Shown here piece after piece: positions 1 through 64,000 of a stretch of 64,000 bases of DNA. The notes below the pieces were generated by a model. That model did not search any database, was not told the origin of the DNA, and saw only the letters and a list, made by a program, of their open reading frames with translations. Source of the DNA: Candidatus Poribacteria bacterium (lineage in GTDB: Bacteria; Poribacteria; WGA-4E; WGA-3G); assembly GCA_965215265.1 (NCBI GenBank), contig OZ244048.1, positions 704,001-768,000 of the forward strand, read 5' to 3'. A program made the translations under genes and the position numbers. The stretch's first letter is position 1. The number at the start of each line of letters is the position of its first letter.

Positions 1-160
1 GCCTGTACATATACCACTTAAGTGTATCGTGAACTGGAGCTCACTGCAGCTGAGGAATCGTGCCGTCTGGACTGTTCGAGCCCTATTGCACTATTTGTGG
101 GTAAAGGTATCTTAAGAAGCATTCTAAAATGTGTAGACGTTCAGAACTGCCCGCTATTAC

Positions 161-1504
161 CTAAGAGAGCCCACCTAAGCTAGAAGTACTATCGCCTAAC
201 TGCGGTAAATTCACATTCATACGGTTCAGCAACGCCAGCCAGAGATTATTGAGAGGCGTTTCGGTTGGATACTTGATGTGTCGCCCACTTTTAATCGTAC
301 CACAGCCGTTGCCAGCAAGGAGAATAGGCAAATCGTGATGGCTGTGCCGATTCCCATCGGCGTTGCCACTACCGTACACAATCATTGAATGATCAAGTAG
401 TGAACCGTCCCCTTCAGGTGTCGCGTCAAGTTTTTCCAAGAGGTACGCAAGTTGCTGTGTATGGAAAACGTTAATCTGATGGACTTTTTCCTTCTTCTGT
501 TCATCGCCACCATGGTGCGTGAGTTCGTGGTGCCCTTCTGGAACATTGATAATTGGATAAGACCTGTTACTTCCTTCATTTGCTATCACGAAAGTAACGA
601 TGCGAGTTACATCTGTCTGAAATGCGAGCACAATCAGGTCTGCCATCAGCCGGAAATGTTCTTGAAAATTTTCAGGGATCTCTTCTGGGACGTTATATTC
701 CGGGCTTTTAATCGGTGGAAATTTTTCAGTTGATTCAATTCGCAGCTCAATATCGCGAATAGCGGAGAAATACTCGTCAAGTTTGCGCGTATCATTCCGG
801 CCGACTTTGCGGAGCAGGCCTTTTGAATCCTCTTTGACAAAATCGAGTATACTTTTCCGTTGCCGGTCGCGTTGGGCACGTTGGGGATTTGGTAAAGTCG
901 AAAACAGCCTTTCAAAAGCGAGTTTAGGATTCACCTCTTTGGGGAGGGGTTGCGTCGCGGAGCGCCATGACAACGTTGATGAATAGACGCAGCTATAACC
1001 GGAGTCGCAATTCCCAGCCCTTCTTCCTTGCTCGATTCCGAGTTCTAGCGAAGGCAGCCGTGTGTGATTGCCGATTTGGGCAGCCGCAGCTTGATCTGCA
1101 GAAACCCCGGCGCGAATATCGGCCCCGTCGGTTTTACGCGGTTGTGTCCCGGTTAGGAAGGCTGACATCGCCCGGGCATGATCTCCGCCACCATCGCCAT
1201 TGTGCCGTGCTTTATCTGCGGTAAGCCCGCTGAGTATCAACGTTTTATCTTTTACCTGTTCCAGGGGTTTTAAAATGCTCGGGAGTTCAAAGTTAGCACC
1301 TACCTGTTTCGGTGTCCAATGTTCCATAATCTTCCCGTTGGGGATGTACAGGAATGCTATCCGATTAGTCGGTGTTTGCAATCCACTTGCAGGTGTGTTT
1401 GCAAACGCTGCTAGGGGTCCCATCGCTTCCAGCCACGGGAGAGCAATACTGACACCGAGCCCGCGTAAAAATGTTCGACGTGAAAGTTGTTTTGATTCCT
1501 TCAT
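161..1504 (-). CDS. DUF1552 domain protein with Tat-like N-terminus
   Basis: SRRTFLRG signal, 'lPWLEAM', NCDSGYSCVY, NRHSHHDLP motifs; start moved to ATG 1504 behind an AGGAGGAG RBS. Confidence 0.85.
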   Translation of the reverse strand: MKESKQLSRRTFLRGLGVSIALPWLEAMGPLAAFANTPASGLQTPTNRIAFLYIPNGKIMEHWTPKQVGANFELPSILKPLEQVKDKTLILSGLTADKARHNGDGGGDHARAMSAFLTGTQPRKTDGADIRAGVSADQAAAAQIGNHTRLPSLELGIEQGRRAGNCDSGYSCVYSSTLSWRSATQPLPKEVNPKLAFERLFSTLPNPQRAQRDRQRKSILDFVKEDSKGLLRKVGRNDTRKLDEYFSAIRDIELRIESTEKFPPIKSPEYNVPEEIPENFQEHFRLMADLIVLAFQTDVTRIVTFVIANEGSNRSYPIINVPEGHHELTHHGGDEQKKEKVHQINVFHTQQLAYLLEKLDATPEGDGSLLDHSMIVYGSGNADGNRHSHHDLPILLAGNGCGTIKSGRHIKYPTETPLNNLWLALLNRMNVNLPQLGDSTSSLGGLS

Positions 1505-1570
1505 AACTCCTCCTTTATATCGCGTTGGATGTGCTACGGAGTTTCTATTTTTTTTCAAATTTTAGCTAAC

Positions 1571-2614
1571 TTAAAAGAGTGGTACTCCTTGTGCTTCTAC
1601 ATAAACCGAGTATAGAGATTGGCTACCTGCCATAAAGAGTCTATTCCGTTTCACGCCGCCGAAGCAGACGTTTGCACAAATTTCTGGTAGGTGAATTTTA
1701 CCGATAAGCATTCCGTCTGGTGCGAAGATATGTACGCCATCGTAACCTTCACCAACCCAGCCTGCACCTGCCCACAGATTCCCATCAATATCACATCGAA
1801 TGCCATCGGCGGCACCGGGTGCCATGTTACAAAATGCCTGTTCGTTGCTGAGGCGCTCACCGCCTATAACATCGTAGACTAAAATGTTTTTTGGTGTGCC
1901 GGTGTCAGAGATATAGAGTTTGTCATAGTTAGGCGAAAAACAGAGCCCATTCGGTCTTTCCGGTTGAGATGTCACGACTGTTGCTTCTCCTGTGTCTGGA
2001 TTCAGGCGATAAACAGAAGTTGGCAATTCAAATTCTGCTTTATGTCCTTCATAATTGAACAGGATGCCGTACCCTGGATCGGTAAACCAGATATGCCCAT
2101 CAGGATGAGTTACCACATCGTTGGGTGCGTTGAACCGTTTTCCGTCAAAATTGTCGATTAGCACCGTGGTCGTCCCGTCATATTCTGTTCGTGTGACGCG
2201 GCGTGTGCCGTGTTCACAACTGATGAGCCTACCTTGCCGGTCGCGCGTGTGCCCGTTGGTATAGTTAGAAGGTTTTCGGTAGACACTTACCTGACCGGTC
2301 GCTTCTTGCCATTTCAGGATTCGGTTGTTTGGAATATCACTCCAAAGGAGGAAACCGCCATCACCGAACCAGATAGGCCCCTCGGACCAGCGTGCACCGG
2401 TCCATAACCTTTCCACAACAGCGTTTCCAATTTTGTATTTGGCGAAACGCGGGGTAACAACTTCAATCGCTGGGTCAGGGTACCGAGTAATCGTTTGAGA
2501 GTTTGTAGATGTATCTGCCCACGTTGCCAGGGGCGCGATGACTTCCAGCCACGGTACGGCTGCAGTGACACCTAAACCGCCTAAAAATTTTCGACGTGAA
2601 AACTGCGTTGACAT
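1571..2614 (-). CDS. SMP-30/gluconolactonase family protein, Tat signal
   Basis: WSEGP, NAPND, WFTDP, PNGLCFS, ADGIRCD motifs; SRRKFL signal. Confidence 0.9.
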   Translation of the reverse strand: MSTQFSRRKFLGGLGVTAAVPWLEVIAPLATWADTSTNSQTITRYPDPAIEVVTPRFAKYKIGNAVVERLWTGARWSEGPIWFGDGGFLLWSDIPNNRILKWQEATGQVSVYRKPSNYTNGHTRDRQGRLISCEHGTRRVTRTEYDGTTTVLIDNFDGKRFNAPNDVVTHPDGHIWFTDPGYGILFNYEGHKAEFELPTSVYRLNPDTGEATVVTSQPERPNGLCFSPNYDKLYISDTGTPKNILVYDVIGGERLSNEQAFCNMAPGAADGIRCDIDGNLWAGAGWVGEGYDGVHIFAPDGMLIGKIHLPEICANVCFGGVKRNRLFMAGSQSLYSVYVEAQGVPLF

Positions 2615-2616
2615 GT

Positions 2617-5061
2617 TTATTGTTTCTCCTCTGTTCCTCTACGTAACCGAAACGGGTCGCTTTTCACGATTTCTGTGATAAGGACAGAGCTTTTGTAATT
2701 TTTCAATTTTAGTTGGGTGACAATCTGTTCAACGGTTGGCCGGTCGTAATAGGCTAATCCCCTGCCTAAAGCATAGGTTAGCATTTTCTCCGTTAAGCAG
2801 CGTGCAAAATCCTGTTGCCTATCTATGAGAATCTGTTTTAAGTCTGTTATGTCTTCAAATGATGTTCCACCCGGCAAGACTCCAGTTGTATCAATCTCAA
2901 ATTCTCCGTCTTTCGTCCGGAATGCCCCAATTGCGTTGTAGTTTTCGAGGGCGAACCCGATAGGATCCATTTTTGCGTGGCAATTTGCACAACTGGGGTC
3001 TTCTCTGTGTTGTTCAAGACGTTGTCGTAAAGTCTTCGCGTTAATTACACCGTGTTCCTCCTCCAATTCTGGAACATCCGGTGGCGGTGGTGGCGGTGGT
3101 GCGCCGAGGAGTTGTTCCAAAACCCAACGTCCGCGTTTAACAGGCGAGGTACGCGTCGGGTTGGAGGTCGCTGTCAGAACGCTCGCTTGGGTAAGGATGC
3201 CGCCGCGCGAGCTACCTTGCAGCGCAACCCGCCGGAACCTTCTACCTCTAATTTTGTGACCGCCGGGAACGTTTGCCGGTTGTCCGAGCCAATTGCCTTT
3301 CGTATCTGCAATGCCGTAGTGGTTTGCCAAGGTCTGATTGAGGAATGTGTAGTCAGCATTAAGCAGCTCAAGGATACTCCGGTCCTCTTGAAAAATTGAT
3401 TGTAAAAATAACTCTGTCTCTTTCAACATCGCTGTTCTAAGTCTCAGCGTGAAGGTTGGAAAACGTTCGGCATCCGGAGCGACGGTTGCCAGTCGTTGAA
3501 TTTGTAACCATTGCGTACCGAAATTGCGTGCGAGTGCTGCTTTTGGATCCGCCAGCATCCGCTGAACTTCTGACTCAAGATTAGCAGTCAGTTGATTCTG
3601 CTTTGCAAGTTGAAGGAGTCTATCATCTGGCATGCTGCTCCACAAGAAGTAGGAGAGCCGCGAGGCGAGTTGAAACTCATCAATCGGCCGTGGGCTTGGA
3701 CTTTGGGAACGGTCATCTAACTCCAATCGGAAGAGGAATTTCGGTGAACAGAGGATAACTTTAATCGCTTCCTGGATGCCGGCTTCCCACTCTGAACCCT
3801 GCGCTTGGACATTTTCTACAAACTGAGCGAGTTGTTCTACTTCGGACTTGCTCGGTGGACGACGATACCCGCGGCGTAGTAGACGAGTCAATACTTCACG
3901 CGTCTGTTCGGTTTGCGGAATGCCTGGCGTGCAGGCTAAAATCTTGAAATGGGAGTCCGGTCTGGTTTCTAGTGGGCCTTCGGACCACAAGGTACGAACC
4001 CAGAGTTTGGCGTGCAGTTGCCCATCTGTTGGTTTAACCATTGCGATGCCCGCGCTTTCAATGCCAGCCATGCGGCTGATAAGGTATTCAATTGTCTGAT
4101 TTTTTTTCGGTTCACGAGCTGTAATTTCAAAGGTTTCCAAGATTTTGATTCTGTTATTTGATGCCGGGTCAACACCGAGGAGTTGTGCCAATTCGTCTGG
4201 AGTAGAGAATTCCTCTAACGTTTCGCCTTGAACGAATAGAGCAACTTCAACGGGGGTTTCAGCATCGGTTTCGGTATAAAGCGTGGCACGGTAGATAAGT
4301 TCAGCATCGGGGCTGAGTTTGAGGGATTTTGCATCTGTGGTAAAAGGACCCGATTTCCACGCTTCTGTTGCTGTCGGATCTAACACACGGAAACGTTCGT
4401 AAGGGACATCGTCGTGGCGCGGGTGCAGGTTCCGGCCGTTCACGTAACGTTTGGACGGCGGCGGTGCGTCCACGAGGATGACGCGGCTGGCGATTGCCTC
4501 GGCTGCTTCAAGATACCGTTCCATTAGGAGCGGGGACATACTTAACACATCACCGATATTATCAAACCCGTATCCGACATCATCGGCCGGGAAATTTTCG
4601 GTCGGGTCAAAATCAACGCCCAATAAGTCACGCACGCTGTTTTTATATTCAACTTTATTGAGGCGGCGTACTGTGATTCGTCCTGGATCCGGCTCCGCCG
4701 TGCGATCCGCGTGGGCAAAGATCGCTTCAACAGTCTCGATAAAAGACTCCGATTCTTCTAGAAGCGGTTGCTCGCTATCCGCTGGTGGCATAAAACCGGT
4801 AGATAGCATCTCTAAAACCGTTTCCCAAACATCACGATTTTCGATTAACGAACGATTATCTTCAAAGACATCAAGAGCAAGTTCGGCAGCAGGCTGATCT
4901 CCGGCATGACAACCGAAGCAGAACTGCTCCATGAAGGGGATGCCCTTTTGAGCAAAGTCCGGCGTTGTCTCCGTTCCTAAATTGGTGGTGAAGCTGAAGA
5001 ACACAAGCACCAAGCTCGTGCATAGATAGGGCGAAATGTCATTGAAGGACACAACGGGCAT
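2617..5061 (-). CDS. DUF1592/DUF1588/DUF1587-type (PSD/PSCyt) cytochrome c-like protein
   Basis: CFGCH and CANCH heme motifs; RRLNKVEY, LASRLSYFLWSSMPD, TSPVKRG motifs; usual partner of DUF1552. Confidence 0.88.
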   Translation of the reverse strand: MPVVSFNDISPYLCTSLVLVFFSFTTNLGTETTPDFAQKGIPFMEQFCFGCHAGDQPAAELALDVFEDNRSLIENRDVWETVLEMLSTGFMPPADSEQPLLEESESFIETVEAIFAHADRTAEPDPGRITVRRLNKVEYKNSVRDLLGVDFDPTENFPADDVGYGFDNIGDVLSMSPLLMERYLEAAEAIASRVILVDAPPPSKRYVNGRNLHPRHDDVPYERFRVLDPTATEAWKSGPFTTDAKSLKLSPDAELIYRATLYTETDAETPVEVALFVQGETLEEFSTPDELAQLLGVDPASNNRIKILETFEITAREPKKNQTIEYLISRMAGIESAGIAMVKPTDGQLHAKLWVRTLWSEGPLETRPDSHFKILACTPGIPQTEQTREVLTRLLRRGYRRPPSKSEVEQLAQFVENVQAQGSEWEAGIQEAIKVILCSPKFLFRLELDDRSQSPSPRPIDEFQLASRLSYFLWSSMPDDRLLQLAKQNQLTANLESEVQRMLADPKAALARNFGTQWLQIQRLATVAPDAERFPTFTLRLRTAMLKETELFLQSIFQEDRSILELLNADYTFLNQTLANHYGIADTKGNWLGQPANVPGGHKIRGRRFRRVALQGSSRGGILTQASVLTATSNPTRTSPVKRGRWVLEQLLGAPPPPPPPDVPELEEEHGVINAKTLRQRLEQHREDPSCANCHAKMDPIGFALENYNAIGAFRTKDGEFEIDTTGVLPGGTSFEDITDLKQILIDRQQDFARCLTEKMLTYALGRGLAYYDRPTVEQIVTQLKLKNYKSSVLITEIVKSDPFRLRRGTEEKQ

Positions 5062-5103
5062 TGATATACTTCCCCCAGCTTAAGGATTGCAATATGATAT
5101 AAA

Positions 5104-5132
5104 ATGATACCATATTTCCGCAGCGAAATCAA
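5104..5132 (-). promoter_or_regulatory. sigma70-like promoter of the DUF1592 operon
   Basis: TTGATT-17-TATCAT with extended TG. Confidence 0.55.
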
Positions 5133-5205
5133 GGAAAAAAATAAGGCTTTGGCATTTCTCTAAGAAGATAGGGGTGCCGTTCTGCTGAACGAAATCGTCC
5201 ATTCC

Positions 5206-7755
5206 CTAATCATCTACATTAATCCCCAATTGGATAAACGCTTCTCTAATCTTATCCTCGTAATCTTGTTCTGACATTTCACCTCCGGTTGCCCGTAGTT
5301 CTAATTGAAGGTTGTTGAAATGCCGTTGTAGCAAGTTCATCACGCCCATGAGCCCAGCCACTTGCCCTTTCGGCACGGTGAATTGCAAGTGAACTTGGTT
5401 CCGTCCACTTGGTACCGGGGGTGACAAATCAATGCCTGCTTCGGTATCCTTGTTTTCATCTTCCTCAATGTCTGGTTGAGGTATATCCTTAATAGAATAG
5501 TCATCATTACCATCTTTTTTTGCTTCCTGCTGAGTGATGCAGATGTCTTCACGAATTATCACCTCATTTTCTGAAAAAGCGACGGCGAGTGGGTATTCTT
5601 TGAAATAGTGGTAGACCGGCTCGCCCCCTTCTAATTCCCCCAATCCGAACAACCCTTGTTGCACCCCCTCCTGGATTCCTAATTTCCATACCTCTTGACT
5701 GATAACGCGTGCCTCACCCGGGGTCTGTATGCTCGATTGATATAACTGTGTTGTAGAGACTGATTCGTTGTGGGTAAGGTAGCGCTCCTGAATCACTAAC
5801 GGATGGATGCTTTCGAGAATCTCCTCACCTAATTTCAACTTATCGTAAACCGCTTTGTCAAGTTTGCTCTCATCATACGTTGGAACCCCCAAATCTTCTT
5901 TTTTCAGTCCGTCTTTTGTAGGAATGAATAAAGTCCGGTAATACCGCCTCAGTATATGATTCAGACCATCTTCCGCTTTTTTCAACTCGTCCCGAACTTT
6001 CTTCTGTTGTTCTGGCGAGAGTCGAAGCGTTTTATCACTTTTAAGAGCTCGGTAGGCAATAAGTTTTTCCAACTGATTGTAAAAGTCTGTCTGCTCTGGT
6101 TCCGATGGTACGAGGAAGAAAAGCGTATTTCGGTTTGCCCTAGGTATGTCTCCCTTTTCTTCCAACATGCTGTTCATCAATGCCTCGTCGTGTACCTTGA
6201 GGAGAATCAGTTTCAATTCAACGTTATCTGGAATGTCTGAGCCATCTTTTGGCCAGATAAAGGTTTTAAGCTGTCCGGATGAGAGGTTGTTTTTCAATGC
6301 TGTTTCCTCAACCTTCTCTATTTCCGGGCGGGTGATATTCTCCATTCGGGTGAGCAAGATATGGTTGAGATTGGGCTGGTTGGTGAAATAACTCCTTTTC
6401 TTCTCCTGCTGCAGGTAAAACAGTTTTCCGCGCAGCAGCTCGCTGGCTTCGGCAACAACGCTGGCTGGATGCTCTGTTGTAGTTGCGCTCCGTTTAATCT
6501 CCCTGGGGGAGGCCCCCTTCTCGGTCCCACCTGAAAAAGAGTACAGAAAAACGGTTCTCGCAGCGCGGCTCCCCAATCTGAATCCTTTATACGCATTACC
6601 GAGTTGGGTATCCACCTGCTTTGCCCCAGCATTTTCACCCGTGATGTCCGCGGCGATAACGCTGTCGTACTCCTGACCGATGTGCTTGAGTAACTCCCGC
6701 CGAATTTCCTGAACATCGAAATCGAAATCAGCCACACTGATGTAAGGAATCGCTTCTTCTCTAACCGCATTCAGTACAATTGCCAACAAGCGGAGCACCC
6801 CGCGTGTACGCTGAAAATTCGGGAAACTCCCCCATCGCTGATACAGTACGTCAACCGTTTCAGGGAGAAACGGATAAGCAGCCTCAAACTGCTTTTGATA
6901 AACGGACGGTTCCATGCCGGGCGGCAGCAGCGATTCGCTAGCGGCGTACTCCATAAACTCACGGATTACTTCCGCAGCAGCACCCTGATTAATCGACGCG
7001 AAAAGCCGATGCCTGATGACTTCGCTGATTTCATGCTCCTGCACAGGGGTATGAATTTTTTCCACTCGTCCTCCCACATGTTGTAACTGGTTAAAGAACC
7101 ACTCAGCTTGTTTGCCATAATGTTCCATACGACTGGATGGCAGTGTGAAGACGAGGGCGACCTTTTCTAAGATGCCTACAGCTTCTGTCAACTCCTGCAT
7201 AAACGCCAACGTCTGTGATGCCAACGTGCTATCTCCCACTTGCACCCCGGCGGCTTTGGTAAGATATTCCAGCACCTCATCCATCAAGATGAGCACGGGT
7301 TGTTTCTCTAGGAGCAATTCGTAAATGGCATCGCGCCCCGGTGAAGTCCTGCTATCAAAACGGTTTAGTTTCCCCGTCAGCTGCTTTTCAAGCATCGCCC
7401 AGAGCGTATCGGTTGCACTCATCGGTGTCCCGACGAGCACTACTCTATTTGCATCCCATGCACCCGCTTTGTGATACATTGCAATCAGCGCGTGCGTCTT
7501 ACCACCGCCAAAGGGGGTCTGCAGTTGAATGACTGCGTCCCTGCCCAGACCGTTTAGCCGCCTTTCAACAATAGAAAGGAGTCGATTGAGTTCTTTGGTC
7601 TCGTACGTCTTCTGAAAGAATTGCGTGGGGTCTTTGTACTCATCTGGTGCTTCACCTCTGAACACCTGCCACAGGTCCGCAGCGAATACGTCCAGCGTGA
7701 GACTGCCCTCTAAAATATCGCGGTGTGGCACCGCAATGGTATGGAATGGCTTCAT
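5206..7755 (-). CDS. DUF499 family AAA+ ATPase (defence-associated)
   Basis: FAADL, Walker A GGGKTH, Walker B LILMDE, YPFLPE, FQRTRGVLRLLA; AAAGGAG RBS before ATG 7755. Confidence 0.88.
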   Translation of the reverse strand: MKPFHTIAVPHRDILEGSLTLDVFAADLWQVFRGEAPDEYKDPTQFFQKTYETKELNRLLSIVERRLNGLGRDAVIQLQTPFGGGKTHALIAMYHKAGAWDANRVVLVGTPMSATDTLWAMLEKQLTGKLNRFDSRTSPGRDAIYELLLEKQPVLILMDEVLEYLTKAAGVQVGDSTLASQTLAFMQELTEAVGILEKVALVFTLPSSRMEHYGKQAEWFFNQLQHVGGRVEKIHTPVQEHEISEVIRHRLFASINQGAAAEVIREFMEYAASESLLPPGMEPSVYQKQFEAAYPFLPETVDVLYQRWGSFPNFQRTRGVLRLLAIVLNAVREEAIPYISVADFDFDVQEIRRELLKHIGQEYDSVIAADITGENAGAKQVDTQLGNAYKGFRLGSRAARTVFLYSFSGGTEKGASPREIKRSATTTEHPASVVAEASELLRGKLFYLQQEKKRSYFTNQPNLNHILLTRMENITRPEIEKVEETALKNNLSSGQLKTFIWPKDGSDIPDNVELKLILLKVHDEALMNSMLEEKGDIPRANRNTLFFLVPSEPEQTDFYNQLEKLIAYRALKSDKTLRLSPEQQKKVRDELKKAEDGLNHILRRYYRTLFIPTKDGLKKEDLGVPTYDESKLDKAVYDKLKLGEEILESIHPLVIQERYLTHNESVSTTQLYQSSIQTPGEARVISQEVWKLGIQEGVQQGLFGLGELEGGEPVYHYFKEYPLAVAFSENEVIIREDICITQQEAKKDGNDDYSIKDIPQPDIEEDENKDTEAGIDLSPPVPSGRNQVHLQFTVPKGQVAGLMGVMNLLQRHFNNLQLELRATGGEMSEQDYEDKIREAFIQLGINVDD

Positions 7756-7820
7756 GTACTTATCTCCTTTAGGAATGTTTTTGCTAAGAATGTTCGAATA
7801 TCCAACGTTCACGGACGGAC

Positions 7821-10463
7821 CTAAAAGAGCCGCCCTTGTTTAATCTTTTCTCTAATCCGTTCCCGCCCAGCGAGAAAACCGTCTAATAGTTTCTTCTCCC
7901 GGCTCTCAATAGGTAAAGTTTCGGAGATCGCTTGTGCAACGCGATAGAACGCCTCCCGATCGCCCCAACCGCTTTCTCTCAGAAGAGCCAGCATCGCATC
8001 CCGTTGGTTCTTTTCCCACAGACGTAAAGCGTGGTGCAGCACGTCGATTAACTCATCACGGTTCGCAAGGTCAGCAAATGTTCGCGCTTGCGGGCCGAGG
8101 ACACGGATAAACTGCTTCTCTTTCATAATAAATCCCTTCCCACCCCACGTTTGTGCAAGGTCAACGCCACACGATTGTGCTAACTTCCGGGCCTCGTCAA
8201 AAAGGACACGCGTCTCCCTATATGCCCAACGCCAAAGGATATAGAAACGGGTGAGGTCTGAAATGTCATCTGTGAACCCGTTGTCCAGAATTTGGTGCAC
8301 CGCGTAATCAGTCGTAATCGTCCGCACATCTTCAAGTAGACGATCCGCACGAATAACCTCTCCCTCAAAGTCCATTACCTTCTCGTATTTACCGAAAACC
8401 TCTATGGCAGCACCGATGGCGGCAATGAAGAAATCCGCACCGCTCAGACCTTCCCGCCAAAGCCGGTGGAGTTTCTTATTAAGGTACGTTGCCATCTCAG
8501 TTTTGATGTCGTTGTAGAAACCCGTCGGTTCGCGTGCCATCTTCCGCGCGCCGATGTAGATAGAAGATGCGAGAACCGCAGATTCTCTCGCACGAAGACG
8601 CGAGACCATCTCCGTATGCAGAGGCCAGGCACCCGTCATAACCAATCCGGAATCGAGGAGCGAGTTAATCAACGTCTCCCAACCCTCAGTCGATTTGTGT
8701 GCATAGACGATGACGACGACACCGCTCGGTTTCAAGACACGATGAATTTCTTGGAAAGCTTGCTTGAGCGACTCCTCAAAAGACTGCTTTCCCGCCTCAA
8801 AACCGCCCGGACCGTGTGAATACGCAACAGTCTCGTTTGTCTTCGGGGTTAACGGCGTAGAGAAGAGCTCAGGATAGACATCGCCTAATGTCCGCTTCAA
8901 CCAAACATAAAAGAAATCAGAGAGATAGGAATACGGCACGTTGTCGTAGTACGGCGGATCGGTAAATACAGCATCAAAGAAGTTGTCCGGATACAGTAAG
9001 TTCGCCGCTGAGGATTGGGTAACGTTAGCCTTATTTGGACTGGCGTATGAACAGTGTGCTATCACTTTCAAATAGGATTGGCCGCCACTCTCAAAACTGC
9101 CAGAAGATCCGCTGAATGGATTAGCTTCTGCATAATCCCAAATCATTGGTAGCGCCTGTCTTGCATAAAGATGTGTAATTGATTCTGAACTGTTAATCCA
9201 TCTCGAAAGTGTATTGCTACAGGCAGCAAGCATGTCTAATCTCAATGCCAAATAACTCGCGACTGCCTTCGAATAGTCCGCATCAATTCCTTCTCCTATC
9301 ATCCGTTGATACGCTGCTCTCACTTTATCTACGAAGGTTATGAGTGCCAACTTTTGCCTGGCGTTGAAGAGATCTCCCCATCTCAACATGCCGTAACCCT
9401 GTATCCGAAAACCTAATGTGCCTCTGGGCGGTAAGGGCTCATCCGGCACCGGGTCCATACCCCACGCCAATTCCAACTCCTCCTGCTTCTCTGCAAGGCA
9501 GGCCTCAGCAGATGCAAAGACAGCCAGGTCTGTATCCGTTGCTCCGCGATAACGTTTCCCTTTCGTGCCACGCTTGTGTGTCACAACGGCAACTATGCGT
9601 GCTCCTGCTTTTCCGTCTTGAAACAGTTTGCGGGTTGTTTTGGCCGCTACTGTAGTTCCACAGACAGGACAGACTGCCACTGCACGTGAGACGGTGCCTT
9701 TTGTTGGATCAAACCCAGCGGGCATCTCTTGATACCCGTTACCGACAATTCTGAATTCCACCTTTCCGTCTTTACTGTAAGGATAGAGCGCGACCTTCTT
9801 TTTTGCTTTCTGTGCCAGCCAGAATTGGCGCATGAGCGGAATTTCTGCACCGCACAATGGATTCTGACACGGTATCGTCCGCGCCCAAATCCAGCCCACT
9901 GGTATTGAACCGTCTGTCTCTTGCAAGTAGAACCTGCCCAATTCCTTTTTTGCTTCTGCAAGTACCCATGCGCTCCATTTCTTGACATCCTCCAGCAATG
10001 GGTTTTTAAACTCCTCAAGCATGCCGTATTTCTGCGGATATTCCAAGGTGCATTTCTGAATTAACACCGCGACGGGGTTGAGATCATTGGAATAGGTTTC
10101 ACATCCAAGCCGCAGTGCCTCCAGCGGAATTGCCCCACCGCCGCCAAAGGAATCGAGCACCTTCGGTGGCACGCCTCCGTTTGCTTCTAGGATTTCTTTC
10201 CGCGCCTTTTCGATCACGACGGCATTTAGCGAACTTTCCTATCTTGAGAGATTGATGATAAAATTCCGTTTCCGGTTCCAATCGTCGGTATCCTTCGGCG
10301 GTGGAATCAAGGCGGCATAGGCAGTCGTGCGTGAGGAGGCGAGCGGGCGTCGCGCCCACCAGATATGAAGTCTAGAGATGTGTCCGTGACGGATATACCG
10401 CTCGTGGGTGGATTCGGCGGAGATTTCTTTGACTGGGAAACTCTCTTCAATCAGACGTTTCAT
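7821..10463 (-). pseudogene. DUF1156 adenine-specific DNA methyltransferase interrupted by an in-frame TAG (10239-10241)
   Basis: ORF 10239-10463 (LHIWWARRPLASSR) is in frame with ORF 7821-10217 (DSFGGGG motif I, DPPYY motif IV, Cys zinc ribbon); junction reads [16 protein letters not shown]. Confidence 0.85.
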
Positions 10464-10631
10464 TTCATTTCCTTAAGGGGTCCAGTACACGGTGCCGTTC
10501 CTGCGAATACAAGAAGATTACAAGCAGAAATATGATGGTACGCAACAACGGTCCGCGAGGGAGACAGTAAACGCGCAGAGGCGGTGAGAGGATTAGGATT
10601 GCACAGACAAGGATGCTGTTTGTGCAAATAC

Positions 10632-10814
10632 TTAACTTATATATAGAGAAGGGGGGGGGTAAATTTGAATTAACTTACCGTTAAAATAGACAAGAGCGTG
10701 ATTCAACGCGGTAGTTTCGCCCTTCCACCTTGAATAGAACTCGTTGAGGAGGTGGAAATCCTGCCCACTCTCTTTTTGGAATGTTGTGGTTTTGTCAGTA
10801 CTACAATGTTTCAT
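10632..10814 (-). CDS. putative leader peptide (60 aa) with C9 tract encoding PPP
   Basis: ATG just downstream of a promoter; C-terminus ALVYFNGKLIQIYPPPSLYIS* aligns without gaps to the leader at 62567-62725; RBS weak. Confidence 0.5.
   Translation of the reverse strand: MKHCSTDKTTTFQKESGQDFHLLNEFYSRWKGETTALNHALVYFNGKLIQIYPPPSLYIS
10651..10659. repeat. G9 homopolymer (C9 on transcribed strand)
   Basis: Direct reading. Confidence 0.95.
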
Positions 10815-10827
10815 GTCATCTAACTCG

Positions 10828-10912
10828 ATAATACACGAAGAGCAAAAAGTTTGCAAAAACAACTATTTTTTTTATTTATCTATATTTTACCAAAAACACG
10901 CGGAAAATACAA
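10828..10912 (-). promoter_or_regulatory. tandem sigma70-like promoters upstream of the methyltransferase leader
   Basis: TTGCAA-17-TATTAT (10828-10856) and TTGTAT-17-TAAAAT (10884-10912). Confidence 0.55.
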
Positions 10913-11140
10913 ATCTTTTTTTAGTCAATTTTCTGCTGCCTAGGTTGCTTGTCCTTTCTAGGAAAAAATAAATTTACTAAAGTGTCGAAACCACTCAGGC
11001 ACGTTCGTTTATCTTCTTGCACGTCCGAAGGGTGATTGCGTGATGTATGTCTTGTTTGTCTGTAGCTGCTCTGTGCCCAAATCTACGGACAGCACCCTAT
11101 TGTCTCACTTCAAGGGCTCATCTGTAATTGTTCAACTTGT

Positions 11141-14100
11141 TTACTCTACTGGGATGCCTTTTTCGCGAATTTCGCCTAAAGAAATCTGATAGCGAACCAC
11201 TTCAATCGTTTCTTCAGGGCGCGTCTGTTCTGCGGGATTCTGGAGAATATAGAGCTCGGGCTGTATTGCAGCATTGAGGACAACGTAGAGGAAATAGTCT
11301 GATTTGAACTGTTTAGCCTTAAACCACTCGTTTTGTGTCAAAGTCACTGCCCCAAGTTGTGCCCGCGCTTTGACTTCGATGTACCGTTTTACCGCTGCCT
11401 TATCCGTTGAGCGTACATCGAAACCTAAATTTTGTGCGGAAACATCTTCGGGTGTGCGTCCTTGTTCACGTTCATAATCCATTGTTACTTGCATGCCGAT
11501 TTGCTCAATCTGCGGTTCGCTTTTCATCTGTGCTTCCGCCATTGAAGTAGGAATTACCCGAATTGCACTGACAAAATTGGGTGTATTTATCGTGAGAGCT
11601 TTCTCTTGTGCGATGGTTTTCTCCAACTTCTTAAGAGCAGATTCATAGTCTTGCTTCTGTTCTTTTTTGTTATGTATGGCCAAATCGACGTTTTCGCCTT
11701 CACTCTGGCGTTCATAGAGTTTAATCAGTTCACCGTCCAATTGGAGAATGAAACTTTCAAGCGAGGTACGTCCATATTTTTCTTTTATGAGTGCTTGTCG
11801 CTCACGTTCAACCGCGAGCTCACATTTGTAATCTTCGAGGACAGGTATTAATTGTACCGTACACTGATTTCTCAAAGTTTCGATGTCCATTGCTTCCGTG
11901 CGTTGTGTGCTTTCTGCCAGATCCCAAATGGTCGCAGGGTCAATAGATTCAAACGTTTCTGTATCGGATTTGACGTAAAACGCAAAGAGCCGGGTGCCAA
12001 CGGTATGACCTAAGCCGTCGCGGATTTCACCTTCATAGAATAGAATAATGCCATCCATTTCCCCGTCGGGGTCTTCAAAAACTGCACCCTGTTTTAGACA
12101 GTCGGATAATTCGTTTTTTACCCAGTGGAGTATAGCTTCGAACAGCGGGTGCCCAAAAGAGATGAATTCGGCATCGGGGTTTTTGAAAGCGAATTCCTTG
12201 TCGAAAGTGGCTTTGGAGTATCTTCTTGCCAGATCTCCGTGTTTGCGCTTGAAGCTATCTTCTTGAGCAAGTTTACGGATCGAGAAGGGGATACTTTCTA
12301 TTGCCAGGAATCCGTCTCTGCGAGTTCGCAAGGTGCCTTTTAGTACTGCGAAGGCTTTTCCTACAAAAGCCTCGGTGTATTCAGGAATAAGACGGTGTTC
12401 ACGGGCACGGTCTGCCATTTCGTTGATGCGGGTGTAGTCAATGTAGTGGGTAGCAAGGCTTTCTCCTAAGTTGTTCTTGACTTGGTTGATATAGTCCGTA
12501 TCGACCTCAATGTCAATTTCCGCGAGAATTTCATCGAGGCTTTTCGCACTGGCTGCTGCTTCCCGTAACAGATGTTCAAGGTCTACCCCATAAAGTACTT
12601 CGTTCAATACGTCGAAAACCTTATCATTGCCCAATGCACTTTTGATTTCTTCAATCTTTTTGAAAAGTGTACTCAAGACCTGGCCTTCTCGAGTGTCTTC
12701 GGCGACAAGATTGTAGACGTATACTTCTCGCGTCTGTCCATAGCGATGAATACGTCCCATCCGCTGCTCTAACTGATTCGGATTCCAAGGTAAGTCGTAG
12801 TTAATCATCAGGTGGCAGAATTGTAGGTTGATTCCTTCACCTGCGGCTTCGGTTGCGATGAGTATTTCAGTTTCGTTTTTGAATTCGTTCTCGGCTGCGA
12901 TTCGGTCCTCATGTGCCAAGTTGCCATGAATTACTGTGACGGTATATCCCCAAGCCGTCATCTTACCCTGAAGGTATGAAAGCGTATCTCTGGATTCGGT
13001 GAAGATGAGAATCTTTTCACCGGCGAAATCAGTCTTCCATTTATCAAGCGTCTTCTTTAGTTCCCGTACTTTGATTTCGATTTCACCTTCGATGATTTCT
13101 TGCGCGGTGTGTGCCAGCATTTCAAGGGTTTCGATTTCACGTCTCAGTTCGTCCTGATTTTCTGCAACCGAAAGCGTCTCCCAAATTTCTTCTTTCTCCC
13201 ATCTTTCCTCTTCACTCAAATCGTTAATTTCCTCAAAATCAATGAAGTTAACAGTTCTCTTTTCCTCTTCTACGTCTTCGAGCAATTCCTGAAGTTTTGT
13301 TTTCCGTCGTTTAAGTGAATTGCGTAATGCATAGGTACTGGAAGCCAACCGTCTCTGTAAAATCACTAGTGCAAATGCCACGTTGTTCTTTTTATCTTTC
13401 GTCAATGCTTTGTTATATTGACTATTGACATAGTCAGAGAGTTCGTTGTAGAGTTCTTTTTCTTTCGGTGAATCAACACCTAGATTAAACGGTAGCGTTT
13501 GAACATGCCTGGGAAGAAAGAGCGGTTTACCTTCAAAATCCTTCAAATCTTCTTTCACACGCCGAAGGAAAAGGGGGTTATCTTTCGTCGCAATAGATTC
13601 AGTGAGCATTTCACTGTTTGCAAAGAATCCGGGTTCAAGGAGATCCAAGAATAACCTGAAATTCTCTGGATCGCCCTTATGCGGTGTTGCCGTGAGAAAT
13701 AACAGATGGGTTGAGATTCTGGATAGGGTTTCTCCTAATTGATACCTGCTGGTTTTCTTCAACTTTTTCCCATACTGGTATGCTGCCATTTTGTGTGCCT
13801 CGTCCACGACAATGAGATCGAAGTGGGCCGACCCAATTGCAGGCATCACATCATCACGTTTTGCGAAATCTATGGAAGTAATCAGATGCGTTTCACGCGT
13901 CCAAAGGTTCTCACCGGGTTGTGAAGCAAGAACCGCTCGATCGATGATAACAAAATTTTCTTCAAACCGATCCTTCAGTTCACGTCGCCATTGGTTCTTG
14001 AGGTGCCCCGGCACAACAATCAAAATTCGGTTAATGATGTGCCGGAGTTTTAGTTCCTTGATAATTAGACCTGCCATGATTGTTTTACCAGCACCGGGGT

Positions 14101-14470
14101 CATCTGCAATCATAAAGCGGATTCGTGGAAGTTTGAGAATATGCCCATAGACCGATTCCACCTGATGTGGTAAGGGATCCACTTTAGAGGCATTTATCGC
14201 GAAAAGCGAATCATAGAGAGCAGCATATCGGTATCGTAGTGCCTCAAGACTCAGGAACACGTGGGGTGCCAATGCCGTGAAGTCCAGTGCCAGTTTCTCT
14301 GTCTGCAGTGCGTCTGCTTCGTTCCGGAGCATCAATTGGTCTATATGTCCGCCGGAATCGATGGTGGAGCCAATTAGATGGATATACTCGCCTCTCTCTT
14401 GCCATAGGTCAATTTTTACCGGTTCGGGCCATTTATTAGATTTTACGATGTCCCCGCTTTTAATATTCAT
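11141..14470 (-). CDS. SNF2-family helicase with C-terminal DUF3883 PD-(D/E)xK nuclease
   Basis: DDPGAGKT, DEAH, TATPH, GEGINLQ, EQRMGRIHRYGQ; C-terminal GFDVRS..YIEVKAR. Confidence 0.9.
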   Translation of the reverse strand: MNIKSGDIVKSNKWPEPVKIDLWQERGEYIHLIGSTIDSGGHIDQLMLRNEADALQTEKLALDFTALAPHVFLSLEALRYRYAALYDSLFAINASKVDPLPHQVESVYGHILKLPRIRFMIADDPGAGKTIMAGLIIKELKLRHIINRILIVVPGHLKNQWRRELKDRFEENFVIIDRAVLASQPGENLWTRETHLITSIDFAKRDDVMPAIGSAHFDLIVVDEAHKMAAYQYGKKLKKTSRYQLGETLSRISTHLLFLTATPHKGDPENFRLFLDLLEPGFFANSEMLTESIATKDNPLFLRRVKEDLKDFEGKPLFLPRHVQTLPFNLGVDSPKEKELYNELSDYVNSQYNKALTKDKKNNVAFALVILQRRLASSTYALRNSLKRRKTKLQELLEDVEEEKRTVNFIDFEEINDLSEEERWEKEEIWETLSVAENQDELRREIETLEMLAHTAQEIIEGEIEIKVRELKKTLDKWKTDFAGEKILIFTESRDTLSYLQGKMTAWGYTVTVIHGNLAHEDRIAAENEFKNETEILIATEAAGEGINLQFCHLMINYDLPWNPNQLEQRMGRIHRYGQTREVYVYNLVAEDTREGQVLSTLFKKIEEIKSALGNDKVFDVLNEVLYGVDLEHLLREAAASAKSLDEILAEIDIEVDTDYINQVKNNLGESLATHYIDYTRINEMADRAREHRLIPEYTEAFVGKAFAVLKGTLRTRRDGFLAIESIPFSIRKLAQEDSFKRKHGDLARRYSKATFDKEFAFKNPDAEFISFGHPLFEAILHWVKNELSDCLKQGAVFEDPDGEMDGIILFYEGEIRDGLGHTVGTRLFAFYVKSDTETFESIDPATIWDLAESTQRTEAMDIETLRNQCTVQLIPVLEDYKCELAVERERQALIKEKYGRTSLESFILQLDGELIKLYERQSEGENVDLAIHNKKEQKQDYESALKKLEKTIAQEKALTINTPNFVSAIRVIPTSMAEAQMKSEPQIEQIGMQVTMDYEREQGRTPEDVSAQNLGFDVRSTDKAAVKRYIEVKARAQLGAVTLTQNEWFKAKQFKSDYFLYVVLNAAIQPELYILQNPAEQTRPEETIEVVRYQISLGEIREKGIPVE

Positions 14471-14551
14471 TCTTATTCATCATTCCTTGTTGTGGGCTAT
14501 TCTGACAAAAAGCCGGACTTAACGTGACATTTTCTCTAGTCGTTAACAGAG

Positions 14552-14580
14552 ATTATATCGAATTTTTATCTGAATGTCAA
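14552..14580 (-). promoter_or_regulatory. consensus sigma70 promoter of the helicase gene
   Basis: Perfect TTGACA-17-TATAAT. Confidence 0.8.
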
Positions 14581-14670
14581 ATGATTTTCTCCTTTTTCCG
14601 TCTCCTGTTTGCGAACGCCTACTTTATTACAAGATTGACGGTTGGGCGGAGATATGAGATGTAAAATAGA

Positions 14671-14699
14671 TGGACAAAAAGGGTAAAGCATAGTAAAAT
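14671..14699 (+). promoter_or_regulatory. sigma70-like promoter of the PhyH gene
   Basis: TGGACA-17-TAAAAT. Confidence 0.5.
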
Positions 14700-14746
14700 T
14701 TTATCAAAGTTACAATATTAAGAATAAGGTAAGGCATCGAGTCGAA

Positions 14747-15556
14747 ATGACACCTAAACAACGTTATCTGTTCGATTTACGAGGCTATCTCCATTTAGAG
14801 AATATCTTAACAGCACAAGAACTGAGCAACGCGCAGGAAGCGATTGAAAAACTTGTGCAGTCGGCACCAGACGAATTACCTGCAGGTATTCAACGGGGCG
14901 GAGAAGGTTTTTCAAACGGATTCTCTGCGGATAAGTCGCTTGAGGCCTTGACACTGCATCCGGTTACCTGGCCGATTATCAGGGAATTGACATCGGACAA
15001 ACCGCGTTTCAACCGGGGCTCTCTTGTGGTGAACACGCATCACCGGCGCAAAATCACACCGCTTCATTGTGCACGAGAACACTTTCGCTGGACACGCCGT
15101 TACGCTGTGAAAAACGGCCAGATTTTCAATAACGACATCGTGGTTTTCTTCTATTTCACCGATGTGCATCCGGGCGATGGCGGCTTGGTGGTTGTGCCGG
15201 GTTCGCATAAAAGTCAGTTTGAGCGTACCGAAGAGTTGTTTTTTCCAGATGCAGATGATTTGGACGTAGAACTCCATCCCGCGCTCGTCAACGTAACCCC
15301 GAAAGCCGGTGATGCCGTGATTATCACCGAGATGCTCACACACGGAGTACTCGTCTGGAAACCGCGACACAGGGACCGGCGATTCCTCATCCTCCGATAT
15401 AAGACCCAGTTTTTTCAAGATGATCGCGGTGTTCGAGAGGCTTTCCCGCCTGAAGTGATGCAACGACTCTCGCCGGAGACAAAAGCCTTAGCAGCGTTCG
15501 GGAACTATTGGGAAGAGAAGGACATTGTCAAACAGGATATCGTGACGTTGACATGA
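14747..15556 (+). CDS. phytanoyl-CoA dioxygenase (PhyH) family protein
   Basis: FDLRGYL, GGLVVVPGSHK, KAGDAVI..LTHG..W, R motifs. Confidence 0.85.
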   Translation: MTPKQRYLFDLRGYLHLENILTAQELSNAQEAIEKLVQSAPDELPAGIQRGGEGFSNGFSADKSLEALTLHPVTWPIIRELTSDKPRFNRGSLVVNTHHRRKITPLHCAREHFRWTRRYAVKNGQIFNNDIVVFFYFTDVHPGDGGLVVVPGSHKSQFERTEELFFPDADDLDVELHPALVNVTPKAGDAVIITEMLTHGVLVWKPRHRDRRFLILRYKTQFFQDDRGVREAFPPEVMQRLSPETKALAAFGNYWEEKDIVKQDIVTLT

Positions 15557-15636
15557 AGAGGAGATTCTTAATTTTCTGAGTTAATCCTGTATTTTTGTGG
15601 TTATCTTGTGCACTTCCGTACAACGGATATACCACG

Positions 15637-15905
15637 CATGACTTCACATTTGTCCCCTTAAAATATCACGGTAGTTTTCGATTGCAGAGTTTGTGGAACA
15701 TAGATTGGCCGGCGGCGGATCGAAACGGAAACAACTCCGGGAGCAGACGAACGTTAAGGAATTGGGTGGGTGGGCACCAGAAGCGAAAAATATACGAGAG
15801 TACCTCTTGCGTGGCGGATTTATTATGATTGACGATTTCCATCGCACGCAGCAATAGAAACGGTTTTACAAACAGTTTAAGAAATTCTTCCCAAAACAGC
15901 CGACC
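15637..15905 (+). pseudogene. decayed DUF4159 gene fragment
   Basis: FTFVPLKY..WNIDWPAADRN in one frame, then EAKNIREYLLRGGFIMIDDFH..*..F...FP in another; frameshift, internal deletion and TAG at 15855. Confidence 0.6.
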
Positions 15906-16377
15906 TCATTCTCGCTTATGGCAAACAGTACATGGAGAACGCATCAGGCAGCGCGGCAGGCCAGGATGAATCTTTGCAGCATTTTGGGGCGGCAGGATCT
16001 GCGCCACATGCTGAAATACAGTTACTGGCGCACCGTACCGCCAGCCCGAGATTGGGTACAAGAACTGGATTTTGATTTTCAGACAGCAGCGTATGGCGGG
16101 CACGGTGTTGCCCGATACGTTGTGCACATGTTCTATTGGTTGTGTGGCAAGTCCGATGAATTCCGCCTCATCGGGGGGCAAGCGTGGCCCTGGTCTAGTG
16201 TCAATCAAATTGGACCTTCCTACGGATTTGGGCAGGCAGAAGGTTATGGAGAAAATTGGCGAAAGAATAACCCGGGTGATTATGCAACTGCTTAACTAAG
16301 TGAGACGCGAAAGATAATTACTGCACACCGTGTCCAGATTTTCAAGTCATGGAAAGGTACCGATCATTTATTTCGTT

Positions 16378-18303
16378 ATGTCAAAACCGTTATTGAAAAA
16401 CCAAACACCCCATCCCGGCGTGACGTTGCGTGCTATCATACTCGGTTTGCTGCTGATTCCGGTCAACACCTACTTTATCATGGCAAACCATCTCAAGTTT
16501 TGGAGTACCCTACCGACCACGATGTCACTCATCTACAACGTGGTTATCACCTTGGTGGTGCTGATTCCGTTCAATCTATTGCTGCGTCGGTTTCTGCCGC
16601 GGTTTGCGCTCAAACAGGGTGAACTGTTGACAGTTTTCGTCATGCTCTCGCTCTCCTCGGCGATTGCGGGCCATGACATGATGCAGACGGTGATTCCGAC
16701 AATTACGGACGGTTTCTGGTTCGCTACACCGGAAAATGAGTGGAGGCAAGTTTTCTGGCGGTACCTTCCGGCTTGGCTGACGACTAACGATTTAGCAAGT
16801 CTACAAGCACTCTACGGTGGTGATAGCACACCTTACACGAAGACGAATCTCCACGGCTGGCTCCGTCCTATACTTTGGTGGACAGTGTTGCTGACGGTGT
16901 TGATATGGGTGATGATCTGCTTGGATGTTTTTCTGAGAAGACAGTGGATCGAACGTGAGCGGTTGTCGTATCCGATTGTGCAATTGCCGTTGGAAATGAC
17001 ACGTACAGATGGACGGTTTTTCAAATCAAAGGCGATGTGGCTCGGATTTGCTATTGCAGGGGGTATCAATCTCATCAACGGTTTGCACATCTTTCTGCCT
17101 GGATTCCCGGAAATCCCCGTACGGCATGCTGAAATCGGTCAGTACTTCACTCAAAAACCGTGGAACTCAATTGGCTGGACACCGGTTTATCTCCGCTCGT
17201 TTGCTGTTGGGCTCGGTTACCTGATGCCGTTGGAGATGTCCTTCTCTATATGGTTTTTTTATTGGTTCTGGAAGGTGGAGCGCATCGTAGGGAGTGCTAT
17301 GGGGCTTGATATCCTGCCACAGTTTCCTTACGATTGGCAGCAGGTAATGGGAGGTTACCTTGTACTTGCTTGTTTAGCCTTGTGGGGCGGCAGACGTTAC
17401 TTTTTTGCGATAGGTAGACACATTTTTGGTAGACGGAAGAGACCCGGCGACATTGACGATAGCACGGAACCGATGCGTTACCGCTGGGCGACATTTGGCT
17501 TGATTTGCGGGATACTGTTCTTGGTTCTTTTTTCTTCCCAAGGGGGAATGGAGCTCTGGACGATTGTGCTCTATTTCCTAATCTATTACCTGCTCTCTAT
17601 GAGTCTGACGCGTATCCGTGCTGAAGTCGGTCCGCCGACGATCCGCACGTATGCGACACCTCACGGCATCATGACCGATCTATTCGGAAGCCGGTGGCTT
17701 TCGCACGGAAGCTTGACGATGATGCGGTTCTATCAGACTTTCAATAGAGGGTCGCGCGCGCACCCGATGCCGCATACGCTTGAAGGGTTTAAGCTCGCAG
17801 AGGAATCCGGCATGCACTCTGGCAGATTAATTGTGGCGATGCTGTGTGCTGCAGTGGTTGGAATTTTGGCCGCGTTTTGGGCATATCTCCTCGTCGGATA
17901 TGAAATCGGTCTGGTCAGCGACCTTGGGACAGGTGGGTACAATCTCTTACGAAATTGGATCTATGCGCCAACGGACCCGGATGTTCCAGCTGTTGTTTTT
18001 ACGGGCATCGGTGCGTTCTTCACAAGTTTCTTGTGGTGGCTGCGTACCCGTTTCCCGTTCTGGCCCTTTCATCCGGCTGGCTATCTTGTCGCCGGCGAAA
18101 AGTCTACGATGGGTAGGCTCTGGTTTTCGATTTTTCTCAGCTGGGGTATCAAAACCGGGCTGTTGAAAGTCGGGGGCATCCGTCTTTACCGCAAAGCATT
18201 TCCACTCTTTTTAGGGTTAATTCTAGGTGAGTTTACCATCGGTGGGATTTGGGTGCTAATTCGGCTTTTCACGGGAATGCCGATGTATTCGTTTTATCGA
18301 TGA
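16378..18303 (+). CDS. DUF6785/DUF6784-like polytopic membrane protein (OPT-like putative transporter)
   Basis: Many TM helices; GELLTVF, RRQWIERERLSYPIVQLP, WPFHPAG, PLFLGLILGE; paralog of 56051-58021. Confidence 0.75.
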   Translation: MSKPLLKNQTPHPGVTLRAIILGLLLIPVNTYFIMANHLKFWSTLPTTMSLIYNVVITLVVLIPFNLLLRRFLPRFALKQGELLTVFVMLSLSSAIAGHDMMQTVIPTITDGFWFATPENEWRQVFWRYLPAWLTTNDLASLQALYGGDSTPYTKTNLHGWLRPILWWTVLLTVLIWVMICLDVFLRRQWIERERLSYPIVQLPLEMTRTDGRFFKSKAMWLGFAIAGGINLINGLHIFLPGFPEIPVRHAEIGQYFTQKPWNSIGWTPVYLRSFAVGLGYLMPLEMSFSIWFFYWFWKVERIVGSAMGLDILPQFPYDWQQVMGGYLVLACLALWGGRRYFFAIGRHIFGRRKRPGDIDDSTEPMRYRWATFGLICGILFLVLFSSQGGMELWTIVLYFLIYYLLSMSLTRIRAEVGPPTIRTYATPHGIMTDLFGSRWLSHGSLTMMRFYQTFNRGSRAHPMPHTLEGFKLAEESGMHSGRLIVAMLCAAVVGILAAFWAYLLVGYEIGLVSDLGTGGYNLLRNWIYAPTDPDVPAVVFTGIGAFFTSFLWWLRTRFPFWPFHPAGYLVAGEKSTMGRLWFSIFLSWGIKTGLLKVGGIRLYRKAFPLFLGLILGEFTIGGIWVLIRLFTGMPMYSFYR

Positions 18304-18348
18304 AAGGCGAGATTTCCTCGTCTGAGCTAACATACTAGGAGACAAAAA

Positions 18349-19389
18349 ATGAAATTAGTCGTTCTTTCCTATAGTCACCATGGGCGCAGTATGGCACGGA
18401 CGGCGAACGCACTTGGGCACGAGATTGTCGGTGTGATGGATGGTGAAGCTGCCCCACGACAACAGTTGGCTGACGATTTTCAATGTCCCGGATTTGCAGA
18501 GGTAGGCGTGTGCCTCGATGCAAGCGAGCCGGATGCGGTGCTCGTCGCTGGTAAGCATACCGAGATGCCTTCGCATGTGCAAGCGTGTGTAGACCGGCGC
18601 ATCCCCTACCTTTTGGATAAACCGTTCGCAGACTGTGCAGAGCGGCTGCGTCCTGCTGCTGAGGCATCCGAAAAATACGGTGTATTCAGTGCCTTGGTGT
18701 TGCCAAACCGCGCGAGCCGGATTGTCGGACGCGTTGAAGAGATGATAGCAGATGGAAGCTTGGGTGAATTGGTGATGTACAGCAGTAGGTTGAATAACGG
18801 ACCGCCTACTCGCTACGATGCAACACCGTCAGCTTGGCACAATGACCCGACAATATCCGGAGGGGGGTGCTGGGCTGTTGAGGCAGCACACGGCATTGAT
18901 ACCTTCCTTCAATTTGTTGGCAGCCAGCGGATTAGCGTGGTTGGGGCGGTTATGTCCAACACAATGCATCGCCGGGTAGTAGAGGATAGCGGCATCGGTA
19001 TCCTCCGCACGGAGAACGGTATGACCGGAATTATTGAGTCCGGTTATACCTATCCATCCGGTACGCGCAGCGGAGATCATTTCTTCAGATTTATCGGAAC
19101 GAAGGCATCAGTATTTGAGCAGTACGGCCGGAACGGTGAACCGCTGATTGAAGTTCATACAACCGCAGGCGTGGAATTTAGCGAGGACATCTCGCACGGA
19201 GAGCGGATGCGGACGGTGATGGGGAACGCGCTTGATGCAATTCCGAACGGGGGCTCTTTCGTGCCGACGGTTATTGATGCAGTGCGAGTACTTGAGATTC
19301 AAGATAGTGTTTATGCCCATGCCCGGCAAGGCATAACGACTCACGGGCCACATCCGATAGGCAAGCACGGGGTGCCGCATCCATCTTGA
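18349..19389 (+). CDS. Gfo/Idh/MocA family oxidoreductase
   Basis: LLDKP, SGGG...HGID, VED motifs; GGAG RBS. Confidence 0.85.
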   Translation: MKLVVLSYSHHGRSMARTANALGHEIVGVMDGEAAPRQQLADDFQCPGFAEVGVCLDASEPDAVLVAGKHTEMPSHVQACVDRRIPYLLDKPFADCAERLRPAAEASEKYGVFSALVLPNRASRIVGRVEEMIADGSLGELVMYSSRLNNGPPTRYDATPSAWHNDPTISGGGCWAVEAAHGIDTFLQFVGSQRISVVGAVMSNTMHRRVVEDSGIGILRTENGMTGIIESGYTYPSGTRSGDHFFRFIGTKASVFEQYGRNGEPLIEVHTTAGVEFSEDISHGERMRTVMGNALDAIPNGGSFVPTVIDAVRVLEIQDSVYAHARQGITTHGPHPIGKHGVPHPS

Positions 19390-19416
19390 CATTAAAATCG
19401 GGACAAAAATCGTAGA

Positions 19417-19462
19417 TTGACGGCAAAAGGTATTGACCTGAGGTCAATACCTTACCCGTCAA
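19417..19462. repeat. 46-bp near-perfect palindrome
   Basis: AAGGTATTGACCT-G-AGGTCAATACCTT flanked by TTGACGG/CCGTCAA. Confidence 0.9.
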
Positions 19463-19514
19463 CTGATTATTCTCTGTCTGCTTCATTAATCCAGTCAATA
19501 CTGTACTGTGCTGA

Positions 19515-20708
19515 ATGTCACTTGCCTCGATTTTTTGTAGAGGGCTTGTCGCTTCTCAAGGTGGCCTCGGCGCTTCTCTCCAGCCATCTTCTAAGAAAAA
19601 TAGGGCAGCCTCCGAAGCCTGTGGTGGAAGGGAAAAGGTAATCCCACTGGGGGGTTTACTTCCTACTGATCTAGTTTTAGGCGCTATGAATCATGTAGCA
19701 CCGGAGATATTATGTTCATTTCTCTGCCAACTTATTAAAGAACCATTATCAATCGGTGCCAAACTAAAGGCTATCAAATGGTTAAAGAATGCTGCCTTGA
19801 AGTTAATGAAGTTAAATCGCAAGGAGAAGGATTCAGCGATTGAAATACTTAAAAATCTAACAAAAAATACACATCCACAGGTCTGTAACAGTGCATATGT
19901 CGCTTTGGGTCAAGTCGGTGAAGCCAAATCAAAAGACTATCTTAAAAATGCCTTCAACCAAGCACAAAGGGGCAAAATGCCTTTTCAAACTCAAATGAGT
20001 ATTCTAAAAGGACTCATCGCTGGAGGTGTTACTCCAGATGATGAACTGATGTTCGTGCGTCTAACATATAGCGGTTTTATAGGATTTCGAATCATGTCGG
20101 TCCGAGCGTTACGTCAGGTGGGAGAGAAATATTGGCAAAGACTTTCTGATATGGCGGAATCGGATCCAAATGCAGAAGTAAAAATTGAAGCCATCAATGC
20201 ATTAGTTAAGATTGATTCAACTACCGCGCATAAAGTGCTAATCAAACTGCGTGATAACAACCCAGAAGAAAAGGTTAAAAACACTATTTCTTCGTGGATC
20301 CAAAAATACCGTGAGGCTGAAGAGCAACCTTTACAGTCCACAATATCTGAGTTACAATCTTCAAATCATAGAATTCGACGCAAAGCGGCTAAGTCTTTAG
20401 GAAAATTAAAACATGACTCAGCAGTTCGACTCCTATGCGACGCTTTAAAAGATGAGGATGGAATTGTCAGAACGGTGGCAGCTGAAGCACTTGGGTCAAT
20501 TGGCAATAAATCAGCATCGTTTCCACTCATTGAAGCATTAGAAAATGACTCTTACCATGATGCTCGAGCTGCTGCCGCTAAGGCCCTAGGTCGATGTGGT
20601 AAAATTGGAGATAAAAGAATTTTTGAGGCACTTCTTAAAGGACATAATGATAGAAGCCCTCGAGTTCGAAAATGGTGTTTCTTTTCGCTAAAGCGGATTA
20701 GTGGATAA
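19515..20708 (+). CDS. HEAT-repeat protein (AT-rich; true start uncertain, possibly 5'-truncated)
   Basis: Repeats such as IRRKAAKSLG, VRTVAAEALG, ARAAAAKALG. Confidence 0.75.
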   Translation: MSLASIFCRGLVASQGGLGASLQPSSKKNRAASEACGGREKVIPLGGLLPTDLVLGAMNHVAPEILCSFLCQLIKEPLSIGAKLKAIKWLKNAALKLMKLNRKEKDSAIEILKNLTKNTHPQVCNSAYVALGQVGEAKSKDYLKNAFNQAQRGKMPFQTQMSILKGLIAGGVTPDDELMFVRLTYSGFIGFRIMSVRALRQVGEKYWQRLSDMAESDPNAEVKIEAINALVKIDSTTAHKVLIKLRDNNPEEKVKNTISSWIQKYREAEEQPLQSTISELQSSNHRIRRKAAKSLGKLKHDSAVRLLCDALKDEDGIVRTVAAEALGSIGNKSASFPLIEALENDSYHDARAAAAKALGRCGKIGDKRIFEALLKGHNDRSPRVRKWCFFSLKRISG

Positions 20709-20727
20709 GAGGCGACTTGTTAAATTG

Positions 20728-21044
20728 ATGGGCAGAGGATCAATTATTCAGAAATTTCAAGAATTGGAAAATTGCCGAAAAGTAAAAGTCGGCTCATTTC
20801 ATTCACTGATATAGAGAAGATCTGGCAAACCTACTTAGAGAGTTTGGACTGTGGGACAAAAATTATTATCCTGAGTACCTGTTTTGGCATTTACAAAACG
20901 ACGAAGTCTGGGAAATATCTAATGCCTACAGAATTAGAGAATAAAAAATAAAGGGAACCGAGTAGGGATGCACGCATAACAGATTTGAGACTTTAAGGTG
21001 TCGGTGGTTTTCTTGAGCCCATTGCCGAGCGACTTCAAAATGAT
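20728..21044 (+). pseudogene. decayed SBD (phosphorothioate-DNA-binding) restriction endonuclease
   Basis: MGRGSIIQKFQEL..RLISFTDIE / DLANLLREFG....YPEYLFWHLQNDEVWEI..GGF; frameshifts and stops; interrupted by the IS630 remnant. Confidence 0.6.
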
Positions 21045-21407
21045 TATAGTGAAAGAGATAATGACTCGGACACTTTTAGTATCTTATCCAGAAACATTTC
21101 GGTGTGGTATTCACTTCGGTAGTTCACCGTGGTAAAATCCTTCTCAATCGGGTTGAGTTCCGGCGAGAACGGAGGTAAAAACAGTCAACTCGTTCCATAC
21201 CTCTCAACCAAGATCGCTGTCTCTACGCTTTTATGGAAAGACGCGTTATCCAAAATCACCACAAGCGAAGCATCTAATAGCGGACATAATAATATCTTCA
21301 AAAATGCGGGCCACCTCGGTTTTCTTGCTGCCGTTTTCGAGAAATATGGGATAAGTGCTCTAACATATCTTAAAGAAAATGTCCATATATTTTTGGGGTT
21401 TACTATA
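21045..21407 (-). mobile_element. internally deleted IS630-family element (363 bp)
   Basis: TATAGT..GGACA.TTT imperfect terminal IRs with TA ends; HTH remnant FLENGSKKTEVARIF next to VVILDNASFH..*LFLPPFSPELNPIEK. Confidence 0.8.
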
Positions 21408-21584
21408 ACTCGCGGCTGTTGTTTAGATATGCACGCTGCAGCTTCTGTCTGAATCGCGGATTTTCACCGATGAGACAGATAACATCGATTGCTGTCTCAC
21501 CGAAGGCTTTTGAGGAGCTAGACTGAGTTGGCAGTGTGCAAATCTATGGTGGCTGCGTTGAGGAGCGGCTGAAGGTTGGGAAAA

Positions 21585-24500
21585 TTAGCGTAAGATTGCT
21601 AGTTTCCCAACCTGTTCGACTGTATCGGAATCGGTGTGTGCGATGACTCGGTAGAGATAGACTCCGTTTGCACAGCGGGTGCCTGTTTCGTCGCGTCCGT
21701 CCCATTCGGTTTCGTTGTTGCCGCGGCGTGCGCTAGCGTCGAGAATGGTTCGGATGAGTCTGCCTGTGACGGTGTAAATTTTGATGGTGACCTCGTCTGG
21801 TGGTTGTGCGAGGTGGTAGGTGAAGGTCGTTTTTCCGTTGGGTGTTGGATTGGGTACGTTGAAGACTTCATCGAGGGAAACGGCCTGATTTAAAGAGAAT
21901 GCTATCTGGAGTTCGGCTGCGTTTTGACTGGTATCAGCCGCGGCGACTTGTAGTTGGTAGTCGCCATTGTGGAGGTCGGGGGCAAAAGTGACGGCGGCAG
22001 TTGTGGGTACCTGTGCATCAAAGCGGAAGGTGTATGCGTTTTCATCAAGTGGTGTGAGTGGTTCATAAGTTTGATTCAATGCGAGGTTGAAGCTTGTATT
22101 GTCAAGCGCGCCATCATCGGTGAGGGTAATTTCAAACTGGGGTTGTTGTGTTAGTATGATACCGTCAGTGATTTCTATGTCAGTGGTTTCGCTCCTGTGG
22201 GTTGCGGAGCCGCCGGCTGTCGGCGAGTCGTTAGCAAGGACACGCACGAGAATTTCGGGTGGTGTGATGTCGGGTTCTTCTGTGACAAAGAAGCGGTAGG
22301 TGATGTTGCGGTCTTCTCCGCCGATAGGGTTTGCGTTGAAGTCTTGTACCTGGAATTCAAAGGTATGCTCGCCGGGAAAGAGGATGGGCTGATAGTCGAT
22401 AGGGAGTGTGTATATTCCACTTTCAGTGCGGCGTTGATAGCCATCAGGTCCGCCCTCTGTGAGTTTTTGTGTTGGGCCGCCATCTTTCCGTTTTGCGAAG
22501 GAGAGTGTATCAATATCGATGCCGTTTTCGTCCTCAAAGAGTATAGAGAAGGTCGGACGTGGTGGTATGACACTGCCAGTTTGTGGTTGAATTCCGTCTA
22601 CCCATATCTGGAAGCTAGGTGGTTCGTTGTCGGTAGTGTGCATGAGTGTGAAGGGTGTGAGTTCTGTGACTTCTGCGGTAATGGTTCCGACACGTGCGCT
22701 GCTGAATTTAATTTTATCGCCGAATTCGAAATCTTCGGAGCTAGCGGATACGAGAATTTCGAGTCCAAGGTGGCTAAGGAAAAGGGTTTCGTTGACGATG
22801 CCTGTGACTTTGACACCGTTGGGTAGATGTACCGGCAGTGCGGCGGTATCTCGGATTTCATAACGTTCAGTAGATGTTAAAAAGATAAACCAATCTCCTA
22901 CCTCAAATTCTTTCTTTGGGCCGAGTCTGCTATGAACAGTTGCGGTTCCGTTCCCTCGGTTTTTGTTTCTTGTGTTGACAAGTACGACATCGCCTTGTGG
23001 GTTATAGTCGGTATTAAATGTGAGAATATCGGCGAATTCGAATGAGAATTTTTTTCCGAGTGGCGTGCTTTCTTGGCTGGGAATGAGGAGTTCTAATCCG
23101 AACGCCTCTACGCGGAATGGGATATCGAGATGCCCGGTGGTATCAAGTTCTTGTATGGGGGTTTCGCCCTTCCGGCGGAGAAAAACTTGGTATTGCGATG
23201 CGTCTAAGAAGAGTATGACCCAATTTCCTGCAGGTGTGAGGTTGGGATTGATGTTAATATTGTCGGGCATGAGTTCCTGTTGACTAGCGTTTTCTATTTG
23301 TGTGGGAGTGACGTAGTTTTCTAGTGCAAATTCGGGTTCAGTGGTTGCTTCGGTGTATTTAATTTCTGAAGTTAAGCGTCGCCATGCGGCATGCTGTGCC
23401 TGCCATGTATAGATAGCGAGCTGGTCGGCAGTTTCTGCGACGGCGGCTTTAAAGGCGGGTGCATCGGTAGGGAGTGATTGGTAGAGAGAATCGCGCTGTG
23501 AAAGCGGGTTTTGGGAATTTCGGACGATATCTTCTATGGCACTGACATCAAATCGTATTTTGACTTGGGCAGGCTTTTTGAGCTGCGTAACGCCGGTGCG
23601 GAATGCGGCTTCGTAGTGTCTTGCACTACCAGCTTCATCAGCCTGCCGGATGAGCCCCCGTCGGAGAGCTGCGACGCGTGGGATAGGGGCGAAGTAGATA
23701 TCCGGTTGTTTGCCGTCTTCAGGCGGATATGATGATACAGAGAGGGGAATGCTGTTGCTCTGTGTATCGATTGCGCCGGCAGGAAAATGAATATCAAAGA
23801 CCCGGTCAAGGCTAAAGGCGGTAATTTTTTCGTTGGGTTTATAGTTAAAATCGTTAACGACGAAAGAGAAGTATTTTTTGTTATCAAAGATGCGTGCTTC
23901 ATGGATGTTGCCGAGGATTTTATCGTCAATTTCCGGGTCGTCTGGATCTGCGAGTGCATAAATTTTATGTACGCCGGGTGTGAGGGGTGTGTTGAGGGAA
24001 ACGGTAGCGGTAGCGTGCTGCAAGACGTGAGTTCCCTGTTTCCAATCGTTTGCGGTAATGGTGGCGGCGGCGAGTATGTCCGCCTCGTCGTCAATTCGAC
24101 TATCTCCGTTTGCGTCGGGGTTTCCTTCAGCAAAAACTACCTCGAACTCGGTTTGTACAAACCGTCCGCCGTTGTTAATGAGTTCTGCGACGAGTTGGTA
24201 TCGGTTTTCAGCTTCACTAAACTGGTATCGGATAGGTGCTGTGTTTGTGCCGTCGGTTCCGATGGCGATGTTAGGTCCCTCTGGGACTTTGACAATATTG
24301 CGATCGGTTTTGGAAGGGTGTGCGATTTCATGTCCTGTGGTGTCAGTAATCTGTATGCGATAGCGTACCTGCCTGCCGCCTTGTGGTAGGGGTATAGGTG
24401 TTTGGAGTTGGTACCACTGTCCGCCTGGTGGTGTTTCGCCAAAAGGTGTTTTTGCCTCAACTAATGGTATGGTTGCATCCTCAAATTCGGCAGTATTATC

Positions 24501-27500
24501 CCAGAGGACGCTGAGGTTTCGGAGTCCTGCGGCACCTTTGTCATCGACAATAAGGATGTTGAGTTGCAGTGTATCTTTGATAATATCAAGTTCTTCTTTG
24601 ATTTCTCGTATGACGGGTGTTTCTATCCAGAAGCGTTGGCCTCCGACGGCGGCGTGCGCGTCATTAAAAGCGAATAATCGTACAACGCCGCTGCCGGGCA
24701 ATGCAGTATTGGGGATGTGGAGGCGGATGGTGCCGTATTCGCCCTGCCAAACGCGGCTGAGAGTGCGTCGGGAGAGTTCATTCCCCAAGTCGTCGTCAAA
24801 ATTATTAGGGAAAAAGGCAGTAGCTGAGAGTATTTCGGAGTTAAAATCGTTCGCCTTTTGCCAGGTTCCGTTTTGTGTGGTGCGTCCGACTTCATTCTGC
24901 AAGATGACGAGCTGTTGTTTATCGTTGAGAGCGATGCGTTCCAGTTCAACTTTGATGTCGAGTTCGGGGCGTGCGAGTCGGGTTGCGGGGTCTCCGAAGA
25001 GCGTATATTGTTCGGTTCCAGGGATCCACTGTGGGTTTCGGATGCGGGTGAGGAATTTGATTTTTGCATCAGCGATAATTTTACCGAGGCTGACACCGTT
25101 TCTTTTGTCTCCTTCTTGTTTGAGAGCTGGTTCGAAGAGAGATTTAAAGAGATCTCTGTCAAATTCTGCGTTTGCGGTTCCGTAGGTGAGTCGTGTAGCC
25201 GAGAGTGCGGCGATTGCACCGTATTGGCCTAATAGGAATTGTTCACTGAGACAAAAATTTCCGATTTGTTGAGGTTTATCAAATTGCCCATTGAGACAGG
25301 TTGTGGTTATGACAAAAGGGAGGTACCGGTTTCGTAGCTGTGTGACATCTTCGCTGCGAAAGATAGACTCGTCGGCCCATGTCTGTATGCCTCCGTGTCC
25401 GGTGTATTCGATGGCGAGTGCGCCGTCGTTCAAGGCGCTGCGTATCCTGGATGCAGTGAGTGTAGGGCTTTTGACCTGTCGGAGGTAAATTTGTCGGGTG
25501 TTATAGCCGGGTGGTATAACATCGCGAATGAGTTCGTTGCGTGATATCTCAAAGAGTGCGTCGCCGGGGTTATCCAGATGATCATCTGCGACTTGTATGA
25601 GAGTGCCTTGCCAAGGTCCGGTTTTGAGTTTGCGTTCATAATTAATAATTTTTTTGACCATGACGTTTAATTCTTGAGAGTTTTGTACGGAGAGTCGGCC
25701 GATGAACATATCGGGTAGGGCGTCCTCGCCACTGACATTGACGAATCGGCCATCCATAGCGGTTTCGCCGCTTTCAGGTGCCCACCCGTGGAAGGTTGGG
25801 ACAAAAATGGGGTAGAGTGCATAGGTGCCGTGGAAGCTGGCATCGCGTCTGTAGCGTTCAACGGTAGCATTTTTGTAATCGTAGTGTGCGTCTCCGACGA
25901 GTACGACGTATGTAGGTGCGGGTGGTTTCCAGCTGGTGTATGCGTAGCGTAGGAATTTCTGAATGGCGAAGGGGTTGAAGAGTCCGTCGCTAAATTCGTC
26001 GTAGATGTCTGTGATATCAACGACGCTGGTTGTCAGGCCTTGTGAGCGTCGAAATTCGACGAGTGGCTGGATGCTCTGCTTAAAGGTTGGGTGCGTAATA
26101 ACGAGGTAATCGGCTTGGTTTGCGGGATTGCGTAGGGTTGTAGTGGGTGTAGGAATGAGTGCATTGATACTACGATATGCGTCGCGTCCGATGACAAAAT
26201 AGCGGCTATGCTGTGTTATGTGATCTTGAAAGAGGATGTGATGTGTTGCGCCAGTGGGTGTAATTTTTCCGCCGATTAGGCGTTGGGTGATGCCGCGGTC
26301 TCCGAGTTTATAAACATCTATTGTTTCGTCGAAAAAATTGGTGATTCGGTATTGTACGTTGCCGAGTGTTCGGGGTTCGGTGGTTGAATTGAATTCTAGT
26401 CGGTTGTTTTGTGCGTTAAAATCGTGCCAATAGTCAAATTCGTACCAGTCAAGATAGAAGTCGTATTGGCCTGGTGCGGTTTTATTGGTGTCGAGTGCGT
26501 CGATGCGCATCCAATTGCCTTCGTTGGGATGTATGAGTCTCTGTTGGATTGTGCGTGTAGCGATTTGGGATGCTTGTCGTTTCCATTCTTCGATGCGTCC
26601 GAGTCGTTGTCCGTTAAAAGAGATTTGTGCACGGTGTAGTGCGATGCCTCTGCGCGAAGCGCCTTGGAATTTAATTCGCAGGGTTGCGTTTCGGTTGATT
26701 TGAAGGCGTGGTGCTGCACCGGGTAGTGTGACAGGTAGGTCCTTTCGTGCGTTTTCTAGATTCCCGCCGCGGAATGCTATCCAAAAATAGTGGTCAGCGA
26801 GTTCAGATTTGATGTCGGAGCCTGTGAGTGCGTCGTGATGTACATCTTCTTCAAAGCGTGCGCGTGCCAAAAAAGCGCTGGGTGCTATTAGATTCGGGAT
26901 GCGCGGTGTTGCGTCGCGTGTTTGGACGCGAGAGGCATCGTATTCAGCGGGCATAGGTGTGATATTAAAATAGAGCCAATAGACGTTCTCATTGGTAAAT
27001 TTATTATCAACGAGTGCGCGTCCGTAAAAGATAATCCACTCCCCGTTGTCAAAAATTTCGTTTTCGTTATGATCAAAGATATAGATGCCGTGTTTCTGTC
27101 CGGCGTTTTCAAGTCGTATGCTGTCAAGATTGATCGTTTCTGGGGTAACGCCAGCTGCTTTAAGATTGTTGTAGGTGATGCGATAGAGATCGGTTTTGGT
27201 AATAGGAATTTTAAATCGGTGTGTGTGTGTTGCCTGCGGTGCTGCGGGTGCTTGATAGGCGGCAGCGATATGTGTTCTTCTCTGTTTTCGCCAGGGTCTG
27301 GCTTGGGCGTAGTTAAGGAGCATTCCCTGGAAGAGGTTTTCGTAGTATGGTGCTTCTGTAGGGATAAGGCTGGGTGCTGCTGGGGCGGCATTTCCTGCTG
27401 CGGGGAAAAGGATCCGGAATTCTACTGTGGCGTAGATTTTGAGCTGTCGCGTTGTGGGATTATATTGAATAGGATTGATTTGCAAGCTGCCAATTCGTTG

Positions 27501-28019
27501 TTCTCGTACAAATCCGCTGGGTATCACTTCAACGACATGTTGTGGATAAAAATTGTGTAGCGTTTTTGTGTTGCCTGTTGGCGAGTGTGGCTGTTCAGTT
27601 TTCGGATTGTAAACAACTTGTGCAACTGTTTTTGTCTCCACGTGTGTCCGAAGGATATTGAGAATAGGGTTACCAATAATAGGTATGCCGATACATTGTG
27701 TAAAGAGGGGTAGGTTCGGTTTACCGGGTTCGAGGGTTCGATCTGCGCCTTCAAAGGTAATGGCGGTGCCATCAGGTGTGTCGGTTATCTTCAATTCTGG
27801 CAATGTGAAACGCGCAGTAAAAGCATCGGAAGATACTGTGATAATCTGCAGCGGCGATTTTTGGGCAGTGGATGCCGATGATGTAAAGAGCAGACTCAGG
27901 ATAAGGGAAAGGAAAATCGGAATCATTCTTTTATATATTTCCGTACCATCAACGCTTCTGCTTTGATGGCTCGTGTATAAATCTCGTCGGAGGCTCCTAA
28001 TGTTTAGATTCAATTTCAT
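21585..28019 (-). CDS. large C25 (gingipain/PorU-like) cysteine peptidase with C-terminal FlgD-Ig domain
   Basis: ADYLVIT, DIYDEF, YVVLVGDA, IGRL, catalytic GHGG and TTCLNG, YTLFGDP; C-terminal PNP..KIYTVTGRLIR..WDGRD..ANGVYLY; start may be ATG 27926. Confidence 0.85.
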   Translation of the reverse strand: MKLNLNIRSLRRDLYTSHQSRSVDGTEIYKRMIPIFLSLILSLLFTSSASTAQKSPLQIITVSSDAFTARFTLPELKITDTPDGTAITFEGADRTLEPGKPNLPLFTQCIGIPIIGNPILNILRTHVETKTVAQVVYNPKTEQPHSPTGNTKTLHNFYPQHVVEVIPSGFVREQRIGSLQINPIQYNPTTRQLKIYATVEFRILFPAAGNAAPAAPSLIPTEAPYYENLFQGMLLNYAQARPWRKQRRTHIAAAYQAPAAPQATHTHRFKIPITKTDLYRITYNNLKAAGVTPETINLDSIRLENAGQKHGIYIFDHNENEIFDNGEWIIFYGRALVDNKFTNENVYWLYFNITPMPAEYDASRVQTRDATPRIPNLIAPSAFLARARFEEDVHHDALTGSDIKSELADHYFWIAFRGGNLENARKDLPVTLPGAAPRLQINRNATLRIKFQGASRRGIALHRAQISFNGQRLGRIEEWKRQASQIATRTIQQRLIHPNEGNWMRIDALDTNKTAPGQYDFYLDWYEFDYWHDFNAQNNRLEFNSTTEPRTLGNVQYRITNFFDETIDVYKLGDRGITQRLIGGKITPTGATHHILFQDHITQHSRYFVIGRDAYRSINALIPTPTTTLRNPANQADYLVITHPTFKQSIQPLVEFRRSQGLTTSVVDITDIYDEFSDGLFNPFAIQKFLRYAYTSWKPPAPTYVVLVGDAHYDYKNATVERYRRDASFHGTYALYPIFVPTFHGWAPESGETAMDGRFVNVSGEDALPDMFIGRLSVQNSQELNVMVKKIINYERKLKTGPWQGTLIQVADDHLDNPGDALFEISRNELIRDVIPPGYNTRQIYLRQVKSPTLTASRIRSALNDGALAIEYTGHGGIQTWADESIFRSEDVTQLRNRYLPFVITTTCLNGQFDKPQQIGNFCLSEQFLLGQYGAIAALSATRLTYGTANAEFDRDLFKSLFEPALKQEGDKRNGVSLGKIIADAKIKFLTRIRNPQWIPGTEQYTLFGDPATRLARPELDIKVELERIALNDKQQLVILQNEVGRTTQNGTWQKANDFNSEILSATAFFPNNFDDDLGNELSRRTLSRVWQGEYGTIRLHIPNTALPGSGVVRLFAFNDAHAAVGGQRFWIETPVIREIKEELDIIKDTLQLNILIVDDKGAAGLRNLSVLWDNTAEFEDATIPLVEAKTPFGETPPGGQWYQLQTPIPLPQGGRQVRYRIQITDTTGHEIAHPSKTDRNIVKVPEGPNIAIGTDGTNTAPIRYQFSEAENRYQLVAELINNGGRFVQTEFEVVFAEGNPDANGDSRIDDEADILAAATITANDWKQGTHVLQHATATVSLNTPLTPGVHKIYALADPDDPEIDDKILGNIHEARIFDNKKYFSFVVNDFNYKPNEKITAFSLDRVFDIHFPAGAIDTQSNSIPLSVSSYPPEDGKQPDIYFAPIPRVAALRRGLIRQADEAGSARHYEAAFRTGVTQLKKPAQVKIRFDVSAIEDIVRNSQNPLSQRDSLYQSLPTDAPAFKAAVAETADQLAIYTWQAQHAAWRRLTSEIKYTEATTEPEFALENYVTPTQIENASQQELMPDNININPNLTPAGNWVILFLDASQYQVFLRRKGETPIQELDTTGHLDIPFRVEAFGLELLIPSQESTPLGKKFSFEFADILTFNTDYNPQGDVVLVNTRNKNRGNGTATVHSRLGPKKEFEVGDWFIFLTSTERYEIRDTAALPVHLPNGVKVTGIVNETLFLSHLGLEILVSASSEDFEFGDKIKFSSARVGTITAEVTELTPFTLMHTTDNEPPSFQIWVDGIQPQTGSVIPPRPTFSILFEDENGIDIDTLSFAKRKDGGPTQKLTEGGPDGYQRRTESGIYTLPIDYQPILFPGEHTFEFQVQDFNANPIGGEDRNITYRFFVTEEPDITPPEILVRVLANDSPTAGGSATHRSETTDIEITDGIILTQQPQFEITLTDDGALDNTSFNLALNQTYEPLTPLDENAYTFRFDAQVPTTAAVTFAPDLHNGDYQLQVAAADTSQNAAELQIAFSLNQAVSLDEVFNVPNPTPNGKTTFTYHLAQPPDEVTIKIYTVTGRLIRTILDASARRGNNETEWDGRDETGTRCANGVYLYRVIAHTDSDTVEQVGKLAILR

Positions 28020-28068
28020 GTTAATAACCTAATGGAATAAGCCGGTGTGTCTCCTCCTGAAGTTTGTT

Positions 28069-29136
28069 TTAACAATAAGTGGCGGCCTCTTTTATAGCCG
28101 CGATGAGGCTTGTTTCGTTTGCGATGCCTTTGCCGGCAATGTCGAAGGCGGTGCCGTGGTCGACACTGGTGCGAATAATGGGCAGACCCAATGTGATATT
28201 GACAATCTGGCCAAATGCGAGAAGTTTTATAGGGATGTTTCCCTGGTCGTGGTACATGGCGATAACCGCATCCCAATGCCCTTGGCTTGCCTTAATAAAC
28301 AGTGTATCAGCAGGAAATGGACCGTCTATAAACGTTTGGGTGCCTAAGCTAGCTCTCGCCTGTTGAATTGCGGGAATGATACAGTTCAGTTCTTCAGTGC
28401 CAAATAGTCCGTCTTCGCCAGCGTGTGGATTGAGAGCGGCTAGAGCGAGGCGTGGAGTGTGGGTGCCTCTCTGCAAAAAAGCTTGATGTGTGATAGCGAT
28501 GACATCTACAATTTTTTGGATTGACAAGTGCTTAGGTACTTCGGCGAGCGGAATGTGGTTTGTGACAAAAACGACTGCTAGGTGCTTTCTATTTCTGTTT
28601 TGTGCTTCGGTCCACCCACTGGGGTCGGCCCCGGTTTTGAGCATCATAACAGCTTTAGGTGTATTCGTAAGTGCGGCAAGCATCTCGGTGTGTCCAGGGT
28701 AAGGGCAGCCGGCGCGTTGGATAGCTGCTTTGCATATCGGTGCGGTTACAATTGCATTTAGTGTTCCATTCAGTGCGAGACGTGTTGCTGTCTCGATTGC
28801 TCGGACAGCGGCTGCGCCGGTCCGTATGTCTATATGTCCTGGCCCCATCTCCGATGGATGCAAGGAGGCAACCTCCAAGACATCAACGGTTCCATACTGT
28901 GTTGCAGGCATCTCTCTAGGGTTGCGAAAACCGCGTACTTGTAGCCTTGGTTGGAATCTAAGGGCATGTTCAAAAATTGCGGTACTGCCGATGACAACAG
29001 GTCTGCATATCTCGTAAATGTTTTTGGATGCGAGTGCTTTAACAATAATTTCTGGGCCGATGCCGGCGGCATCGCCCATAGTAATGCCGATACGTGGGAG
29101 TGTTTTCACACTGTTTATGTGGTGGCTGATAGACAT
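28069..29136 (-). CDS. pdxA: 4-hydroxythreonine-4-phosphate dehydrogenase
   Basis: MGDAAGIGPE, PGHTE, LNPHAGE, MYHDQG, RTSVDHGTAFDIAG. Confidence 0.95.
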   Translation of the reverse strand: MSISHHINSVKTLPRIGITMGDAAGIGPEIIVKALASKNIYEICRPVVIGSTAIFEHALRFQPRLQVRGFRNPREMPATQYGTVDVLEVASLHPSEMGPGHIDIRTGAAAVRAIETATRLALNGTLNAIVTAPICKAAIQRAGCPYPGHTEMLAALTNTPKAVMMLKTGADPSGWTEAQNRNRKHLAVVFVTNHIPLAEVPKHLSIQKIVDVIAITHQAFLQRGTHTPRLALAALNPHAGEDGLFGTEELNCIIPAIQQARASLGTQTFIDGPFPADTLFIKASQGHWDAVIAMYHDQGNIPIKLLAFGQIVNITLGLPIIRTSVDHGTAFDIAGKGIANETSLIAAIKEAATYC

Positions 29137-29193
29137 TTTCTTCCCCAGTGGGTGGCTATTTTTATGATGGCTCCCACCCGCCCAACTCCACTC

Positions 29194-29490
29194 TCATCGA
29201 GGATCTTTGATGTCTGGTGGTTCAGTGAGGGTTCGGTATAGGGTTGCGGCTCTTGCACGTGAAACATTCCCGGTTGGTATTTCAAGGACTTCATATTCAA
29301 GAGTGTCGATGTCAGTACCGGAAATTTCTTGTCTGGGTGGCGGTAGGCTGATAATGTCGCCGGCTGCAAGTTCTTTAGCGGCTTTGGCGGGCTGTCCGTT
29401 TACGCAAACTTTGCCGCGGCTACAGAGTGTATTAGCAACGGGCCTACGTTTGACGAGGCGACTGACTTGTAAGAATTTGTCTAAGCGCAT
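29194..29490 (-). CDS. S4-domain RNA-binding protein (YabO/RqcP/Hsp15-like)
   Basis: MRLDKFLQVSRLVKRR..A...C..GKV.VNG. Confidence 0.9.
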   Translation of the reverse strand: MRLDKFLQVSRLVKRRPVANTLCSRGKVCVNGQPAKAAKELAAGDIISLPPPRQEISGTDIDTLEYEVLEIPTGNVSRARAATLYRTLTEPPDIKDPR

Positions 29491-29763
29491 TTTTTTGTAT
29501 TTTTGTATCCAATAGCGATAAGGCGGATTGGGTCTGAGACGTATTATGCCTGTCCACTTGGCCAGTCACTGCCCAATTGATAATATTAATAGGGCGAACA
29601 GTACATGACAAGGGCATTCCGCGGTTGATTGGCCCGTGGTACACAAGTGTGCCGTTCAAAGAAATCACCTTGCGAAAGGAATTCACCCTGCTTTGCAGGG
29701 AGAACTTCTTAAAAGGGATAATTCTTGTCGCAAACTGAGTCTATTTTTGAGCGCAACAAAAGA

Positions 29764-32193
29764 TTAGTTAGTTAATTCATTTCCAATTCCGGTTTCGCTG
29801 GGTGTCGGTTGTATTTCCACGGATGTGTCTTGTACGATGTTAGCCGTGAGAGATATCTCGAGTACTTGCATCATATCAGTCACGTTGTGAAAACGGAGGC
29901 TGTCGCGGATTTCGTTGGGTATGTCAACGAGATCTTTCTCGTTGTCTTGAGGTATGATGATGTCAAAGATTCCGTTTCGGTAAGCGGCGAGTGCTTTTTC
30001 CTTTAAGCCGCCAATGGGTAGTACGCGTCCGCGTAGGGTAATTTCGCCGGTCATTGCGACCTCTTTTCGGACTGGGGTGCCGGTGAGTGCTGAAATAATA
30101 GCGGTTGCGGCAGTGATTCCTGCGGAGGGTCCGTCTTTAGGTACTGCGCCTTCCGGTACGTGAATGTGTATATCTTGTTGTTCAAATCTATTGTCAGCGA
30201 GTCCGAAAGATTCGGCGCGGGATCGGATGTAAGCGACGGCGGTTTGGACAGATTCGCGCATGACTTCCTGAAGTTGTCCGGTCATACTCAATTTTCCTTC
30301 TCCGTGCATAATTGTGGCTTCAACGGAGACGATATCGCCGCCGATTTGTGTCCAGACCATGCCGGTTGCGACACCGACTTCGTCGCGTTCTTCGGCTTTG
30401 GTGCGTGTCCATTTAGCAGGTCCGAGATAGTCACTGATGTTGAGTGGTGTGACTTCAACGGTCATGTCGGGTGTGTCTTCAGTAACAATCTCTTTTGCGA
30501 TTTTCCTGCAGACGCTTGTGACTACGCGTTCGAGGTTTCGCACGCCTGCCTCGCGCGTATATTTGTGAATGATTTCAAAAATCGCTTCTTCAGTGAATGT
30601 AATGTTCTCTTCAGACAACCCGTGTAGTTTGAGTTGCTTTGGAATGAGTCCATTGGGTGTGAAAGTAGCAATGTTATGCTTCTCGAAATCGGTATAGCCG
30701 GGCAGTTCAATGATTTCCATGCGGTCTTGGAGTGCCGGTGGTATGGTAATGCGTGTGTTGGCTGTTGTTACGAACATGACATCGGACAGATCGAATGCAA
30801 TGTCCATGTAGTGGTCTCGGAAGGTTGCGTTCTGCTCGGGGTCAAGCACTTCAAGAAGCGCCGATGCAGGGTCGCCGCGAAAATCGGAGCTGAGTTTATC
30901 AATTTCATCAAGTAGAAAGAGGGGGTTTTTGGACTTGACATCACGTAGTCCTTGTATGATGCGGCCTGGGATGGCTCCAATATAGGTGCGTCTGTGTCCT
31001 CGTATTTCGGCTTCATCTCGGACACCGCCGAGTGACATCCGGACGAATTCTCTGCCAGTGGCCCGTGCGATAGATTTGCCGAGCGAAGTTTTTCCAACAC
31101 CGGGTGGGCCGACAAGACAGAGGATAGGCCCCTTGAGGTGTTTAACAAGTTGTAAGACGGCGAGGTATTCTAAAACGTTTTCCTTGGGTTTTTCCAGGCC
31201 GTAGTGGTCTTCATCTAAGATTTGTTGTGCTTCTGACAGTTGGACTTGATGTTCAGAGCGTTCTTTCCAAGGAAGGGCCAGCATCCAATCGACATAGGTT
31301 CTGATCACCCCTGATTCGGCGGACTGTGCGGGCATCTGTGCGAGGCGGTCAAGTTCCTTGAGTGCCTTCTCCTCTGCTTCTTCGGACATACCTGCTTCCT
31401 TCACCTGTTCACGTAGTTCATCCACTTCAGCGATGTCGTCGCGTCCGAGTTCTTTCTGGATGACTTTCATCTGTTCCTGAAGGTAGAATTCTCGATGTGT
31501 TTTCTGTACAGCTTCGCGAACTTGGTTGTGTATATCGTCCTTGAGTTCAATTCGTTCAAGTTCCTCTCTTAAGAGTCGGATGATGAATTGGAGTCGCTTA
31601 ATAGGATTGAGTTCGTCCATGACAGCTTGTCGATTTTGTGGGGAGAGAGCGATGAATCCTGCAATGGTATCGGCAAGATGTCCGGGTTCTTCCTGTTCGC
31701 TAACTGCGCGTTTAGATTCAACAGGTTCCTTTTGTCGTGTTTTGAGATAAGTGTTGAAGAGTTTGCGTGCTTCTGGCATGAGAGTTGAGGCAGCGTCGGC
31801 GAGTCCAAGTTCTTCATGAACGACCTGAATTTCAGCTTTAAAGAAGCGATCGGATGTAGTGCATCGTAGTACGATTGCACGGCTTTCGGATTCGACGGCG
31901 ATTCGGATGGTGCCGTCTCCTGGTTCATAGAATTCAATGATGTTGGCGACAGTGCCGACAGCGTGTAGCTGCTCAGGCGTGGGTTCTTCCTCTTCTAAGA
32001 GTTGTTCTTTTTGGTGTAGGAGGAGGATACGCCGTTGTGCCTGAAGTGCTGCGTGTGTGGCTCGGACGCACATTTCGCGTGCGGCGATTAGCAGCGATTT
32101 GTTTCTGGGAAAAATCGCCTCAAAATCTGGCGGTAGATAGACAACGGGTAAACGTAAGACTTCTTGCTCTTTGGAGGTTGTAGGGTTCATCAT
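29764..32193 (-). CDS. lon: Lon protease
   Basis: [31 protein letters not shown]. Confidence 0.97.
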
Positions 32194-32263
32194 TCTATCC
32201 TTGTTTTGTGGTTTCTATCTGACTCATACGAAATTCACCAGTGGATGGGTTAAGTATAGTCGA

Positions 32264-33742
32264 TTAAGCAGTTTTCCGTGGTTCGGATTGACTATAAACG
32301 ATTTCAGGTTGTTGACTGTTGTTAACACACTCCTCCGTGATTCTGCAAGTTTGGACGGCATTGAGTGATGGGATTCGGTAAAGGGTATCGAGCATAATGT
32401 TTTCAAAGACAGCTCGGAGTCCGCGTGCCCCTGTTTCCCGTTCAATGACCTGGTGTGCAATAGCTGCCAAAGCGGCATCAGTTACTTCAAATTGCACACC
32501 TTCGTATGCTAAAAGTTGCGCATATTGTTTGACGAGTGCATTTTTGGGTTCGGTTAAGATTTGGATTAAGGCTGTCTCGTCCAATTCATGAAGGGTTGTG
32601 AAAATAGGCATGCGTCCGATGAGTTCTGGAATTAACCCATATTTAACAAGATCTTTGGGTATTGCTTGCCTGAGTACTTGGTGGATGCGTGTTTTCTGCT
32701 TATTTTGAATTTGGGAGCCGAATCCGATGCTCTGCTTTCCGAGTCTGTCTTGAATGATGCGTTCTAAGCCGATAAAAGTGCCGCCGCAAATAAACAAGAT
32801 GTTTTTGGTGTTCACCTCAAGTACTTCTTGTTGTGGGTGTTTGCGGCCGCCGCGGGGTGGTACGTTTGCGGTTGTGCCTTCTAGTATTTTGAGGAGTGCC
32901 TGCTGTACGCCTTCGCCGGAGACATCGCGCGTGATAGATGGGTTCTCGGATTTGCGTGTGATTTTATCAATTTCATCAATATAAATAATACCGGTTTCTG
33001 CGCGTGGTATACTTCCGTCGGCGGCTTGTACGAGTTTTAAGAGTATATTCTCTACATCTTCTCCGACGTAGCCGGCTTCAGTTAAGGTTGTAGCGTCAGT
33101 GATAGCAAAGGGTACGTTCAAGACGCGCGCGAGGGTTTGGGCGAGAAGCGTTTTGCCTGTGCCGGTTGGCCCGATCATTAAGATGTTGCTTTTGTCCAGT
33201 TCAACCTCAGTGTTCTGATCGTGTTGTAACCGTTTATAGTGTGCATAAACGGCGACGGATAGGGCCTTTTTCGCTTCGTCTTGGCCAATGACATATTCAT
33301 CAAGTTTTGCTTTAATCTCAGCCGGTGCGGGTGGTTTTTGCGGTGTTAGATTTGTCTGTATTTCGGTGTTTGCGTCTGGTTGATTGGGTGTGCGTCTGCG
33401 CGTTCGTCTATTTCGCTGCGGTCTGCTGCTGTTGCTGCCGTTTGGTTCTTCAGCTGGCGGTTCATTAGATTCACGAGAGAGAATATCTTCGCAGAGTGCC
33501 ATACATTCGCTGAGGCATGCTTCACAAATATTAGCTTCTAGTCCGTTAAGGAGGCGATAAGTGCGTTCGGTATTATCGCGTTTACAGAAAGCACACAATG
33601 CGTTTTGATGCGTTGTTTCTGTGAGTCGTACGATACATTGGCTGCAAATATTTGCCTCTTCGCCTTTAAGGAGGCGTTCAACTTTCGTACTGTCTTGTTT
33701 ACAGAAAGAACAGGATATATCTCTGTACATGGATTCTGCCAT
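32264..33742 (-). CDS. clpX: ClpX ATPase with duplicated N-terminal C4 zinc finger
   Basis: [36 protein letters not shown] loop; two CxxC..ICxxC units. Confidence 0.95.
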
Positions 33743-33816
33743 AGATTTTCCCCTTCGTGCTCGCGGCTGGAGCGTTAACGACGTTCGGTTTGGAAATCAA
33801 GTTTGTGATTTAGATA

Positions 33817-34422
33817 TTATTGATTTAGTGTTTCATCGCGTCGTGCGACAATTTTGTCAATAATTCCGTATTGAAGTGCCTGTTCTGCATTCATGTAAAA
33901 ATCTCTATCAGCATCATCTGCGATTTTTTCGATATTTTGGTTTGTATGTTGTGCCAAGATTTTGTAAAGTCTGTCGCGTTCGTGTAGTATTTCGGTTGCA
34001 TGGATGCTAATATCAGCTGCCTGCCCGCCAATTCCGTTTGCGATAGGCTGGTGGATGAGTGTTTTGGCGTGTGGCAGCGCGAAGCGTTTTCCGGGTGTGC
34101 CGGCGGCGAGTAGAATCGCTCCCATGCTGTATGCGCGTCCGAGGCACCATGTTTGCACATCAGCTTTGATGTATTGCATGGTATCATAGATAGCGAGTCC
34201 TGCGGAAACGGACCCGCCGGGCGTATTGATATAGAGAGTAATGTCTGCATCCGGATCTTTTCCTTCAAGGAAGAGCATCTGTGCGGTTACAATGTTAGCC
34301 ATTGAATCATCATCAATCTGTGAGCCGATCATGATAATTCGGTCTTCAAGTAGCCGTGAGTAGATGTCATAGGATCGTTCGCCGCGGCTAGTCTGTTCAA
34401 CAACAACAGGTACAAGATGCAT
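33817..34422 (-). CDS. clpP: ClpP protease
   Basis: [17 protein letters not shown], catalytic SMG, HQP, DRD. Confidence 0.97.
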
Positions 34423-34573
34423 AGTTTTGATATTCTCAAAGGTTTTTAATTTGGCGTTAATCGCTGTGCCGAATCAATTTTTGTACGGTTTCGTAATCGA
34501 ATGAATTTTATATGAATTCACTTCAACAGCGTGGGTGGTTGTGCGAATTCGTCTGTGGTCTGAGCATCTGTTT

Positions 34574-35875
34574 TTAAGTAATGATAAGTGCCTGTTTAGC
34601 AGATGCGCGCTGAATGAGAAATTGATAGATTTTTTCGTTTTGCAGCTGGTTTCGGAAATCCTCCAATCGGTTGCTTGATTTAAGCAAGTCTGCGTATTTT
34701 TGGGTGTCCCGATTTTGCTGTTCTGCGGCGCGTCGAATTTCTCGTTCTAGTTCGGCATCTGTGACTGCAATTCCCTCGTCCTGTGCAATGGTATCAAAAA
34801 TCCAAGACTGTTTAATCTGTTTAATGACATTGGTTTGCAATTCAGCGGTGTCAGTGTGGTTAGGTGACTGGCTGCTGGTATTTTGTGTACTGTTGGTGCG
34901 TTCGTGTGCGATTTGTTGTTGGAGGTCCTGAACCGTTTTCTGTACTAGTGTTTCAGGCACGGTAATATCAGTCCGGTCAATGAGTTGGTTTAAGATATCG
35001 ACACGTTGGCGTTCGGTTTGGTGGCTGCGTTCTTCCTCAACGAGGTTGTTCCAGATAACGCCGTAAAGCTGCCCGTAATTTTCATATCCCAAGTCCTTTG
35101 CAAATTCGTCATCAAGGGTGGGGAGCTGTTTTACGGTAATAGCGTGCAATGTGAGTCGATATATTGCGGTTTTTCCGGCGAGTTTGGATATTCGGTGCGT
35201 AGTTTCAAATTCGATTGGAATTTCTTTTGTATCGCCGACGTTCATTCCAATGATGCCGTTCTCGAGTGCTTCAAGAAATGTTCTGCGTCCGAGTTCAAGA
35301 TCTACATCCTGTTTAGATTCGTCTTGAAGGAGTTCGTTGTCGACAAAACACTCCCAATCGATTCGTACACAGTCATTTTCTTGTACGGGTCGTTCGTCCT
35401 CGATAGGTTCGTAAGTTGCGGCTTGGGATTGCAAGCGTTCGACGTAAGCCTCGACTTCTTGTCGTGGTACATTTACGGGTGATTTATCGGTTTCCAATTC
35501 CTCATAGGGTGGGAGCGTGATTGCCGGTCGGATGTCAACGGTTGCGGAGAAGTTCAAAGGTTGATTTTCTTGTACACTAAGCTGCGCGAGTGGTGGTGCG
35601 AATGTAGGCTGTGCGAGGGGTGTCAAGCGTTGCTGGTAGATAGCCTCTTCATAGCCTGTGACGACGAGCTGCCGTACGACTTCGCTATTGATGTAATCCG
35701 GATATCGTGATTTGAGAATGTTTACCGGTACGCGTCCTTTACGGAAACCGGGTACGGCTACCTGGTCGCGCAAAGCCTGGTATGTCTCCTCAAGTGTCTG
35801 GTTAACATCCTCAACCTGTACTTCAATGTCCAGCCGGACCTGGGTGCTGCCGAGCCTTTCAACATCAACTTTCAA
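34574..35875 (-). CDS. tig: trigger factor
   Basis: VPGFRKGRVP, LDDEFAK; start moved to TTG 35875 after GGAGG because the longer ORF overlaps tRNA-Leu. Confidence 0.92.
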   Translation of the reverse strand: MKVDVERLGSTQVRLDIEVQVEDVNQTLEETYQALRDQVAVPGFRKGRVPVNILKSRYPDYINSEVVRQLVVTGYEEAIYQQRLTPLAQPTFAPPLAQLSVQENQPLNFSATVDIRPAITLPPYEELETDKSPVNVPRQEVEAYVERLQSQAATYEPIEDERPVQENDCVRIDWECFVDNELLQDESKQDVDLELGRRTFLEALENGIIGMNVGDTKEIPIEFETTHRISKLAGKTAIYRLTLHAITVKQLPTLDDEFAKDLGYENYGQLYGVIWNNLVEEERSHQTERQRVDILNQLIDRTDITVPETLVQKTVQDLQQQIAHERTNSTQNTSSQSPNHTDTAELQTNVIKQIKQSWIFDTIAQDEGIAVTDAELEREIRRAAEQQNRDTQKYADLLKSSNRLEDFRNQLQNEKIYQFLIQRASAKQALIIT

Positions 35876-35965
35876 GTGGCCAATGAACCTCCGTGTTTTG
35901 GCAATATGTGCCGTGTTTCGGTTGCGCGTTCTAGTTTTGGTTATAGAAGAGCGTATCCGTGTAGA

Positions 35966-36051
35966 TGGGCGAGGAGGGACTTGAACCCTCACGAGGCGTA
36001 ACCCCAATAGATCCTAAGTCTATCCTGTCTACCAAATTCCAGCACCCGCCC
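35966..36051 (-). tRNA. tRNA-Leu(TAG)
   Basis: Cloverleaf with long variable arm; ATAGA-CTTAGGA-TCTAT anticodon arm. Confidence 0.95.
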
Positions 36052-36058
36052 AAAACGA

Positions 36059-36131
36059 TGCGCCGTGAAGGAATCGAACCTTCAACCGCCTGATTAAGAG
36101 TCAGATGCTCTGCCGATTGAGCTAACGGCGC
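36059..36131 (-). tRNA. tRNA-Lys(CTT)
   Basis: TCTGA-CTCTTAA-TCAGG anticodon arm; GGTTCGATTCC. Confidence 0.95.
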
Positions 36132-36281
36132 GACTTTTGTATCACTATTCGCCGGGGGATATGGCAGCGGCATTGTACTCATATAATTTTCTGTGTTATT
36201 CTGGGAACAAGTGTCGCCTCCTCCACTTATCAAAAGGGTTTTTCCTCTCAGTGCGTTACGGATTTCTTAAGAATAAAAGAA

Positions 36282-36354
36282 GGTGGATGATGGGATTTGA
36301 ACCCACGCCCACTTGATCCACAGTCAAGTGCTCTACCCCTGAGCTACATCCACC
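36282..36354 (-). tRNA. tRNA-His(GTG)
   Basis: CTTGA-CTGTGGA-TCAAG; encoded G-1:C73. Confidence 0.95.
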
Positions 36355-36379
36355 GCACGATATTTTATCCCCCCTCAAA

Positions 36380-36453
36380 CACGCCTAGCAGGACTCGAAC
36401 CTGCAACCTACAGATTAGAAGTCTGTTGCTCTATCCAATTGAGCTATAGGCGC
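36380..36453 (-). tRNA. tRNA-Arg(TCT)
   Basis: ACAGA-CTTCTAA-TCTGT. Confidence 0.95.
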
Positions 36454-36473
36454 CTATCTATAACGCTGCAGAG

Positions 36474-36548
36474 TCGGGGCGAGAGGATTCGAACCTCCGA
36501 CCTTCTGCTCCCAAAGCAGACGCGCTAGCCGGGCTGCGCTACGCCCCG
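36474..36548 (-). tRNA. tRNA-Pro(TGG)
   Basis: TCTGC-TTTGGGA-GCAGA. Confidence 0.95.
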
Positions 36549-36580
36549 AAATTAGACCAGTTTTTTTCTGATTATTGTTA

Positions 36581-36609
36581 ATTATACCACAATCGTGTTA
36601 CAATTGCAA
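36581..36609 (-). promoter_or_regulatory. promoter of the tRNA-tig-clp cluster
   Basis: TTGCAA-17-TATAAT with extended TG. Confidence 0.7.
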
Positions 36610-36706
36610 ATTAAATATTGAAAAGTGTTGTATTTTTTTCAGAGGCATATTAGAATGAAGTGAGAGATTCTAGAAAGAGAGCTGAGCTATCTTGAGGTAA
36701 TGAGAG

Positions 36707-37588
36707 ATGCTGACACCACAATTTCTGAAGCAACTTCATGCTTTCTCTATTCGCACGGGCCGTCCGTTTCGTGGGAAATTTAGGGGTGAACGTCGGAGCC
36801 TTAACCGGGGCCTCGGTGTAGAGTTTGCTGATTATCGCGTGTATGAGTTGGGTGATGATCTGCGGCATGTAGACTGGAATGTCTACGCGCGCTTAGGTAA
36901 ACTGTTCATCAAACTATTTCAGGCTGATGAAGAGCTACCTATTTCATTCCTGATTGATACGAGTTTATCTATGGGCTTTGGAAAGGGGGCAACGAAGTTG
37001 ATGTGTGCGAAACAGATTGTAGCGGCATTAGGTTATATTGCTTTGTTGCATTCTGACAGTGTAGCGGTTTACACGTTTGCGGACCGGCTTGTTGCAAAGG
37101 TGCCTCGGACTTATGGTGCGTCGCAATTCTCGAGGCTGACAAAGGGCCTCGGTCCAATTGAAGCTGCGGGTCAGACTCGCATAACAGGGTGCCTCCGGCA
37201 GTTCAGCATGTATCAGCGTCGCCCGGGGCAGGTCGTGCTCCTATCAGATTTTTTAGATATAGGAGGGTATGCCCGGGGTCTCAAATTGCTTGCGGGACGG
37301 GGGTTCTCACTCTCAGCAATTCATATCATGAGTCCGGATGGAACCGGTCTGCCGCCGCGGGGAGACTGGCAGCTTGAAGATACAGAAACAGGTGAAACTA
37401 AAGCAATTACGGTTAATGAGGAAACGCTGATGCAATATCGGCAGCAACGGGAAACCTTTTGTGACAGTTTACGAGATTTGTGTACCACTCTCGGTATTAA
37501 CTACGCAATGCTGTACAGTGATACGCCGGTGGAAGCGTTTATTTTAGAGGGATTACACAAGGCGGGTTTTATCAGCCGGAGGCGATGA
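36707..37588 (+). CDS. DUF58 (MoxR-associated vWA) protein
   Basis: GVEFADYRVY..GDDLRHVDWN, DTSLSM, LSDFL. Confidence 0.9.
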   Translation: MLTPQFLKQLHAFSIRTGRPFRGKFRGERRSLNRGLGVEFADYRVYELGDDLRHVDWNVYARLGKLFIKLFQADEELPISFLIDTSLSMGFGKGATKLMCAKQIVAALGYIALLHSDSVAVYTFADRLVAKVPRTYGASQFSRLTKGLGPIEAAGQTRITGCLRQFSMYQRRPGQVVLLSDFLDIGGYARGLKLLAGRGFSLSAIHIMSPDGTGLPPRGDWQLEDTETGETKAITVNEETLMQYRQQRETFCDSLRDLCTTLGINYAMLYSDTPVEAFILEGLHKAGFISRRR

Positions 37589-37669
37589 ATATACTGTGAT
37601 AATGACAGGAGAAAACCGAAGGAGAAAACGGCAGATATTTAAAATATCTGGCTGGCAGGAAGTATATCT

Positions 37670-38230
37670 ATGCAGCAACAAATTATGGGAACCTGCTTGG
37701 CACTCCGCCAAGGGGATATAACGAAGGCAGAGGTTGACGTTATCGTGAATGCGGCTAACGAAGCGCTTATAGGTGGTGGCGGCGTGGATGGTGCGATTCG
37801 TCGTGCTGGTGGCGATGCCATAGAGGAGGCGTGTGCTGAAATTCGGGCACGCCAGGGCGGTTGCCCGACAGGCGAGGCGGTTATTACTACCGGTGGTAAT
37901 TTAGCGGCAAGGTATGTGATTCATACAGTTGGGCCTGTCTGGAAAGATGGAAATTCGGGTGAGCCTGCGCTGCTAGCGAGTTGTTATCGCGAGAGTCTGA
38001 GACTTACATGTAGTTTGAAAGACAAGGATATTCGCACTGTGGCGTTTCCTTCAATTGGCACCGGAATCTATGGGTACCCGCTGGAGAGAGCGGCAGCAGT
38101 TGCGCTTAAGACAGTGAAGGAATTCGTAGGAAATAACGTTGGTGCGGCTTCTGTATTAACGTGCATTCAGTTTGTGCTATTTGACGAGGTTAGTTACAAC
38201 TGTTATGCCGATGTGTTTTTAAAAGTTTAA
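37670..38230 (+). CDS. macro-domain O-acetyl-ADP-ribose deacetylase (YmdB-like)
   Basis: [36 protein letters not shown]. Confidence 0.92.
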
Positions 38231-38285
38231 CATCCGTAGAGAGGAGTCCTCTCCAATTCAAGAGAAAAGATTTAGCCGCGTTTCG

Positions 38286-39434
38286 TTGATTTTACCAATT
38301 TATATTCCGGCGTTTCTGCTAGCGAGCGGTGTTGGTATGATTTCGCCGACGCTTTCGATTTATGTAAAATCGTTTGAGCTCTCCTATACGTTGACGACGG
38401 TTGTTCTTGCAGTGGGTGTAGTAGGGAATATTCCGGCGGGCATTTTAGTCGAACGATTTGGGCGTAAGCTGTCAATGTTAATTGGGTTGATGTTGATAGG
38501 TTTTTCAACGGTTGGGATGGGCGTGTCAGTTAATTTTCTGCAGCTCATCGGTGCCCAGTTAGTTGGCGGGGTAGGCAATGCGTTGTGGATGCTTTCTAGA
38601 CACGCCTATATGACAGATGTCATCCCGCTTGCCAATCGAGGGCGGGCGATTGCGTTGTTTGGCGGTGTGAATCGGATGGGAACTTTCGTGGGGCAGTTTG
38701 GTTCGATTTTCCTTGGTGCAAATTTACGGGTTCCCTTTTTCGTGTATGCCGGGATAGTGCTGCTAAATCTTGTGCTGTGTTTTTTCTTTATCCCGGGGAC
38801 GCGTCCGGCGGTGTCATGTCTATCCGGAAAGCGGATTCCTTATTTAAAACAGTTTCTGCATGTCTCTAGTCAACACTCCCGGCTATTGGGGACTGCGGGT
38901 TTTGGACAAGTATGCGTTCAAACCCTTCGTCGTGGTTGCCACATCATCATCCCGCTTTACGGTGCGGAAGTGGTAGGATTAACAACGGAAAATGTGCGCT
39001 GGGTAGTGATGATTTCGTCTGCGGTGGATATGTCGATGTTTCCGCTCGCGGGGTTTATGATGGACCGGTTCGGGCGAAGATATGCGACGGTGCCGGGTAT
39101 TAGCATTTTTGCGACGGGCATGGTGCTGATGCCGTTTACGGGTACGTTTATGTGGTTATTATTGGCAGCGGTTTTAATGCGTATAGGCAACGGTGTGGCT
39201 TCAGGGACGATGATGACACTGGGTGCTGATTTAGCACCACGTGAAGGTACTGGAGAATTTTTGGGTTTATGGCGGCTGACTGGAGATTTTGGTGGTTCAG
39301 CAGGTCCTGTTGTTGTAGGCAACATTGCCGATGTATTCGGGCTTAGCTACTCGGGCTTCGCGCTCGGGGGGATTGGCTATCTCGCTGTTTGCATTTTCTT
39401 ATGGCTGGTGCCGGAGACGCTGCAGCGGAAATAA
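38286..39434 (+). CDS. MFS transporter
   Basis: GILVERFGRK and DRFGRR motif A; multiple TM helices; start uncertain. Confidence 0.88.
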   Translation: MILPIYIPAFLLASGVGMISPTLSIYVKSFELSYTLTTVVLAVGVVGNIPAGILVERFGRKLSMLIGLMLIGFSTVGMGVSVNFLQLIGAQLVGGVGNALWMLSRHAYMTDVIPLANRGRAIALFGGVNRMGTFVGQFGSIFLGANLRVPFFVYAGIVLLNLVLCFFFIPGTRPAVSCLSGKRIPYLKQFLHVSSQHSRLLGTAGFGQVCVQTLRRGCHIIIPLYGAEVVGLTTENVRWVVMISSAVDMSMFPLAGFMMDRFGRRYATVPGISIFATGMVLMPFTGTFMWLLLAAVLMRIGNGVASGTMMTLGADLAPREGTGEFLGLWRLTGDFGGSAGPVVVGNIADVFGLSYSGFALGGIGYLAVCIFLWLVPETLQRK

Positions 39435-39452
39435 GTCTTTTATAAGATTGCA

Positions 39453-39546
39453 GTTTCCTCAAACAGAGGAATAGATTAACTAGGTTTATACGGGGGTTAA
39501 CATCGCAGAAGCCTTCAGGTTTTCTCAAACAGAGGAATAGATTAAC
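39453..39546. repeat. two 28-bp direct repeats separated by 38 bp (CRISPR-like pair)
   Basis: GTTT(C/T)CTCAAACAGAGGAATAGATTAAC at 39453-39480 and 39519-39546. Confidence 0.85.
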
Positions 39547-39569
39547 TGAATTGGGTTTTAGAGAAAAAA

Positions 39570-39655
39570 TGCCGGGAAAGGGACTCGAACCCTTACGCGC
39601 AAAAAGCACACTAGAACCTGAATCTAGCCTGTCTACCAAATTCCAGCATCCCGGC
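39570..39655 (-). tRNA. tRNA-Leu(CAG)
   Basis: CTAGA-TTCAGGT-TCTAG; long variable arm. Confidence 0.95.
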
Positions 39656-39672
39656 GAGCATTGATGTACTAT

Positions 39673-39701
39673 AGTATACTCTCTTCTGTGAGGTTTGTCA
39701 A
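39673..39701 (-). promoter_or_regulatory. promoter of tRNA-Leu(CAG)
   Basis: TTGACA-17-TATACT. Confidence 0.75.
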
Positions 39702-39826
39702 ATTAAATTTGATTTTTCATTTCATCTGCGTTCTTGGAGGTGTCGTGCATAAAAATTCAGATTAAACTTGTGATTCAGTTGTATGTCTAAAGTATTTATA
39801 ATTATGTCAAAAAGGAGCAGAAATCC

Positions 39827-40576
39827 ATGAGAGTCAGGATAATATTCTGCATGATGCTCGTGCTCGGTATAGGTACTGGTTACAGCCATTCTGAAATCGA
39901 TTCAGATAAGATTGTTGGGATATGGCTGTTGGATGAAGGGAAGGGTGATGTGGCTGAAGACGCGTCCGAAAATCGGTATGAAGGGACAATTACCCAAGGG
40001 GTGTGGGCTAAAGGTAAGTTCGGCGGTGCGGCCGAGATTAAAAAAGGCGGGACTGTTACTATCCCGATGGGTAAAGGGACAATTTCGGATAAGGTCAGTT
40101 TTACCTTGTGGCTTCAATTTACTGACATCGGTGGACAGCAAAACTACTTTTCGATCTGGGATCAGAGTAACAATCGCTATGTGCCTTACAAAAACGGTGG
40201 GAATGTGCTTCGCAGTTGGACTAATACGTGGGATATTAGTAGTGGTGTGACAGTTAAGGCGGGTACGTGGTATCACGTTGCCAATACTTACGATGGTAAA
40301 ACGGCGAGTATCTACATCAATGGTGAAGAGAGAGTTTCACAAGATGTGCCGAAGTTTGAGCTTCAGGACCAAGATCAGACGGCCTGGCTGGCTACAGACA
40401 AAGGGACCGGTTTCCTTTCTGCTTGTATTATGGACGAAGTCGGGTTATTCAACGATGCCCTGACAGCAGAAGAGATTCTGGGAATTATGAACGACGGCAT
40501 CTGGCACACGGCATTTGCAGTAGAACCGTCAGATAAACTTTCGGTGCTTTGGGGGAAACTGAAGAGATTGGATTAA
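39827..40576 (+). CDS. secreted LamG/concanavalin-like protein
   Basis: Signal peptide, WLLDEG.G, WYHVA.TYDG..IYING, C-terminal AVEPSDKLSVLWGKLK. Confidence 0.88.
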   Translation: MRVRIIFCMMLVLGIGTGYSHSEIDSDKIVGIWLLDEGKGDVAEDASENRYEGTITQGVWAKGKFGGAAEIKKGGTVTIPMGKGTISDKVSFTLWLQFTDIGGQQNYFSIWDQSNNRYVPYKNGGNVLRSWTNTWDISSGVTVKAGTWYHVANTYDGKTASIYINGEERVSQDVPKFELQDQDQTAWLATDKGTGFLSACIMDEVGLFNDALTAEEILGIMNDGIWHTAFAVEPSDKLSVLWGKLKRLD

Positions 40577-40985
40577 TCGGTTTAACAGTCTGACGGTTCT
40601 ATTATTTTTGCCCAAACCATGAGACTTATTCATAGTGATTCGCTTCTGTCTGCTTCTCCGTCTCTCTTTTGTCTAAAGCATTTCAGACAATAAACGGCTA
40701 CCTGTCTGTCAGTCTCCGTTTCCATGCATCCATCAAGCATTTATCTCATCGATTGTCGTTGCCCCTTGTTATACAGCCTGGGCACACTGTAATCATCACG
40801 CTCGCGTTTTACACGCGAGCCGCCAGAGGCTGAAAGTAACACAGATGTTTTTAGCAAAAAAGTGAAAAATGTGCCATAAATCGTGCTTTTCTTGCGAAAA
40901 TTCATCGTTTTTGTCCAATTTTAATTGGACAAACGCGTATTTATAATTATCAGGTAAACTGTTCTTTGAAACAAAAGTATGTGCT

Positions 40986-42701
40986 CTACAGTACTCGTTT
41001 TACATAGACATAATAAGCGCCGATAGCCAGTTCGCCTGTTTCATCGGAGAAGAGAGTATGGAGGCGTGTTTGCCCGGCTGTGAGGTGGAACGTAAACGTC
41101 ACGCCGGTAGCCTCTGGTTCGATTGTTTGTGTCTTTGTGTGTTCTCCGATGCGGATTTGTGCGTTTTTGAGGTTGAGTGCGTGTCCGCCGTGATAGAGGC
41201 CGATGCTGTCTCCGGGGATGCCTTCAGTGATTGCTCTGCGTTCTTCGTGTGGCCAGCGGCAGAGCTCAAAACTATACTGTCCATCTTCCGGGATATCAAC
41301 GGCCCAATAGCCGTTGCATTGCATGCCGCGGCGAATCATACCTTGGTTCCATGCGTGTGCCTCGCCGTGCCAATCGTGTGTAGTCAGGCGTGCGACTTGT
41401 TCGTGCTGTGTGCCGACAATGATCGGACAGTCTTCATGAAAGCGTTGAGAGACTAGCGTCCACCAATCTTCATAATGCTCTCGTAGTTCTGCGACAACAT
41501 CTGGGTGCTTGTGGGCAATATCGTGGCGTTGTCCTAGGTCAGTCTGGATATCGTAAAGTTCGGTGCCGTTGATGAGCCGCCAGCGTTGTGACATGGTTGC
41601 GCTGTCCTTCCACTTGATTGGGTTTTCAACGCGCTGTGAATCTGTGACGATGACGCGTTCTTCCCAATCTGCGTTCTCATCTTTGAGTAAGGGGGCGATG
41701 CTGGTGCCGTGGAATTCAGTTGTTTTCACTTCCAATTGGCAGAGTTCAATCAAGGTAGGCAGTATATCTATGTTGGCAGTGAGTTGGTGTAGTTCTTTTC
41801 CTTCTGTGAAGCCTCCTTTGGGCCAATGTAGGAAGAGTGGTACGCGATGCCCTCCTTCGTAAGGTGACCCTTTTTTTCCACGCATGCCGGCGTTGTAGCC
41901 GGCTGTCACAAACTGCTGTGCATCGAGGTCGCATCCGGCGGCAGATCCGTTATCGGTCATGAAGATGAGAATAGTGTTTTGCTCGAGTCCTAAGGTTCGA
42001 AGGTGGTGTCTCAGTCGTGCGATGTTGTCGTCTATATTGGATATCATTCCGTAGAAATTGGCCCGTTCTGTCGGTATGCCTTTCCTTCGGTAGGTTTCAC
42101 TGTAAGCGTGAGGTACCCGGAAGGGTCCGTGTGGTGCGTTTGTCGGGAGGTAACAGAAAAAAGGTCGGTTTTGGTTTCTCTCAATAAATGCCATGGCTTG
42201 TTGAAACCAGACATCGGTGCAGTACCCTTCAAAAGGTTGTTCGGAGCCGTTGTAGAAATAGGTATCGTCAAAATAGTCGTTTCCCCAATAATCTGGGGTT
42301 TGGCTGATACCGCCGCCGCCGTGGTAGAGCGCTTCGTCGAACCCGCGGTCATGGGGTCGGAAGGGGTAATTATCGCCGAGGTGCCATTTGCCAAACATGC
42401 CTGTTTTATATCCGTTGTGCTGGAAGATATCCGCCATAGTGATTTCATCGCTGCGGAGGAGCGAGCGTCCGCCGATGGTATGCCAGACTCCGGTTGAGTT
42501 GCAGTAGTGCCCGGTCATAATCCCGGCGCGCGTAGGTGAGCAGGTGGGTCCGACGTGCAAATTTGTCAATCGAGTGCTTTCATCCGCGAGTGCGTCAAGA
42601 TTTGGTGTACGAATGACAGGGTTGCCAGTGGAGCCCAAATCGCCATAGCCTTGGTCATCGGTGATGACAAACACGAGGTTTGGTTGCGTCTGTTTTGCCA
42701 T
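40986..42701 (-). CDS. arylsulfatase (Cys-type)
   Basis: TDDQG, CSPTRA, GKWHLG, APHGP, TDNG, YEGG. Confidence 0.93.
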   Translation of the reverse strand: MAKQTQPNLVFVITDDQGYGDLGSTGNPVIRTPNLDALADESTRLTNLHVGPTCSPTRAGIMTGHYCNSTGVWHTIGGRSLLRSDEITMADIFQHNGYKTGMFGKWHLGDNYPFRPHDRGFDEALYHGGGGISQTPDYWGNDYFDDTYFYNGSEQPFEGYCTDVWFQQAMAFIERNQNRPFFCYLPTNAPHGPFRVPHAYSETYRRKGIPTERANFYGMISNIDDNIARLRHHLRTLGLEQNTILIFMTDNGSAAGCDLDAQQFVTAGYNAGMRGKKGSPYEGGHRVPLFLHWPKGGFTEGKELHQLTANIDILPTLIELCQLEVKTTEFHGTSIAPLLKDENADWEERVIVTDSQRVENPIKWKDSATMSQRWRLINGTELYDIQTDLGQRHDIAHKHPDVVAELREHYEDWWTLVSQRFHEDCPIIVGTQHEQVARLTTHDWHGEAHAWNQGMIRRGMQCNGYWAVDIPEDGQYSFELCRWPHEERRAITEGIPGDSIGLYHGGHALNLKNAQIRIGEHTKTQTIEPEATGVTFTFHLTAGQTRLHTLFSDETGELAIGAYYVYVKRVL

Positions 42702-42755
42702 GATAATTTCTCCTAGCGTGCAGCCTTGTGTATCCCAGGCTTATGGGAGGTTCTG

Positions 42756-43943
42756 TTATTGCAAGGCTTTTTTGATCCTATCCAAGCCTCGGTTAATTTC
42801 AGTCAAGGATGTAGCGAAGGAGAGCCGTAAATGATTATCTGCGCCGAAGCCGCTGCCTGGTACAACGCCGACACCGGCGGCATTTAAAAGATAATCGGTT
42901 ATGTCCATAGAACCTTTGAGGGTTTTCCCAGCGAGGGTGCGTCCATAGTGTTGCGAGAAATCGGGGAAGATGTAAAATGTGCCCTGCGGTTTAACGTAGT
43001 GGACACCATCGATTTCGTCAAAACGTTGACAGATGACGTTGCGGCGTTCCTCAAAAGCGGTTCGCATTTCTTCAACGGCATCTTGTGGAGCAGTTAACGC
43101 GGCGAGCGCGGCTTTCTGTGCGATAGAGGTGGGATTAGAGGTGCTATGCGATTGTATGCCTGACATCGCCTGAATTGCGTCTTCAGGTCCGGCGGTGTAT
43201 CCGATGCGCCATCCTGTCATTGAGTATGCTTTTGACACGCCGTTGACCACAAAGGTTATGGCTTTTGTCTCTTCGTTGAAGGTAGCTGGGCTCTGGTGTG
43301 CTGCGCCGTCGTAGAGCAACGCCTCGTAAATTTCATCGGAGATGAGATAGACTTGATGTTTAACGGCGAGCTCTCCAATTTGTTTAAGAGTGTCAACATC
43401 ATATGTTGTTCCGGTCGGGTTACTGGGGCTGTTCACCAGAATAGCCTTTGTCTGTGGAGTTATGGCTGCTTCCACTTGTGCAGGTGTCATGCAAAAGTTT
43501 TTTTCGGGTGTGGTGTGAATGACGTTCGGTATGGCACCTGCCAATTTAATCTGTTCTGGATAACTGACCCAATAGGGTGCGGCGAAGATGACTTCGTCTC
43601 CTGGATCGCAGATAGCTTGGAATATGTTATAGATGGTGTGCTTCGCGCCGCAGGAGACAATGACTTGCGAGGGGCTGTAGCTAAGTCCGTTATCCTGCTG
43701 GAATTTTTGGGCGATGGCCTCTCGGAGTTCGGGTATCCCGGGGACGGGGGTATATTTGGTAAAGCCGGCATCCAAAGCATCAACGGCGGCGGCTTTGATA
43801 TAGTCTGGCGTGTCAAAATCGGGTTCACCGGCACCAAATTTGACGACATCTACGCCATCGGCGATCATGGCGTTAATTTTTGCTGTAATTGCCAAGGTTG
43901 AGGACGGTGTTACGTTTTGACTACGTTGTGATAATGAAATCAT
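42756..43943 (-). CDS. class I/II PLP aminotransferase (aspartate aminotransferase-like)
   Basis: GEPDF, NSPSNPTG, SDEIY, SKAYSMTGWRIG. Confidence 0.92.
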   Translation of the reverse strand: MISLSQRSQNVTPSSTLAITAKINAMIADGVDVVKFGAGEPDFDTPDYIKAAAVDALDAGFTKYTPVPGIPELREAIAQKFQQDNGLSYSPSQVIVSCGAKHTIYNIFQAICDPGDEVIFAAPYWVSYPEQIKLAGAIPNVIHTTPEKNFCMTPAQVEAAITPQTKAILVNSPSNPTGTTYDVDTLKQIGELAVKHQVYLISDEIYEALLYDGAAHQSPATFNEETKAITFVVNGVSKAYSMTGWRIGYTAGPEDAIQAMSGIQSHSTSNPTSIAQKAALAALTAPQDAVEEMRTAFEERRNVICQRFDEIDGVHYVKPQGTFYIFPDFSQHYGRTLAGKTLKGSMDITDYLLNAAGVGVVPGSGFGADNHLRLSFATSLTEINRGLDRIKKALQ

Positions 43944-44050
43944 GAACTCTCCTTTTTTTGTTATCGTTAGTGAATTAGAAAAGAATAGGGATCTTTATGT
44001 TGAAAGATGTCTCAAAAAGCGTGCCTCTCGGTGCTGTTCAGCATTGGTAG

Positions 44051-44923
44051 TTACCGGGATTTTAATGTTTTCTCAAAGTCCTGTAACAGGTTGCGTTGTT
44101 TACGAGAGAGGGATTTCGGAATTTCAACCTTTAATCGGACGAGAAAATCGCCTTTATTGCCGGATTCATCGGTGATTCCTTGGCGGCGCAATCGCAATTG
44201 CTGCCCGTGCTGGGTGCCGGCCGGAACTTTGAGTTCTACTTCACCTGTTAAGTTTTGGATGCGAACGGTGCCGCCGAGTGCAGCGGTTGTCATTGAAACG
44301 GTTGCGTCGGTTAATAAATTGAGCCCGTCGCGCGTGAACGTAGGATGCGGTTGGACGTTGATTTGAACGAGCAGGTCGCCTGGGTGTCCCCCGCCTATGG
44401 GTTGAGCGTGTCCACGAATGCGTAAGGTTTGCGAATCCTTAATGCCTGCAGGAATTTTTAAGGTTATGCTCTTTCCGTGCAGGTTCACCTGTTTTTGGGT
44501 GCCGAGTGCAGCTTCTATAAATGAGACGGTGAGATTCATGCGCTGATCTCGTGCCTGGGTGGATTGAGGTTCTTGTCGTGGGTTGCCAAAGATATCACTG
44601 AAAGCCTGGTCAAATCCTCCGAGTCCGCTGCGTCCGAAAATCTCATTTAGATTAAGGTTAGCGAAAATGTCGTCCATATTGGCGTAGCCTTCAAATCCCA
44701 TTCGATGGACACCAGCATGGCCGCGTGTATCATAGACCTTGCGTTTTTCCGGATCGGATAAGACAGAGTAGGCGTTTGATGCCTCTTTGAATTTTTCTTC
44801 AGCAACTTTATCGCCTGGGTTTTTATCTGGATGGTACTTGACGGCGAGTTTGCGATACGCCTTTTTGATTTTTTCAGGTGTAGCGTTTCGGGTCACGCCG
44901 AGTATTTCATAATAATCTTTCAT
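44051..44923 (-). CDS. class B J-domain chaperone (DnaJ/CbpA-like, no zinc finger)
   Basis: [12 protein letters not shown] motif, DnaJ C-terminal domain. Confidence 0.92.
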
Positions 44924-44939
44924 AGTTTTTCTATAGGAG

Positions 44940-46136
44940 TTACAAAGTGGAGCTGTGCAAAGCGTGCGATCTGGAAATCATGGAATTCTCCAGTTTGGCG
45001 TGTAACTCGGTTAGTGTTTGAATATTCCGATGCTGTTTGACAAGGGTAGTTCCGAAGTTAAGGGCGAAGGTTTCGACTAGCAGTTTGCGTTTGGCATCGA
45101 CAATGGCTTCAATGTCTTTGACATGTGCTGCGCCGATGATGCGCCGCAATATCTCCATACCGGCGAATCCAACAGTATCTTGGAAGATTTGCAGCAATGT
45201 AGGGGCTTTTCGGATTTTAAATTCAGTAGCGTATCCGTTCCATGTGTGCTCAATGGCCATTTTGAGTTGGGCTTGGATAATCGGCTTATCAGTGTGTGAA
45301 AAGTAGGATAAGTAGTAGTTTGCCCAATATAACCCGAGGTCAAAGGCAACGGGCCCGTAACATGCGAATTCTGCGTCAATAAATTTTGGCGAATCGCCCT
45401 GTACCATAACACTTCCGGTATGAAGATCGCCATGTATTACCGCTTGCTGTGCATTGCAAAAGAGATTTTTGAGGTGGTGTGCGTGTTTTAAGAAATCCTC
45501 GTCCGTTTTCAATTGTGCGACGAAGGGTTCTAACCCTTTGGAATAGAAATTGGTTTCGTGTTCGATAAATGGGAAAGTGAAGACATAATCTGCGGTTAAT
45601 GCACGCATCTCTGCGTTTTCAAAACAGTTTTGATAGCGGTTTTTCGAGTTGGTATTCCGTTTATAGGCTTCGGTTTTTAATTCTATATCAGGGTAAGTTT
45701 TTCTATGGATGCGCCCGAGGAACCTACCTACTTGTTCAGCCAGTGTCTGATTAACCCGTCCTGCGATGAGTTCATCCCTTAAGAGAGCGTGGTCGCGGAG
45801 ATCTTCTATAAGCAGTACGGCGTTTTCTTGGTCAAAAAATAGTGGTGTAGGTACCGACCTGGTTGCAAGTCGGTGGTAGAGGTCTAGCATTCGGAATTCA
45901 TAGGTAAGGCGTTGTGCGGTTAAGGGGTATGCGGGCCCTAGTATTTTAACGTAGGGCGGTGCGTGCTTGAGTATAAGAGAGTGGCTCGGCTGTGCTGCAT
46001 CAAACACGCGAAAGATAAAATTCAGGTTTCCGTCGCCGATTTGCTGAGCGACGAGTTGTGCATCTGGCGCGAAGTGCGCTATATCTGCTTGCCTGTGCTT
46101 TAGGTAAAGGGGTATAGTGTTTTCGTTGATATCCAT
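44940..46136 (-). CDS. mtnK: S-methyl-5-thioribose kinase family
   Basis: [35 protein letters not shown]. Confidence 0.85.
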
Positions 46137-46190
46137 GATCAGATATAGAAATAAAAGGCGCGTTTTGCTTGGACAGCGGTCCGATGGTTG

Positions 46191-47192
46191 TTAAAGGAGC
46201 AGATTCTCTGCGATTTGAATCGCGTTTAATGCTGCTCCTTTGCGTAGATTGTCTGCGACTACCCAAAGATTTAATCCATTTTCAATGGAACGATCTTCTC
46301 GGATGCGTCCGACATATACGTCATCTTCTCCGGCGGCATCGATAGGGAGTGGATATTTCGAATTGCCGGGGTCGTCAATAAGTTGGATGCCGGGTGCTTC
46401 AGCGAGAGTTTTGCGTGCTTGGTCGGGCGTGAGTTTTTCATGAGTCTCGACATTAATGGATTCGGAATGCGCGTAAAAAACTGGGACGCGTGCCGTAGTT
46501 GCTGAAATCTGTATGGTTTGGTCTTCAAGGATTTTGCGTGTTTCGTTAACCATTTTTAGTTCTTCTTCGTTATCGCCGGTGTCGGTAAATGGCCAATCGA
46601 AGGCGACATTAAATGCTATCTGATGTGGGAATCGTTCGCATGTAATCGGTTTGCCTTGCAATGCATCGGTAGTTTGTTGAACGAGTTCGAGCACTGCACG
46701 TCCGCTTTTGCCGGAGACGCTCTGGTATGTAGAAACGACAATGCGTTTGATACCGGCGGTGTCGTAAATAGGTTTGAGTGCTACCATCATCTGGATAGTT
46801 GAGCAGTTAGGGTTAGCAATGATTCCGTTATGTTTTCGTGCTGCATGCATGTTGACTTCTGGTACAACGAGAGGTGTATCATCATCCATGCGGAATGCGC
46901 TTGTATTGTCAATCACCAATGCCCCGTTTTGCACAGCTGTGGGTATGAACTCTCGACTGACGGTGGCTCCTGCGGATGAAAAGACGAGGTCGACATCGTG
47001 AAAAGAATCATGGTTCAATTCTTCAATGACGATGTGCTGATCTTTAAAGGAGAGAATTTCGCCTGCCGATCTGTGTGATGCGAGCAGTTTGAGCGAATCG
47101 ATTGGAAACGCACGTTTTTCTAAAATTTGCAATAGCGTATTGCCGACTGCACCAGTTGCACCGACAATTGCGACACAATAACTTTGACTCAT
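46191..47192 (-). CDS. asd: aspartate-semialdehyde dehydrogenase
   Basis: GATGAVG, PLVVPEVN, ANPNCST, DNLRKGAALN. Confidence 0.97.
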   Translation of the reverse strand: MSQSYCVAIVGATGAVGNTLLQILEKRAFPIDSLKLLASHRSAGEILSFKDQHIVIEELNHDSFHDVDLVFSSAGATVSREFIPTAVQNGALVIDNTSAFRMDDDTPLVVPEVNMHAARKHNGIIANPNCSTIQMMVALKPIYDTAGIKRIVVSTYQSVSGKSGRAVLELVQQTTDALQGKPITCERFPHQIAFNVAFDWPFTDTGDNEEELKMVNETRKILEDQTIQISATTARVPVFYAHSESINVETHEKLTPDQARKTLAEAPGIQLIDDPGNSKYPLPIDAAGEDDVYVGRIREDRSIENGLNLWVVADNLRKGAALNAIQIAENLLL

Positions 47193-47420
47193 TTCTAATA
47201 TATTCCTCTATTGTTAGCCTAACGGTATCAGGTTCTGGTGTATCTCCTATTATTAGACCTGTTGCGAATTGGCCGTTTTGGCCTAGCCAAGGCGGTAGTG
47301 CTTGACTTAATTAAATTTTGTTGTATAATAGCAGTTGCGGCCGTCCGAGTTCTTAAGTGACAGTTGCTTTCACGTAAAATTTGGGTTCTTGTTCGATTGC
47401 CAAGAGCGAACTTATATTTC

Positions 47421-47449
47421 ATTATACCACAAGTGAGCTCGTTAAGCAA
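47421..47449 (-). promoter_or_regulatory. putative asd promoter
   Basis: TTGCTT-17-TATAAT with extended TG. Confidence 0.6.
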
Positions 47450-47538
47450 AATATTTTACGCGAAAAGAAAAAAATGTAGACAAATATTGAAAAATATGGT
47501 ATTAATTTATAATATGCTTAGATGAAAGCAAATTTAAC

Positions 47539-47568
47539 TTGACACAATCTATATTTGTATAGTATAAT
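47539..47568 (+). promoter_or_regulatory. putative hup promoter
   Basis: TTGACA-18-TATAAT. Confidence 0.7.
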
Positions 47569-47715
47569 AAGGTTACTGTTAGTTCAATATAATTTTTTAT
47601 TTTTCCAATGTGCGAATCTGTTGTTAGTTCTGATTAATAGGATGCCAAGAGAGATATAATTTTTCAGGAAATTCAGGTTTTTGAATTGGAAATAAAAATG
47701 AGAGGAACATTTAAC

Positions 47716-48000
47716 ATGGCTAAATTAATGAAAGATAGCATTATTAGCAGCGTTGTAGAGCAAACAGGTCTTAGTAAAAAAGATGCGAATGCTGCTGTTG
47801 ATGCAATTGTAGCAACGATTCGAGACGCTTTGGGCAATGGTGATTCTATTGGTCTGATTGGTTTCGGGACGTTTGAAGTCAGAACAAGAGCTGCTCGGAC
47901 GGGTCGTAATCCGCAAACGGGCGATGAGCTTAAGATCCCAGAGAAAAAGGTTCCGGCGTTTAAACCGGGCAAACAGTTACGGGATGCGGTTTCCGAATAG
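47716..48000 (+). CDS. hup: HU family DNA-binding protein
   Basis: GFGTFEVR.RAARTGRNPQTG, PAFKPGK; start at ATG 47716 after GAGG. Confidence 0.96.
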   Translation: MAKLMKDSIISSVVEQTGLSKKDANAAVDAIVATIRDALGNGDSIGLIGFGTFEVRTRAARTGRNPQTGDELKIPEKKVPAFKPGKQLRDAVSE

Positions 48001-48066
48001 GAACGTCTGTGCTATCGTAGTTCGTGCGATCGTTCTGCGTATCGATTTGCGCGTGCTGCTGTTTAC

Positions 48067-48116
48067 AACAACGCAGGGCTGCTCTTCGTTTTTGCGAAGA
48101 GCAGCCCTGCGTTGTT
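48067..48116 (+). terminator. 22-bp perfect stem-loop after hup
   Basis: AACAACGCAGGGCTGCTCTTCG / CGAAGAGCAGCCCTGCGTTGTT. Confidence 0.75.
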
Positions 48117-48347
48117 TGAAAATGAAGGCAACGGTTTGAATTTTTCTTAATTTGATTATATCTTGGAAAAACGCAATGCGTCTACGCCCGCAAAATCTGT
48201 TGTCAAATATTTTGGCAGCATGTTATTATAGAAATTGTAGGGTGCCTGAGTTGCGTTTTGCTTTAGCTAGTTTAGTGAGATGTGTTGTATTGCAGAATCA
48301 TGCCTATCATTTGGTGCCCGACTATATTGTTTGTGAGGAGAATGGTG

Positions 48348-49406
48348 ATGTTAATCCGAAGCAGAGCACCGGTCCGCATTGATTTTGCGGGTGGTTGGAG
48401 CGACGTAGCACTTTTTACCGAGGTGTCTAAGGGTTTTGTTGTGAACGGTGCGATTAACCGATACGCTTACGCGACGCTTGTCTGTGAGAGCCAAGAGGAG
48501 CATCCGGATTCTGTTGAGCTGCAGCGTATTCTGGATAAAAGCATTCGTATTTATTCTGCAGATTTTGATACGTACATTGAAGCGGCGGCTGTCCATCAAC
48601 TTGAATATGACGGTAACATAGATCTGATTAAGGCAGCGGTTCGCCAGATGTCCATTCAAATAGGTGGTTTTGACTTGATTACGCAGTCTACAGCCCCGCC
48701 GGGTAGTGGTTTAGGTACATCAGCAGCGATGGGTGTTGCGCTGATCGGTGTGCTGGGTGCTCTGAAGGATGTGACGTACCTGCCGTATCAATATGCAGAG
48801 TTAGCAAGCAGTATAGAACGTTATGAGCTTGGGATTCTTGGTGGGAAGCAAGACCATTATGCAAGCGCTATCGGTGGTATTAACTTTATGGAGTTCCAAG
48901 CCGAGGAGGTGAAAACGTCTCCGTTAAAACTACCGCGGCATATCTGCTATGAATTAGAAAAGAACTTAGTTCTTTGTTACACGGGGCAATCTCGGCTATC
49001 CGGTAATATACATCAAAACGTAAAGACTGCGTATAAAAGTGGGGATGCGAGTATTAAAGATGCCTTAGAAAATCTAAAGTCAATTGCGGAAGCTACCAAA
49101 ACAGCGCTGATTCGTGGGCGTTTAACAGATTTTGGTGAGCTTCTGACAGAAAATTGGCAAAATCAGAAGAGACTGCATTCGTCCGTAACAAATGAGCAAA
49201 TTGAGGCACTCTTTAAGCTTGCCAATGCGCATGGTGCAATTGGAGGGAAGGCATGTGGTGCCGGTGGTGGCGGTTGCTTGCTCTTTTATTGTCAACCGGC
49301 GCGGGAGCATAGCGTTCGGCAGAAGCTTGAAGAGGCAGGAACTCACGTTATTGACTTTAACTTTGACATCGACGGTCTGCAGATATGGAAAACCGAGTCG
49401 GAGTAG
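48348..49406 (+). CDS. GHMP sugar kinase (HddA-like)
   Basis: APVRIDFAGG.SD, PPGSGLGTS, GKQD, GAGGGG; GAGGAG RBS. Confidence 0.88.
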   Translation: MLIRSRAPVRIDFAGGWSDVALFTEVSKGFVVNGAINRYAYATLVCESQEEHPDSVELQRILDKSIRIYSADFDTYIEAAAVHQLEYDGNIDLIKAAVRQMSIQIGGFDLITQSTAPPGSGLGTSAAMGVALIGVLGALKDVTYLPYQYAELASSIERYELGILGGKQDHYASAIGGINFMEFQAEEVKTSPLKLPRHICYELEKNLVLCYTGQSRLSGNIHQNVKTAYKSGDASIKDALENLKSIAEATKTALIRGRLTDFGELLTENWQNQKRLHSSVTNEQIEALFKLANAHGAIGGKACGAGGGGCLLFYCQPAREHSVRQKLEEAGTHVIDFNFDIDGLQIWKTESE

Positions 49407-49487
49407 ATATAGTTAACGTTCTACAAGCCTATTGAGCGGTATTGCTTGACATCCGCAGTCTAAACGAACAAACAAAAGGAGCTGTAT

Positions 49488-50510
49488 TTGAAAAACGACA
49501 TGTCAGAAACACAAACACAGACACCTATTGAAGCTGCCGAGTTCCTAACAACGGCAAGAGAAAAAATCTTAACAGAACTGAAAAAGCGAATCATCGGTCA
49601 AGAAGAAGTGATAGACCAGCTGCTAATTGCCTTATTTTCGCAAGGGCACTGCCTGCTTGTGGGTGTTCCGGGCTTAGCAAAGACACTGCTCATCAGTAGT
49701 TTTGCCGAGATTCTCGCTCTTCCGTTCAATAGAATTCAATTCACGCCGGACCTGATGCCTTCGGACATTATAGGAACGGATATTATTGAGGAAGAGATAG
49801 AAACAGGTAAACGTGCCTTCCGTTTCATTCGCGGTCCGGTTTTCGCTAACATAGTTCTTGCGGATGAGATTAACCGGACTCCTCCGAAAACACAAGCTGC
49901 ACTGCTGCAAGCGATGCAAGAATATAAGGTTACAGCGGGGGGAAATACGTATAGTTTGGAGCTTCCGTTTTTTGTGTTAGCGACGCAAAATCCGATTGAG
50001 CAGGAAGGGACGTATCCTCTGCCGGAAGCGCAGCTTGACCGGTTCATGTTTAACATCTATATCGATTATCCGAGCAAAGCAGAGGAGAAAGAGATTGTTA
50101 TGACAACGACTTCTGCTTACGACTCGAAGTTGGCCCCGGTTATTAGCGGTGAGGACGTATTAAGGTTACAACAGATTGTCCGGAAGGTCCCTATTGCGGA
50201 AGCGATGGTAGATTACGCGGTTGAATTGAGTCTTAATACGCGGCCTGCGCATCCGGGTGCACCGGATTTTATTAAGGATTGGGTTAACTGGGGTGCGGGG
50301 CCGAGGGCTTCACAGTATCTTGTTCTGGGTGCTAAGGCACGTGCGATTATGCTGGGGCGTTATCACGTGGCATATGAGGATATAAAAGCCGTGGCAAAAT
50401 CTGTTCTTCGTCACCGGATTTTGACCAACTTTAACGCTGAAGCGGATGGTATTACGAGCTTGGATATTATAGATAGGTTACTGGCAGAAGTTGTACCGTC
50501 TGCCGCCTGA
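49488..50510 (+). CDS. MoxR family AAA+ ATPase
   Basis: [36 protein letters not shown]. Confidence 0.93.
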
Positions 50511-50741
50511 CATTACGTAGTATTTTACGTTGTGCATTGTCCATTGGGTGTGAGCCTTAGAAATTTTGGTTTGACTTTTTTTGTTTCTATGTTAAAATAA
50601 TATTGAATGTGAGAAGATAGGCAGCAGTGCCTATTTTATTAACAATACTTTACGTAACGCGTAACAGTGCGGTAGAATGGACGGAAATAGGTTTTCAGTC
50701 CTGTGCTGCTCTAACGAAAAAACTACATAAGGAGAAATAAT

Positions 50742-51179
50742 ATGGCAGGAATGATTCCGACAATCAGTTCTGGTGTCGCAGGTCCATTGGGTGTGCTACA
50801 CCTCCCTCGCTTCTGGTCGAAGGTGTTAATGGATGCGAAAGGTGTTCTTCATGAGGATTACCCTGCGTGCGGCGCGGGTTACGATCAGATGGTGTTAGAC
50901 GCTCTGGGGCTTGACCGGGCTGCGACGTTGGCCTATATCCGGGACAATTCGCCTACCTATCCGCAGTTTGAGGCGTGGGTTTTGGAACAGTGTGGTGGAA
51001 GTCTTGATGAGGCGGCTGTTGCGGCCCACAATGCGGCAATTGAGGGTTATAACCACGACGATGACACTCGTCAAAGTATCCTTAGCGCGAGTGGGCTTGA
51101 GGACGACGGTTCGATCTTAGACGCTGTTAATCTTAACAACCTTGATGATTGGTATGAATTTCATGCCAGTTTAGGCTAG
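50742..51179 (+). CDS. conserved hypothetical protein (DUF5069-like)
   Basis: GPLGVLHLPR.W.K..Y...G.G.D pattern; AGGAG RBS and downstream terminator. Confidence 0.65.
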   Translation: MAGMIPTISSGVAGPLGVLHLPRFWSKVLMDAKGVLHEDYPACGAGYDQMVLDALGLDRAATLAYIRDNSPTYPQFEAWVLEQCGGSLDEAAVAAHNAAIEGYNHDDDTRQSILSASGLEDDGSILDAVNLNNLDDWYEFHASLG

Positions 51180-51194
51180 GTTATGGTATGATGT

Positions 51195-51221
51195 GGCGCG
51201 GTTTTGGGGCCGCGCCTTTTT
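51195..51221 (+). terminator. intrinsic terminator
   Basis: GGCGCGG..CCGCGCC followed by T5. Confidence 0.75.
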
Positions 51222-51272
51222 CACTTAATTTATGTGCATTCTCAATAAGGCTGCCTGCCGTGAAGGTAAAAG

Positions 51273-51680
51273 ATGAAAAAGAAACTTTATTTTGCGTACG
51301 GTATGAATCTCAATCATGCACATATGCGTGGTGCTTGTCCGACAGCGATACCCATTGGGCCGCGTAAGATTCAGGGTTACCGCCTTGTGTTTCGATTTTA
51401 CGCAGATATTGTCGCGGCTGCGGAATCCTGCGTTTGGGGTGGCTGCTGGGAGATTGACGAGAGTGCAGAGGCGCAGCTGGACAGAATTGAAGGTTACCCT
51501 CACCTGTATAAAAGACTTGAGGTAGATGGCATGATGGTTTATCAGATGACTAATGCGCAGGAATTGGAAAAACCGGCCCCCTGGTATCTGGAGATAATTA
51601 AGGAGGGTTTGGCCGATTTCGGCTACCCGCCTGAAGAGACGCTCCGGAAAAATTTAGGGGGCGGTGTAGACATCAAATAA
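51273..51680 (+). CDS. gamma-glutamylcyclotransferase family protein
   Basis: YFAYGMNL, LDRIEGYP..Y. Confidence 0.85.
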   Translation: MKKKLYFAYGMNLNHAHMRGACPTAIPIGPRKIQGYRLVFRFYADIVAAAESCVWGGCWEIDESAEAQLDRIEGYPHLYKRLEVDGMMVYQMTNAQELEKPAPWYLEIIKEGLADFGYPPEETLRKNLGGGVDIK

Positions 51681-51693
51681 CCCACACGCTTGA

Positions 51694-52761
51694 CTACTGT
51701 GCAGGTGGTTCTGCCTGCGTCTTGAGTTCAACGGCTCTGCCGGTTTGCGAAGATTCAATACCGGCGAGGAGTATTTCGGTGACGTGTCGCGCTGTGTAAG
51801 CATTAGAGAGCGGTGGTTGCTTGGCTTGGCGGATACATTCAGCGAAGTGTGCATGCATTCCACTCGGTGCTACATCGGTACAGTCGATAGTCTTGACATC
51901 AACTGGTGCGTGTTCGCGTGTGTAAGAGGTTGGTGTCCATTGGCTGAGTGGTGCGCCATCTTTACCGGGTATCGTAAATTTGCCTGCGGTGCCGTGGATG
52001 CTTGCTTCGCCTGTGCGTGCGGGGTCACACCAGCTGGTTTCAGCGGTGACAATCCCGCCGGATTGCATTTCAAGGACAAGGGTTGCGACATCTTCAAGTT
52101 GTGTAGGCTTATCAAAGGTAGAGACAAATCCGGTAACGCGCTTGAAAGTGCCGAGCATTGCGACAAGTCCGGAAACGGCGTAAACGCCCATATCAAAGAG
52201 TGCACCGACACTTGCTTGTTTTGCGTCAAAGAACCACAAATCATCTCCGGTTTCGCCGAAGATGTCTCGGATTTCAGCGTAGTAAATTTCGGGTCCGCCG
52301 TGGCTGCTGCGCATTCTGGCACCGGAAACGCGTCCGATTGCGTTCTGAGCGATTAATTGTCGGATTTTGTAGATGGCGGCATTGAAATGTGGCAGACACA
52401 TGACGATTTTTCCGCTGGCTTCGGCAGCTGCGACAAACTGATTTGCTTCGTGGATATCGCCACAGAGGGGTTTTTGCATCAAGACATGCTTGCCGGCTCC
52501 TAAAGCTTTAACGCCCCAGGAGACATGCAAGGGATGGGGTGTTCCGACGAGGATGGCATCCAAAGATTCATCAGAGACAATCCGGTCGTAGTCGTGCGTC
52601 CAGTGCGGAATGTCAAATTGCTGACACTGCTGCTTGAGGCGATGTTCGCGTCGTCCGCCAATCACTGTTACTTCAAAATCTGTGCCTTGCTTAATATCAG
52701 GTAGGTGCATTCTGCAAACGATTCCGCCTGCTCCGATAATGCCAAGTTTTAGTTTTTTCAT
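51694..52761 (-). CDS. Gfo/Idh/MocA family oxidoreductase
   Basis: GIIGAG, GKHVLMQKP, GALFDMGVY, ED. Confidence 0.88.
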   Translation of the reverse strand: MKKLKLGIIGAGGIVCRMHLPDIKQGTDFEVTVIGGRREHRLKQQCQQFDIPHWTHDYDRIVSDESLDAILVGTPHPLHVSWGVKALGAGKHVLMQKPLCGDIHEANQFVAAAEASGKIVMCLPHFNAAIYKIRQLIAQNAIGRVSGARMRSSHGGPEIYYAEIRDIFGETGDDLWFFDAKQASVGALFDMGVYAVSGLVAMLGTFKRVTGFVSTFDKPTQLEDVATLVLEMQSGGIVTAETSWCDPARTGEASIHGTAGKFTIPGKDGAPLSQWTPTSYTREHAPVDVKTIDCTDVAPSGMHAHFAECIRQAKQPPLSNAYTARHVTEILLAGIESSQTGRAVELKTQAEPPAQ

Positions 52762-52797
52762 ACGGATTCCCTTTTTTATAGGTTGTTAGCAAATTAA

Positions 52798-53310
52798 ATG
52801 AGACAGTTACGGGATAAACAACTCAAAAAGTTTCTGCGGCAGTCAGCGTATCCGTCGATAGAACTGGTTTTTATCCTTCAAGATGTCGAAGACCCGGTTA
52901 ACGTTGGCGCGACTTTCCGGATAGCGGATGCGTGCGGTGTTGGCGAAATAGTATTAGCGGGGATTAGTGCGTTGCCGCCCCATCCAACTATTTCCGGTGT
53001 TGGCCGCGGTGCACATCGAACGGTAAAGTGGTCTACGACTGCCACCGCCACAGATGCGATTAAAACTTACAAGCAGCAAGGGTACGTTGGATATGCCCTG
53101 GAGGTGACCTCGGGTGCGGTGCCGTACCATACAGTGGAGTATAGCGAAAAACTTTTCTTAGTTGTGGGCAATGAATACCGCGGGGTTTCCCGGCGTACGC
53201 TTGAGGCGTGTGATAAAGCCATCTATCTGCCGATGTATGGTAAGGTGCGCTCCTTGAACGTGCATGTTGCGCTTGCTGTGGCGACGTATCACATTTTGCA
53301 TAAAAACTAG
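52798..53310 (+). CDS. SpoU/TrmH family RNA methyltransferase
   Basis: DPVNVGATFR, VGNEYRG, LPMYG..SLNV. Confidence 0.9.
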   Translation: MRQLRDKQLKKFLRQSAYPSIELVFILQDVEDPVNVGATFRIADACGVGEIVLAGISALPPHPTISGVGRGAHRTVKWSTTATATDAIKTYKQQGYVGYALEVTSGAVPYHTVEYSEKLFLVVGNEYRGVSRRTLEACDKAIYLPMYGKVRSLNVHVALAVATYHILHKN

Positions 53311-53341
53311 GCGCACTGATGCCAGATTTCCGGTTTTGCGT

Positions 53342-53995
53342 TTACTGTATGAGTATGACGTTGCGATAGGCTACCGGTCCGTGGTCTCCTTGTAACATCA
53401 GGGGGCCAGTGGGTGCTTCCTCCTGGAACATTGCCCCGCGTGTGCAGCCAACTACCTCAACATTTTCATGAATTGTTTGTCCATTCCAGAGGACTTTGAC
53501 AAAAGTAGCATTTGCAGTTTTGTTGCGTTGTGCATCAAATCGCGGGGCGCGGAAGATGATTTCGTAGTTTTGCCACTGTCCGGGCGGTTGGCTTGCGTTA
53601 ACGCGTGGCGGTACGCCATCTACAGGCTTCTCATCGATCCAGCGGCAGTAAACGCCGCCGCAGGTGCCGTATCGGAGTTCAGTCTCGCCCCAGCTGTCTA
53701 ATATCTGGATTTCATATCTTCCCATGAGGTAGACACCGGAATTAGAGTTCTGGGGTACCATGAATTCTAGGTGCAGTTCACAATCTCCGTATTCAGCAGC
53801 TGTATAGATGTCAGCGGTGCGTCCGGTAGGTCCATTGTAAAAGAGCCCTTCCCCGGTGGTAGGCATTAACAATTTTACATCGTTGGGGTTGAGGGCAATA
53901 TTGGATGCGGCTGCCCATTCATGGTTCGTGGCTCTGCCTCTTGGGAGCCATCCATCCATGTTTTTCCCGTTAAAAAGCTTGGTAGTTTGAGACAT
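53342..53995 (-). CDS. DUF1080 (3-keto-disaccharide hydrolase-like) protein
   Basis: LFNGKNMDGW, NSGVY, YEIQILD, LQGDHG.V.YRN. Confidence 0.88.
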   Translation of the reverse strand: MSQTTKLFNGKNMDGWLPRGRATNHEWAAASNIALNPNDVKLLMPTTGEGLFYNGPTGRTADIYTAAEYGDCELHLEFMVPQNSNSGVYLMGRYEIQILDSWGETELRYGTCGGVYCRWIDEKPVDGVPPRVNASQPPGQWQNYEIIFRAPRFDAQRNKTANATFVKVLWNGQTIHENVEVVGCTRGAMFQEEAPTGPLMLQGDHGPVAYRNVILIQ

Positions 53996-54117
53996 TCTTC
54001 ATTCCTCCGGAATTTGATTGACAGATTTTGCGAAATAGGATATCCTATTAAGGTAACATACATAATTGATAGGCTGTTTCGCCGCTATGGGCGAGCTGCC
54101 TTTTCTAAGAGGAGATA

Positions 54118-55014
54118 ATGAACCATAAGAAACAAGGGCTCTTATATTCCTGTCTATCTCTGCTGATGTGCCTAACTGTGATTTGGACGTTGGCATTCCT
54201 GCAGCTAGACGAAGGGGTTGTCGCATCGGATGATGCCCGCACGCCTTTTGCGGAAGGGTGCGTCAAGTGCCATGGCAATGAACCGGCATATCAGGAATGG
54301 AAAAACGCGGGACATGCGAAAGCACTTGTCAATCTACATGCTGGACCTTACCCGGTTGTGCGTTCCTGCCTGAGCTGCCATTCGTCCGGGTACGAGCTTT
54401 TCATTGACAGGGTTTACCCTGGGCATCAGTATAATCTAGAGACGGCGGTGAACGCTGTGGGTTGTTCATCATGTCACTCTCATAGTAGTAAAACGGAACA
54501 CCTTTTGGTGAAGCCTGCGAAAAAATTGTGTGTAAGCTGCCATAAAATGGACTGCGGTTGTGCCGGTGCTGGTACTGTGCATCAATCCCAATCCGAGATG
54601 TTTCTGGGGCGTGATGGTGCCGGTGTCAAACGGATGCCGTCGCCGCATGTGCGTGCCATGAAAAAACGGTGCGTGCACTGCCACATGGCAAAAACGGAGC
54701 CGGAGACGGTTGCCCAACACGGTGGCCATACGTTCGTCGCTGAGCTGTCGTTTTGCAGCAGTGCGGGTTGTCACGATAGCCCGGATAACGACATGGCGGT
54801 GAAACTTCCAAAGTACCGTGCCGAAATTGAGGCGAAGATGCTTGCAGTTAAAACGATGTTAGACAATGCGGTAGACAAAAATTCGCAAGCGTATAAGGAT
54901 GCGAAGTTGAACTACGACATGGTAAAAGGCGATAGCGGTTATGGTCTTCACAATATGCCGTATGCGAACGCGCTGCTGGATTATAGTCTGTCGCTCAAAT
55001 CCGCATTGGAGTAG
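54118..55014 (+). CDS. multiheme cytochrome c
   Basis: N-terminal hydrophobic segment; five CxxCH plus one CxxxxCH; DxSxGxHN C-terminus. Confidence 0.88.
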   Translation: MNHKKQGLLYSCLSLLMCLTVIWTLAFLQLDEGVVASDDARTPFAEGCVKCHGNEPAYQEWKNAGHAKALVNLHAGPYPVVRSCLSCHSSGYELFIDRVYPGHQYNLETAVNAVGCSSCHSHSSKTEHLLVKPAKKLCVSCHKMDCGCAGAGTVHQSQSEMFLGRDGAGVKRMPSPHVRAMKKRCVHCHMAKTEPETVAQHGGHTFVAELSFCSSAGCHDSPDNDMAVKLPKYRAEIEAKMLAVKTMLDNAVDKNSQAYKDAKLNYDMVKGDSGYGLHNMPYANALLDYSLSLKSALE

Positions 55015-55052
55015 CGAGCGTATCTATCTGCTCTGCTGGGGCATTTGCCTGG

Positions 55053-55877
55053 TTACTGTGTGCCGTTGAGTGCTGCTTTTAGCGGTACATCCTTATCTTG
55101 CGGTAGATAGTAGCTGAGCGGTTCGGTGACAACGCCGATGAGCTGCTTCTGAATTGGATTGCATTTTGCGATGAGTGAGTCAGGCATGGTGATGTAATCC
55201 ATGGGTTTGACCCATCGGTATGCGTATCCCATAAAGATGGTTTTGCGTGGCATGCCGGACCAGTTGTGCCCGATTCCGTGCCAGGTCCGCTGTTCGAAGA
55301 GGAAAGCGTCGCCTGGTTTGATGTTCATAGAAATAGCGCCGCGTGCCCATCCGGTATCCGGATCAGTTGCAGGTCGGCCGGAGAGTCGGTTACTGCCGGG
55401 TACAAGAACGGTTGCCCCGGAAGCCGGGTCTGACTGGTCGCTGATAGCATAAGCAATTTTGAGCATGATGCGCGGGTGCGGTTCCTGCATTTCCCTATAA
55501 GATGTGCCGCCATCTCGATGTAGCCCGATTCGGTTTTTAACCTCGGTGGGCGGCTCCTCTTTAGACGGAAGTACAATAAGATGTGAGGTTATCATCTGCA
55601 CATTCCAATTGAGTACGCCGTATGCTAGTGGGACTGTTTTATCCCAATCAAGCAGCTGGAGGAACGCTTCATGATGGGTGATGCAATTACGGAGATTGAG
55701 TTTACCGCCAGTTTCGAGGCATCCGGCAGCTGCTTGTGCAGCATAGACTTCATCAACAGCGGCATCAATTTCCGCGACGACATCTGGGGGTAAAGCGTTT
55801 TTAATTAAAAGATAGCCGTTGTTTTCAACGAACTGTTTTTGCTCGGGCGTAAGTATTACTTCCTGAGTCGTATCCAT
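55053..55877 (-). CDS. phytanoyl-CoA dioxygenase (PhyH) family protein
   Basis: NNGYL, HRD, VPGS, KPGDAFLF..WHG, R. Confidence 0.88.
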   Translation of the reverse strand: MDTTQEVILTPEQKQFVENNGYLLIKNALPPDVVAEIDAAVDEVYAAQAAAGCLETGGKLNLRNCITHHEAFLQLLDWDKTVPLAYGVLNWNVQMITSHLIVLPSKEEPPTEVKNRIGLHRDGGTSYREMQEPHPRIMLKIAYAISDQSDPASGATVLVPGSNRLSGRPATDPDTGWARGAISMNIKPGDAFLFEQRTWHGIGHNWSGMPRKTIFMGYAYRWVKPMDYITMPDSLIAKCNPIQKQLIGVVTEPLSYYLPQDKDVPLKAALNGTQ

Positions 55878-56050
55878 TTTTTATCCTCTCTTTAGCATCG
55901 CCTTTAAATCGATGGTGGCTCTGATTCACCTTGCCGATTTAGGCGTGTCAAAATGATTACGTTGACACTGTTATGAATGTGTCTGCATGAAAGTATATAG
56001 TGATTTAAGAAAAATATCAAGTAAAAAAATAGTTTCACGAGAAACCCAAA

Positions 56051-58021
56051 TTGCAAACAACTTCTTCCGAGCGAAATTCTAGAGAGCGCGTGTCTGAATC
56101 TGTTTTGCGGTGTGCGTCGAGAATCGGTGCGACAGGGCGTGCGATTTTCCTCGGTACTACCCTTATTATTCCTAACGTTTACTGGATCCTGGATTCTGCG
56201 GGGCAAGGCTATCCGACCACTATCTCCCTCTATTTTAACGTCATTTTCTGCGTTTTTATTTTGACGTGTTTTAATTTTATATTATCTCGGTTCAGGAACA
56301 GTTTTCTCCAAAAACTGGCGCTTGGGCGTGGGGAATTGCTGACGGTTTACGTCATGTTGACGATAGCCTCCTCATTAGCTGGGCACGATGTACTTCGGGT
56401 TTTAATTCCGATGATTCCGTATGCTTTCTGGTATGCGACAGCGGAAAACGATTGGGCAGATCTATTTCATCGGTACATCCCGGATTGGCTGGCGGTTAAG
56501 GATCGTGCTTTTTTGACAGAGTATTATAGAGGAGAATCGACTTTTTACCGTTCAGAGTTTATAGAAGGATGGCTTCCGACAACGTTGGCTTGGGGTGGTT
56601 TCTTATGCGCGATGGTTTTCTTGATGGTTTGTATCAATAGCCTGGTGCGTAAACAGTGGACAGAACATGAGAAGTTGAGTTACCCAATCATTCAATTGCC
56701 GCTGGAGTTGAGCGGCAGTGGGCGTTCGGGTCTGCTGACAAATAAGATGATGTGGGTCGGTTTCGGGATAGCTGGTGCGATTGACATCCTTAACGGTCTT
56801 CACTATCTGTATCCAACGGTTCCGAGTTTGGGTGGCCGTTTGTATGATCTGCGTCCCCTATTTACGCAAAAACCGTGGAGTGCAATAGGCTGGACACCGA
56901 TCGCTGTGTTTCCGTTTGCCGTAGGGATAGCGTTCTTTATTCCGCTTGATTTATCGTTTTCCTGCTGGTTTTTCTATCTATTTTGGAAGGTGGAACGGAT
57001 CTTTGGGGATGCGTTAGGTGTGCGTGGGATGCCGAATTTTCCGTTCACAGATGAACAATCGTTTGGGGCATATCTAGGTCTGTTTGTGCTTGCGATATTG
57101 GCGACGCGAAAACACCTCGGCCGGGTGTGGCGGCGGCTCTTTCAGTCGACTTCGAAGAGTAAGAGTCTGATCAACGATTCGGCTGAGCCGATGTCGTATC
57201 GTGCGACCGTCTTAGGGTTGTTAGTAAGTCTAATCTTCATCGTAGGTTTCTGTAAAGTGGCTGGGATGTCGATGTGGGTAATTTTGGTATTTTTCGGTAT
57301 CTACTATGCAATTTCGACAGCAGTGACGCGTATGCGTGCTGAATTGGGTTCGCCTGTGCACGATTTGCACTTCATCGGTCCTGATGAGATGATGCCTCGG
57401 ATATTTGGTACGCGTCTGCTCGGTCCGCAAAATTTGACGATGTTCGCGTATCTCTTCTTTTTTAATCGTGCGTACCGTGGGCATCCGATGCCTCATATTT
57501 TAGAAGGATTTAAGTTGGCAGAGCGGACTGGGATTTCAAATAGACGTTTGCTGGTTGCGATGTGTATCGCTATTGTTATTGGGACGTTCGCCTCGTTTTG
57601 GGCGTTCTACCATATTTCATATATTGAAGGCGCGCGCGATTGGTTTGCCGGGCATCCGTTTAACCGTCTCCAGAGCTGGCTGTCTTCTCCGAAGGCCCCG
57701 GATGTTCCCGCAATTTTTGCGATGTGTATCGGTTTTTTAATTACGTGCGTGTTGATGGTTTTACGGATGCAGCTATTTTGGTGGCCGTTCCATCCCGCCG
57801 GGTTTGCTATCTCTAGCAGCTGGTCAATGAATGTGTTCTGGTTTTCAATTCTGGTGAGTTTTGTTCTGAAGTGGCTTATTCTGCGTCATGGGGGTGTTAG
57901 CACGCATCGCAAATTGATTCCGTTATTCCTGGGTCTTATTTTAGGCGAGTTCATTGTGGGTAGTGTGTGGAGTTTGATTGGTATTACGTCGGATCGGCCG
58001 ATGTATCGGTTTCTGTTTTAG
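56051..58021 (+). CDS. DUF6785/DUF6784-like polytopic membrane protein (paralog of 16378-18303)
   Basis: GELLTVY, RKQWTEHEKLSYPIIQLP, WWPFHPAG, PLFLGLILGE. Confidence 0.75.
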   Translation: MQTTSSERNSRERVSESVLRCASRIGATGRAIFLGTTLIIPNVYWILDSAGQGYPTTISLYFNVIFCVFILTCFNFILSRFRNSFLQKLALGRGELLTVYVMLTIASSLAGHDVLRVLIPMIPYAFWYATAENDWADLFHRYIPDWLAVKDRAFLTEYYRGESTFYRSEFIEGWLPTTLAWGGFLCAMVFLMVCINSLVRKQWTEHEKLSYPIIQLPLELSGSGRSGLLTNKMMWVGFGIAGAIDILNGLHYLYPTVPSLGGRLYDLRPLFTQKPWSAIGWTPIAVFPFAVGIAFFIPLDLSFSCWFFYLFWKVERIFGDALGVRGMPNFPFTDEQSFGAYLGLFVLAILATRKHLGRVWRRLFQSTSKSKSLINDSAEPMSYRATVLGLLVSLIFIVGFCKVAGMSMWVILVFFGIYYAISTAVTRMRAELGSPVHDLHFIGPDEMMPRIFGTRLLGPQNLTMFAYLFFFNRAYRGHPMPHILEGFKLAERTGISNRRLLVAMCIAIVIGTFASFWAFYHISYIEGARDWFAGHPFNRLQSWLSSPKAPDVPAIFAMCIGFLITCVLMVLRMQLFWWPFHPAGFAISSSWSMNVFWFSILVSFVLKWLILRHGGVSTHRKLIPLFLGLILGEFIVGSVWSLIGITSDRPMYRFLF

Positions 58022-58245
58022 GCGGACGTTCTTGCTGGGCTGTATGGCTGTATCAGGAGGTAGGGGCCTTCCACAAGTAATGAGTTGGAAAAGGAATCGG
58101 CGTGGACGTTGAGCATGCTGGAGGCACCGACTGTCTCGATTTCGGACAGTGGCGGCTCATTCTAATAAGAGAAAGAGGTGTGATGGCATTCAGCACTGTG
58201 CCGACTCACCATCAACCTCTGGTTTTATCTTTGGCTGTTCATAAG

Positions 58246-58286
58246 CCGAGCTGCGTGCAGCTCGGAAGAGGTAAAGGGGTAAAGAT
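58246..58286 (-). other. pyrimidine-rich tract plus 8-bp-stem/4-nt-loop hairpin (DGR IMH/hairpin-like)
   Basis: After the stop codon: ATCTTTACCCCTTTACCTCTT, then CCGAGCTG-CACG-CAGCTCGG. Confidence 0.5.
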
Positions 58287-59417
58287 TTAAGGCGTGACAG
58301 CCCTCGCGCACCGGAACCCGCCGAGGCCGAGCGCGGTCCAAGGTAAATACTCGCCGCGATTAGCGGCACGCAGGAAACGAGTACTATTGATCCAGCCACC
58401 GCCGCGCAACACGCGAGCAGAATAAATATTTGTGTAGTCATCTACAATCTCATCCAGATTCGATATGGTGTTCACGTCGCTCAGCGGATTTCGAGACGGC
58501 GAATTAAAATAGAAATCCGAATCATACGCATCCAGACACCACTCGCGAACGTTCCCGGCCATGTCGAACAGCCCATACCCGTTCGCAGCATAACTCCCCA
58601 CAGCCGTTGTATCGTTTACATTAAGACCGTAGTTCGCATCGTTCGGCGCTATCGTGTCTCCCCACGGGTATTTCTTACCAACTAACCCACCCCGTGCCGC
58701 TTTCTCCCACTCCGCCTCAGTGGGCAGGCGTTTACCGGCCCAAGCAGCATACGCCATCGCACCATACCACGGAACATACGTCACGGGATGGTTCGCCTTA
58801 CCCGAAGGATAGTTATTACCGTCCCAATGGCTTAGGTAATCACCATCATGGCGGACAGCCGGAACCCGCCCCTTCTGCCACTGCGGGTTCGCCAGCACAA
58901 AACGTTTGTACTCCAGATTCGTCACCTCGTGCGTGTCCATGTAGAACGCGTCCACATGCACCGTGTGCACAGGCTGTTCATCACTACCGGCATCGGCATC
59001 GTTGCTGCCCATCTGGAATGCACCACCGGGGATGAGCACCATGCCTGCCGGCGGCGGCTTGGCTTTTGCTTTGACCTGGTAAGTCAAAGTCAGGCTGCCT
59101 GCACCATTTGACCAGTTGAGCCGCAAGTTCAGCGCACCGCGGCTAAAAGGACCTGAGATGGTCCGAGTCCTACCCACACCGGATACAGAACCCTCACTGG
59201 TGCTGACATCGCCCGGATCGGTGTCAAAGTTTAATATGATGCTCCCATCTTCCGCAAGCTCACCACCGGACGGTGTCACGCTTTCGATCGCGGCGGGAGC
59301 CTCCTCTTCTTCAGCATCATCTTCAATAAATCCGCAGCTGAGCAGGCAAACCGCCAGCGAAGTGGCCATCAATAAAACTAAGATTCTAAACATTACTGCT
59401 ACGCTTTTATTAGTCAT
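58287..59417 (-). CDS. lipoprotein with FGE-sulfatase (CLec-fold) domain
   Basis: Lipobox LLSC; FQMGS, HEVTN, KRLPTEAEWEKAARGG, DMAGNVREW, RVLRGG.W..GFRC; start at ATG 59417 after GGAGG. Confidence 0.9.
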   Translation of the reverse strand: MTNKSVAVMFRILVLLMATSLAVCLLSCGFIEDDAEEEEAPAAIESVTPSGGELAEDGSIILNFDTDPGDVSTSEGSVSGVGRTRTISGPFSRGALNLRLNWSNGAGSLTLTYQVKAKAKPPPAGMVLIPGGAFQMGSNDADAGSDEQPVHTVHVDAFYMDTHEVTNLEYKRFVLANPQWQKGRVPAVRHDGDYLSHWDGNNYPSGKANHPVTYVPWYGAMAYAAWAGKRLPTEAEWEKAARGGLVGKKYPWGDTIAPNDANYGLNVNDTTAVGSYAANGYGLFDMAGNVREWCLDAYDSDFYFNSPSRNPLSDVNTISNLDEIVDDYTNIYSARVLRGGGWINSTRFLRAANRGEYLPWTALGLGGFRCARAVTP

Positions 59418-59638
59418 TACAGCCCTCCAAACCGTTGAAACTTTTTTATTACACACAAATGCCGCGAAACGCCCGCGGCTAACGGATGCCGGAATCTCTT
59501 CAAGAGCATCCGCGGTATTGTCTATATTCTTGAAAATAGATAAGATTTTCCCGGGTATACCGGCACTTGTCCCGACAATCTCTCACGCTTTTGGCAACAA
59601 GGCACACATAACACATCTCAACTCACTAAAATTTTACC

Positions 59639-59986
59639 CTATTTATAACTGGTTTTTTTGACTAAAGGATAGTTATTACCGTTCCAATATTTTAGGTAAT
59701 CACCATCGTGGAGTGCACGGGGGATACGCGTCTTTTGCCATTGGGGGTTCGCCAGCACAAACCGCTTGTATTCCAGATTCGTCACCTCGTGCGTGTCCAT
59801 GTAGAACGCGTCCACATGCACCGTGTGCACAGGCTGCTCGTCATTACCGGCATCGGCAGCCTCGCTGCCCATCCAGAATTTGCCCCGAGGGATCCGCACC
59901 ATACCATCAAAAGGCGTGGGCGTGTCACCGCAACTCAAAACGGTCACTGCACACGCCAGCACCATTGAAATTCTCTTATCAGACAT
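59639..59986 (-). pseudogene. 3'-truncated FGE-domain lipoprotein paralog
   Basis: Lipobox VLSC; 59665-59905 closely matches 58805-59045; ends at NNYP in AT-rich sequence. Confidence 0.8.
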
Positions 59987-60068
59987 CAAAACGCTCCAAA
60001 TTATTGAAACATTTTTATAAAAACGGAACACTCCGCTCACTCTGCCAGGGCGTTCGGTGCGTGCGTTT

Positions 60069-60350
60069 CTATAGTTCTAACGCCTGTAGGAATGCTTGAA
60101 AACTATCGGCTTTGACGGCTGTCAGCAGCAGTTGCTCGAGGTGTTCTAGGTTAGAAAGCGTTTCGAGTTGCTGCGTGGCAGTGTGTATGTCACAATGAGG
60201 GAATCGCGCATTGAGGACGGCGGTTATATTTTTGATAGCCGTCTGGCACGCCCCTTTTTCTATGCCTCGTTCCATCCCTTGTGCTATGCCTCGTTCCATC
60301 CCTTGTGCTATGCCTCGTTCGAAGAGGAATTCGGCCATTGTCTCTGCCAT
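60069..60350 (-). CDS. putative internally initiated small Rpn protein (RpnS-like, 93 aa)
   Basis: GGAGGT-7nt-ATG in frame inside the rpn gene. Confidence 0.55.
   Translation of the reverse strand: MAETMAEFLFERGIAQGMERGIAQGMERGIEKGACQTAIKNITAVLNARFPHCDIHTATQQLETLSNLEHLEQLLLTAVKADSFQAFLQALEL
60260..60320. repeat. 24-bp tandem repeat x2.5 (ERGIAQGM)
   Basis: CTATGCCTCGTTCCATCCCTTGTG repeated. Confidence 0.92.
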
Positions 60351-61024
60351 AGGTGCTACCTCCATGTCACGCGTATGCCGGGCTACCAGCTCTATCAACT
60401 CTTCCTGTTCTTCCTTTGAACGCCGATGCACAATCAGCGATACCAGATACATTATCGCTTCCCGCCGCTGCCCTGAATCCACCGCATCAAGTGTCGCCAA
60501 CTGCGTCAAAGTCTCCACTAAGGCACGGCTTATAGACGCTTTGTCCGAATCTCCTTGTTGCAGCACTCTCATCAGCCACCCGAACGGATGCGCCGCCTCT
60601 GTCAGCGTCGCCTTGTCTGTGCGGTTCAGATTCAGAAACAGGATGTCAAATCTCGGAACGAATCGAGAGAGCGCCGCAGGCAGATTCATCATCGCCTCAA
60701 GTGTCAGAGGCTTTTCCCACCGCCGCTCCCCCGTGTAAAACACCACGGGCAGAATCGGCGGCAATACACGCTCTCTTCTCGGCACCTTCTCGGCCGCCCA
60801 CCGCCGCCGCTCTGCGTCCCAAATCAGCATCATGTAGAAAAGCACACGAAATCCCATCGTCGCATCTACCGTCGATTGATGTTCAATCAGCAGATAGAGG
60901 AGCAGCTCCTCCGCACCCTCATCACCATCACTTTTGAAGGGCACCCGATACACAATGTCTGCCTCTTGTTCTCGGAGCGTGGCGGGCAGCAGGCTCCTAT
61001 TGATTAGAACCAGCTGCTCAAATT

Positions 61025-61063
61025 GGCTGTGCATTCCCACCTTTTATGCACAGCCTTTTTTTT
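61025..61063. terminator. 10-bp hairpin with T8 on the + strand
   Basis: GGCTGTGCAT/ATGCACAGCC followed by T-run. Confidence 0.6.
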
Positions 61064-61064
61064 A

Positions 61065-61652
61065 TTATTCTACAAACAACGTCGGTTCGCCCAACCCGAC
61101 GTGGTCACAAAAGGTACCTTCTAACTCGTCTACTAAGATTGTGAGTTTATCTGTTCCTTTAGGTATATTGAATTCAATATACGTTCCATTATGTTCAGGG
61201 CGTAATTCTTCCGATTGGTATATTAATTTCTGATCGGAATATGCTAAAAGTCTCACTTTACCGGCACAGGTTGGGTGGGTGATGGCGAAATATGTGCCGA
61301 AGCGAGCCGGTTCTATTTCTGAAATATCATACTTAATAACACTGGGCGCATGCACATATATCCAGTGTTCCCAGACAAACATTTCTGGGAAGTTTTGGAA
61401 AGCTCCAGGTTTTTCTGTTCGTGTGCCATCTGGATATTGCTCCCACACATATTCTCTCCAGCCCCCCCATTCGTCTATCCCATTGACAGGGATTAAAGAA
61501 TTTGCAGAGTTGTGTGTAAGAGTAAGAAGTATATCGGCAGGTGGCGACACTACAGGCATCACCGCTTTTTTTCCCCGATCGCAGCTCGTGATGGAAACAC
61601 ACACCACTGCGATTAGCAACAAGTTCAGAATGATTACACTTTTTCTATTCAT
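61065..61652 (-). CDS. lipoprotein with NPCBM/NEW2-like domain
   Basis: Lipobox ITSC; HWIYVHAPS.I.YDI..IEFNIP.G..L.I.V..DH...GEP.L; AGGAG RBS. Confidence 0.7.
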   Translation of the reverse strand: MNRKSVIILNLLLIAVVCVSITSCDRGKKAVMPVVSPPADILLTLTHNSANSLIPVNGIDEWGGWREYVWEQYPDGTRTEKPGAFQNFPEMFVWEHWIYVHAPSVIKYDISEIEPARFGTYFAITHPTCAGKVRLLAYSDQKLIYQSEELRPEHNGTYIEFNIPKGTDKLTILVDELEGTFCDHVGLGEPTLFVE

Positions 61653-61662
61653 TAAAAACTCC

Positions 61663-62319
61663 TTATTTTGTAGTTGTTGAAGTTCCTGCAAACAATGTCG
61701 GTTCGCCAAAGACGAAGTGGTCACACAAGCTTCTTTCTAACTCGTTTACTTCTATTATGAGTATCTTTGTCCCTAAAGGTATATCAAATTCAATATACGT
61801 TCCTGAATCCTGAAGACGCAATTCTTTGGATTGGTATATATATTTCCGATCTGAAAATGCTAAAATCTGCATCGATGCAGCACCGTTGTTCTCAGGATTG
61901 ACGAGGGCGAAATATGCACCAAACCGAGTCGGTTCTATTCCTGAAATATCATATTTCAGCACGCTGGTTGCATGTGAATATATCCAGTGCTCCCAGAAAT
62001 GCCTTTCTGGAAAGTTTTTGTAAGAAGGTGGTTTTGGTGTTTGTGTGCCATCTGGTCTTTGCTCCCACACCCCCGCAACCCAGCCACTCCATTCAGGGAA
62101 ATGATTGATGGGGATTAAAGAATTTGCAGAGTTGTGTGTAAGCGTAAGGAGAATATCATCGGCAGGTGGTTCCTCGGCAGGTGGTTCTGGTGGCACGACT
62201 ACATACCTCACCTCTTTATTTCCGCCACATGAAGTGAGCGACACACACAACACTGCGATAAGCAACAAGTTAATTATCGTTACCACGATGCCTTTTTTCG
62301 GGTTCATCCAATCTTTCAT
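61663..62319 (-). CDS. lipoprotein with NPCBM/NEW2-like domain (tandem paralog)
   Basis: Lipobox LTSC; shares DILLTLTHNSANSLIP and later blocks with 61065-61652. Confidence 0.7.
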   Translation of the reverse strand: MKDWMNPKKGIVVTIINLLLIAVLCVSLTSCGGNKEVRYVVVPPEPPAEEPPADDILLTLTHNSANSLIPINHFPEWSGWVAGVWEQRPDGTQTPKPPSYKNFPERHFWEHWIYSHATSVLKYDISGIEPTRFGAYFALVNPENNGAASMQILAFSDRKYIYQSKELRLQDSGTYIEFDIPLGTKILIIEVNELERSLCDHFVFGEPTLFAGTSTTTK

Positions 62320-62462
62320 TTCAAAATATCCTTTCGGACGATGTGTCCGTTGTCGATGCGGTTATCGCATCGGTTAGGTTTATAAGTCATTATCGGTTTG
62401 ATTGCGGGCGGGCAGGCGTGCAGGGGCCCGGGGCCTCCGCAAGTGAACACCGCACGCACAAG

Positions 62463-62512
62463 AAAAAAAGCCCGCAACGGCACCCACCGTCCGAGACGGG
62501 AGGCGTGCAGGC
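62463..62512 (-). terminator. putative intrinsic terminator/attenuator inside the leader
   Basis: GCCTGCA..CCGTC-TCG-GACGG..TGCGGGC followed by T7. Confidence 0.5.
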
Positions 62513-62566
62513 ATAAGAAAGCAGCGACGAAGGTAGATGTAGATGCTGCCTGAGTTAATAAAAGGG

Positions 62567-62725
62567 TTAATTTACGTGAAGTAAGGGGGGGGGGGTCAAT
62601 CGTCTTAACAGGGACTTAAAACACACGACAGCACTGCGTACGCACGCGTTCGCACCAAAACTACAACCCCGCACCACGGGGCAGCTCGTTCTACTTATGG
62701 GGTACACGGACTCTCGGTATTTCAT
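62567..62725 (-). CDS. putative leader peptide (52 aa) with C11 tract encoding PPP
   Basis: MKYRES..AVVCFKSLLRRLTPPPLLHVN*; homologous to 10632-10814; too short for the ORF track. Confidence 0.5.
   Translation of the reverse strand: MKYRESVYPISRTSCPVVRGCSFGANACVRSAVVCFKSLLRRLTPPPLLHVN
62585..62595. repeat. G11 homopolymer (C11 on transcribed strand)
   Basis: Direct reading. Confidence 0.95.
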
Positions 62726-62760
62726 CTGTTCGATTTTTCCCTGTCTGATTCAAGTGAATG

Positions 62761-62903
62761 CATTTTATTAGAAAACAACGTTTTTTGTCTGACTCAAAGG
62801 TTAGTTTGCATTATCGCATAACGAACGTTTGTTTGTCAACTCTTTTTTTCCGAAATAAAAAATCAACGAAAACATTCTATCAGAAAACAACGCTTTTTGT
62901 CAA
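62761..62903 (-). promoter_or_regulatory. three related tandem promoter-like units
   Basis: TTGACA-18-TAGAAT (62874-62903), TTGACA-18-GATAAT (62810-62839) and a degenerate copy at 62761-62791. Confidence 0.6.
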
Positions 62904-63156
62904 ACTTTTTTTTGCCTGACTTAGATGTATTGAATCATAACAACGTAAATCTCTGGCGAGATTTGTGCTAAGGCGTTCATTAAAGCAGGCGGTGTTGCGC
63001 TGAAATATACAAATATCTGCCATGGGTGGCGAGCATGGAGAGATAACCCCAAAAAGAAAAGCCGCCGATTACGAAACAGGAAATAGGCGGTTTTTCTATT
63101 AGGAGCTCACAGATGCCTGAGACTCATGTTCTCTGCGTTTCCACTTTTCTCAAATT

Positions 63157-63999
63157 CTATTCATCGGATTCATCCGGATAGTCAATAGACCAGTTGCCAC
63201 GTCCATCACCTGAAGGTACATCGCGCCAGAGTGCCAAGAAATGCTCGGGAGCGTTGTGCTCCACGAGATGTGCGATAAATAACTGGTGCAATTCCGTAAC
63301 GAGAGCCCCATTGTCTTCAGCGATGTTGTTCTCTGCTAATAGATCAACGGACAGATCAAAGAGTTCGGGTGTGCCGTTCTCCCCGATAGGTGCGTAACCC
63401 CAACGTTCGGTGGCGAGGAAAGGCGTTGTTGCACGGCGTGGTACAGTGCCATCCCGTGCGGCGATGTGGCAGCCTGTTACCGCGTAATCACGATGCTGCG
63501 AATCACCGCTCAGGAGTGCAGTTGCGAAGGAACGTCCTTCAAACGGTTTGGGCGGTTCAACACGGACACCTGCCAATTCGCAAAGTGTTGGCATAATATC
63601 CATAGGTTGTGCAATAAGTTCTAGGCGTTGTCCACAAGGTACATCTGCGCCTGCAATTAGGAACATCTCGTGGTTAATCTCTGGATAAGTGGGCCAGTAG
63701 CGCGGGTCTTCCGGGTCTATGTTAGATTTGCCAGTCCGTCCGTGTTCACCAATTGACATTCCGTGGTCAGACATAACAACGAGGAGGGTATCGTTCCATA
63801 ACTCCAGATCCGCCACCTTCTCAAGGATCCGCCCAATATGCCGGTCTACGAGTTCGGATTCCGCAGCATAATGCGCCCATAAGTTGTGCAGCTCTGCATC
63901 AGTATAGAGTGAGGACATCCCGTAGTTCGGATGGAGCATCGGTGCGCCTGTGTAATCCTGATCGTAACGTTTGACGATATATTCAGGCGGATCCCAGGG
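63157..63999 (-). CDS. sulfatase family protein, C-terminal part (starts outside the window)
   Basis: PWDPP, VDRHIG, MSDHG, DIMPTL, ELFDL. Confidence 0.85.
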   Translation of the reverse strand, partial: PWDPPEYIVKRYDQDYTGAPMLHPNYGMSSLYTDAELHNLWAHYAAESELVDRHIGRILEKVADLELWNDTLLVVMSDHGMSIGEHGRTGKSNIDPEDPRYWPTYPEINHEMFLIAGADVPCGQRLELIAQPMDIMPTLCELAGVRVEPPKPFEGRSFATALLSGDSQHRDYAVTGCHIAARDGTVPRRATTPFLATERWGYAPIGENGTPELFDLSVDLLAENNIAEDNGALVTELHQLFIAHLVEHNAPEHFLALWRDVPSGDGRGNWSIDYPDESDE

Positions 64000-64000
64000 T

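Follow-up and report, generated by a model that had tools for sequence, protein, structure and literature searches.

The C9 run lying between hmaA and hmaB in this window (the whole stretch of DNA analysed, 64,000 nucleotides) belongs, on a narrow balance of probability, to a lineage-specific set of portable slipped-strand switch cassettes and gates hmaB-hmaC from a leader ORF. The sponge-symbiont lineage has placed such cassettes in or before dozens of R-M and surface-protein genes. At the present locus the cassette sits in a non-conserved leader ORF of an Hma system (Table 1). The reading frames show that ribosomes starting at the leader ATG would halt at the TAA inside the cassette when the tract is C9, and 5 nt earlier when it is C8, while with C10 or C7 they would read on through 61 codons until a TGA that a single base separates from the hmaB ATG. 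The long-leader phase may raise hmaB-hmaC expression through coupling of termination and reinitiation at TGAaATGA; alternatively, ribosomes on the C-rich, G-poor leader RNA may shield it so that Rho could not load. The short-leader phases would lower expression, and replication slippage would move the tract from one phase to another. The sequenced strain has the short-leader state and its hmaB is also inactivated by TGG>TAG, so that the Hma system looks shut down and decaying.

Table 1. Features of the hmaB locus and of the second cassette locus in the window
Feature	Position	Strand	Evidence or remark
hmaC: DUF499 AAA+ ATPase	5206..7812	-	Pfam DUF499; PADLOC HmaC 1.2e-121
hmaB: DUF1156 DNA methyltransferase	7821..10463	-	Pfam; PADLOC HmaB 1.4e-113; in-frame TAG 10241-10239
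hmaB start region	10460..10474	-	AAGGA Shine-Dalgarno 10474-10470; TGAaATGA 10467-10460
61-codon extension frame (C10/C7 only)	10465..10650	-	Pyrimidine-rich; C-G skew +0.20; ends at TGA 10467-10465
Hairpin TTGCACA (10627-10621)/TGTGCAA (10605-10599)	10599..10627	-	MFE and centroid folds; just past the cassette
Putative switch cassette	10630..10663	-	TTTA 10663-10660; C9 10659-10651; AT-rich spacer 10650-10637; GTTAAGT 10636-10630
Leader ORF, 60 codons + TAA (C9 state)	10632..10814	-	ORF list
C9 homopolymer (G9 on the + strand), presumed slippage site	10651..10659	-	G9 in 3/3 covering contigs
Sigma-70-like promoter match TTGCAA-17-TATTAT	10828..10856	-	9/12 matches; about 14 nt before the leader ATG
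Extended -10-like TGGTAAAAT, possible upstream promoter, unproven	10884..10892	-	By eye; missed by the consensus scan
hmaA: SNF2/DEAD helicase with NOV_C, first Hma gene	11141..14470	-	Pfam Helicase_C, ResIII, SNF2-rel_dom, NOV_C; PADLOC HmaA 1.3e-201
Copy 2 locus	62316..62903	-	Promoters TTGACA-18-TAGAAT and TTGACA-18-GATAAT; leader ORF 62725-62567
Copy 2 tract C11 (G11 on the + strand)	62585..62595	-	Terminator-like hairpin nearby, 62489-62475

The observations of an earlier sequence-only reading of this DNA are partly confirmed, and its interpretation of the locus is partly supported. Its description of a 60-aa leader that carries the C9 tract, stops at 10632 and is closed early with C8 too agrees with our re-reading: the leader starts at ATG 10814-10812 and ends in ..IQIYPPPSLYIS*, the stop codon used with C9 is the TAA at 10634-10632 within the GTTAAGT of the cassette, the C8 frame stops at TAA 10639-10637, and both frames are closed within six codons past the tract. 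Frame analysis likewise reproduced the claim that the C10 frame (to which C7 is equivalent) stays open for 61 further codons until the TGA next to the methyltransferase start, and it is through C10 or C7 alone that an upstream stop abuts the main start, in TGAaATGA. The tract has both the length (at least about 7-8) and the over-representation of slipped-strand homopolymers, and its length alters the leader frame, as worked out for C8, C9 and C10; judging from this layout, hmaB expression may be altered with it.

The signals around the leader are less distinctive. The tandem promoters named in the sequence-only reading did not hold up, as they amount to one sigma-70-like match plus a -10-like motif picked out by eye, and the promoter scan gave two overlapping matches against 1.3 +/- 1.0 in shuffles, which is no excess. 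No clear Shine-Dalgarno sequence precedes the leader ATG at 10814. The hairpin described there is indeed present in the MFE fold; it has no T-run and is not terminator-like, the fold of the whole leader is no better than that of shuffles (z -0.91), and no intrinsic terminator was found in the leader. Rfam models gave nothing meaningful in 10300-11200 at E <= 5; over the whole window, five tRNAs alone passed the gathering threshold.

The first 51 codons of the leader, ahead of the tract, have a gene-like codon score (0.171; genes 0.20 +/- 0.08), indicating that the leader may be a captured gene fragment, and the hydrophobic C10 extension scores as non-coding (0.021). The leader is unique within the genome (blastn). 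Neither nucleotide nor peptide homologues were detected by blastn and tblastn in the genome and 80 related loci, phmmer found no relative of the peptide among 1.84 billion representatives, and Pfam and PADLOC models gave no match to the leader. The empty homologue search and the extension score tell against the alternative offered earlier, namely that the ORF is the stranded 5' end of a phase-variable secreted-protein gene.

The downstream genes belong to an Hma system, since HmaA, HmaB and HmaC are encoded together according to both PADLOC and Pfam and lie in their usual neighbourhood. Here, however, a 677-nt insert with the promoter-like sites, the leader ORF and the poly-C cassette separates hmaA from hmaB, and hmaB contains a nonsense codon: codon 75 is TAG (10241-10239), derived from the TGG that one other strain's contig retains, and relatives have Trp at this position. 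The hmaB ATG (10463-10461) is followed by A, and through TGAaATGA the two remaining frames are each closed at the start codon. With its own AAGGA Shine-Dalgarno sequence hmaB may do without the leader, and it is for this reason that we only infer the 'OFF' state assigned to this assembly. A leader of this kind is missing from the closest HmaB relatives, and tracts of C8, C9, C13 and C23 lie within the coding sequence of HmaB paralogues from other Poribacteria genomes, some in frame, others out of it.

Evidence that the leader arrangement may matter comes from other C tracts in the genome. The C9 tract in the leader probably supports a leader-ORF gate, as the earlier reading proposed, to judge by the frame layout of four independent leader families. 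In families 2, 7, 11 and 17 (the last being the hmaB locus), a leader ATG is located 43-51 codons ahead of the tract; in one phase the frame closes at a TAA immediately past the tract, and in another it remains open for 61-148 codons and has its stop at the main ATG or overlapping it (TGAnATGA or TAAnATG). One frame is open for at least 43 codons past the tract in all 11 upstream-type families, but in five of the 11 the long frame ends 9-93 nt short of the start instead of on the ATG. As background, such an arrangement occurs in 31 of 927 genes with at least 240 nt of free upstream DNA, and 11 of these 31 lie behind a listed C tract. Leader and extension frames have codon scores between -0.16 and 0.07, i.e. 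non-coding, which fits ORFs that matter solely as ribosome tracks. For the Rho variant of the mechanism, the genome encodes Rho, and the extension has a C-G skew of +0.20 at the hmaB locus, about level with the 95th percentile of upstream regions (+0.19), and of +0.43 and +0.36 in the two type ISP families. Families 7 and 11 have a strong excess of C over G, and six of the 11 upstream-type families have none.

The second cassette locus in the window had been described as a homologous leader 52 kb away. What the two copies have in common is a cassette of about 30 nt (TTTA/TTGA-Cn-TT..TTAA) and the frame logic, but not the leader sequence, as blastn finds no nucleotide similarity between them and the leader peptides are unrelated. 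In copy 2 the open phase ends in ATGA on the start of a lipoprotein gene at 62319, and this locus is a member of a family with nine copies carrying a tract of at least 8.

Across the 4.83-Mb genome, C/G runs number 66 at length 7, 44 at length 8, 46 at length 9, four at length 10 and six at length 11, and the 100 runs of length 8-11 are far beyond chance. GTTAAGT follows the C run on its 3' side, no more than 30 nt away, in 48 of the 100 runs of 8 or more, compared with 0.11% of 20,000 random windows and a single one of the 66 C7 runs. Conversely, a C run of at least 8 lies upstream of 51 of the 409 GTTAAGT sites and upstream of no site of three control heptamers. By their flanks the runs sort into 48 families; a loose form of the motif is present in 26 of these and the exact GTTAAGT in 19, and the other three orientations of the motif relative to the tract never occur among the 48. 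Run lengths beside GTTAAGT are bimodal (1-5 and 8-11), the spacing from tract to motif is 2-20 nt, and tract plus distance amounts to 10-29 nt. The common layout is TTTA, C8-12, a G-poor AT-rich spacer and GTTAAGT, often as GTTAAGTA(A/G). Stop codons lie right next to the tract whichever strand is read: a TAA and a TAR for the C strand, two TAA for the G strand. The C strand is the sense strand in 19 of the 26 motif families, and the other seven are reversed inside genes, so that the RNA carries poly-G. DNA methyltransferase or R-M domains were found in 19 of 21 families examined, the rest being LRR lipoproteins and ComEC. Two simple readings of the motif were discarded: a promoter of fixed spacing on either strand is ruled out by the 2-20 nt range, and a start codon (NTG before TTAAGT) would need the T at -1 that is seen in 16 of 26 families and is not general in 49 Poribacteria loci.

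Length variation of these tracts is visible among related copies. Of eight near-identical paralogue pairs (at most two differences over 200 nt of flank), three have tracts of unequal length, among them 11 versus 8, and seven of 11 multi-copy motif families have variable lengths. At the hmaB locus itself the tract is C9 in all three covering contigs, which come from three studies and include a strain 0.5% diverged, and no length polymorphism appears; as contigs hide minority tract lengths, this invariance is weak evidence. In a fourth run (X6) the contigs break at the tract, which is a gap in cover and not a sign of heterogeneity. MutS, MutS2 and MutL are all encoded in the genome, which rules out loss of mismatch repair as the source of instability and, given MutS and MutL, means that slippage is not unchecked. 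Cumulative GC skew shows no clean origin or terminus from which to read a leading- or lagging-strand bias of the tracts.

Several features of the locus could also be expected if the leader were the stranded 5' end of a lost phase-variable gene, moved here by rearrangement, with hmaB-hmaC independent of the tract and the C10 frame a leftover or chance product: the gene-like first 51 codons, a leader unique in the genome and missing from the nearest HmaB relatives, the unchanged C9 in three contigs, and an hmaB that has its own Shine-Dalgarno sequence and is already a pseudogene. We nevertheless regard such a relic as unlikely, since the leader peptide has no homologue among the 1.84 billion representatives, a 61-codon non-coding open frame ending exactly at TGAaATGA is expected in only about 2% of upstream regions, and the layout recurs in three other unrelated families. 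The phase-placed stops and the long third frame ending on an ATG are also left unexplained if poly-C and its flanks act irrespective of frame, as a Rho-loading, protein-binding or promoter-proximal 5' UTR site whose length tunes expression gradually. Poly-C is the preferred ligand of Rho, which this genome encodes, the C strand is mostly the sense strand and the extension is G-poor; but with poly-G in the RNA of the seven reversed families and a tract-to-motif spacing incompatible with fixed promoter geometry, we consider a frame-independent element quite improbable.

That the cassette is a recombinase target or footprint, or a tiny mobile insertion with an incidental C run, seems very improbable. 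GTTAAGT fits GTTRRRY, which we take to be the integron core-site consensus, the cassette occurs in both orientations, and in ComEC it adds 66 nt that 11 orthologues lack, set between two copies of a 13-nt direct repeat (exact; 18 nt with one mismatch). Unlike an integron core site, however, the motif occurs here without an integrase (no match to TIGR02249 at E 1e-5 or better), almost without tyrosine recombinases (a single match to PF00589 genome-wide, and that one broken) and without an attC-like inverted partner, ACTTAAC being found upstream of the tract in none of the 48 families. A retroelement origin fares no better, as the sole reverse transcriptase of the genome belongs to a diversity-generating retroelement. 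Target-site duplications are not a general feature either: flanking direct repeats of at least 12 nt occur in one of 26 motif families against a null of 1.3% per locus, the ComEC repeat alone is both long and close, family 39 has a distant 11-nt repeat, and the others match random expectation. A homopolymer can be miscounted by one base in a long-read assembly, but an assembly or sequencing artefact is scarcely credible in view of the identical G9 in contigs of three studies, the cassette in many Poribacteria records whether assembled from short or from long reads, the bimodal run lengths beside GTTAAGT and paralogue differences of three bases.

Phase variation by repeat slippage is a textbook subject for a few pathogens, and we found no description of it for sponge symbionts in the literature searched. 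Translational coupling, on which one variant of the leader switch would draw, involves an upstream frame whose stop overlaps the start of the next gene. In phase-variable R-M genes, according to the accessible part of the source, mononucleotide runs of at least 8 set the frame by their length, at many loci per genome (PMC5909438). G-tracts of this kind are described in C. jejuni. Phasevarions with Type III mod or Type IIG genes (Helicobacter, Campylobacter, Neisseria, Haemophilus), as portrayed in that part, resemble the present case in their runs of at least 8 in R-M genes and in the length-dependent frame. They differ in that their tract is in the methyltransferase, whereas here a leader ORF of its own, 187 nt upstream, contains it, and in that one conserved flank (TTTA...GTTAAGT) recurs here around runs in unrelated genes, whichever way the cassette points. 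A cassette flanking phase-variable tracts is not mentioned in the literature searched.

Translation of a uORF decides transcription or translation of the genes downstream in mgtA, mgtCBR and topAI-toiL, and the phase-variable routes to Rho termination described are invertible elements (fimS, and flgB of C. difficile), with no repeat tract in a uORF noted in the available text of this source (PMC12360218). The likeness to the hmaB leader would be that translation of a short upstream ORF gates the gene behind it; the signal in the systems so described is physiological (ions, antibiotics), whereas the one proposed here is a heritable frameshift in the uORF. Repeats outside the regulated coding sequence are known as well, for instance the poly-G of Treponema pallidum tpr. 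In Haemophilus influenzae, repeats in promoters and 5' UTRs act through promoter spacing or through 5'-UTR structure and RNase III, as far as the accessible text goes (PMC12721329). Such repeats alter the gene behind them from outside the coding sequence, as is proposed for the hmaB leader, but the reading-frame layout here points to leader ORF translation instead.

The leader-ORF layout would amount to heritable uORF attenuation, which could gate operons and leave their coding sequences untouched. About 100 candidate switches in an uncultured symbiont, concentrated on R-M, Hma, ComEC (competence) and LRR surface genes, would let a clonal population hold many defence and methylation states at once. 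A strand-polar cassette of about 30 nt that is common to unrelated genes, genera and possibly phyla is not predicted by slippage plus selection, and its conservation invites the idea that some factor produces or maintains contingency loci. We tentatively extend this to a wider hypothesis, which we hold to be possible though doubtful: a dedicated 'frame-gate' cassette (TTTA-C8-21-spacer-GTTAAGTA[A/G]) would exist in Poribacteria and apparently in termite-gut treponemes. It would be inserted, forwards or reversed, in genes for defence, competence and surface proteins, either within the coding sequence or within a leader ORF, and would have a specific molecular partner; in its leader version it would act as a heritable uORF switch with control over whole operons, through coupling or polarity. 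The strict sequence and strand polarity of the cassette would imply such a partner in place of chance slippage and selection; candidates are a GTTAAGT-recognising protein on which the origin, upkeep or instability of the C run may depend, or a mechanism of targeted insertion. In a global search, Poribacteria account for 49 of the 80 matches listed for the cassette pattern, compared with none of 31 for a control pattern, and the cassette is probably present in termite-gut treponemes.

The larger finding is a conserved, strand-polar poly-C cassette of Poribacteria, together with its deployment in leader ORFs. The genome of the window (4.83 Mb in one contig, 48% G+C) was searched for C/G runs and holds 100 of at least eight nucleotides; by length there are 66 runs of 7, followed by 44, 46, 4 and 6 runs of 8, 9, 10 and 11. 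The exact heptamer GTTAAGT lies within 30 nt downstream of 48 of the 100 runs, in C-strand orientation, as against 0.11% of 20,000 random windows and one of the 66 C7 runs. When the ±100-nt flanks were clustered, 48 families were obtained, with the loose motif in 26 and the exact motif in 19, and GTTAAGT or its complement was never found in the other three positions or orientations around the tracts of these 48 families. Counted from the heptamer, 51 of the 409 GTTAAGT sites in the genome have a C run of at least eight within 32 nt upstream and almost none have runs of six or seven; three control heptamers have no C run of at least eight there. The consensus consists of (G/A)ATTTA (A at -1 in 23/26 families), C8-11, TT with a G-poor spacer of 2-20 nt (mode 9), and GTTAAGT followed by A and T-rich sequence.

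Pfam domains were sought in the tract-adjoining ORFs of 20 family representatives and the hmaB locus, and 19 of these 21 families have DNA methyltransferase or restriction-modification domains (N6_N4_Mtase, Eco57I/MmeI, Type III Mod, Type ISP, HsdS and DUF1156). ComEC is one of the two exceptions; the other is an LRR lipoprotein family of 13 copies whose tract falls in the region of the signal peptide. The cassette occupies three positions: within coding sequence with the C strand as sense; reversed within coding sequence (7/26 motif families), where a TAA supplied by the complement of TTTA directly follows the G run; and upstream of genes (11 families). The tract breaks several genes of the assembly in two, for instance a type IIG enzyme with a divided Eco57I domain and ComEC, the DNA-uptake channel, whose DUF4131 domain is divided over two frames. 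ComEC is uninterrupted in 11 relatives, and against these orthologues the cassette is 66 nt of inserted sequence in a variable loop; its present C8 puts ComEC out of frame, and C9 would be in frame. Because C9 would restore the ComEC frame, competence may be phase-variable through this tract.

Comparison of paralogues indicates that the tracts mutate rapidly. Tract length differs in three of the eight paralogue pairs with no more than two differences in 200 flanking nucleotides (9 vs 8 with identical flanks, 8 vs 9, and 11 vs 8), and it varies in 7/11 multi-copy motif families; one paralogue of family 2 has the interrupted run CCCCTCCCC. Moreover, three HmaB paralogues on another Poribacteria chromosome have C8, C23 and C9, and one in a fourth record (L077) has C13, only the C23 copy being in frame. 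Their tracts lie at the conserved Pro-rich ..AAL(V/A)..PPP.. site of the DUF1156 domain, which in the window's hmaB is encoded as CCA CCG CCG and is not slippery.

Coordinates of the features discussed (window positions unless another sequence is named)
Feature	Position	Strand	Remark
Helicase gene (hmaA)	11141-14470	minus	
hmaB leader ORF	ATG 10814 to TAA 10634-10632	minus	60 aa ending ..IQIYPPPSLYIS*
C9 tract in leader	10659-10651	minus	
GTTAAGT of hmaB leader	10636-10630	minus	contains TAA reached with C9
Stop with one C less	10639-10637	minus	TAA
Stop with one C more	10467-10465	minus	TGA
DUF1156 methyltransferase (hmaB) start	10463	minus	ATG
hmaB in-frame stop	10241-10239	minus	TAG, codon 75
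C11 tract	62585-62595		
Paralogous lipoprotein genes	61065-62319		219 and 218 aa
tRNA-like stretch	39579-39651		73 nt
tRNA compared with it	35975-36047		
Promoter module (examples)	62760-62960; whole genome (G000) 4063452-4063617, 4176349-4176622; L124 3725-4048		
Split ComEC with C8 cassette	locus L017 3380-3650		G000:C1 about 3228900-3229180
Tracts in HmaB paralogues	loci L074, L075, L079 (and L077, in a fourth record), near 3886-3910		other Poribacteria chromosome
Diversity-generating retroelement	locus L124		G000:C1:1412000-1426000
Reverse transcriptase	L124 7881-8945		
Retroelement repeats	L124 5740-5854 / 7063-7177 / 9033-9147		
Family-2 tract	near L124 4350		
Phage_integrase match	whole genome (G000) 4117565-4118038		interrupted

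The sequence observation at the hmaB leader, which lies in a 677-nt gap between the helicase and methyltransferase genes, is sound. All three frames described in the sequence-only reading were recovered by frame reading: the assembled C9 leads to the stop within GTTAAGT, one C less terminates the leader early, and one C more opens 61 codons, whose TGA is separated from the methyltransferase ATG by one base. An A comes after the hmaB ATG, so that the sequence around the start is TGAaATGA and both non-gene frames stop on the start codon. The same reading had claimed a hairpin, tandem promoters and a homologous leader at the C11 tract. The hairpin is present in the minimum-energy fold, but the 236-nt leader overall is no stabler than shuffled sequences (z -0.91), and a terminator scan found no intrinsic terminator in it. 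One promoter match (TTGCAA-17-TATTAT) was found, in a number not above shuffles, and a second, extended -10-like element (TGGTAAAAT) was recognized by eye, so that the sequence evidence for promoters ahead of the leader is weak. Homology to the C11 locus has to be given up, as the two loci have in common the short cassette and the frame logic but no sequence homology.

The first stop in each phase was located relative to the main start in the 11 upstream-type families. That one phase should end on the next start codon, as the earlier reading proposed, is seen in families 2 (4/9 copies), 7 (3/3), 11 (2/2) and 17 (the hmaB locus) and, on doubtful TTG starts, in families 15 and 31, but in families 12, 23, 28, 35 and 40 the long frame of 72-167 codons ends 9-93 nt ahead of the start. 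In families 2, 7, 11 and 17 the leader ATG precedes the tract by 43-51 codons; one phase meets a TAA 0-16 nt past the tract, and another stays open for 61-148 codons until it ends in TGAnATGA or TAAnATG at the main start, an ATG with a Shine-Dalgarno sequence as well. In a null set of 927 genes of at least 200 aa with at least 240 nt of unannotated upstream DNA, 31 have an open frame of at least 60 codons ending at a -4 or +1 stop, and 11 of these stand behind a listed tract and two more behind family-2-type leaders. Leaders and extensions (the frames after the tract) have codon-usage scores of -0.16 to 0.07 (genes 0.20 ± 0.08; open off-frames -0.09 ± 0.08), with the exception of the first 51 codons of the hmaB leader (0.171). 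Because of this non-genic codon usage, and because leader peptides are unrelated between families, the frames look like ribosome tracks and not proteins, which is the strongest support for a leader-ORF gate. Such a gate is plausible for hmaB, and it gains real support because the same layout recurs elsewhere in the genome. Two tandem paralogous lipoprotein genes with blocks of 78-91% identity lie behind the C11 leader, and leaders of this family also precede their relatives elsewhere in the genome.

In the long phase, ribosomes would arrive at the main start, where termination-reinitiation is possible, and would also cover the C-rich, G-poor leader RNA; in the short phases this RNA would be naked and Rho, which is present in the genome, could terminate transcription. 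The C-over-G skew of the extension is +0.20 at hmaB and +0.43 and +0.36 in type ISP leaders (95th percentile of upstream regions +0.19). In family 2 leaders, attenuation is suggested by a hairpin within the extension that resembles a terminator and has a T run. Six of the 11 upstream-type families have no such skew, and therefore one mechanism for all families is not established. The cassette class works in the manner of pathogen contingency loci built on homopolymers, and of phase-variable methyltransferases in pathogens, and the leader version resembles both uORF-dependent Rho attenuation and translational coupling, except that the input here would be a heritable frameshift. Full-text searches of an open-access library turned up no account of the GTTAAGT cassette, of phase variation in Poribacteria or of a coupled uORF that contains a repeat tract. 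There is a credible chance that the cassette and its leader deployment are something more unusual than a variant of known phase variation.

The three genes of the locus form an Hma defence system (PADLOC HmaA 1.3e-201, HmaB 1.4e-113, HmaC 1.2e-121), in agreement with their Pfam domains. The closest HmaB relatives (65-74% identity) are in records titled Candidatus Poribacteria. At the in-frame TAG of hmaB the six closest homologues all have Trp (LSKWENSLN), and one of four runs compared, in another strain's contig, has C for T at position 10240, giving TGG; on these grounds hmaB is a recent nonsense pseudogene in this strain. The TAG was found in contigs from three studies. The tract reads G9 in every contig that covers it, from three studies, one contig being from a strain that differs by 10 substitutions over 2 kb, although contigs cannot reveal minority lengths; those of a fourth run end at the tract. 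The Shine-Dalgarno sequence of hmaB itself, the pseudogene state of hmaB and the mismatch repair genes in the genome also count against a live switch, and the Hma system at this locus appears to be turned down and in decay.

The pattern C8-T-N4-16-GTTAAGT has 45 matches in the window's genome and is present in 9/24 further genomes of its family but in 0/16 genomes of three sister families; the backwards control gave none in all genomes scanned. The genes at which it lies in relatives are again of the LRR, Eco57I-type and Type III Mod kinds, along with a DUF4007/HNH locus. Scanning one genome per prokaryote species for TTA-C8-N1-20-GTTAAGTA gave 91 stretches; the 80 matches listed include 49 with Poribacteria in the title, 11 from Spirochaetes (mostly Treponema of termite guts) and 8 from Bacteroidales. 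With the 8-mer reversed there were 31 stretches, two of them from spirochaetes, roughly a dozen from Bacteroidota and none from Poribacteria. In the treponemes, C9-C21 is followed by a spacer of 6-8 nt and then by GTTAAGTAGTTTT, the same flank motif as in Poribacteria; each genome has 1-4 distinct sites, and the control gave none. Most of the treponeme runs inspected fall within the 5' part of the coding sequence of lipoprotein-like genes. In the loci inspected, a short piece of N-terminal coding sequence precedes the run, and a signal peptide that is hydrophobic and in many cases of lipoprotein type comes after it. Sites of the GTTAAGTAGTTTT type were noted in termite-gut Treponema/Spirochaetes MAGs at loci L128, L146, L157, L159, L162, L165, L171, L175, L185, L200 and L203.

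Whichever way the cassette is turned, its flanks serve as a compact filter of reading frames: GTTAAGTA(A/G) has stops in two of three frames (TAA, TAR), its TTAA core is a stop on the other strand, and TTTA gives the reverse strand a TAA immediately behind the G run. This role rationalises stop-rich flanks but not the use of one heptamer in unrelated genes and genera. Fixed promoter geometry (the spacer being 2-20 nt), a general start codon and target-site duplications were tested as explanations, as were a retroelement and an integron-type or other tyrosine recombinase, and all were unsupported. The shared heptamer may instead reflect a DNA-level partner of the cassette or its spread by recombination.

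Phage_integrase has a single, interrupted match in the whole genome, adjoining a family-1 tract, and no XerC/D-like recombinase was found at E ≤1e-3 in this 95%-complete single-contig genome. The cumulative GC skew is irregular and never returns to zero, and hence origin and terminus cannot be placed from it. The tRNA-like stretch of the window, 79% identical to the tRNA compared with it, was not among the Rfam hits at gathering threshold and could be a tRNA that has diverged or decayed. Dozens of copies of a promoter module of about 60-125 nt (A-run, TTGACA, 17-18 nt, TAGAAT/GATAAT with TG) are scattered over the genome, and in many cases two or three units stand in tandem ahead of a gene. 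The diversity-generating retroelement contains the genome's only reverse transcriptase, followed by a template-like repeat, and two paralogous target genes each carry a variable-repeat-like copy at the 3' end. The first of these genes stands behind a family-2 poly-C leader, and hence a hypervariable protein may also be phase-gated.

What the first reader, a model, noticed from the sequence alone, without database searches (positions are those of the whole stretch)
62316..62903. Second poly-C leader switch, with an internal terminator and ATGA coupling, upstream of surface lipoproteins
Seen: a 52-aa leader ending ..AVVCFKSLLRRLTPPPLLHVN* aligns without gaps to copy 1 (both start MK, then A.V.F...L, PPP and a stop five codons later). 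With C11 it stops at 62567. With C12 the frame is open for 89 more codons, crosses a GC hairpin plus U7 (62463-62512) and ends in a TGA (62316-62318) overlapping the lipoprotein ATG as ATGA. Two divergent copies both reaching the next start codon in the same shifted frame is unlikely by chance. Inference: a reusable cassette in which slippage (DNA, transcriptional, or ribosomal at PPP/CCC codons) lets ribosomes cover an attenuator and reinitiate on the target. This could vary the cell surface of a probable symbiont. I know of no named element with this architecture.
Basis: partly seen in the sequence, partly recalled or inferred. Interest (0 to 1): 0.88.

Follow-up and report, generated by a model that had tools for sequence, protein, structure and literature searches.

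The report
Poly-C switch in a leader cassette
A run of eleven C's sits inside a short upstream reading frame, ahead of a transcription stop signal and two lipoprotein genes, and it is one of about sixty similarly built, length-unstable switches in this sponge-symbiont genome that probably turn surface and DNA-defence genes on and off at random.

Summary
The locus is not a one-off. It is one of 10 copies of a leader cassette in this Candidatus Poribacteria genome, with C tracts of 8 to 11 and one interrupted tract. It also belongs to a census of 100 C/G tracts of 8 or more, and 63 of these carry a (G/A)TTAA(G/C) motif 6-17 nt downstream.

Nine of 10 unrelated leader-type families share one plan. 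An ATG-started upstream frame begins 115-160 nt before the tract. In some tract lengths a TAA stop falls within 22 nt after the tract. In another length, 7 of the 9 have a frame that stays open to the start codon of the main gene. Two families here, and a cassette family in another genus, also place a strong hairpin plus U-run about 100-125 nt after the tract.

Best reading: DNA slippage sets the frame of a non-conserved upstream ORF. Out of frame gives an early stop, termination and OFF. In frame, ribosomes cross the terminator and couple to the lipoprotein start, giving ON. No expression or read-level data could test this. The conserved GTTAAGT motif is unexplained. I class it as a new variant of known phase variation.

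The parts
62762..62903 (-). Three tandem sigma-70-like promoter repeats: 62903-62874, 62839-62810 and 62791-62762. Each has an A-rich upstream stretch, a TTGACA-like -35 box, an 18-nt spacer and a TG-extended -10 box.
   Evidence: scores them 11, 11 and 9 of 12. The repeat number varies between cassette copies. In two genes without the leader, the same repeats sit directly on the short 5' UTR.
62567..62725 (-). Upstream (leader) ORF of 52 codons. The peptide is not conserved. The ATG lies 130 nt before the tract.
   Evidence: The ATG and a 130-131 nt spacing are kept in 10 of 10 copies. Variable columns are spread evenly over codon positions (14, 17 and 17 of 44, 43 and 43), so there is no coding-type constraint. 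Codon-usage score is negative.
62585..62595 (-). C11 homopolymer, the hypermutable tract. It reads as Pro codons in the upstream ORF.
   Evidence: Paralogous copies carry C8, C8, C8, C8, C9, C9, C10 and C11, plus one interrupted tract CCCCTCCCCC.
62566..62584 (-). Early-stop block TTACTTCACGTAAATTAAC. It gives TAA at 62574-62572 in one frame and TAA at 62569-62567 in another. It is this family's version of the genome-wide TTAA motif.
   Evidence: first stops end 13 and 18 nt after the tract in two frames, and 269 nt after it in the third.
62604..62609 (-). GTTAAG copy upstream of the tract. It forms an inverted pair with the downstream (A/C)TTAAC.
   Evidence: It is conserved in 9 of 10 copies (GTTAAT in one).
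62463..62512 (-). Intrinsic terminator: stem-loop 62512-62470 followed by U7 at 62469-62463.
   Evidence: -24.6 kcal/mol. It is present in 8 of 10 cassette copies, with a U-A to U-G change in the stem. It starts 55 nt after the C11-state stop codon.
62316..62584 (-). The ON frame. With C9 or C12 the upstream ORF continues for 88 sense codons, crosses the terminator and ends at a TGA overlapping the lipoprotein ATG (ATGA).
   Evidence: This frame has 0 stops, against 4 and 5 in the other two frames. The same frame has 0 stops in 4 copies and 1 stop in 2 copies, and is broken by a 1-nt indel in 1 copy.
61663..62319 (-). Lipoprotein gene 1 (218 aa). It has the conserved N-terminus MKDWMNPKKGIVV, the lipobox LTSC and an NPCBM/NEW2-like domain.
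   Evidence: The 5' block with this N-terminus is found at 11 genes in the genome.
61065..61652 (-). Lipoprotein gene 2, a paralogue of gene 1, with lipobox ITSC and an NPCBM/NEW2-like domain. It is probably co-transcribed with gene 1.
10463..10814 (-). Copy 1, a unit of the same design. The upstream-ORF ATG is at 10814, the C9 tract at 10659-10651, GTTAAGT at 10636-10630 (its TAA is the stop at 10634-10632), and an open frame runs to a TGA overlapping the DUF1156 methyltransferase ATG at 10463.

Best explanation
The C11 run is a slipped-strand (DNA-level) hypermutable tract. It sits inside a modular leader cassette placed between strong tandem promoters and the 5' end of a family of secreted-protein and lipoprotein genes.

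Proposed mechanism:
- The tract lies about 43 codons into a non-conserved upstream ORF.
- OFF state: in two of three length classes (here C11 and C10) the upstream ORF stops at a TAA 13-18 nt after the tract. That is 55-60 nt before a strong intrinsic terminator. The terminator can then form, most transcripts end at 62463-62469, and the lipoprotein genes are off.
- ON state: in the third class (C9 or C12) ribosomes translate through the terminator region. This suppresses hairpin formation as in pyrBI-type attenuation. The ribosomes terminate on a TGA that overlaps the lipoprotein ATG, so translation is coupled.
- The result is stochastic, heritable ON/OFF switching of two surface-directed lipoproteins.

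Shown: the sequence architecture, its recurrence, tract-length differences between paralogues, and cross-genus conservation.
Inferred: slippage at this locus, translation of the upstream ORF, and termination and read-through.
For: - Long C/G tracts are over-represented. The genome has 100 tracts of 8 or more, with a bump at 8-9 (C6 247, C7 36, C8 20, C9 27).
- Near-identical paralogues differ in tract length.
- The cassette has 10 copies. The ATG is kept in 10 of 10 and the terminator in 8 of 10.
- 3 of the 11 genes with the same 5' block lack the leader. In 2 of those 3 the promoters abut the short UTR, so the leader is an inserted regulatory module carrying a terminator.
- The frame that ends on ATGA has 0 stops in 4 copies and 1 stop in 2 copies. 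The other frames have 2-9 stops. The two long copies, with 411-417 nt open, were matched by only 199 and 215 of 5000 shuffles.
- 9 of 10 unrelated leader-type families have an upstream-ORF ATG 115-159 nt before the tract, against 444 of 3000 control positions. 7 of the 9 have a frame reaching to within 12 nt of the main start (main starts for three families taken).
- A second, sequence-unrelated family (upstream of a Type ISP restriction enzyme) also has a hairpin plus T7 at +54 to +105.
- In genus g4, 12 leader loci have upstream-ORF ATGs at -139 to -298 (10 of them between -145 and -181) and a TAA at +17 or +18. In 10 of 12 a frame is open to within 34 nt of the main start. In 10 of 12 a hairpin of -25 to -32 kcal/mol with a U-run sits at +123 to +128.
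- Published work, read here as passages or sections only:
  - A ribosome translating the pyrL leader prevents terminator formation, and polyproline stalls modulate this (PMC5021804).
  - A terminator is repressed when the stop codon is close, and is fully active when the stop is more than 30 bp upstream (PMC4824070, abstract and section 9).
Against: - There is no transcript, ribosome or read-level evidence. No RNA run holds the locus.
- Contigs from four samples show tracts 1, 2 and 3 C shorter over this place, but paralogues with C8-C10 could produce all of them.
- Only 4 of 9 cassette copies have the frame open all the way to the ATG. Two stop about 210 nt short, one is broken by an indel, and two have other downstream sequence.
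- For this locus alone, an open frame arises in 28% of shuffles.
- The Shine-Dalgarno-like GGGA lies 12 nt from the upstream-ORF ATG, which is weak, and the ATG is predicted to sit in a long-range helix.
- TTGAC(C)-Cn-N10-TAAATT could be an internal promoter whose spacer is the tract. That reading is read from the sequence.
- Homopolymer lengths in a long-read-style assembly may be wrong, so the present OFF state is provisional.
Confidence: 0.55

Rival explanations
1. Promoter-spacer switch. The tract lies between a -35 box (TTGACC, whose last two bases start the tract) and a -10-like TAAATT. Tract length tunes an internal promoter: C9 gives a 17-bp spacer and C11 gives 19 bp. This is the arrangement recalled for porA, opc and fim.
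For: - TTGAC directly before the tract is kept in 9 of 10 copies.
- A TAnnTT hexamer 10 nt after the tract is kept in 8 of 10 copies.
- Spacers of 15-19 bp follow from the observed tract lengths.
Against: - Such a promoter would fire into the terminator about 90 nt downstream.
- The other leader-type families have no -35-like hexamer at the right distance (sequences).
- The promoter scan did not list it.
- It does not explain the conserved upstream ATG, the early TAA stops or the stop-free frame.
Confidence: 0.12
2. RNA-level effect without leader translation. The leader is a structured RNA, or a roughly 290-nt small RNA ending at the terminator. The C run acts as a Rho-loading or pairing element, and its length alters folding or Rho access.
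For: - The consensus fold has a long-range helix and conserved hairpins, with the tract unpaired.
- Substitutions show no codon periodicity.
- Leaders of two other families are C-rich and G-poor (C 0.36-0.42, G 0.15-0.18).
- That poly-C activates Rho strongly is recalled knowledge.
Against: - No Rfam family matches.
- It does not explain why ATG-started frames enter the tract in 9 of 10 families, or why one frame is stop-free up to the start codon.
- One-nucleotide length changes should matter little for Rho loading.
Confidence: 0.12
3. Fixed DNA with programmed recoding. Ribosomal -1 or +1 slippage on CCC codons, or RNA-polymerase slippage on the C run, supplies a constant fraction of shifted product.
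For: - Many split methyltransferase genes would be joined by one extra C, which is equivalent to a -1 shift.
- A small imperfect hairpin follows the tract in several families.
Against: - Paralogues with identical flanks differ in tract length, so the DNA itself changes.
- The required shift differs between loci: +1, -1 or none.
- The putative stimulatory hairpins are weak and AT-rich.
Confidence: 0.06
4. Neutral repeat. The cassette is a decaying dispersed repeat, the open frame is inherited by descent, and tract-length differences have no regulatory consequence.
For: - 5 of 9 copies lack the full open frame.
- One copy has an interrupted tract.
- The cassette sequence was not found by BLASTN in 30 relatives, apart from one 55-nt weak match.
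Against: - The same architecture recurs in unrelated sequence families and in another genus.
- Inserts that lengthen the leader by 138-177 nt are multiples of three and stop-free in the ON frame.
- The target genes are the classic contingency classes.
Confidence: 0.1

Closest known systems
Simple-sequence contingency loci and phasevarions of Neisseria, Haemophilus, Helicobacter and Campylobacter (recalled; the listings show the literature)
   Same: - G/C homopolymers of 8-11 are over-represented.
- They lie in or before genes for surface proteins, restriction-modification methyltransferases and DNA uptake.
- ON and OFF states are mixed among paralogues.
   Different: - The host is an uncultivated sponge-symbiont phylum. 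Two full-text searches found nothing on phase variation in it.
- Many tracts lie in dedicated upstream ORFs 130-450 nt before the gene.
- The tracts are tagged by a conserved GTTAAGT-type motif.
pyrBI (pyrL) translation-coupled attenuation in E. coli (PMC5021804, passages read; PMC4824070, abstract and section 9 read)
   Same: - A leader ORF overlaps an intrinsic terminator.
- A closely following ribosome prevents the hairpin from forming.
- The distance between stop codon and terminator decides termination efficiency.
   Different: - Here the input would be a heritable DNA length change that shifts the leader frame, not UTP-dependent pausing.
- The leader ORF then runs on to overlap the start codon of the main gene.
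Homopolymer tracts in promoter spacers (porA, opc, fim; recalled)
   Same: A C tract lies between a TTGAC box and a TAnnTT box in this cassette.
   Different: A terminator lies downstream of that putative promoter, and the arrangement is absent from the other leader families.
uORF-dependent Rho attenuation (tnaC and others) and phase variation acting through Rho with invertible DNA (review PMC12360218, passages read)
   Same: Translation of an upstream ORF decides whether transcription continues, and the outcome is a stochastic ON/OFF state.
   Different: The switch here is a homopolymer inside the uORF. The passages read from that review name invertible elements, not repeats in uORFs.
Miniature inverted-repeat elements inserted in genes (for example Correia elements; recalled)
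   Same: In comEC, a roughly 47-nt module with imperfect terminal inverted repeats is flanked by an 18-bp direct repeat and is absent from the orthologues examined.
   Different: - Flanking repeats were seen at only 1 of 49 families.
- In one methyltransferase the tract arose in place from CCACCA.
- No transposase is linked to the module.

Membership tests
Slipped-strand contingency locus | Homopolymer long enough to slip (about 8 or more) | tested here: met
   C11 at 62595-62585.
Slipped-strand contingency locus | Long tracts over-represented genome-wide | tested here: met
   100 tracts of 8 or more. Counts fall from 247 (C6) to 36 (C7), then hold at 20 (C8) and 27 (C9). In the window, 6 matches to C8 against 1.02 expected.
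Slipped-strand contingency locus | Tract length varies within a population or between very close copies | tested here: inconclusive
   Paralogues with near-identical flanks carry C8 to C11. Contigs from 4 runs show tracts 1, 2 and 3 C shorter at 62585, but these cannot be told apart from paralogues.
Slipped-strand contingency locus | A length change alters expression of a surface or restriction-modification gene | not testable with these tools
   The frame consequences are shown. Expression was not measured.
Translation-coupled (pyrBI-type) attenuator | Leader ORF with a start codon and ribosome-binding site | tested here: inconclusive
   The ATG is kept in 10 of 10 copies. The only Shine-Dalgarno-like sequence is GGGA, 12 nt upstream.
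Translation-coupled (pyrBI-type) attenuator | Intrinsic terminator overlapped by the leader ORF in the read-through state | tested here: met
   Hairpin plus U7 at 62512-62463. The C9/C12 frame crosses it, and the C11 stop lies 55 nt upstream.
Translation-coupled (pyrBI-type) attenuator | Termination and read-through depend on leader translation | not testable with these tools
   No RNA holder was listed.
Promoter-spacer homopolymer switch | Tract lies between functional -35 and -10 boxes that drive the gene | tested here: inconclusive
   The TTGACC and TAAATT boxes are present. The scan did not call them a promoter, and a terminator lies between them and the gene.
Rfam RNA family | Match at the gathering score | tested here: not met
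   No match in 62250-63000, even at E up to 1, apart from two chance-level hits.
Miniature inverted-repeat transposable element (for the tract module) | Terminal inverted repeats plus a target-site duplication, absent from orthologues | tested here: inconclusive
   Met in comEC: an 18-bp direct repeat (17 of 18 identical) flanks the module. All 11 relatives listed in the match table have uninterrupted orthologues (open frames 833-889 aa against 726 here), and the 6 of them aligned lack the insert. Not met elsewhere: only 1 of 49 families exceeds the 99th-percentile control.

The most novel reading that the evidence does not exclude
The tract, together with its flanks (consensus GATTTA - C8-11 - TT - N4-12 - TGTTAAGT), may be a lineage-specific, portable 'contingency module'.

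- It works in either orientation.
- It can be inserted into genes, as in comEC, where it is flanked by an 18-bp duplication.
- It can also be selected in place.
- Its conserved GTTAAGT element may be the binding site of a trans-acting factor that targets slippage, repair or expression to these loci.

This would amount to an organised system for building and running phase-variable switches, including the uORF-attenuator leaders.
Probability: 0.2. Interest if true: 0.85.

Novelty: new variant of a known kind. Interest (0 to 1): 0.66.

Why it matters
Phase variation has been studied almost only in cultivable pathogens. This case has three points of interest.

- **A large repertoire in a sponge symbiont.** An uncultivated Poribacteria genome carries about 60 tagged tracts. 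They affect 13 leucine-rich-repeat secreted proteins, lipoproteins, at least six DNA methyltransferase families, Type ISP restriction enzymes, ABC transporters and ComEC. These are the functions expected to shape contact with the host, phage defence and DNA uptake.
- **A switch design I did not find described.** The leader-type switches join a hypermutable repeat to a uORF, a terminator and coupled translation. If confirmed, a gene can be made switchable without touching its coding sequence.
- **An unexplained conserved motif.** GTTAAGT next to the tracts suggests a cis element for contingency loci. This can be tested with long-read metagenomes and metatranscriptomes.

Tried and rejected
- Rfam gave only tRNAs at gathering scores and two chance-level hits at E up to 1.
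- No RNA holder was listed for the locus, so nothing can be said about expression.
- Read laying used contigs only. Tracts 1, 2 and 3 C shorter were seen at 62585 in four runs from four studies, but they cannot be assigned to this locus rather than to C8-C10 paralogues.
- BLASTP of the two leader peptides found no alignment.
- Homologues of the lipoprotein domain in five other Poribacteria records are C-terminal parts of larger proteins, with no tract upstream.
- BLASTN of the cassette found only one weak 55-nt match in 30 relatives.
- GTTAAGT as a promoter element was rejected. Its distance to the tract varies from 6 to 17 nt, and the module occurs in both orientations relative to genes.
- GTTAAGT as a purely protein-level motif was rejected. 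It is read in different frames within one gene family and lies in non-coding leaders.
- A test of module orientation against replication direction failed because GC skew is too weak to place the origin.
- A general search for target-site duplications found one only at comEC.
- The ABC-transporter orthologue in G004 has an ordinary 5' UTR that cannot be aligned, so no insertion boundary could be drawn.
- A dif/Xer-site resemblance (TATGTTAA) and an antisense-promoter reading of the module were considered from memory only. Both were dropped because the spacing is inconsistent.
Full report
**1. The observation**

All coordinates below are on the minus strand. The window holds a C11 run at 62595-62585. 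It lies inside an ATG-started 52-codon ORF, 62725-62567.

After the tract, two frames stop quickly. One TAA ends 13 nt after the tract and another ends 18 nt after it. The third frame is open for 88 sense codons and ends on a TGA (62318-62316) that overlaps the ATG of a lipoprotein gene as ATGA. That open frame crosses a stem-loop (62512-62470) followed by U7 (62469-62463). The fold is -24.6 to -27.9 kcal/mol, z = -2.25.

Three tandem sigma-70-like promoter repeats lie upstream, at 62903-62762.

The two downstream ORFs have lipoboxes and NPCBM/NEW2-like domains.

Copy 1 (C9, 10659-10651) is built the same way in front of a DUF1156 methyltransferase gene.

The peptide likeness of the two leaders is not real, because BLASTP finds nothing. 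What the two loci share is a DNA module around the tract.

**2. The locus is a repeat-family member**

The window lies in a 4.83-Mb single-contig genome. Related records name it Candidatus Poribacteria.

BLASTN finds 10 copies of the leader in this genome. Their tracts are C11, C11, C10, C9, C9, C8, C8, C8, C8 and one interrupted tract CCCCTCCCCC. None of 30 relatives has the sequence, apart from one weak 55-nt match.

Nine of the 10 copies precede genes for secreted proteins or lipoproteins; the tenth (c3492) precedes a DNA methyltransferase-like ORF (identified by eye from its translation; no Pfam run). Eight of these genes share the N-terminus MKDWMNPKKGIVV. Their mature parts differ: NPCBM-like, sulfatase-modifying-factor-like, dockerin-like.

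The conserved 5' block occurs at 11 genes. Eight have the tract-bearing leader and three do not. In two of those three, the tandem promoters sit directly on a roughly 55-nt UTR. The leader is therefore an added module that places a terminator between promoter and gene.

**3. Is the leader ORF coding?**

The ATG and a 130-131 nt distance to the tract are kept in 10 of 10 copies. Variable columns are spread evenly over codon positions: 14, 17 and 17 of 44, 43 and 43. Codon usage is non-coding. The peptide itself is therefore not under selection; only the frame could matter.

The frame that ends on ATGA has 0 stops in four copies, with leaders of 127, 265, 436 and 442 nt. These lengths differ by multiples of three. 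It has 1 stop in two copies and is broken by a 1-nt indel in one. The other two frames have 2-9 stops.

Shuffles give at least one open frame in 1392 of 5000 trials for this locus. For the two long copies the figures are only 215 and 199 of 5000.

**4. Genome-wide census**

The genome has 100 C/G tracts of 8 or more, with an excess at 8-9. They fall into 49 sequence families.

- GTTAA lies within 30 nt downstream of the C strand at 59 of 100 tracts. For tracts of exactly 5, 6 and 7 the figures are 69 of 3152, 7 of 500 and 3 of 66.
- With the relaxed motif (G/A)TTAA(G/C) within 24 nt, 63 tracts in 25 families carry it.
- Of 409 GTTAAGT sites in the genome, 51 have a C run of 8 or more within 32 nt upstream. 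Forty control 7-mers of the same composition gave 10 such cases in total.
- The module occurs with the gene on the C strand in 9 families, on the G strand in 7 families, and in non-coding leaders in 9 families. It is read in different frames within one gene family. It is therefore a DNA-level feature.

Targets of the in-gene tracts:
- DNA methyltransferases, one Eco57I/TaqI_C type and five N6_N4_Mtase.
- ComEC.
- A 13-member family of secreted leucine-rich-repeat proteins. Here the tract sits 17 nt after the ATG, and ON and OFF states are mixed among copies.

**5. Leader-type families**

Ten motif-bearing families lie in non-coding DNA. Nine of them have an ATG-started frame that begins 115-159 nt upstream and enters the tract. 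At random non-coding positions, 444 of 3000 have an ATG 100-170 nt upstream and 968 of 3000 have any such frame of 100 nt or more.

All nine stop within 22 nt after the tract in at least one length state. Seven of the nine have another frame that reaches to within 12 nt of the main start codon. The other two fall 54 and 90 nt short (the starts for three families come).

The targets are Type ISP restriction enzymes (two families), DUF4007, an EPSP-synthase-family enzyme, two ABC-transporter genes, a cohesin/dockerin protein, the DUF1156 methylase and the lipoproteins.

One Type ISP family also has a hairpin plus T7 at +54 to +105. Per-family shuffle probabilities for an open leader frame are high, 0.45-0.78. 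The argument therefore rests on recurrence, not on any single locus.

**6. Another genus**

The pattern C8-N4-16-GTTAAGT occurs in 10 of 18 other genomes of the same family and in 0 of 12 genomes of three sister families. The reversed control gave 0 in all 31 genomes.

I fetched all 14 sites of genome G004. Twelve are leader-type.
- Their uORF ATGs lie at -139 to -298; ten lie between -145 and -181.
- A TAA falls at +17 or +18.
- In 10 of 12, a frame is open to within 34 nt of the main start. It ends either 18 nt upstream, on the Shine-Dalgarno sequence, or as an ATGA overlap.
- In a stricter test on nine of them, 8 had at least one fully open frame. Shuffle rates per locus were 0.11-0.46.
- Ten of 12 carry a hairpin of -25 to -32 kcal/mol followed by TTTTGTT or TTTTTGTTG at +123 to +128. 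In the window's cassette the U-run begins at +116.

It is not met.

**7. Mechanism**

The most economical reading has four steps.
- DNA slippage changes the tract length. Near-identical paralogues differ in length.
- This sets the frame of the upstream ORF.
- OFF: an early stop 55 nt or more before the terminator leaves the terminator free.
- ON: translation across the terminator suppresses it and delivers ribosomes to the overlapping start.

The literature I read fits these steps.
- Tight coupling across the pyrL leader prevents terminator formation, and polyproline stalls weaken this (PMC5021804, passages).
- A terminator is nearly silent when the stop codon is a few bases away and reaches about 0.9 efficiency beyond 30 bp (PMC4824070, abstract and section 9).
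- A Rho review lists uORF attenuation, and phase variation through invertible DNA, but its passages do not mention a repeat inside a uORF (PMC12360218, passages).

By this reading, five copies in the assembly are OFF, including this one. In four copies the uORF runs past the terminator position.

**8. Origin of the module**

In comEC, a roughly 47-nt module (C8 plus ATTAAGT) is flanked by an 18-bp direct repeat, identical at 17 of 18 positions. The 99th percentile of controls is 13 bp. All 11 relatives listed in the match table have uninterrupted ComEC ORFs of 833-889 aa, against 726 aa here. The six of them that I aligned lack the insert, and without it the linker length matches theirs exactly.

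In one methyltransferase the tract instead arose in place. Two orthologues have CCACCA or TCATCTCCG at that position and two have C7 or C8. The tract-bearing orthologues use CTTAAC where the others use CTCAAC for the same Leu-Asn.

Both insertion and local selection therefore occur. What GTTAAGT does remains unexplained.

**9. Limits**

- There are no RNA data.
- The contig evidence for length variants at this locus is confounded by paralogues.
- Homopolymer lengths in the assembly may be off by one. All seven copies of one split Eco57I-type methylase would need C10 or C7 to be intact.
- Two full-text searches found nothing on phase variation in Poribacteria. One search for repeats in leader peptides found only the classical systems. 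Subscription journals and supplements were not searched.

Noticed in passing
genome-wide; in the window 10630-10636 and 62566-62571 (minus strand): A conserved (T)GTTAAGT motif lies 6-17 nt after C tracts of 8 or more. It is found in 25 of 49 sequence families, in both orientations relative to genes and in different reading frames. It is conserved in 10 of 18 other genomes of the family. Its function is unknown.
   Followed up: yes
G000:C1:3228993-3229070 (L013, L037): comEC is split by a roughly 47-nt tract module flanked by an 18-bp direct repeat. All 11 relatives listed have uninterrupted comEC ORFs, and the 6 aligned lack the insert. C9 would restore the frame, so DNA uptake may be phase-variable.
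   Followed up: yes
window 10239-10241 (minus strand): An in-frame TAG interrupts the DUF1156 methyltransferase gene controlled by copy 1. It falls where relatives would be expected to have Trp (my reading, from memory of the family). Either this is a pseudogene or the stop is read through.
   Followed up: no
G000:C1, 13 loci, e.g. 1567085 and 2278266 (L064, L065): A family of 13 secreted leucine-rich-repeat proteins shares a near-identical 5' cassette with a C8/C9 tract 17 nt after the ATG. About half the copies are in frame. A further copy has C7 (4633676).
   Followed up: partly
G000:C1:434253 and six paralogues (L009): Seven copies of a split Eco57I/TaqI_C-type methyltransferase (321 aa plus 988 aa) all carry C8 or C9. 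Only C10 or C7 would join the halves. Either all copies are OFF or homopolymers are under-called in the assembly.
   Followed up: partly
window 62762-62903 and the other cassette copies: The promoter is a tandem repeat unit (A-tract, TTGACA, 18 nt, TG-extended -10). Its copy number differs between cassette copies.
   Followed up: partly
window 59639-61040 (minus strand): A YhgA/Rpn-like Transposase_31 gene and a truncated sulfatase-modifying-factor-like ORF lie directly downstream of the two lipoprotein genes. The locus may have been rearranged.
   Followed up: no
genomes G015 and G017 (genus g3): These two genomes have many C9 windows (40 and 70) but no C8-N4-16-GTTAAGT match. Four other genomes of the same genus have 0 or 1 C9 window. 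Tract load and motif use vary sharply within the family.
   Followed up: no
L049, L050-L053 (methyltransferase orthologues): Orthologues with the tract encode the conserved Leu-Asn as CTTAAC (twice in two genomes). Orthologues without the tract use CTCAAC. This is a synonymous difference that creates the TTAA motif beside the tract.
   Followed up: partly
window 35966-36548 (minus strand): A cluster of five tRNA genes.
   Followed up: no
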